Source: an archaeon
Lineage (GTDB): Archaea; Iainarchaeota; Iainarchaeia; Iainarchaeales; 1-14-0-10-31-34
Direction of reading: 5' to 3'
Length of the DNA: 11,103 bases
Assembly (NCBI GenBank): GCA_043815885.1
Contig: JBDRIL010000023.1
Span: 1 to 11,103 of the forward strand
Under the pieces are notes generated by a model. The model made no database searches and had not been told where the DNA came from. It saw only the letters and a list, made by a program, of their open reading frames with translations. The translations under genes and the position numbers were made by a program. The first letter of the stretch is position 1; each line of letters starts with the position of its first letter. Shown here piece after piece: positions 1-11,103 of this stretch.

Positions 1-189
1 TATTTCTTTCAGGAAGCCAAACTCCCTGTCCCACAAGACAGAGATTCCTGCAAACATTGAGCTAAAGAGCATGCTCATTCCAATTATTCCCGGAACAAGA
101 AAAGTAATGTAATCAACTTCCTTTGACAGGCCAGGGATAGGCATGTTATTGAGGCCAAAACCAAGAAAAACGAGAAAGAATAAAGGCAT
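1..189 (-). CDS. ABC-2 type exporter permease (DrrB-like); N-terminus apparently truncated, runs off the window edge
   Basis: Manual translation from ATG at 189: MPLFFLVFLGFGLNNMPIPGLSKEVDYITFLVPGIIGMSMLFSSMFAGISVLWDREFGFLKEI. Hydrophobic segments and the DY..FL.PG and WDREFGFLKE motifs match ABC-2 permeases. Not in the ORF track. An in-frame TAA lies 5 codons upstream of the ATG. Confidence 0.85.
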   Translation of the reverse strand, partial: MPLFFLVFLGFGLNNMPIPGLSKEVDYITFLVPGIIGMSMLFSSMFAGISVLWDREFGFLKEI

Positions 190-907
190 TGCAGTCCTGA
201 TTTACTTCCAGTGAAACAATGTCTCCTCCAAGCAAATCCTTTAATTGCTTTGGCTTATCCAATGCAACTATCTTTCCTTTATCAATGATGGCAATCCTGT
301 CACACAAATAATCTGCCTCATCCATGTAATGCGTTGTAAGAATTATGGTTACATTTCCTTCCTTATTCAGTTTCTTAATGTAGTCCCATACATGCCTTCT
401 TGTTTGGGTGTCCAAACCTAAAGTTGGTTCATCCAGAAACAATACTTTTGGTCTGTGGATAAGGCCTCTCGCAATCTCAAGCCTTCTCTTCATTCCACCG
501 GAATACTTTTCAACCAGTAATCCTGCTTTATCAGTTAATTCAACTAATTCAAGGACTTCATTGATTCGTTTTTTGAATTCGTCCTTTTTCATTCCATACA
601 TCATTGCATGGAATTCAAGGTTTTCTTTTCCGCTTAACTTGCCATCAAGAGCTGGTTCCTGGAAGACAATTCCAATGCTTCTCCTTACGTCATTCCTGTT
701 CTTCAATACATTAAATCCAGCTACTACTGCTTTTCCTGAAGTAGGGGCAAGGATAGTGGAAAGCATATTGATTGTAGTGGTTTTTCCTGCTCCATTCGGC
801 CCCAATAAACCAAATAGCTCTCCTTCTTCAACAAAAAAAGAAATGTTATCTACCGCAGTAAAGCCATTGAATTTTTTGGTTAGTCCTTCAATCTCTATTG
901 CATTCAT
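146..907 (-). CDS. ABC transporter ATP-binding subunit (DrrA-like), probably C-terminally truncated
   Basis: Walker A GPNGAGKTT, Q-loop VFQE, signature YSGGMKRR, Walker B LFLDEPT, H-loop TTHYM. The last ~14 residues are an out-of-frame reading of the permease start. Confidence 0.92.
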   Translation of the reverse strand: MNAIEIEGLTKKFNGFTAVDNISFFVEEGELFGLLGPNGAGKTTTINMLSTILAPTSGKAVVAGFNVLKNRNDVRRSIGIVFQEPALDGKLSGKENLEFHAMMYGMKKDEFKKRINEVLELVELTDKAGLLVEKYSGGMKRRLEIARGLIHRPKVLFLDEPTLGLDTQTRRHVWDYIKKLNKEGNVTIILTTHYMDEADYLCDRIAIIDKGKIVALDKPKQLKDLLGGDIVSLEVNQDCNAFILSRFSWFWPQ

Positions 908-932
908 TTAAATCAGGAAAAAATTATTTTAT

Positions 933-2186
933 TTAGGTTCCTTCTTCCCAAGAGGCAAGGTATTTCTTTTGTTTTTCTGTTAGTTCATCGATTTTTATTT
1001 CCATTGTCTTTAGTTTTAATGCAGAGATTTTCTCGTCTATTTCTTCAGGGACAGAGTAAACCTTTTTCTCCAGCTTTCCCTTGTTTTTTGCAACGTATTC
1101 AGCACAAAGGGATTGGTTAGCGAAACTCATATCCATCACTGTCGGGGGATGGCCTTCTGCTGCAACCAAGTTAATCAGCCTTCCCTCTCCCAAGAGGAAA
1201 ATTCTTTTTCCATCTTTTAGAATGTATTCTTCCACGAATTCCTTTATTCTCTTTTTTGATTTGCTTAAGGCTTCAAGTTCAGGGATATTTATTTCTACAT
1301 TGAAGTGCCCTGAATTAGCTATAACGCATTTGTCTTTCATTGCCTCAAAGTCTTTTTTGGTTAAAACATCAATGTCTCCGGTCATTGTAACAATTAAATC
1401 TGCATTCTTTGCTGCTTCATCCATTTTCATTACCCTGAACCCGTCCATTAGTGCTTCCAGTGCCTTCAATGGGTTTACTTCTGTTACAATTACGTTTGCC
1501 CCCATTCCCTTTGCTTTTAAAGCAAAACCTCTTCCGCACCATCCATAGCCTGCAACTACTACTACTTTTCCTGCAAATAAAATATTTGTTGCTCGGAGAA
1601 TTCCGTCTATAGTGCTTTGGCCTGTTCCATACCTGTTGTCGAACATGAATTTAGTGTGGGCGTTATTAACTGCAATTATGGGGTACTTTAATACCTTGTC
1701 TTTTTCCATTGCTTTAAAGCGGATTACTCCTGTGGTGGTTTCTTCTGTTCCGCCCCAAATTTCTTCAAAGCAGTCCTTTCTTTTGGAGTGAATTGTTGAA
1801 ACCAAATCTCCTCCGTCATCCATTGTAATGTTTGGCTTTTTGTCCAATACAGAGTTAATGTGGGAGTAATATTTTTCGTTGTCTTCTCCGTTTACTGCAA
1901 ACACCTCTATCCCGTAATCTTTTACCAGAGAAGCTGCAACGTCGTCCTGAGTGCTTAATGGATTTGAGGCACATAAATAGGCTTCTGCCCCTCCTGCCTT
2001 TAGTGTCCGCATTAAGTTAGCGGTTTCTGCTGTTACGTGCAGGCAGGCAGCAATCCTTACTCCTTTCAAGGGCTTTTCTTTTTCAAATCTCTGCCTAATG
2101 CTTTCCACTACTGGCATCTGGCCATCGCTCCATTCAATTCTCTGTTTTCCTTTTTCGCTTAACTTTAAATCCTTTACGTCAGACAT
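933..2186 (-). CDS. ahcY: S-adenosyl-L-homocysteine hydrolase (adenosylhomocysteinase)
   Basis: Motifs CLHVTAETA, SNPLSTQD, DDGGD, EETTTG, KFMFDNRYGTGQS, GYGWCGRG, GHF, GRLINL..AEGHP..VMDMSF. GGGAGG RBS at 2195-2200 on the minus strand. Confidence 0.98.
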   Translation of the reverse strand: MSDVKDLKLSEKGKQRIEWSDGQMPVVESIRQRFEKEKPLKGVRIAACLHVTAETANLMRTLKAGGAEAYLCASNPLSTQDDVAASLVKDYGIEVFAVNGEDNEKYYSHINSVLDKKPNITMDDGGDLVSTIHSKRKDCFEEIWGGTEETTTGVIRFKAMEKDKVLKYPIIAVNNAHTKFMFDNRYGTGQSTIDGILRATNILFAGKVVVVAGYGWCGRGFALKAKGMGANVIVTEVNPLKALEALMDGFRVMKMDEAAKNADLIVTMTGDIDVLTKKDFEAMKDKCVIANSGHFNVEINIPELEALSKSKKRIKEFVEEYILKDGKRIFLLGEGRLINLVAAEGHPPTVMDMSFANQSLCAEYVAKNKGKLEKKVYSVPEEIDEKISALKLKTMEIKIDELTEKQKKYLASWEEGT

Positions 2187-2249
2187 TCATTTTTCCTCCC
2201 ACAAAAGAATACATATTATAAAAAGAAAAAGAATAAAATTGTTTTCTGG

Positions 2250-2963
2250 TTATGTATGGATTCCTTCCCATGGGATTTCTTCTTTTGGCCTTACAATGAT
2301 TCCTGAATCACTTATTTCATAGGGGTGAGCACTCTTTGAATGCATTGTTCCGCGCATTTTTCTTACGAAAATGGATCTGTGCGGGGGATGAAAGAATAAA
2401 GCGATTACTCCGTCTGCAACGAATTCCTCTACTCCAAAAGCGCTTAGCTTCGTTTTTTCTCCTGTTGTTTCAGTGGTGAGAACTGTAGTGCAGTCTAATT
2501 TCTTTAATCCGTCAGTAAATGCAAATAATGTTCTCCTCATTGCCGCAGCGCCCCTTATCCACATTGCCAGTGCAGTAGTGGAATCAATAACCAGTCTGGT
2601 TGCCCCCATTTTTTCAATGTATTCCTGGATAATGTTTAATTCTTCCATTACTTCGTCTTCCACGTCTGCTACTTCTTTTTCAGCTAAATTTAATTTATAT
2701 ATCTTGAATAATTCCTTGTCCTGCAACTTCTTTATGTCCCAGTTAAAGTTCTCCATGTCCCATGTAATGTTCTTTAGATTTGTTTCAAGCGTTACATACA
2801 GTCCTGGTTCATTGAATTTAGTTGCGCCTTGGTATAGGAACTGGGTTGCGAGAATGGTTTTTCCTGTTCCTGTCCCTCCTGCAATCAGTATGGAGGAACC
2901 TCTTGGAAGACCTCCCTGGATTAATTGGTCCAATCCTTCAATTCCTGTAGGGATTCTCTTCAT
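2250..2963 (-). CDS. Single-domain KaiC-like / RAD55-family ATPase (COG0467 type)
   Basis: RIPTGIEGLD start, Walker A GGTGTGKT, YVTLE, Walker B RLVIDS, EEFVADGVI, VRKMRGT. GGTGG RBS upstream. Confidence 0.92.
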   Translation of the reverse strand: MKRIPTGIEGLDQLIQGGLPRGSSILIAGGTGTGKTILATQFLYQGATKFNEPGLYVTLETNLKNITWDMENFNWDIKKLQDKELFKIYKLNLAEKEVADVEDEVMEELNIIQEYIEKMGATRLVIDSTTALAMWIRGAAAMRRTLFAFTDGLKKLDCTTVLTTETTGEKTKLSAFGVEEFVADGVIALFFHPPHRSIFVRKMRGTMHSKSAHPYEISDSGIIVRPKEEIPWEGIHT

Positions 2964-3025
2964 TAAAAACCACCAATACTAATATGTTGTAATAATTAAT
3001 AAATGTTTCTTTTTTACATTGAATA

Positions 3026-3721
3026 GTGACTGACAAAAACTACTCCTTAAACCATGAAGACTTGGTGAAACTGATTGAAGAACCGGAATGGAAGACCATT
3101 CTGCTTGAATTAGTTAATTCAGAGAAAATGGATCCATGGAACATTGATTTAGTGAATCTGGCAGACAAGTATCTGGCAAAAATTAATTCCCTTGAAGAAA
3201 GCAATTTAAGGCTTCCAGCCAATGCAATCCTTGCATCAGCAATCCTCCTGCGGGCAAAATCAAAACTATTAAAGCTTTCTTCAATTGAGGACGAAGAAGA
3301 AAAGAAAAAAGAAGCAGAGAAATTCATTGAGGAATTTGTTCCGGAATTAAACAACCCTAGAAGCATTCGTGAAGGAAGGATTTCACTGGATGAACTGGTT
3401 AACGCAATAGAAAGCATTGTAGATAAGACCAAAAAAAAGCATGAAAGAATGAGGCTGAAGAAAGAACTGGAATTCATGATTCCCTATGCAGAGGGAAACA
3501 TTGAGGAACGAATTGGAGAAGTATACAATAAAGTTTTAGAAATAAGTGACAGCCAGGGAATGGTCCTGTTCTCCAATTTAGTGGAAGAAAGAACTCCAAA
3601 AGGAATGGTCAATGTATTCATTCCATTGCTATTTCTCGCCAACCGAGGAAAACTGAATTTATTCCAGGAAGAATTCTTCGGAGAGATCTTTATTTATATG
3701 GCAAAAAACAAGGATCCCTAA
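3026..3721 (+). CDS. scpA: Segregation and condensation protein A (kleisin subunit of the SMC complex)
   Basis: MDPWNIDLV.LADKYL, A.AILASAILLR.KS, ISLDELVNA, and a C-terminal winged-helix signature FIPLLFLA..GKL.LFQEEFFGEIFI. GTG start. Confidence 0.92.
   Translation: MTDKNYSLNHEDLVKLIEEPEWKTILLELVNSEKMDPWNIDLVNLADKYLAKINSLEESNLRLPANAILASAILLRAKSKLLKLSSIEDEEEKKKEAEKFIEEFVPELNNPRSIREGRISLDELVNAIESIVDKTKKKHERMRLKKELEFMIPYAEGNIEERIGEVYNKVLEISDSQGMVLFSNLVEERTPKGMVNVFIPLLFLANRGKLNLFQEEFFGEIFIYMAKNKDP
3668..3721 (+). repeat. scpA 3'-end repeat, copy 1 (the functional gene end)
   Basis: GAAGAATTCTTCGGAGAGATCTTTATTTAT matches 7699-7728 at 25 of 30 positions; the first 14 bp are identical. Confidence 0.85.
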
Positions 3722-3732
3722 ATACTTGTAGG
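3702..3732 (+). repeat. Boundary motif B copy overlapping the scpA stop codon
   Basis: CAAAAAACAAGGATCCCTAAATACTTGTAGG aligns to 5840-5868 CAAAAAACACGCAT--CTAAATATTTGTAGG at 26 of 31 columns. Confidence 0.7.
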
Positions 3733-3761
3733 AATAAAAACACAAGTTTAATTGAAGGAGG

Positions 3762-5639
3762 CTATTCACATCCATAACACATGCATTTACATTTCTCATC
3801 TATACAAAACGGTTTATAACCTTCCTTTACAGGCGTATCATATTTTGAACAGTCGATATTTAGACAATCTTCATCTGAACTGCATTTCTTTTCCACCACC
3901 TCTATGGTGATGGTGTTGGAGGTCAACTTAGTTAAAGATTCTACCTCGTTATTTTGAGTCTTTTTAAATACTGTAAGATATAATTTTATTGTATGTTTTC
4001 CTATTGAGGAATAGATCTCATTCCAATACTGAGACCTACCCATATAATCACTACCTAACTCATAGATTTCTTTTAAACTTTCGCCAGGTGCTAAAAAGAA
4101 ATTCGTAACTTTAAGTCCATCTAACACACACCCAAAACACCCTATTGAATCTGGACCGACGGCTTTATCAATTTCAAAAGACAAACTTCCGCCAGGGATA
4201 AAACGCTCTAACATCAAAATCTTATCTTTACCTATATTCTTTACCTCATATTCTATCGTTATTTTCTCATCTGCCTCATACACTTGCTTATCTGATTTGA
4301 TGGTGAGTTGGAGAAGTTCTGCTGTTTCAGGTATTACTTCTATGTAAATATCCTTTGAATACAAGAGAATTTCAGGGGTATCTTGATAAGGAGTAATTTT
4401 ACTGTAGCCTGTCGTATCATAAACTCCTCTAATTCGATAATAACGTTTATCCAGCTCCTGCTCAAAAATGTTTGATAAATCAAAATGTCGGTATTCTATT
4501 TTACCCCAATCTTCACTCTTGCTGTTGAGATAAGCAAAAAAAGAATGTTTTTCTCCAGATTTCAAGACAATCTTATCTGGACCAACTGGAGCAACCACTG
4601 ATAAACCAATTAATCAAGTATCTGTCCTTATTACAGCCCCATTCTCTTCTAAAATCTGAAAGTAAAAAACCTTGTTGAAATCATTTTTTCCTGGAGTAAG
4701 AAGATTTAAATCTTTTTCACCAGTATTTTCTAGAGTAACTTTTATTTTGAAAGGCTCATCTCTTCTAAAAATATATACTCCCCATTCCTCCATTGCAGCT
4801 CCAACAGGTTCAACAGATACTTTAAGGTTCTCAGCAATAGAAATCTCTTCTGGAATTTTTGCATTTCCAGTCGTAAATATTGATGAAGAAGCAATGAATG
4901 GAAAAGTTTCCTCTAAAGAATTAAAATCTTTTGGTTCCTTTTTGGCGTATCTGTTCTGGAATCTATAAACTCCTGGTTCTCTAATGCCAAAGGTGTAAGC
5001 TAAGCGAGCGATTAAATCAATAGAATAAATGACTTTCTTCTGAGAGTCTATCCTGTTAGCATTTGGTGGAAAGTAACAATCTAACATGATATCAGGATAC
5101 CATGTTTCCCATTCAGTACCATTCCATTTAAGAAGATTAAGAGGAAAATTACTGCAAGAAGGAATAAACCAAATGTCTGTATCCAAATTATTCTTTATTG
5201 TTACCGTAACGTTAATGTCTTCTCCAATATCATAGTTTGTTTTATCAGTAGAAATGGTTAATGCTTCCTCTTTGGTTTTTGTCTTGATACAGTTATTGTT
5301 AATACATTTGCAGGTGTATTGGTCCCAGTCGGCTCCGGCGCAAGCTTCACATGCAGCGAGGAATGGCGGCCTATTTGAGGGATCAGGATATGCATCCTCA
5401 AGCAATTTATTCATTCTGCGTTTAGCTTCATTCTTGTTAATGCACACCCATTCCTTGTCGGCATAATAGCAGGAAGGGCATGGACTGTCCACGCTAAGAC
5501 CAGTATAAAAGAACTCACAATCAGAATCACTTAAACACTCTTGAGGTGTTTTTTCTGGTTCAACTTTTTCTTCAATGCATCCACTAAATAAAATTATTCC
5601 AATCAAGCAAATTAATGCAATTAATATCTTTTGATTCAT
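3762..5639 (-). pseudogene. Cys-rich multi-domain surface lipoprotein (625 codons) interrupted by one in-frame TGA at 4614-4616
   Basis: ORFs 4614..5639 and 3762..4598 share a frame, separated by TGA plus TTA ATT GGT TTA TCA. Lipoprotein-like signal MNQKILIALICLIGIILFSGC. CxSDxDC Cys-rich modules near both ends and three beta-rich Ig-like repeats; the stop falls inside the second. Confidence 0.75.
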
Positions 5640-5765
5640 TATAATAATAAAAAGTCCTTTTTTGTTAATATTCCTTTCGTTTTTGAATCAATTAAAACTA
5701 ATTCAGTCCAGTATCAAAACAATATCGAAAACGATTTGTATTCCAAAAAGCTACAAAACACCCCG

Positions 5766-5813
5766 TTCTTCGGCGAAATATTTGTTTACATTAAAGAAAA
5801 AAATGATTCTTAA
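5766..5813 (+). repeat. scpA 3'-end repeat, copy 2 (reads FFGEIFVYIKEKNDS*)
   Basis: 5766-5809 matches 7705-7748 at 43 of 44 positions and translates to a homolog of the ScpA C-terminus. Confidence 0.92.
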
Positions 5814-5835
5814 AAAAACAGAACTTTTTATTACC

Positions 5836-5868
5836 CCTACAAAAAACACGCATCTAAATATTTGTAGG
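5836..5868. repeat. Palindromic boundary motif B, full copy (8-bp inverted arms, 17-nt spacer)
   Basis: CCTACAAA-N17-TTTGTAGG is a perfect inverted repeat. Related sequences occur at 3702-3732, 5751-5761, 6616-6648 and 7679-7698. Confidence 0.7.
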
Positions 5869-5900
5869 TCTAAATGAGAAGACAAAAAAAATTTCAGATG

Positions 5901-5942
5901 CAGAAACATTTAAATAAACTTACGCGTATATACTGGTATATT
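5901..5942 (+). promoter_or_regulatory. Putative archaeal promoter (BRE + TATA) with a palindromic operator candidate
   Basis: CAGAAA at 5901-5906, TTTAAATA at 5909-5916 and palindrome ATATAC-TG-GTATAT at 5928-5941, just before ATG 5943. Confidence 0.55.
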
Positions 5943-6161
5943 ATGGGAAGTTACAGTAAATGCAAATTTCGTCCTTCAAAGCATGCAAAAGACAAAATGA
6001 TTGAAACAGGCTTATCTAAGTTAGAGATCCTGGATGCAATCTTGAGGGGGGCAAAGAGAACCTTTGAAAACAAAATATTATCGGCATTCAAGGGATTTGA
6101 AGTCATTTACAGGCAGTTTCCCTGTAATTATTTTATTATTACTGTGTATTGGAAGAAATAG
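5943..6161 (+). CDS. DUF4258-like putative toxin (RelE/BrnT-like RNase fold), 72 aa
   Basis: SKHAKDKM, I.DAIL.G and C-terminal IITVY are typical of DUF4258. Start moved from 5874 to ATG 5943 because of the TATA box position and family length. Confidence 0.7.
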   Translation: MGSYSKCKFRPSKHAKDKMIETGLSKLEILDAILRGAKRTFENKILSAFKGFEVIYRQFPCNYFIITVYWKK

Positions 6162-6172
6162 GTGATGAAGAA

Positions 6173-6496
6173 ATGAATTGCCCTATATGTAATGAAAAAA
6201 TGAAAAAAACAAAGGAGCCGTATTTCTTTGGAGACATCAAACTAGGAGAATTTGAGGCAGAAAAATGCACTAAGTGCAAGGAAGTTTTTTTCACAGAGCA
6301 CGCATCTGACAAGATTGATGCAAAGGCAAAGGAACTTGGTTTATGGGGAATCGGCAAAGAAGGAACGCTTGGTTATAGTGGAAACAGCATAATAGTAAGG
6401 GTTCCAAAAAAGATAGCTCAATTCCTGAAATTCAAGGAAGGAAAAAAAGTATTCATTCATCCAGAAGGAAAGAAAAAACTAGTTGTAGAAGCATGA
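6173..6496 (+). CDS. Putative antitoxin: YgiT/MqsA-type zinc finger fused to an AbrB/MazE-like DNA-binding domain, 107 aa
   Basis: MNCPIC...CTKCKEVFF zinc ribbon; C-terminal GNSIIVRVPKKIAQFLKFKEGKKV AbrB signature. AGGTGA RBS at 6160-6165 supports ATG 6173. Confidence 0.8.
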   Translation: MNCPICNEKMKKTKEPYFFGDIKLGEFEAEKCTKCKEVFFTEHASDKIDAKAKELGLWGIGKEGTLGYSGNSIIVRVPKKIAQFLKFKEGKKVFIHPEGKKKLVVEA

Positions 6497-6523
6497 AAAC
6501 TTTATTAGATTAAAGAAAAAAAT
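6495..6523 (+). repeat. Degraded scpA 3'-end repeat
   Basis: GAAAACTTTATT-AGATTAAAGAAAAAAAT vs 5775-5804 GAAATATTTGTTTACATTAAAGAAAAAAAT: 25 of 30 columns, the last 15 identical. AT-rich, so less certain. Confidence 0.5.
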
Positions 6524-6615
6524 TAAGAGGGGAAATTATGAGAAGATCAATCCGAATAACAAAAAAAATTTATGGAAAACAAAATAGATTAAACAGGGGC
6601 TCTCAAGGAATTTTT

Positions 6616-6648
6616 ATTACAATGAACACCTGTATTTTATATTGTAAA
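6616..6648. repeat. Palindromic boundary motif B, diverged full copy
   Basis: TTACAAT-N17-ATTGTAA has the same spacer length, and AACAC at the same offset, as 5836-5868. Confidence 0.55.
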
Positions 6649-6666
6649 TAAAAACCTATCGTTATA

Positions 6667-6696
6667 TTTAAAAATACACTTGTATAATGTATTGGT
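6667..6696 (+). promoter_or_regulatory. Putative TATA box and palindromic operator of the MNT-HEPN operon
   Basis: TTTAAAAA at 6667-6674, about 25-30 nt before ATG 6697; ATACA-CT-TGTAT at 6674-6685. Confidence 0.5.
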
Positions 6697-7245
6697 ATGC
6701 TGGAAAAGTATGCTTTGATTAAGGCAATTCAAGTTCTGACATCCAGTCCTAGAACAAGTTTTTCTGTTAGGGGCTTGGCTAAAAAGGCAGCCCTTAGCCC
6801 GGGCGCAGCAAGAATTTCATTGGATTACATGCATAAGAAAGGCATTGTTTCACTGAAGGTAATTGGAAAAACATACCAGTACAAAGCTGACTTGGAAAAC
6901 CCGTTATGCAGGCAATGGAAAACCCTGTTTAATTTGGATAAAATTATTGACTCAAAACTTATCGAGCAAACCGTGAAAAAGATTCCGCAAATAATTTCTA
7001 TCCTGCTGTATGGCAGTTTTGCAAAGGGAACAAATGACGAAAAAAGCGACATTGACTTGCTGGTAATTTCCAGCCAAAAGAACAAAGCCGATTTTGATTT
7101 TGCAAAAAAGCTTGGCAAGGAAGTTAATATTTCGATTTTTTCCCTGCCAGAGTGGAAAAAAAAGGCAATTACTGACAAAGTCTTTTATGAAAATGTCATT
7201 TATGACTCTATTGCCTTATTTGGAGAAAAACCAGTGGTTACATGA
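6697..7245 (+). CDS. Minimal nucleotidyltransferase (MNT) antitoxin with an N-terminal winged HTH
   Basis: GSFAKGTNDEKSDIDLLVI fits the GSx10DxD motif. N-terminal SVRGLAKKAALSPGAARISLDYMHKKGIV is wHTH-like. Confidence 0.88.
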   Translation: MLEKYALIKAIQVLTSSPRTSFSVRGLAKKAALSPGAARISLDYMHKKGIVSLKVIGKTYQYKADLENPLCRQWKTLFNLDKIIDSKLIEQTVKKIPQIISILLYGSFAKGTNDEKSDIDLLVISSQKNKADFDFAKKLGKEVNISIFSLPEWKKKAITDKVFYENVIYDSIALFGEKPVVT

Positions 7246-7697
7246 ACATTGAAGAATGCATAGAACAGGGCCTGCTGGTTGAATCAAAGCCAGACCTTGA
7301 GAAGGCAGAATCCTCAGTTGAGATGGCCCAGCATAAACTGGAAATTGCTGAAACCGAATTTAAATACAAGCTGTTTGAAAGCGCTATCATTAGCGCTTAT
7401 GCTTCTATGTTTCATTCTGCACGCGCCCTATTGTTCAGGGATGGCTTTAAGGAAAGAAGCCACTTTGCAGTCTATGTTTATGTCAGCGAAAAATATTCCA
7501 GTAAAATCGAAAGAAAATACCTAAGCGAACTCAATTTCCTTAGGCTGCAAAGGCATGAATTAATGTATGGCCTGGGAAAACACATCAAACTTCAGAAGTC
7601 AGAAGCTGACACAACAATAAAAATAGCCAACGGCTTTCTCCAAGCAATCAAAAAAATACTGCAAGAAAAGAAAAGGGCCAAAGAAAACGGCTCCTAA
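7242..7697 (+). CDS. HEPN domain protein (UPF0332/COG1895-like), partner of the MNT
   Basis: AYASMFHSARALL...G..ERSH and R..RH...Y motifs; ATGA stop/start overlap with the MNT gene. Confidence 0.85.
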   Translation: MNIEECIEQGLLVESKPDLEKAESSVEMAQHKLEIAETEFKYKLFESAIISAYASMFHSARALLFRDGFKERSHFAVYVYVSEKYSSKIERKYLSELNFLRLQRHELMYGLGKHIKLQKSEADTTIKIANGFLQAIKKILQEKKRAKENGS

Positions 7698-7698
7698 A

Positions 7699-7770
7699 GA
7701 AGAATTCTTCGGCGAAATATTTGTTTACGTTAAAGAAAAAAATGATTCAGGGAATAAAACAGGTTCTTAA
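7699..7770 (+). repeat. scpA 3'-end repeat, distal copy (reads EEFFGEIFVYVKEKNDSGNKTGS*)
   Basis: Begins one base after the HEPN stop codon. Matches copy 2 at 43/44 and the functional scpA end at 25/30. Confidence 0.92.
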
Positions 7771-7828
7771 TGTCGAAAGGATTAAATGGGTTGATTTATT
7801 AAACTCTTTTTTTCATAGACTGTACGAA

Positions 7829-9715
7829 ATGAAGGCAATTGAATTAGGGAAGGATTTGTGGAATAATTCTTTAATTCTTTCTGGGGGAAAGGGCTTTTTC
7901 TTTAGGCACTGTGATTCAGGGTTTAAAAGCAAGTGGAGTGGATTATGGAAGGATAACAAAAAGTACTTGGAGTATTATTCATTCAGGGTGAATGGAGAAT
8001 GGTGCGGAGAAAAAGCTGTAAGGAAAGCCTTTTTTGACGGAGTGAAGGCTGTCTATGAATATATTGTGAATGGGGTTAAGGTAAGGGAGACATTGCTTGT
8101 TCCTGAAGGGACTTCTTCTTTAATTATTTTAATTGAGTCAGCCAGGGAAATAGAGTTGGAATTGGAGTTGGGGGTAAACATCAGGAGAAGGGAGGAAAAC
8201 TTTACTGGAAGAATTTATGGAGCTGAATTCAGTGAAAAAAGGTTAAGGGCATGGAATGAGTTAGGGGAAATTGCAATTGAAGGAAATTTTTGTTTTGAAG
8301 CAAACTATCATTACAAGGAGCATTTTCCTTCAGGGGAAAGGCAGGACTGCTTTATTCCAGGAAAAATAAGCGCTAAAGGAAAAAAAATAATGTTTTTATT
8401 GAAGCCGAATGAAGGCAGTTTAATTGAGGGCTTCAAAAAAGAATTAAAGGAAAAGGAAGGAATTTATTCTTCGCTTACACGGGGAATGATTGACTGCAAT
8501 GAAAAAAGCATTGTTGAAGGATTTAACTGGAGTGTAATCGGATTAAAGCTATTGGAAAACAATGAAAGCTATTATGCTGGTTATCCTTGGTTTCTGCAGT
8601 ACTGGGGAAGAGACCTTTTATGGAGCCTTCCCGGAATAATTGATTTGGGTTATTTTGGGAAAGCAAAAAAAATTTTATTGAATTTGTTTGAGAACAGCAG
8701 AGAGGGAAGAATTCCGAATTACATTGAGGAAGGGAAGTGCTGTTTTAATTCAATTGATTCCTCTTTATTGTATGTAATTGCCTTGGAACATTTCGCAATG
8801 AATTCAGGGGAAAAAGATTGGCTGAAAGAAAAGCCAGAGCTATTGGAAGGAGTAATTGATTTCATCCTGAAACAAGATTTGGATAAGGATGGATTGATTG
8901 AACACGACTTAAAGGAAAACGAGACATGGATGGATACATTGAATAGGAGAGAGAAGGCAGTTGAAGTGCAGGCACTCTATATTGAGGCACTGGATTCTGC
9001 AAGGAATTTATTTGAATTATTGGGGCGAGGGGAAAAGGCAACTGAATTAAGGAAGATGGAAGCAGTATCCAGAAAAGAATTCAGGGAGAAATTTTCATTG
9101 AATGGATTTTTTGCGGACAGAATAATTGAGGGAAGAAAGGATGGAGTGAAGGCCTGCAATGCATTGGTTCCTTTAATGCTTGGAATAGGGGAAGAGAAAG
9201 CAGTGAATGAATTCGAGAAAGAAGTTTTTTCAACTGAAAAAGGCATTAGGGGCAGGGCAAGGGGAGAGGAAGGATACAGTGGAGAAGGATATCATTCTGG
9301 AAGGGTATGGAGTCTTGCCACTGCATGGATGAGTGCAAGTGAATTCAGGCTGGGGAGAGCAGAGAAGGGAATGCATTACCTGAATATCTTATTGAATGAA
9401 TTAAAGCATAACTGCATTTCAGGGATAGGCGAGACATGGAATGGAGAGACAATGCAGGAAAACGGCTGCTGCATGCAGTTATGGGGCAATGCATTCATTC
9501 CAAGAATAATAGATGAATTCATGCTTGGAATGAAAGTGAATGCATTCGAGAAAAAGATTTCCCTGAAGCCAGTGCTTCCAAAAGGAATCAAGTTCATTAA
9601 GCGAAGAAAGAGGATTGGAGGAAAATGGATTAACCTGAAGATTGAGAGAAAGGGAAAAAAGATAAAAGCAGAAAGCAGTAGTAAGCAGTTCAGGATCCAG
9701 ATAGAAAACATTTAA
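7829..9715 (+). CDS. Amylo-alpha-1,6-glucosidase (glycogen debranching enzyme, GDE_C domain)
   Basis: AGYPWFLQYWGRD, GRIPN, NSIDSSL, TWMD, AVEVQAL and YH.G.VW motifs. Start moved from 7721 to ATG 7829, since the 5' extension overlaps the scpA repeat and a TATA-like TTTATTAA lies at 7795-7802. Confidence 0.88.
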   Translation: MKAIELGKDLWNNSLILSGGKGFFFRHCDSGFKSKWSGLWKDNKKYLEYYSFRVNGEWCGEKAVRKAFFDGVKAVYEYIVNGVKVRETLLVPEGTSSLIILIESAREIELELELGVNIRRREENFTGRIYGAEFSEKRLRAWNELGEIAIEGNFCFEANYHYKEHFPSGERQDCFIPGKISAKGKKIMFLLKPNEGSLIEGFKKELKEKEGIYSSLTRGMIDCNEKSIVEGFNWSVIGLKLLENNESYYAGYPWFLQYWGRDLLWSLPGIIDLGYFGKAKKILLNLFENSREGRIPNYIEEGKCCFNSIDSSLLYVIALEHFAMNSGEKDWLKEKPELLEGVIDFILKQDLDKDGLIEHDLKENETWMDTLNRREKAVEVQALYIEALDSARNLFELLGRGEKATELRKMEAVSRKEFREKFSLNGFFADRIIEGRKDGVKACNALVPLMLGIGEEKAVNEFEKEVFSTEKGIRGRARGEEGYSGEGYHSGRVWSLATAWMSASEFRLGRAEKGMHYLNILLNELKHNCISGIGETWNGETMQENGCCMQLWGNAFIPRIIDEFMLGMKVNAFEKKISLKPVLPKGIKFIKRRKRIGGKWINLKIERKGKKIKAESSSKQFRIQIENI

Positions 9716-9761
9716 GAATTAATTCAACGAAATTAATTAAGGATAGATAGAAGGGTTTTAA

Positions 9762-11103
9762 GTGAAGGAAGAATTAATTGTTCTGGAGGCAAGCTTTGAG
9801 GTTGCAAACAAGGTTGGAGGAATCCACACAGTAATAAGCAGCAAGGCAGGAAAGATGAAAGAAAACTTCAAGGAATATTATGCCATTGGACCTTACTATG
9901 AAAACAAAGCGCAAACAGAATTCGAGGAAAAAGAGGTTCCGGAAAAATTCAGGAAATGCTTTGAAGAACTGGAGAAAGAAACAGGAATAAAGTGCAGGTT
10001 CGGGGAATGGCTTATTCCCGGAAAGAACTGCCACTGCATTTTGGTGGAATTTAATTCCATCAGGCCCAAAATAAATGAAATAAAGAGAGAATTATGGGAA
10101 AAATTCAGGATTGATTCCCTTGGAACAAATGGATGGTTTGATGAACCAGTTCTCTGGGGAAGGGCAGTCGGAATGCTAATAGAGAAGCTGGTGAAAGCAA
10201 ATGTATTCAATGGAGTTCCTGCAGTAGCGCACTTCCATGAATTTCTTTCAGGAACAGGACTGCTTTACCTGAAAGAAAAAAATATTCCGATTAAAACAGT
10301 TTTCACTATTCATGCAACTGTTTTGGGAAGGACTATTGCTGAAAGCAAGAGAGAAAATTTATATGACCTGATTGAAAGAGGAAACAAGGAAAAAAGAAGT
10401 GCTGACAACTCCCTTGCATACAACTACTGGGCGCAGGCAAAGCATTTATTGGAGAAGGCTTCAGCAATAAACGCAGACTGTTTTACTACTGTAAGTGCGG
10501 GTGTTGCAAACGAGGCAGAATTCATTCTCGGAAAAAAACCTGATCTGATTACGCCAAACGGGCTGGATATGGAACAGTTCCCTATAATGGAAGAAATCTC
10601 TATCCTGCACAGGCAGAACAGGGACAGGATAAGGGAATTCGTTGAAGCATACTTTTCTCCGTATTATTACTTTGATGTCAATAATACCTTTGTTTATTTC
10701 ATTACCGGCAGAAGGGAATTCCATAACAAGGGAATAGACCTGTTTATTGATTCTTTGGGGGAACTTAACAGGAGACTGATTCATGAAAAATCAGAGAAGA
10801 CTGTAGTAGCGTTTATCTGGATTGCGGAAGAAGTCACTGCAAGAAATTTTAATGTAATGGAAAACCTTGCAGTATACCAGATGCTGGAGGATGCAGTTGA
10901 AATGGAAACCCCAAAAATAAAGAGGGCATTATTTGAAACACTCATAAAGGGAAAGCACTTAAAAAAAGCTGATTTATTCGATGAAGAATTCATTGAAAAC
11001 ACAAAGAGGATTGTTTTAAAGTTCAAAAGAATGCCAAATGAATTGCCTCCAATATCTGCATTTGACGTTAATGAAAACGAAATAACCTGGGCAATAAAGA
11101 AAA
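9762..11103 (+). CDS. Glycogen synthase, GT3 family (eukaryote-like), 3' partial
   Basis: Manual translation from GTG 9762 is open to the window end: FEVANKVGGIHTV, IGPY, AHFHE, VFTIHATVLGR, FTTVS, PNGL, GR.EFHNKGID. Absent from the ORF track because it has no stop in the window. Confidence 0.92.
   Translation, partial: MKEELIVLEASFEVANKVGGIHTVISSKAGKMKENFKEYYAIGPYYENKAQTEFEEKEVPEKFRKCFEELEKETGIKCRFGEWLIPGKNCHCILVEFNSIRPKINEIKRELWEKFRIDSLGTNGWFDEPVLWGRAVGMLIEKLVKANVFNGVPAVAHFHEFLSGTGLLYLKEKNIPIKTVFTIHATVLGRTIAESKRENLYDLIERGNKEKRSADNSLAYNYWAQAKHLLEKASAINADCFTTVSAGVANEAEFILGKKPDLITPNGLDMEQFPIMEEISILHRQNRDRIREFVEAYFSPYYYFDVNNTFVYFITGRREFHNKGIDLFIDSLGELNRRLIHEKSEKTVVAFIWIAEEVTARNFNVMENLAVYQMLEDAVEMETPKIKRALFETLIKGKHLKKADLFDEEFIENTKRIVLKFKRMPNELPPISAFDVNENEITWAIKK

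Follow-up and report, generated by a model that had tools for sequence, protein, structure and literature searches.

The window, the whole stretch of 11,103 nucleotides analysed here, is one entire 11-kb contig from a metagenome bin (62 contigs, 92% complete) of a groundwater DPANN archaeon of the order Iainarchaeales, a very small organism with a genome of 1.16 Mb. Its single scpA gene, for which no second copy was found in the genome, is followed by an array of accessory genes that reaches to a gene for a glycogen debranching enzyme (Table 1). As the target gene, scpA is intact with a substitute end, in which the QEEFFGEIFI motif is kept and a stop codon is present.

Table 1. Features of the scpA array, with positions in the window
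Feature	Position	Strand	Basis and remarks
scpA, 231 aa, intact	3026..3721	+	PF02616, E 1e-15; NCBIfam ScpA models; sole scpA match in the genome
T1, tail currently joined to scpA, attL-type junction	3668..3721	+	core TTCTTCGG... from 3674; att profile match in the core, E 0.002
Distal repeat r1, T1 end plus 17 nt	3702..3738	+	copied at 5840-5874
Cassette A cargo, two Cys-rich secreted/lipoprotein-like ORFs (341 and 278 aa)	3762..5639	-	one frame, split by TGA at 4614-4616
T2, stop-terminated displaced scpA tail between cassettes A and B	5766..5813	+	43/44 to T4; att profile core only, E 0.014
Distal repeat r2, copy of 3702-3738	5840..5874	+	runs as far as the DUF4258 start codon (ATG)
DUF4258, cassette B toxin candidate	5874..6161	+	PF14076, E 3e-5, slightly below cut-off
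Cassette B antitoxin candidate, N-terminal Zn-ribbon and C-terminal MazE/AbrB fold	6149..6496	+	PF04014, E 5e-5; weak MqsA-type CxxCG match
T3, possible decayed junction of cassettes B and C	~6496..6534	+	weak; position agrees with the left boundary of the MNT-HEPN module
MNT-HEPN module with upstream control region	6613..7669	+	MNT 6697-7245, HEPN 7242-7697; Pfam
Conserved right arm (P arm) at the cassette end, overlapping the HEPN 3' end	7662..7704	+	att profile; GCAAGAA box at -44
T4, displaced scpA tail adjoining the debranching-enzyme gene, attR-type junction	7699..7770	+	identity to T2; att profile
Glycogen debranching enzyme gene, far side of the array	7742..9715	+	PF06202, E 2.5e-29; start at ATG 7742 (within T4) or ATG 7829

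Tail copies and cargo of the array

T1, T2 and T4 are direct repeats of the scpA 3' end that lie on one strand and flank inserted DNA. T1 is the true end of scpA and translates as EEFFGEIFIYMAKNKDP, while T2 and T4 translate as FFGEIFVYIKEKNDS and EEFFGEIFVYVKEKNDSGNKTGS, each followed by a stop codon. The first-pass annotation had reported that the tail of scpA recurs at T2 and T4, and alignment bore this out: T2 and T4 are identical at 43/44 positions (5766-5809 vs 7705-7748; E 1e-16, blastn-short over the entire 1.16-Mb genome), and T1 and T4 at 25/29 (E 4e-4, within the 4.3-kb region). The same genome-wide blastn-short search revealed no further T2/T4-type copy outside the window. The 30 nt encoding EEFFGEIF(I/V)Y contain five differences, which are, as that annotation had read them, four synonymous third-position changes and one I/V exchange. 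In 8/8 relatives of the same family, the ScpA end consists of QE[ED][WF][FL]GE[IV][FV]I and a variable tail after it.

A decayed copy had also been proposed at 6495-6523. The best local alignment of this stretch, T3, to T4 scores 18, a value equalled by 203/30,737 150-nt windows of the genome, and its exact part is a low-complexity 14-15-mer. T3 is thus weakly supported as a fourth tail copy, for which sequence alone gives no proof. The suggested order of arrival, with the newest cassette nearest scpA, is likewise not supported; T2 and T4 form the closest pair, with the weak T3 in between. We further identified a second repeat, new here: r1 and r2 are identical at 30/37 positions with one 2-nt gap, and the 15-mer CTAAATAYTTGTAGG of this distal repeat has just two occurrences in the genome.

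The accessory modules named earlier were recognised by Pfam where the DUF4258, MazE/AbrB-type, MNT and HEPN genes are concerned, and the lipoprotein signs were seen by eye only. These are a signal peptide and a lipobox in the minus-strand ORFs of cassette A, which matched no family in Pfam, NCBIfam or PHROG. MNT matches PF01909/PF18765 and HEPN matches PF05168, and their genes are adjacent with a 4-nt overlap. An adjacent nucleotidyltransferase and HEPN gene are the gene criterion for type VII toxin-antitoxin systems, of which this pair is a predicted member; the MntA model gave 34 bits on MNT, below its cut-off of 60. Pfam detected no recombinase or integrase among the window ORFs, in agreement with the first reading. 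Because the window holds no tyrosine recombinase, it was classed as an integrase-less derivative array and not as an autonomous element.

The scpA site in other Iainarchaeales

We compared the site across 196 Iainarchaeales genomes; in at least 15 of them, displaced copies of the scpA tail lie downstream of the gene. A strict tail pattern gave 158 matches in 118/196 genomes, compared with 24 for the reversed control; at least two strict matches on one contig and strand occurred in 11 genomes, and two control matches on one strand in none. A looser motif brought in G084, G031, G127 and G020. Displaced tails are thus found across the order and close accessory cassettes, which upholds the earlier proposal that scpA is an integration hotspot.

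A gene for a tyrosine integrase begins 37-90 nt past the rebuilt scpA stop in three genomes (G033, G084 and G020). The G033 integrase (478 aa; PF00589, 48.7 bits with a cut-off of 27.1) starts 37 nt past this stop; the old tail follows 10.7 kb further along. The G084 integrase is 70% identical to that of G033, with the old tail 12.6 kb on and thiI after it, and G020 carries two integrases, one behind scpA and the other behind a bare tail fragment. The scpA-adjacent integrases scored above the PF00589 cut-off, and their alignment showed invariant R246, K272, H344, R347, W369 and Y379, which we take to be the catalytic R..K..HxxR..[HW]..Y of tyrosine recombinases.

Relatives had been expected to show an empty site as well as variable cassettes, and both were found, the comparison being drawn from sister lineages only. 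In family f20, scpA abuts thiI in G088, G103, G082 and G096, and arrays lie between the two genes in G083, G089 and G084; in genus g2, the site is empty in G007 and filled in G005. The cargo at other sites consists mostly of toxin-antitoxin genes (MNT-HEPN, PIN, Fic, ParE, MazF, HicAB). This includes the small cassettes there that lack an integrase, each of which has a conserved arm of ~45 nt as its end. Different families have cassettes in common. The MNT-HEPN module of the window is 73.4% identical over 1060 nt to an scpA-site cassette of G031, and the MNT and HEPN proteins are 73% and 73% identical, whereas ScpA of that genome, which belongs to another family, is only 47% identical. G005 and G089 likewise share a Fic gene (75%) and a 213-aa ORF (81%), with ScpA at 54.5%. 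In G005 the integrase-promoter arm is present, the integrase is absent and a core-less arm relic lies between two cargo genes, a pattern in which integrase loss, putatively through deletion, is visible.

The common core across sites is formed by the conserved FGEIFI codons, and the breakpoints lie at TTCGG, fixed in sites of many genomes. The displaced copy of G005 reaches 24 nt further into scpA than at other sites, and therefore the breakpoints are not wholly uniform. A GGCAA[CG]A[AG] box is located at -44 to -46 in 9/10 sites and also in T4, and in 3 attL sites its reverse complement adjoins the integrase promoter at +50 or +51. An att profile built from 10 sites, all in other genomes, aligned to 7662-7726 at T4 with E 3.9e-8, the top match in the genome, and elsewhere in the genome nothing fell under E 1 except the T1 and T2 cores. 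The differing 5' breakpoints had been read as a sign of homology-anchored joins. They are no evidence of such joins; the extra GAAGAA of T4 is part of the conserved arm, matching CCTAAAG.AGAA of other genomes.

Origin of the array

We consider it likely that the array was built up by site-specific accretion, with scpA providing the attB, and that the integrase was lost afterwards. The attB would be the last conserved scpA codons, (W/F)FGEIFI, with the core TTYGGNGARATHTTYAT, and one family of Iainarchaeales tyrosine-integrase elements would insert there. An arriving element would bring its own core copy and a replacement tail, and therefore scpA would stay intact while its old tail was shifted downstream. 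Repeated integration would stack elements in tandem, and subsequent deletions would strip the integrases and most of the cargo. Short cassettes with scpA tails as their borders would remain, and among them toxin-antitoxin pairs would be over-represented, probably because they are resistant to loss. The window would represent such a stack after integrase loss, with cassette A and its two secreted-protein ORFs between T1 and T2. From T2 to T4, the DUF4258/AbrB and MNT/HEPN genes of cassettes B and C may have arrived as one unit, possibly moved in trans, with a probably decayed inner junction at T3 and the conserved right arm at its end, and an integrase would have made the joins.

The first-pass annotation had offered either a recombinase acting in trans or homology-anchored recombination, and the former is favoured by the integrases that directly follow the rebuilt tail of G033, G084 and G020 and by the att arm, which is conserved at cassette ends and also flanks T4. 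Several observations count against integrase accretion. T1 differs from the element-type tail, ISIVK followed by a stop, which occurs in 9/196 genomes, and a ~92%-identical relative in run X4 has a tail nearer T1 than T2/T4 in a hand alignment of 30 loose letters, so that either tail may be the native one. At T1 and T2 the att profile matches nothing but the core, no arms can be recognised in cassette A and the left-arm profile had no match beyond the core. A genome scan for tyrosine recombinases, as advised earlier, did find one element-type integrase on C49, the only one of the source genome, which is 39% identical and sits elsewhere than scpA; it found no integrase of the scpA-adjacent clade in this genome, which is 92% complete.

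Accretion anchored by homology, in which homologous recombination, Campbell-type or flank-guided, brings in DNA with short homology to the scpA end and duplicates the tail without a site-specific enzyme, appears unlikely. The homology is real though short (44 nt between T2 and T4), and both the lack of att arms in cassette A and the longer G005 copy would agree with it. The JGI contig L029, an independent assembly that is 99.68% identical and covers 1278-4738, from T1 into cassette A, has 11/11 of its mismatches to the window within 1887-3251 and zero within 3252-4738, which resembles a recombination tract over the scpA 3' half and cassette A. However, strain-to-strain homologous exchange of a finished island is compatible with integrase-made joins. 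The constancy of the TTCGG breakpoints over many genomes, the integrases adjoining the site in three genomes and the conserved non-scpA arm beside the core, at T4 included, which homologous recombination does not need, all argue for a site-specific enzyme. We regard it as highly improbable that a free-standing homing endonuclease drove tail replacement by supplying a recoded gene end. The new tail does differ from the old mostly at synonymous sites, as expected of a recoded, cut-resistant end, but no HNH, LAGLIDADG or GIY-YIG match was found in the window ORFs or in 63/73 candidate array ORFs (ten loci). The sole LAGLIDADG match is an intein within purD of G005, and wherever anything mobile is present the first slot is held by a tyrosine integrase.

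There is equally little to suggest an assembly artefact, that is, strain haplotypes wrongly joined at a common tail sequence. The window is a whole contig of a fragmented metagenome bin, and read support for its joins comes from low-depth contigs alone. Nevertheless, the longest exact stretch common to T2 and T4 is 24 nt, because a single mismatch interrupts it, and identical architecture is seen again in many unrelated assemblies. The joins from T1 into A, from A through T2 into B, from B through T3 into C and from HEPN into T4 are each spanned by independent assemblies, with Logan contigs bridging T2 (4760-5859, 5747-5910), T3 (6428-6708) and HEPN into T4 (7588-7770). No relevant joint for a circular junction or a restored site was listed among the low-depth contigs of four runs. 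An integron was also considered and rejected: the G033 integrase scored 20.3 bits on the integron-integrase model, with a cut-off of 265, and the window has no integrase.

Instead of being dead remnants, the small cassettes might even form a gene-capture system of DPANN archaea that still works in the manner of an integron, a possibility that we raise tentatively and with some doubt. Minimal elements, in which the cargo is accompanied only by a ~45-nt arm, a short left arm and the scpA core, would be excised and inserted in trans by integrases encoded elsewhere (proviruses, plasmids, other genomes), always at the condensin gene. The full-length arm retained on cassettes with unrelated cargo, the sharing of cassettes between families and the inverted boxes at about -45 and +50 are consistent with this. 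Reduced genomes would then have a common, exchangeable pool of toxin-antitoxin and defence genes.

Comparison with known systems

The mobile elements of DPANN archaea have, to our knowledge, hardly been charted, and the 3' end of scpA, together with the core, the arms and the integrases that belong to it, can be named as a hotspot of integration across an order of these archaea. A second FGEIFI-coding stretch downstream of scpA provides an annotation marker for accessory islets, and natural attB/attP/integrase sets are possible genetic tools for organisms that have none. More generally, a gene-tail cassette array may be integrase-made although no integrase is in view.

Chromosomal integrons hold a one-directional stack of small cassettes, many of them toxin-antitoxin cassettes, at a fixed platform, and the scpA array resembles them in all these respects. 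In contrast to integrons, the scpA arrays have no IntI-type integrase, their boundaries are coding-tail copies plus an arm where integrons have attC hairpins, and the integrase sits within the elements and not at the platform. Among tandem-accreted integrative elements, integrase-less CIMEs and the SCC composite islands at the rlmH/orfX 3' end of staphylococci, units end in the last bases of the target gene, and recombinase-less units, movable in trans, stand beside recombinase-bearing ones. These systems are bacterial and use other recombinases (serine Ccr for SCC), and the mobility in trans that was demonstrated there is one that we infer here.

Archaeal integrated elements described in the portions of PMC8371274 used here have attB sites in protein-coding genes, integrate in tandem and lose the integrase afterwards. 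They share with the scpA site the tyrosine integrase, the presence of several elements per locus and the later loss of the integrase gene. The targets named in those portions are HMG-CoA reductase, metal efflux and AsnC regulator genes, whereas the target here is scpA, and short toxin-antitoxin cassettes with conserved arms do not appear in them. DPANN has 0 occurrences in the text of PMC8371274. In the literature searched, including the same portions of this archaeal recombinase review, no mention of scpA as an integration or attachment site was found. Tycheposons of Prochlorococcus, the subject of bioRxiv 10.1101/2020.12.28.424599, are similarly tyrosine-recombinase elements at a conserved gene end, with islands of cargo and remnants and partial target repeats. 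Their targets are tRNA genes of a marine cyanobacterium, whereas here a protein-coding gene, that of a condensin subunit in DPANN archaea, is targeted and toxin-antitoxin pairs dominate the cargo. With DNA-inserting enzymes using the same spot in related archaea, the scpA array adds a further case to a process that is already well known.

scpA tail copies in the window

The genome from which the window derives (G000) comprises 1.16 Mb in 62 contigs and is 92% complete, and the window is its complete contig C23 (11.1 kb). Neither Rfam families nor tRNA genes were detected in the window. We compared the end of scpA (T1) with the sequence downstream and found that it recurs as two displaced tails (T2 and T4), as the first-pass annotation had claimed. 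T2 and T4 are identical at 43 of 44 positions (E 1e-16 against the whole genome), with no copy elsewhere in the genome. Within the conserved 30 nt, T1 departs from them at five positions, four of them synonymous and the fifth an I/V change, and it diverges beyond. The C-terminal motif of ScpA is itself genuine, since QE[ED][WF][FL]GE[IV][FV]I, with a variable tail after it, was present in 8/8 same-family relatives. The fourth copy (T3) proved weak: 203 of 30,737 genome windows scored equally against T4, which rules it out as a proven tail copy and leaves it a candidate. A second repeat, formed by the last part of T1 and the 17 nt after it, contains a 15-mer with only two occurrences in the genome. 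At the left edge of the core, the FGEIFI-coding stretch, lies a perfect 12-nt palindrome, GAAGAATTCTTC (coding for EEFF), in T1 and T4; relatives with EEWF lack it.

Features of the window and of the loci compared with it
Feature	Sequence	Position	Strand	Remark
ABC ATPase	window		-	gene 1
SAH hydrolase	window		-	gene 2
KaiC-like ATPase	window		-	gene 3
scpA	window		+	gene 4
Two Cys-rich ORFs without family	window	3762-5639	-	genes 5-6; 341 aa and 278 aa; cassette A
DUF4258	window		+	gene 7
Zn-ribbon/AbrB-MazE protein	window		+	gene 8
MNT	window		+	gene 9
HEPN	window		+	gene 10
Glycogen debranching enzyme	window		+	gene 11
Glycogen synthase	window		+	gene 12
T1, current scpA end	window	3668-3721
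T2, displaced tail	window	5766-5813
T3, candidate tail	window	~6496-6534
T4, displaced tail	window	7699-7770
att profile match	window	7662-7726		E 3.9e-8
Second repeat	window	3702-3738; 5840-5874		30/37 identical
Palindrome	window	3668-3679; 7699-7710
In-frame TGA	window	4614-4616		also in L029
scpA-thiI gap	L129 (G093:C1)	3100-4940		1.8 kb
Asparaginase/GatD-like gene	L096 (G092:C41)	435-1882		418 aa, opposite strand
Locus with purD	L027 (G005:C12)	4069-6441		just past scpA islet
Terminase-encoding element	L091 (G084:C3)	1135-13678		12.6 kb
Integrase with its repeats	G000:C49	13861-15164		288-327 aa
Exact 36-nt direct repeat	G000:C49	14936-14971; 15129-15164		just upstream of integrase
Further 26-nt repeat copy	G000:C49	3521-3546		11 kb away

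The joins of the window, for which the first-pass annotation had asked confirmation, are supported by independent assemblies. Logan contigs of four groundwater/sediment runs were of low depth; no cassette-skipping joints or circular junctions are listed among them, which is uninformative either way, and the uncovered parts of the window in runs X2-X4 carry no evidential weight. By hand comparison at a loose contig end, a relative in run X4 that is ~92% identical has an scpA tail (…ISVVEKKDS*) closer to T1 than to T2/T4. The two ORFs of cassette A (T1 to T2) share one frame, broken by a single TGA (…IRTDT*LIGLSVV…) that recurs in the independent JGI contig L029; the pair may represent one 625-aa secreted protein interrupted by a nonsense mutation, a read-through product or two genes.

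Occupancy of the scpA site across Iainarchaeales

Among the genomes compared, the closest ScpA is 62% identical and belongs to a different genus, and a metagenome scan with ScpA returned one near-identical contig (L029) and nine other relatives at no more than 58% identity. We searched 37 scpA loci of other genomes and found a clear second tail downstream on the same strand in three (G005, G022 and G033); one further case was doubtful, and one opposite-strand match looked like chance. The strict pattern FGEIF[IVM] gave 158 matches in 118 of the 196 genomes of the order versus 24 for the reversed control. Two or three matches on one contig and strand were found in 11 genomes (G000, G005, G083, G089, G092, G108, G116, G022, G168, G033 and G178) and in none of the control. 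Looser protein-motif scans of fetched loci added G084, G031, G020 and G127, the last with four tails across two contigs. Displaced scpA tails are thus present in at least 15 of 196 genomes, a minimum count given how frequently assemblies are interrupted at such sites.

Empty and filled sites were both found in sister lineages, family f20 and genus g2. In f20, scpA was present in 9 of 15 fetched loci. It adjoins thiI in G088, G103, G082 and G096 (gaps of ~40 to 370 nt between aligned regions), and tail-bounded inserts separate the two genes in G083, G089 and G084. The scpA-thiI gap of G093 has no detectable displaced tail and could represent an ancient cassette that has lost its boundary entirely to decay; G087 has no thiI within 4 kb, and three loci stop at contig ends. 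In g2, the next gene lies 27 nt past scpA in G007, and G005 has a 2.7-kb insert. The purD of G005 contains an intein bearing a LAGLIDADG domain.

Some of these sites hold integrases. The tyrosine integrase of G033 (478 aa; PF00589, 48.7 bits) begins 37 nt past the scpA stop, with the displaced tail another 10.7 kb on. G084 has an integrase 70% identical to it in the same position, followed by the displaced tail and then thiI; its element encodes a scaffold-like protein and the large subunit of a terminase (phrog_2, E 3e-49) and is smaller than a complete tailed virus would require, indicating a defective provirus or satellite-like element. G020 carries one integrase behind scpA at a contig end and another (71% identical to that of G033) behind a bare tail fragment on a different contig, presumably a tandem pair. 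The residues that we take to be catalytic are invariant in a three-sequence alignment of these integrases, and a search of viral contigs with the integrase alignment found none. Among the best 30 integrase homologues in the order, three adjoin scpA tails and nine adjoin tRNA genes, indicating that the scpA-targeting enzymes come from an ordinary element-integrase family.

Junctions and cargo

Displaced copies start at TTCTTCGG or TTTTTCGG, and left and right junctions share the core (18 nt exact in G033). At left junctions of one element family, an element-encoded tail (ISIVK*), found in 9 of 196 genomes with no control matches, is followed by the integrase promoter region. Right junctions have a conserved ~45-nt arm; in type 1 it reads GGCAACAARAAT...CCTAAAGGAGAA with the core directly after, and a second type occurs in G116 and G127. 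We built an att profile from 10 type-1 sites, none from G000, and searched the G000 genome with it. T4 was the best match, T1 and T2 matched in the core only, and the rest did not fall below E 1. The profile aligns the arm at T4, so the extra GAAGAA at its left is part of the arm and not a longer piece of scpA. Nine of the 10 sites, and T4 as well, have a GGCAA[CG]A[AG] box at -44 to -46, and three left junctions have its reverse complement at +50 or +51; these boxes are candidate arm-type binding sites. A left-arm (integrase-promoter) profile matched nothing in the window beyond the core, and the likeness of CTAAATACTTGTAGG to the G033 arm is therefore only an impression. The left flank of T2, which by eye resembled a decayed arm (ATCAAAACAAT..CTACAAAACAC), was not significant in the att profile search.

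Cassettes in other genomes measure 0.4-5 kb. Their Pfam cargo includes MNT-HEPN (G083, G031), PIN, Fic/DOC (G089, G005), ParE, MazF, HicA/HicB and a DUF6036 nucleotidyltransferase, and cargo other than toxin-antitoxin genes includes a PEP-utiliser domain protein (G022) and an asparaginase/GatD-like gene (G092). The latter, between the scpA tail and the displaced copy, is apparently of housekeeping type and occupies a cassette position. Over 1060 nt of DNA, the window MNT-HEPN module shares 73.4% identity with the scpA-site cassette of G031 (proteins 73% and 73%), whereas ScpA is 46.6% identical; between G005 and G089, Fic is 75% and a 213-aa ORF 81% identical, against 54.5% for ScpA. These results indicate that cassettes move between families to the same landing site. 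In run X4, MNT (6737-6887) and HEPN (7331-7482) pieces differ from the window by one letter per ~150, and core-gene and DUF4258 pieces (279-556, 3086-3564, 5931-6223) by 7-8%, a contrast that reflects either two populations or a recent passage of the MNT-HEPN module between species.

Assembly of the array and known systems

The integrase-less cassette array proposed at the 3' end of scpA is real, and the hotspot is general in Iainarchaeales. Judged by its sequence, T4 is a canonical right junction of arm, core and then chromosomal sequence. The T2-T4 unit (1.9 kb) carries DUF4258/AbrB and MNT/HEPN between near-identical 44-nt repeats and probably arrived as one composite unit, its inner junction T3 having already decayed; cassette A has no recognisable arms. 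G005 shows a putative decay path, retaining the integrase-promoter arm with the integrase absent and carrying a core-less arm relic between two cargo genes, which parallels the weak T3.

It is possible that small cassettes are still moved in trans; a recombinase acting in trans was one of the two mechanisms that the first-pass annotation had offered for their capture. The genome scan recovered recombinases of the tyrosine type (an XerA-like gene on C36 and an element-type integrase on C49) and, in this 92%-complete genome, no serine recombinase; no link of either tyrosine-type gene to the scpA site was found. Over residues 168-393, the C49 integrase shares 39% identity with the G033 enzyme; it adjoins its own 36-nt repeats, with no tRNA gene there by ARAGORN, and has no support as the enzyme for the scpA site. 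A homing-endonuclease model for the tails gained no support, family search having found no endonuclease among the window ORFs or among 63 of the 73 candidate array ORFs. Ordinary homologous recombination would act alongside cassette capture: in 1278-4738, all 11 differences between the window and L029 lie in 1887-3251 (SAHH, KaiC and the first third of scpA), with none in 3252-4738 (remaining scpA and cassette A). This clustering suggests a recent shared recombination tract, and the position of all differences left of 3252 suggests that strains also swap the whole islet.

A review of the tyrosine recombinases of archaea describes attB sites that lie within protein-coding genes, elements integrated in tandem and loss of the integrase, and the portion consulted records neither scpA nor DPANN (PMC8371274). 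Our full-text literature searches found no report of scpA as an attachment site. Tested for membership of the integrons, the array did not belong to them. Tycheposons, CIME/ICE accretion and SCC composite islands have a similar mode of working.
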